Below, one piece after another: positions 1 through 24,546 of a stretch of 24,546 bases of DNA. The number at the start of each line of letters is the position of its first letter. Positions within the stretch are counted from its first letter, which is position 1. Where the stretch lies: IMG/VR virus record IMGVR_UViG_2872164251_000005; one strand, 5' to 3'. The stretch comes from a virus (taxonomy: Duplodnaviria > Heunggongvirae > Uroviricota > Caudoviricetes). The notes beneath the pieces are model-generated. The model saw nothing but the letters and a program-made list of their open reading frames with translations, searched no databases and was not told the DNA's origin. The translations under genes and the position numbers were made by a program.

Positions 1-8351: not shown

Positions 8352-8747
8352 ACCGGCACACACAAATCCGTCAGAGCGTGCTGGCACGCCTTCGGGAACA
8401 GTGTGGAGACAGCGCCACGTTTTTTGACGGGCTTCCGGCATTTATTGATGCGCAAACTGCCTGCCGTGGCGGTGTGGCTGAGTGATGCTCAGTACACCGG
8501 AAAAATGACGGATGGAGATGACTGGCAGGCTGTTCTGTATATTGCCGTCTTCATCCGGGCACAGGCACCGGATTCAGAGCTGGATATGTGGATGGAGAGC
8601 ACCATTTTCCCGGCCCTGAATGATGTACCGGCACTTTCCGGACTCATCGACACCCTGAACCCACTCGGTTTTAACTATCAACGTGATAATGAGATGGCTA
8701 CCTGGGCGATGGCGGAAATCACGTACCAGATCACGTACACGAATTAA
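8348..8747 (+). pseudogene. U: Lambda gpU-like tail terminator protein with a +1-nt frameshift near codon 36
   Basis: The frame from ATG 8348 gives MNRHTQIRQSVLARLREQCGDSATFFDGLPAFIDAQ and then stops at 8485. The rest of U (LPAVAVWLSDAQYTG...ITYQITYTN) is in the track ORF 8403-8747, shifted by one frame. The join lies in CAAA at 8453-8456; one fewer A gives an uninterrupted U of lambda-like length. Confidence 0.75.
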
Positions 8748-8757
8748 GGAGGTGGTA

Positions 8758-9498
8758 ATGACCACACCAAATCCACTGGCAAAAACGAAAGGTGCGGGAA
8801 CGACGTTATGGATGTATACCGGCAACGGCGACGCATTTGCGAACCCTTTGTCGGACACTGACTGGCTGCGTCTTGCGATGGTGAAGGATCTGCAACCTGG
8901 CGAGATGACCGCTGATGCAGAAGATGACACTTATCTCGATGATGAAGATGCAGACTGGAAAACGACAACCCAGGGGCAGAAATCCGTCGGTGATACTTCG
9001 GCGACGCTGGCCTGGCGTCCGGGTGACAGCGGGCAGAAAAAACTGGTTCAGTTGTTCGATTCCGGTGAAGTCTGCGCGTTTCGTATCAAATACCCCAACG
9101 GTACGGTTGATGTTTTCCGTGGCTGGCTGAGTTCACTGGGTAAAACCATTACCTCAAAAGAGGTGATGACCCGTACTGTAAAAATCAGCGGTGTGGGGCG
9201 TCCGTATCTGGCAGAGGAGGGCGCTGAAACCGTGGGTGTTACCGGACTGACGGTGGCACCGGCATCTGTCAGTGTCAAAGCGGGAGCAACCACCACACTG
9301 ACCTTTACAGTAAAACCTGACGGGGCCAGTGACAAAGCGATCAGTGTGCATTCGTCAGATCCTCAGACTGCTTCGGTGCCCCTGAGCGGGCTTGTGGCCA
9401 CGGTGAAAGGCGTGCAGCAGGGCAGTGTCAGCATCGTGGGCATGACCTCTGACGGAGAGTTTGTGGCAGTGGCTGCGGTGACCGTCAGCGCACCATAA
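8758..9498 (+). CDS. V: Lambda gpV-like major tail tube protein with C-terminal Ig-like domain
   Basis: 246 aa from the ATG at 8758 (RBS GGAGGTGG); the track ORF has a spurious 5' extension. N-terminus MTTPNPLAKTKGAGTTLWMY; C-terminal region TVAPASVSVKAGATTTLTFTVKP is Ig-like. Confidence 0.9.
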   Translation: MTTPNPLAKTKGAGTTLWMYTGNGDAFANPLSDTDWLRLAMVKDLQPGEMTADAEDDTYLDDEDADWKTTTQGQKSVGDTSATLAWRPGDSGQKKLVQLFDSGEVCAFRIKYPNGTVDVFRGWLSSLGKTITSKEVMTRTVKISGVGRPYLAEEGAETVGVTGLTVAPASVSVKAGATTTLTFTVKPDGASDKAISVHSSDPQTASVPLSGLVATVKGVQQGSVSIVGMTSDGEFVAVAAVTVSAP

Positions 9499-9517
9499 CA
9501 GGACGATACTCATCATT

Positions 9518-9540
9518 GCCCCGGTTATCCGGGGCTTTTT
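9518..9540 (+). terminator. Hairpin plus T5 just downstream of V (attenuator/terminator-like)
   Basis: Stem GCCCCGG / CCGGGGC (7 bp), loop TTAT, then CTTTTT. Confidence 0.45.
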
Positions 9541-9556
9541 GCATCCGGAGAACATG

Positions 9557-9943
9557 ATGTTTCTGAAACAGGATACGTTTAATTATGAAAAACAGTCCGT
9601 GGTGCTCAGTGAGCTGTCCGGGCTGCAGAGAATTGAATATCTGACGTTTGTTCAGCAGCGAAAGGCAAAGTTTGATGCACAGGAGGGAGAACTGCCGGAG
9701 GCTGAACGACAGATTGCTTTTCTGCGTATGGGAATGGATATCAATGCCTGGCTGGTTTCCCGCTCACTGTGGAATGCTGAGCAGTCTCAGGATGTTGAGA
9801 CGCTTTGCGCATCCATTATGACAACATGGTCGTATGATGCGCTGGGCGCGGGGGCGGAGAGGGTTCTGTCGCTGAGCGGTATGGGGACCATTGAGAATGC
9901 CGGGGATGATGATCATGAGGCGCTGACGCCGGAAAAGTCCTGA
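9557..9943 (+). CDS. G: Lambda gpG-like tail assembly chaperone
   Basis: Starts MFLKQDTF (lambda G starts MFLK); GGAG 6 nt upstream of ATG 9557. LSELSGLQRIEYL resembles the lambda G N-terminus. Confidence 0.85.
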   Translation: MFLKQDTFNYEKQSVVLSELSGLQRIEYLTFVQQRKAKFDAQEGELPEAERQIAFLRMGMDINAWLVSRSLWNAEQSQDVETLCASIMTTWSYDALGAGAERVLSLSGMGTIENAGDDDHEALTPEKS

Positions 9944-10281
9944 CGCGGGAAATGCAGTTTGTCATGCGGCTTGCCCGGGAGTTCCGGCGGGCAGACTGGC
10001 GGCAGATGCTGTCGGATATGTCGGCCACTGAGCTTGGTGAGTGGGGCGATTATTTCCGGATGCAGAGCTTCAGTGATGTGTGGATGGATGCGCAGTTTGC
10101 CTCGCTGAAGGCATTGATCGTGAGAATGGTGTCCGGCAGCAGCGATGCTGCGGTGGCTGATTTCAGCCTTTTACCGGAAGAGAACGGGATACCGGAGCGA
10201 ACGGACGAAGAACTGATGCATCTTGGGGAAGGTATTTCCGGAGGTGTGCGTTATGGACCAGATAGCCAACCTGGTCATTGA
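9557..10281 (+). CDS. T: gpG-T fusion chaperone made by -1 programmed ribosomal frameshift near the G 3' end
   Basis: The T frame is -1 relative to G, is open from 9919 and runs to 10281. The only window for the shift is 9919-9943, which contains G-GAA-AAG at 9931-9937, a non-canonical slippery-like heptamer. Confidence 0.6.
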
Positions 10282-13192
10282 TTTGGGGATTGATGCGGCA
10301 GAGTTTAAAAATGAAATTCCCCGTATCAAAAACCTTCTGAATGGTGCAGCCAGCGATGCAGAACGGTCTTCTGCCCGTATGCAGCGTTTTATGGAGCGTC
10401 AGACTCAGGCGGCCCGGCAGACAATGCAGGCGGCTTCTTCGGCTGCAACAGCAGCATCAGCCCATGCGCAGACGGTGGAGAAGAATGCACGGGCTCATGA
10501 ACGCATGGCCCGTGAGGTGGAACAAACCCGTCTGCGCGTGGATGCCCTGAATCAGAAAATGCGCGAGGAACAGGCGCAGGCCAGGGCACTGGCGGAGGCG
10601 CAGGATAAAGCGGCTGCCGCCTTTTATCGCCAGATTGACAGTGTGAAACAGGCCGGTGCGGGGCTTCAGGAATTACAGCGTATTCAGCAGCAGATCCGAC
10701 AGGCCAGAAACAGTGGCGGGGTTGGTCAGCAGGATTATCTGGCGCTGATTTCGGAGATCACGGCGAAAACCCGTGCCCTGACGCAGGCAGAGGAACAGGC
10801 CACCCGGCAGAAAGCGGCGTTTATCCGCCAGCTTAAAGAGCAGGCAACCCGCCAGAATCTGTCGTCTTCTGAGTTGCTTCGCGCCAGGGCGGCTCAGCTG
10901 GGGGTGTTAATCAGTCAGATGGCGCGCGGCAATTTTGGTGCGCTGAGGGGATCCGGGATAACGCTGGCTAACCGTGCCGGATGGACAGGCGCACTGATGT
11001 CGCCGAAAGGCATGATGACTGGCGGCGTTATTGGCGGACTTGTCGCGGCGGTCCTGGGTCTGGGTAAAGCCTGGCATGACGGCGGAAGGAGGGCGAGGAA
11101 TTTAACCGTCAGCTGGCGCTGACGGGACATTATGCCGGTGTCACTGTCGGGCAGTTGTGGAAACTCAGCCGGGCCATATCCGGGAATGGTATCACGCAAC
11201 ATGCGGCAGCCGGTGCGCTGGCACAGGTGGTGGGCAGTGGGGCATTTCATGGAAACGATATTGGTATGGTGGCGAAAGCTGCCGCACAGATGGAGCGATC
11301 GGTTGGCCAGTCGGTCAGCGATACCATAAATCAGTTTAAGCGGCTGAAGGATGATCCTGTAAATGCCGCGAAGGCGCTGGACAATGCGCTGCATTTTTTG
11401 ACTGCCACTCAGCTTGAGCAGATACGCGTCCTTGGGGAGCAGGGGCGGTCCAGTGATGCGGCCCGGATCGCCATGTCTGCGCTGGCAGAGGAAACCGGTA
11501 AACGCACATCTGATATTGATAATAATCTCAATGCGCTGGGTAGTACGCTGCAAACCTTGTCTGACTGGTGGAAGCAGTTCTGGGATGCGGCCATGAATAT
11601 TGGTCGTGAAGACTCGCTGGATGCGCAGATTGATGCGTTACAGGAAAAAATTCAGCGCGCGAAAAAATATCCGTGGACAAACGCCTCCACACAGGTGGAG
11701 TACGATCAGCAGCGTCTTAACGATCTTCAGGAGAAAAAACGCCGGAAGGATTTGCAGGATGCAAAAGCGCAGGCAGAACGGAATTACCAGGAGCAACAGA
11801 AACGCCGGAATGCTGAAAATGCCGCGCTGAACCGGATGAATGAAACGGAAGCTGCACGACATCAGCGGGAAATTGCGCGTATTAATGCCATGCAGTACGC
11901 CGACCAGGCTGTCAGGGATGCGGCGATACAGCGTGAAAATGAACGTTACGAAAAAGCCATTAAGAAAAATACACGGGCAACCCGTAATGATGAGGCCACC
12001 CGGTTATTGCTGCAGTACAGTCAGCAGCAGGCACAGGTGGAAGGGCAGATTGCTGCTGCCAGACAGTCAGCAGGCATTGCCACTGAAAGGATGACTGAAG
12101 CGCATAAACAGCTTCTGGCCCTGCAGCAGCGCATCAGCGACCTGGACGGGAAAAAGCTGACGGCAGATGAAAAGAGTGTGCTGGCCCGTAAGAATGAGCT
12201 GATTCAGGCGCTGACGCTGCTGGATGTGAAACAGCAGGAGCTGCAGAAACAGACAGCGCTTAACGACCTGAGAAAAAAAACGGTTCAGCTGACCAGCCAG
12301 CTGGCAGACAAAGAACGTGCACTGCGTGAGCAGCACAATCTGGATATTGCCACTGCAGGTATGGGGGATAAGCAGCGGCAGCGCTACCAGGCACAGTTGC
12401 GCATCCGGCAGGAATACCGGCAACAGTTGCAACAGCTTGAGAATGACAGTCGCCAGAAAGGCACTTACGGGACGGAGGACTACCGGAGGGCTGAGGAGGT
12501 GCTGAAGGGGAGCCTGAAGCGACAACTGAATGAAAACAAACGCTACTGGCAGGAACTGGAAGTGGCGCAGGGCGACTGGAAAAACGGTGCCATGCGGGCG
12601 TTTCAGAATTTTACGGCGGATGCGGATAATGCGGCGGGAACGGCAGAACAGATGTTTACAGTGGCATTCAGCAGTGCCGGTAATGCACTGGCGACATTCT
12701 GTACCACCGGTAAGCTGAATTTTAAATCCTTCACCTCTTCCCTGTTGTCAGATATGGCCAGAATTATGGCACAGATGGCCATGATGCAGGCGGTAAAGGG
12801 CGTCGGTTCTTTATTCGGCTTCACGACTAATGCTGATGGCGGTGTTTACCAGTCTGCTGATTTGAGTCGCTACAGTGGCACGGTGGTTAACCGTCCGACG
12901 TTTTTTGCTTTTGCAAAAGGCGCGGGTGTGATGGGGGAAGCGGGACCTGAAGCCATTCTGCCACTGCGTCGCGGTGCTGATGGTAAGCTGGGGGGTTGTG
13001 GCGGATACTGGTGGTTCAGGCATGGTGATGTTTGCCCCGCAGTACAACATTGAGATCAATAACGACGGCACGAACGGGCAGATAGGTCCGGCTGCCCTGA
13101 AGGTGGTTTATGACCTCGGGAAAAAAGCGGCCGCGGACTTTATGCAACAGCAGGCCCGTGATGGTGGCCGGTTAAGTGGAGCATACCGGTAA
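10253..13192 (+). pseudogene. H: Lambda gpH-like tail tape measure protein, interrupted by two 1-nt frameshifts
   Basis: Three frames carry consecutive H segments: 10253-11122 (MDQIANLVIDLGIDAAEF...AWHDGG), 11086-13053 (EEFNRQLALTG...RRGADGKLG) and 12993-13192 (VVADTG...NNDGTNGQIGPAALKVVYDL, matching the lambda H C-terminus). Shift 1 is a 1-nt loss at GGAAGG 11084-11089; shift 2 is an extra G in G6 at 12990-12995. Confidence 0.8.
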
Positions 13193-13521
13193 TGGAGACG
13201 TTTCACTGGAAAGTGCGCCCGGATATGAATGTGGTATCAGAGCCGAAAGTGGTGACAGTGAAGCTGGGCGATGGTTATGAACAGCGTCGTGCGGCGGGAC
13301 TGAATAACCAGTTGTCGACTTACAGCGTGACGATACGTGTTCGTAAAGGTGAACACCCATCTTTAAAAGCCTTTCTGGAACGGCACGGTGGCGTCCGCGC
13401 ATTTCAGTGGACGCCACCTTATGACTGGAAACTGATCAGGGAGGTTTGTCGTAAATGGTCGGCAAGCGTGGGGGCGTTATGGGTGACTGTAACGGCCGAT
13501 TTTGAACAGGTGGTGAACTGA
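13192..13521 (+). CDS. M: Lambda gpM-like tail tip assembly protein
   Basis: 109 aa, same length as lambda M; FGDGY..R, HGG and WTPPY.W motifs shared; C-terminus FEQVVN. Start overlaps the H stop as TAATG. Confidence 0.9.
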   Translation: METFHWKVRPDMNVVSEPKVVTVKLGDGYEQRRAAGLNNQLSTYSVTIRVRKGEHPSLKAFLERHGGVRAFQWTPPYDWKLIREVCRKWSASVGALWVTVTADFEQVVN

Positions 13522-14219
13522 TGCAGGATATCCGGCAGGAAACACTGAATGAATGCACCCGTGCGGAGCAGTCAGCCCGGGTGGAGCTCTGGGAAATCGA
13601 TCTGACAGAGGTCGGTGGTGAGCGTTATTTTTTCTGTAATGAGCAGAACGAAAAAGGTGAGCCGGTCACCTGGCAGGGGCGGCAGTATCAGGCATACCCC
13701 ATTCAGGGGGCGGGGTTTGAACTGAACGGCAGGGGCTGTGCTGCCCGTCCGACACTGACGGTCTCTAACCTGCACGGCATGGTCACCGGGATGGCGGAAG
13801 ATCTGCAGAGTCTGGTCGGCGGAACGGTGGTCCGGCGTAAGGTTTACGACCGTTTTCTGGATGCGGTGAACTTCGTCAACGGAAACAGCGACGCCGATCC
13901 GGAACAGGAGGTGATCAGCCGCTGGCGCATCGAGCAGTGCAGCGAACTGAGCGCGGTCAGTGCCTCTTTTGTGCTGGCCACACCAACGGAGACGGATGGC
14001 GCGGTTTTCCCGGGGCGTATCATGCTGGCGAATACCTGTATGTGGACTTACCGTTCTGATGAGTGTGGTTACACGGGCAGGGCAGTGGCTGACGAGTTCG
14101 ACAAACCAACGACGGATATCCGGAAGGACAAATGCAGCAAGTGTATGCGCGGGTGTGAGTTGCGCAACAATACCGGTAATTTCGGCGGTTTCCTTTCCAT
14201 CAATAAACTTTCTCAGTAA
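13521..14219 (+). CDS. L: Lambda gpL-like tail tip protein (C-terminal cysteine cluster)
   Basis: 232 aa, same length as lambda L; C-terminal CGYTG...CSKCMRGCELRNN cysteine motif. Start overlaps the M stop as TGATG. Confidence 0.9.
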   Translation: MQDIRQETLNECTRAEQSARVELWEIDLTEVGGERYFFCNEQNEKGEPVTWQGRQYQAYPIQGAGFELNGRGCAARPTLTVSNLHGMVTGMAEDLQSLVGGTVVRRKVYDRFLDAVNFVNGNSDADPEQEVISRWRIEQCSELSAVSASFVLATPTETDGAVFPGRIMLANTCMWTYRSDECGYTGRAVADEFDKPTTDIRKDKCSKCMRGCELRNNTGNFGGFLSINKLSQ

Positions 14220-14223
14220 ATCC

Positions 14224-14967
14224 ATGACACAGACAGAATCAGCGATTCTGGCGCACGCCCGGCGATGTGCGCCAGCGGAGTCGTGTGGATTCGTGGTGAG
14301 AACGCCGGAGGGAGACAGGTATCTTCCCAGCGAGAATATCTCCGGTGAGCCGGAGGAACGGTTCCGGATGGCTCCGGAGGACTGGCTGCGGGCACAAATG
14401 CAGGGTGAGATTGTGGCACTGGTCCACAGTCATCCCGGTGGTCTGCCCTGGCTGAGTGAGGCTGACCGGCGGCTGCAGGTGCAGAGTGATTTGCCGTGGT
14501 GGCTGGTCTGCCGGGGGGCGATTCACAAGTTCCGCTGTGTGCCGCATCTCACCGGGCGGCGCTTTGAGCACGGGGTGACGGACTGTTACACGCTGTTCCG
14601 GGATGCTTATCATCTGGCGGGGATTGAGATGCCGGATTTTCACCGCGGGGATGACTGGTGGCGTCACGGTCAGAATCTCTATCTGGATAATCTGGAGGCC
14701 ACAGGGCTGTATCAGGTGCCGTTGTCATCAGCACAACCGGGCGATGTGCTGCTGTGCTGTTTTGGTTCATCGGTGCCGAATCATGCCGCCATTTACTGCG
14801 GCGATGGTGAGCTGCTGCACCATATTCCTGAACAACTGAGTAAACGAGAGAGGTATACCGACAAATGGCAGCGACGCACACACTCCCTCTGGCGTCACCG
14901 GGAATGGCACGCATCTGCCTTTACGGGGATTTGCAACGATTTGGCCGCCGCATCGACCTTCGTGTGA
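14224..14967 (+). CDS. K: Lambda gpK-like tail tip protein with JAMM/MPN and NlpC/P60 motifs
   Basis: 247 aa from ATG 14224 (the track ORF 13960-14967 has a 5' extension overlapping L). HSHPGG...SEAD is a JAMM-type motif; DCYTLF and a downstream His are NlpC/P60-like. The 3' end overlaps I by about 100 nt. Confidence 0.85.
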   Translation: MTQTESAILAHARRCAPAESCGFVVRTPEGDRYLPSENISGEPEERFRMAPEDWLRAQMQGEIVALVHSHPGGLPWLSEADRRLQVQSDLPWWLVCRGAIHKFRCVPHLTGRRFEHGVTDCYTLFRDAYHLAGIEMPDFHRGDDWWRHGQNLYLDNLEATGLYQVPLSSAQPGDVLLCCFGSSVPNHAAIYCGDGELLHHIPEQLSKRERYTDKWQRRTHSLWRHREWHASAFTGICNDLAAASTFV

Positions 14968-15505
14968 AAACGGGGGCTGAAGCCATCCGCGCACTGGCCA
15001 CACAGCTCCCGGCGTTTCGTCAGAAACTGAGTGACGGCTGGTATCAGGTGCGCATTGCCGGGCGTGATGCAGGTGAAACCGAATTGTCTGCCCGTCTTAA
15101 TGAGCCGCTGGCAAATGGTGCAGTGATCCACATAGTACCGCGTCTGGTGGGAGCTAAAAGTGGCGGTGTGTTTCAGGCGGTGCTGGGGGCAGCTGTTATG
15201 GCGGTTGCTATATGGATGCCGGGGTAGGAATTATGGCGAGTAATCTGCTGTTTTCTCTCGGTGCCAGTATGACGCTTGGCGGTGTTGCACAGATGCTGGC
15301 ACCGAAAGCCAGAACTCCCCGTACACAGACAACGGATAACGGCAAACAGAACACCTGTTTCTCCTCACTGGATAACATGGTTGCCCAGGGCAATGTTCTG
15401 CCTGTTCTGTACGGTGAAATGCGCGTGGGGTCGCGGGTGGTATCTCAGGAGATCAGCACGGCAGACGAAGGGGATGGTGGTCAGGTTGTGGTGATTGGTC
15501 GCTGA
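14865..15505 (+). pseudogene. I: Lambda gpI-like tail tip assembly protein, interrupted by a 1-nt deletion in a G-run
   Basis: N-terminal part MAATHTLPLASPGMARICLYGDLQRFGRRIDLRVKTG matches lambda I and stops at 15227. The C-terminal part (LFSLGASM..GGVAQMLAPKARTPR.QTTDNGKQNT.FSSLDNMVAQGNVLPVLYGEMRVGSRVVSQEISTADEGDGGQVVVIGR) is in the -1 frame in track ORF 15212-15505. One added G at GGGG 15220-15223 restores a continuous protein. Confidence 0.8.
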
Positions 15506-15523
15506 TGCAAAATGTTTCATGTG

Positions 15524-15545
15524 AAACCGCCTGCGGGCGGTTTTG
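15524..15545 (+). terminator. Hairpin plus T-run between I and J (terminator/attenuator-like)
   Basis: Stem AAACCGCC / GGCGGTTT (8 bp), loop TGCG, followed by TTTTGTCGTTT. Confidence 0.45.
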
Positions 15546-15565
15546 TCGTTTATGGAGCGTGAGGA

Positions 15566-18500
15566 ATGGGTAAAGGCAGCAGTAAGGGGCATACCCCGCG
15601 CGAAGCGAAGGACAACCTGAAATCCACGCAGTTGCTGAGTGTGATTGATGCCATCAGCGAAGGGCCGGTTGACGGTCCGGTGGATGGATTAAAAAGCGTG
15701 CTGCTGAACGGTACGCCGGTCCTGGACAGCGAGGGGAAGACAAACTTTTCCGGTGTTACGGTGGTGTTCCGCGCCGGCGAGCAGGAGCAGACACCGCCGG
15801 AGGGGTTTGAATCTTCCGGCTCAGAGACTGTGCTGGGTACGGAAGTGAAATACGACACGCCGATCACCCGGACCATCACGTCGGCAAACATTGATCGTCT
15901 GCGCCTGACCTTCGGTGTGCAGGCACTGGTGGAAACCACCTCAAAGGGGGACCGGAATCCGTCGGAAGTCCGCCTGCTGGTTCAGATACAGCGTAACGGT
16001 GGCTGGGTGACGGAAAAAGACATCACCATTAAGGGCAAAACCACTTCGCAGTATCTGGCCTCGGTGGTGGTGGGTAACCTGCCGCCGCGCCCGTTTAATA
16101 TCCGGATGCGCAGGATGACACCGGACAGCACCACAGACCAGCTGCAGAACAAAACGCTCTGGTCGTCGTACACCGAAATCATCGATGTGAAACAGTGCTA
16201 CCCGAACACGGCGCTGGTCGGCGTGCAGGTGGATTCAGAGCAGTTCGGTAACCAGCAGGTGAGTCGCAATTATCATCTTCGCGGGCGCATTCTGCAGGTG
16301 CCGTCGAACTATAACCCGCAGACGCGGCAATACAGCGGTATCTGGGACGGAACGCTTAAGCCAGCATACAGCAACAACATGGCCTGGTGTCTGTGGGACA
16401 TGCTCACTCATCCGCGCTACGGCATGGGGAAACGTCTTGGTGCGGCAGATGTGGACAAATGGGCGCTGTATGTCATCGGCCAGTACTGCGACCAGTCAGT
16501 GCCGGACGGATTTGGCGGCACGGAGCCGCGCATCACCTGTAACGCTTACCTGACCACACAGCGTAAGGCGTGGGATGTTCTCAGTGATTTCTGCTCGGCG
16601 ATGCGCTGTATGCCGGTATGGAACGGGCAGACGCTGACGTTCGTGCAGGACCGACCGTCGGATAAAGTGTGGACCTATAACCGCAGTAATGTGGTGATGC
16701 CGGATGATGGCGCGCCGTTCCGCTACAGCTTCAGCGCCCTGAAGGACCGCCATAATGTCGTTGAGGTGAACTGGATTGATCCGGACAACGGTCATGAGAC
16801 GGCGACAGAGCTTGTGGAGGACACGCAGGCCATTGTCCGTTACGGTCGTAACGTCACGAAGATGGATGCCTTTGGCTGTACCAGCCGGGGACAGGCGCAC
16901 CGCGCCGGGCTGTGGCTGATTAAAACGGAACTGCTGGAAACGCAGACCGTGGACTTCAGCGTCGGCGCAGAAGGGCTTCGCCATGTACCGGGTGATGTCA
17001 TTGAAATCTGCGATGATGATTATGCCGGTATCAGCACCGGTGGTCGCGTACTGGCGGTGAACAGCCAGACCCGGACGCTGACGCTCGACCGTGAAATCAC
17101 GCTGCCGTCCTCCGGTACCACGCTGATAAGCCTGGTTGACGGAAATGGCAATCCGGTCAGCGTGGAGGTTCAGTCCGTCACCGACGGCGTGAAGGTGAAA
17201 GTGAGCCGGGTTCCTGACGGCGTTGCAGAATACAGCGTGTGGGGGCTGAAGCTGCCGACGCTGCGCCAGCGCCTGTTCCGCTGCGTGAGTATCCGTGAGA
17301 ACGACGACGGCACGTATGCCATCACCGCCGTGCAGCATGTGCCGGAAAAAGAGGCCATCGTGGATAACGGGGCACACTTTGACGGTGACCGGCGCGGCAC
17401 GGTGAATGGTGTCACGCCGCCAGCGGTGCAGCATCTGACCGCCGAAGTCACCGCAGACAGCGGGGAATATCAGGTGCTGGAGCGATGGGACACGCCGAAG
17501 GTGGTGAAGGGTGTGAGCTTCCTGCTTCGCCTGACCGTGGCAGCGGACGACGGCAGTGAGCGGCTGGTCAGCACAGGCAGGACGACGGAAACCACATACC
17601 GCTTCAGGCAGCTGGCGCTGGGGAATTACAGTCTGACAGTCCGGGCGGTAAATGCCCGGGGGCAGCAGGGCGATCCGGCGTCGGTATCGTTCCGGATTGC
17701 GGCACCGGCAGCGCCTGTCACTATTGAACTGATACCGGGGTATTTTCAGATAACGGTGGTCCCGAAACTGGCTGTATATGACCCGACGGTGCAGTTTGAG
17801 TTCTGGTTTTCGGAAAAGCGGATTGCGGATATCAGGCAGGTTGAAACCAGCGCCCGCTATCTTGGCACGGCGCTGTACTGGATAGCCGCCAGTATCAATA
17901 TCAGGCCGGGCCATGATTATTATTTTTACGTTCGCAGTGTGAACACCGTTGGCAAATCGGCATTTGTGGAGGCCGTCGGTCGGGCGAGCGATTATGCGGA
18001 AGGTTATCTGAGTTTTTATAAAGGGTTGATCAATAAAACGCATCTCGGCAAGGAGTTGTGGACGCAGATTGATAACGGTCAGCTTGCGCCGGACCTGACT
18101 GAAATCAGGACGTCCATTACGAATGTCAGCAATGAAATCACGCAAACCGTCAATAAAACACTGGAAAATCAGAGTGCTGCAATCCAGCAGATACAGAAAG
18201 TTCAGGTTGATACAAATAATAACCTGAACAGCATGTGGGCTGTGAAGCTGCAACAGATGAAGGACGGACGCCTTTATATTGCGGGTATCGGTGCCGGTAT
18301 TGAGAATACGCCAGCAGGAATGCAGAGTCAGGTGCTGCTGGCGGCAGACAGGATTGCGATGATTAATCCTGCGAATGGCAACACAAAGCCGATGTTTGTT
18401 GGTCAGGGCGATCAGATATTCATGAACGACGTGTTCCTGAAACGCCTGACGGCTCCGACCATTACCAGCGGCGGTAATCCTCCGGCATTTTCCCTGACAC

Positions 18501-19045
18501 CTGGCGGACGGCTGACGGCGAAAAATGCCGATATCAGCGGTAACGTGAACGCGAACTCCGGGACGCTCAACAACGTCACGACTAATAAGAACTGTCGGGT
18601 TCTGGGAAAATTGTCCGCGAACCAGATTGAAGGCGATCTCGTTAAAACAGTGGGCAAACCTTTCCCACGGGACTCCCGGGCACCGGAGAGGTGGCCATCA
18701 GGGACCATTACCGTCAGGGTTTATGACGATCAGCCGTTTGATCGGCAAATTGTTATTCCCGCGGTGGCGTTTCGCGGTGCTAAACATGAGCGGAAGAATA
18801 ACAATATTTATTCGTCATGCCGCCTGATAGTGAAGAAAAACGGTGCTGAAATTTATAACCGAACGACCCTGGATAATACGCTGATATATACGGGTGTTAT
18901 TGATATGCCTGCCGGTCACGGTCACATGACGCTGGAGTTTTCTGTATCGGCATGGCTGGTAAATGGCTGGTATCCCACAGCAAGTATCAGCGATTTGCTG
19001 GTTGTTGTGATGAAGAAAGCCACTGCAGGCATCACGATTAGCTGA
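15566..19045 (+). CDS. J: Lambda gpJ-like central tail fibre / host specificity protein, with a C-terminal domain that differs from lambda
   Basis: 1159 aa. N-terminal two-thirds closely matches lambda J ([24 protein letters not shown]...). The last 150-250 residues do not match the lambda J receptor-binding end as remembered. Confidence 0.95.
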
Positions 19046-19064
19046 ATTTTATAACCCAGATACG

Positions 19065-19088
19065 GGCACCAGAAATGGTGCCTTTTTT
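19065..19088 (+). terminator. Intrinsic terminator after J
   Basis: Stem GGCACC / GGTGCC, loop AGAAAT, followed by TTTTTT. Confidence 0.7.
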
Positions 19089-19112
19089 ATTGCAGAAAAG
19101 CGAGAGGTAATT

Positions 19113-19712
19113 ATGCGTAAAGTTTGTGCAGCCATTTTGTCCGCAGCCATCTGTCTGGCTGTATCCGGTGCGCCTGCATGGGCGTCTGAACATCAGTCCA
19201 CGCTGAGCGCCGGGTATCTTCAGCCCCATACTGATATGCCAGGCAGCGATGACCTGAAGGGCATTAACGTGAAATACCGTTATGAGTTTACGGACACGCT
19301 GGGGCTGGTGACGTCATTCAGCTATGCCAACGCTGAAGATGAGCAAAAAACGCATTACAGCGATACCCGCTGGCATGAGGATTCCGTGCGTAACCGCTGG
19401 TTCAGCGTGATGGCGGGGCCGTCTGTGCGCGTGAATGAATGGTTCAGCGCGTATGCGATGGCGGGCGTGGCTTACAGCCGTGTGTCGACCTTCTCCGGGG
19501 ATTATCTCCGCGTAACTGACAACAAGGGGAAAACGCACGATGTGCTGACCGGGAGTGATGACAACCGCCACAGCAACACGTCTCTGGCGTGGGGGGCTGG
19601 TGTGCAGTTTAACCCGACCGAATCCGTGGCCATTGACCTTGCTTATGAAGGTTCCGGCAGTGGCGACTGGCGCACTGACGGTTTCATTGTGGGTGTCGGT
19701 TATAAGTTCTGA
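19113..19712 (+). CDS. lom: Lom / Ail-family outer membrane protein (prophage cargo gene)
   Basis: 199 aa with a signal-peptide-like N-terminus. LKGINVKYRYE, SVMAGP, AYAMAGVA and C-terminal AYEGSGSGDWRTDGFIVGVGYKF match lambda Lom as remembered. Confidence 0.9.
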   Translation: MRKVCAAILSAAICLAVSGAPAWASEHQSTLSAGYLQPHTDMPGSDDLKGINVKYRYEFTDTLGLVTSFSYANAEDEQKTHYSDTRWHEDSVRNRWFSVMAGPSVRVNEWFSAYAMAGVAYSRVSTFSGDYLRVTDNKGKTHDVLTGSDDNRHSNTSLAWGAGVQFNPTESVAIDLAYEGSGSGDWRTDGFIVGVGYKF

Positions 19713-19738
19713 TTAGCCAGGTAACACAGTGTTATGAC

Positions 19739-19764
19739 AGCCCGCTGGTTCAGGCGGGCTTTTT
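19739..19764 (+). terminator. Intrinsic terminator after lom
   Basis: Stem AGCCCGC / GCGGGCT, loop TGGTTCAG, followed by TTTT. Confidence 0.65.
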
Positions 19765-19775
19765 GTGGGGTGAAT

Positions 19776-24546: not shown

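Follow-up and report, generated by a model that had tools for sequence, protein, structure and literature searches.

A probable programmed −1 frameshift site, G-GAA-AAG, in the lambda-type tail chaperone genes of a defective prophage

Introduction

Between the tail tube and tape measure genes of the prophage sequence IMGVR_UViG_2872164251_000005 there are two short overlapping reading frames, which raises the question of whether the second is expressed as an extension of the first by a −1 ribosomal frameshift and, if so, at which codons. The window, meaning the whole stretch of DNA that was analysed, is 24,546 nucleotides long. In lambda the corresponding genes, G and T, are reportedly joined by a frameshift at G-GGA-AAG, as described by Levin, Hendrix and Casjens in 1993 and by Xu, Hendrix and Duda in 2004 and 2013. 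The −1 shift at this heptamer gives gpG and gpG-T in a ratio of about 30:1 (review PMC5009743). The heptamer in the window is G-GAA-AAG rather than that of lambda. The analysis presented here indicates that positions 9931-9937 are very probably the programmed −1 frameshift site of a lambda-type tail chaperone pair, working by tandem slippage and without a conserved stimulator, and that both the site and the heptamer are of a kind that is already known.

The G and T genes and their frames

The features of the region around the two genes are as follows.

8758..9498, + strand: major tail tube gene, homologue of lambda V (PF16461 Phage_TTP_12, 4e-67, plus Big_2); upstream boundary of G/T
9518..9535, + strand: GC hairpin with a T-run, terminator-like, from a pattern scan; between V and G
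9557..9943, + strand: gene G, tail assembly chaperone of 128 aa (PF06894 Phage_TAC_2, 1e-39), with its stop TGA at 9941-9943
9916..9918, + strand: TGA in the −1 frame, read from the sequence; 5' limit of the shift window
9919-10281, + strand: T frame, −1 relative to G, open for 120 codons
9931..9937, + strand: candidate slippery heptamer G-GAA-AAG, P-site GAA to GGA and A-site AAG to AAA
9937..10281, + strand: T-frame part of the predicted G-T fusion (PF06223 Phage_tail_T, 5e-15, minor tail protein T)
10253..13053, + strand: tape measure gene, homologue of lambda H, disrupted (Pfam TMP_2, TMP_4 and Tape_meas_lam_C; PF06791, PF09718); downstream boundary of G/T

The gene identities are clear from these matches, those to PF06894 and PF06223 both exceeding the curated cut-offs, and from the neighbouring genes. 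The gene upstream of G, which has AAGGAGG ahead of its ATG at 8758, encodes a tail tube protein of the lambda type that includes an Ig-like domain, and it is collinear with the annotated tail tube CDS of Escherichia coli CFSAN029787, and the presence of two short ORFs between the tail tube and tape measure genes is the gene order of lambda. G starts at ATG 9557, with a further in-frame ATG at 9554 and the sequence GGAG at 9547-9550. The hairpin between V and G at 9518-9535 has homologues that are annotated as rho-independent terminators in the records of phages mEp460 and N15, and it could reduce transcription of G, T and H relative to V.

The frames of the two genes overlap by 25 nt, GGCGCTGACGCCGGAAAAGTCCTGA (9919-9943). 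The preliminary description of this sequence had confined the shift to this interval, and it is indeed bounded by the −1-frame TGA at 9916-9918 on one side and by the G stop at 9941-9943 on the other. The G frame ends ACG CCG GAA AAG TCC TGA, and the same stretch in the −1 frame reads GCC GGA AAA GTC CTG. When every 0-frame codon of the overlap was scanned for Z_ZZN re-pairing, GGAAAAG at 9931-9937 was the sole match, so that the earlier proposal of this heptamer as the only candidate stands, there being no other slip-competent codon. The predicted fusion is join(9557..9937,9937..10281), which would be a protein of 241 aa.

The heptamer does not have the canonical form X-XXY-YYZ, in which positions 1-3 are identical, as these positions are G-G-A, and the −1 P-site codon GGA gives tRNA(Glu) a G.U pair at the second position. 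Positions 4-6 are identical, as in Z_ZZN, and the A-AAG at 9934-9937 allows cognate re-pairing in the A site. There are 4 copies of the string GGAAAAG in the window, where shuffled sequences would lead one to expect 3.5; it is the frame, the position, and the conservation of the heptamer that are above chance, and not the string itself.

Previously annotated sites and comparison with other systems

Records of related phages already contain both the G/G-T frameshift and the identical heptamer. The GenBank record of N15 annotates GGAAAAG at 10027..10033 as "slippery sequence for -1 translational frameshift", and the record of phage LLS has a joined chaperone CDS together with a "minus-one programmed translational frameshift site GGAAAAG". 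T is described as part of a frameshift product in the Gifsy-1 record, and PRFect lists a "twofour" motif, read here as XXYYYY, among the −1 slippery patterns of annotated chaperone frameshifts. Genes 14/15 of N15 and 11/12 of LLS resemble those in the window in their Pfam families, in gene order, and in having G-GAA-AAG at the homologous Glu-Lys codons. N15 and the window differ in that their G proteins are only about 32% identical, in the codon preceding the heptamer (GCG, Ala, in N15; CCG, Pro, in the window), and in the distance from the heptamer to the G stop, which is 15 nt in N15 and 3 nt in the window.

Lambda shares with the window the homologous genes and position, the invariant Lys AAG, the absence of any conserved structure downstream, and a −1 shift at a low level, which in the window is predicted. 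In lambda the frames overlap by 64 nt, as against 25 nt in the window. In the P site, the Gly codon GGA of lambda becomes GGG on slippage, which changes the wobble pair only, whereas the Glu codon GAA in the window becomes GGA, with G.U at the second position; going from lambda to the window, one replacement of A-U by G.U is thus relocated from the wobble to the middle position. The A-AAA-AAG of E. coli dnaX and the orfAB sites of the IS3 family resemble the window in using slippage of tRNA(Lys) from AAG to AAA, but these have strong stimulators (an upstream Shine-Dalgarno sequence and a stem-loop or pseudoknot) and shift at levels of tens of percent, whereas no conserved stimulator was found for the window. 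The G-GUU-UUU of cardioviruses and arteriviruses has, like the window, the form X-XYY-YYZ and P-site re-pairing with a second-position mismatch, although these sites belong to eukaryotic RNA viruses and work with protein trans-activators and other tRNAs.

Distribution of the heptamer

The G/T segment of 743 nt is 95.6-96.7% identical to that of the isolated phages mEp460, cdtI, Tritos, HannyBb, Ayreon, and phi458, and it is present at at least 95% identity in 1844 of 5426 complete E. coli genomes. Among 80 close IMG/VR relatives the overlap varies at one base, which is outside the heptamer. In mEp460, which is viable and forms plaques, the 25-nt overlap is identical to that of the window, which lends indirect support to a working fusion.

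In more distant relatives the heptamer is found at the same aligned Glu-Lys codons, both in Gifsy-1, Gifsy-2, and Fels-1 (G proteins 52-57% identical to that of the window) and in mEp043 and N15 (32-34%), while the homologous site is G-GGA-AAG in lambda and A-AAA-AAG in VT1-Sakai. The survey, made with six G queries and one family-wide peptide pattern, covered 440 loci, and the G/T geometry was called in 408 of these. The 147 distinct G proteins formed 16 clusters at 70% identity, and the Lys codon of the heptamer aligns in all 147. G-GAA-AAG is the heptamer in 13 of the 16 clusters, at about 30-55% G identity to the window protein, the others being G-GGA-AAG in two, those of lambda and of a prophage in E. 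albertii, and A-AAA-AAG in one; these counts carry a sampling bias, as 4 of the 6 query proteins had GGAAAAG. The least biased count comes from a scan of species-representative genomes with the family-wide pattern, which gave about 12 lineages with G-GAA-AAG, about 4 with G-GGA-AAG, and 1 with A-GAA-AAG. Of the loci outside the first filter, those in Buttiauxella and Atlantibacter carry G-GAA-AAG; in Serratia and Symbiopectobacterium the heptamer is G-GGA-AAG and the G protein ends much as in the window, with TPGKS-stop.

The Glu form of the heptamer is thus the norm of this family and the lambda form the minority, and the single transition that switches GAA and GGA has occurred more than once. 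That the two have interchanged repeatedly suggests that any departure of the G:GT ratio from that of lambda, which the preliminary description had put forward as a possibility, is tolerated and that both heptamers are workable. Describing G-GAA-AAG as non-canonical, as the preliminary description did, is misleading for what is the majority heptamer (13/16 clusters) and one that is annotated in N15 and LLS. It had also been considered that the site might be a decayed lambda-type site, GGGAAAG having become GGAAAAG in a dying prophage; this was ruled out, as the heptamer is shared with viable phages and is found in many genera.

Rare variants keep the A-AAG without the position 1 base or the P-site match. 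These are A-GAA-AAG, in L205 and in Morganella morganii (L246), where TAA follows immediately, and G-GCA-AAG, in L199. The three loci may be natural tests of whether the tetramer is sufficient, or they may be sequences of dead prophages.

Lambda-type G/T genes were also encountered on short, low-coverage contigs of unrelated assemblies (L262-L274), including those of Kitasatospora, Neobacillus, Oceanobacillus, Shewanella, Pseudomonas, Leeuwenhoekiella, and others, with an identical G protein in ten of them (L262-L271). These sequences are most likely contamination of the sequencing libraries with lambda DNA.

Conservation of codons at the heptamer

The heptamer is conserved at synonymous sites as well as in position. 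Backgrounds were taken from the G and T genes of representative lineages, in which Lys is encoded by AAG in 39% of cases and Glu by GAA in 53%, and four-fold third bases are G in 39%. Against these, the three codons concerned give the following probabilities, which assume independent lineages and, the lineages being related, are upper bounds on significance.

Lys codon AAG: 22/22 lineages; background 0.39; probability 1e-9
Glu codon GAA: all 17 Glu lineages; background 0.53; probability about 2e-5 (extended to 17 lineages from the 3.4e-5 computed for 16)
Preceding four-fold codon (CCG, GCG, CTG, ACG) ending in G: 19/21 lineages; background 0.39; binomial probability 1.6e-6

The preference for AAG over AAA at the Lys codon agrees with the rule for E. 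coli, in which no other tetramer shifts nearly as readily as A_AAG (PMC4066793). Position 1 of the heptamer is four-fold degenerate in G and is untranslated in the T frame after the slip. Conservation of G at a position that is silent in the one frame and not read in the other is best explained by re-pairing of the P-site tRNA.

Location of the shift

In 17 lineages the T frame is conserved straight from the AAA of the heptamer, as K-[V/A]-[L/F]-x-x-E-[L/M]-x-F-...-L-A-R-E-F-x-R-x-D-W-R. The T frame 5' of the heptamer is unconserved, and it is closed 9-39 nt upstream. That the conservation begins with this Lys, with none 5' of the heptamer, locates the shift at the heptamer.

The same pattern bears on whether T might be made as a separate protein from ATG 9952, for instance by re-initiation after the G stop and with no frameshift at all. 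This ATG is only 8 nt past the stop, and a T CDS of 109 aa is called from it by PGAP and in the mEp460 record. However, ATG 9952 is unconserved, the first T-frame ATG lying anywhere from +6 to +52 codons in different lineages and within the conserved domain, and the conserved residues K-V/A-L/F-x-x-E are encoded 5' of it. It has no usable Shine-Dalgarno sequence (GGGA at 1-nt spacing), and separate initiation would leave the synonymous conservation of the heptamer unexplained. An independent start of T at ATG 9952 is accordingly very improbable and was dropped, because the ATG is unconserved and conserved T-frame residues precede it. In lambda the fusion is reportedly the only known form of T, according to Levin et al. 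in 1993. The other way in which −1-frame product might arise at this location, slippage of RNA polymerase on the A-run to give a −1-frame mRNA, has nothing further in its favour than the four A's of the heptamer and can be given hardly any weight. Appreciable slippage by bacterial RNA polymerase requires about 7-9 A's or more, for which a run of four is far too short, and conservation of AAG rather than AAA suits slippage of tRNA(Lys) instead.

In the two records checked, RefSeq (PGAP) and mEp460, T is annotated as a standalone CDS with no ribosomal-slippage join. This CDS lies at 9952-10281 in the window and at 14414-14743 in L003.

Mechanism of the slip

The programmed shift would proceed as follows. 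The majority of ribosomes would read G through to the TGA at 9941, giving the 128-aa chaperone. A small fraction, with the P-site tRNA(Glu) paired to GAA and the A-site tRNA(Lys) paired to AAG, would slip by −1, after which they would read the T frame to 10281 to give the 241-aa G-T fusion (...TPEK-VLTRE...). In moving from AAG to AAA, tRNA(Lys) would re-pair perfectly with a cognate codon, and the slip would be favoured by the weak pairing of the single E. coli tRNA(Lys) with AAG. For tRNA(Glu), anticodon 3'-CUU-5', the move from GAA to GGA would keep two Watson-Crick pairs, the first and third, around a central G.U. The heptamer would be active without a conserved RNA stimulator, like that of lambda, and by analogy with the lambda-type G/G-T class the fusion is predicted to be made at a few percent of G and to be needed for tail assembly.

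The P site is the weaker part of this scheme. The preliminary description had expected weaker P-site re-pairing than at G-GGA-AAG, and this is borne out both by the second-position mismatch and by the reconstituted E. coli system of Peng et al. 2019, in which G-GAA-AAG was less slippery than G-GGA-AAG (PMC6924986). In the same system AUG-GAA-AAG gave mainly the 0-frame product at all EF-G concentrations, and with EF-G tip mutants G-GAA-AAG shared the tendency of G-GGA-AAG toward frameshifting, to a smaller extent (PMC6924986). G-GAA-AAG cannot be scored with the thermodynamic frameshift model of Bock et al. 2019, which lacks a term for the second position. In a full-text literature search for GGAAAAG with phage or frameshift, the only return was the kinetic paper from the Rodnina laboratory, the table of Xu et al. 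2004 lying outside the coverage, and no measured frameshift product for G-GAA-AAG in a phage context was found in the literature examined.

It might be proposed that tRNA(Lys) slips alone, with no role for the upstream G-GA, so that the functional motif is the tetramer A-AAG (9934-9937); the slip would then take place in the A site, or else in the P site before TCC is decoded. This is a live alternative for the mechanism, although not for the location of the site, and a possible one that is nevertheless doubtful. The second-position mismatch disfavours re-pairing by tRNA(Glu), and G-GAA-AAG has itself been used as a control in which "only one tRNA can slip" (PMC6924986). In smFRET on G-GGA-AAG the deacylated tRNA departs fast while the peptidyl-tRNA(Lys) fluctuates (PMC9307594), the variants A-GAA-AAG and G-GCA-AAG exist in nature, and slippage by tRNA(Lys) only would yield the identical product (...EK-V...). 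However, the G at position 1 in 19/21 lineages, against a background of 0.39, is left unexplained if the P-site tRNA is irrelevant, and A_AAG by itself is scarcely active in vivo, the bare tetramer with no stimulator giving 0.147% against a background of 0.112% (PMC4066793). Tandem slippage is the best-supported mechanism.

Search for stimulators

The dnaX and IS3-type sites have a stem-loop or pseudoknot about 5-9 nt downstream. RNAalifold, applied to the stretch from the heptamer to +80 in 23 lineages, gave −1.55 kcal/mol with 0 compensatory pairs, and single folds of 17 lineages had no common structure downstream of the heptamer. A conserved stem-loop or pseudoknot of this type was therefore rejected, there being neither shared structure nor covariation. 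The 100-nt fold of the window's own sequence from the heptamer has z = −2.07 relative to shuffled sequences, and in it the heptamer itself is paired. There is no Rfam family near the site, the only matches in the window being four tRNAs.

A hairpin, GGCGCGUG...CGCGCC, is present about 33 nt downstream of the heptamer in the region coding LAREFGRPDWRAML (at about 1338-1375 in L089 and about 1150-1186 in L001). It is predicted to be strong and occurs in T genes of the N15, mEp043, and lambda types, and is absent from the clade of the window. It is too distant from the shift site to be a classical stimulator.

Upstream of the heptamer there is one candidate stimulator in the window.

9917..9920, + strand: Shine-Dalgarno-like GAGG, 10 nt upstream of the heptamer, with an anti-Shine-Dalgarno duplex of −5.6 kcal/mol

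That this GAGG boosts a weak heptamer, in the manner of the internal Shine-Dalgarno sequence of dnaX, is improbable. Its spacing of 10 nt is that at which the dnaX sequence acts, and Shine-Dalgarno-like 4-mers are present 9-12 nt upstream in 8/15 lineages with G-GAA-AAG and in 0/7 with other heptamers, against a background of 5.5% per equivalent window; however, the spacing window and the set of motifs were picked post hoc, after the data had been viewed. The GAGG also overlaps a conserved Glu/Asp codon, and of 11 lineages with GAG there are 6 with the flanking G, approximately as base composition would predict. Seven lineages have G-GAA-AAG and no such motif, among them N15, mEp043, and five others. 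Once the conserved Glu codon is conditioned on, the enrichment is gone, which would suggest that the GAGG is probably incidental.

State of the prophage

The prophage that carries the site is defective, which the preliminary description had missed. An intact relative is present in E. coli CFSAN029787, and the two are collinear only at 5692-6585 and 8196-22893. The genes for terminase, portal, protease, and capsid are absent from the window. The features outside the tail region that bear on this are the following.

1-1023, − strand: integrase
1024-2286 and 6596-7859: IS3-family copies of 1264 bp each, 99.8% identical, each with an orfA of 100 aa (HTH_Tnp_1) and an orfB (rve)
2379-3074: antiterminator Q
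4263-5459, − strand: IS110-family transposase, inserted
5692-6585: surviving fragment of the FI/FII head-tail joining region

Near 11082 the tape measure gene has lost one nucleotide, a C of GGCCGG, relative to its intact CFSAN029787 homologue; this deletion splits its frame into ORFs at 10223-11122 and 11155-13053, and about 102 nt are missing near 10900. To judge from this gene content, the prophage cannot make particles. The shift site is then most likely a preserved relic, and the ratio of its products is probably without consequence in this genome. Whether the site is simply idle here, a neutral relic in a decaying prophage that by chance has not mutated, is about evenly balanced: the loss of the genes from terminase to capsid, the insertion of two IS3-family copies and an IS110-family transposase, and the tape measure deletion would all support this, but no damage is seen in G, T, or the heptamer, which are identical to their counterparts in viable phages. 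An idle site would, moreover, address the present use of the sequence and not its nature, which is very probably that of a frameshift site.

Several other observations were made on the same stretch. The second IS3-family copy interrupts a Z-like tail gene. Each of the two copies has a canonical −1 run of its own, A-AAA-AAA-G, at 1339-1346 and about 6911-6918, with the orfB frame open across the end of orfA, and so has the classic orfAB frameshift arrangement. In the first copy the orfB ORF runs to 2388, past the end of the element, giving 320 aa as against 272 aa in the second. Four tRNA genes lie downstream of Q at 3251-3561, with anticodons CAT (called Met, possibly Ile2), Arg-TCT, Thr-TGT, and Gly-TCC. 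The last, tRNA-Gly(UCC), reads GGA, which is the −1-frame codon of the heptamer, but no link to the mechanism is apparent, since it is tRNA(Glu) that occupies the P site.

At the prophage end there is an intact gene for an IpaH-type T3SS effector E3 ligase of 583 aa with LRR_TTSS and NEL domains (21946-23697, − strand), the homologue of which is annotated as frameshifted in E. coli CFSAN029787. There are 99% matches in Shigella flexneri. Together with the IS content and the ipaH gene, these suggest that the host was a Shigella or an enteroinvasive E. coli.

Implications for the lambda-like tail chaperones

Because 1844 of the 5426 complete E. coli genomes contain a prophage of this type, the G-T fusion probably goes without annotation in many records, and annotation pipelines restricted to X-XXY-YYZ would miss the majority form of the site.

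More tentatively, G-GAA-AAG may be the default natural shift site of the lambda-like tail chaperones, at which the bacterial P site accommodates tRNA(Glu) with a U.G pair at the second position, giving a G:GT ratio like that of lambda either with no stimulator or with a clade-specific booster resembling a Shine-Dalgarno sequence; this is a speculative reading and would more probably prove wrong than right. tRNA(Glu), like tRNA(Lys), carries mnm5s2U34. Were this to be true, the textbook heptamer of lambda would be the exception, and the family would be a natural allelic series, G-GAA-AAG, G-GGA-AAG, A-AAA-AAG, and A-GAA-AAG, for the tuning of low-level frameshifting in vivo through the P site. 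The family compares heptamers that differ only in their P-site pairing, and it could be used to calibrate the cost in vivo of a second-position G.U, which is a term absent from current thermodynamic models of frameshifting.
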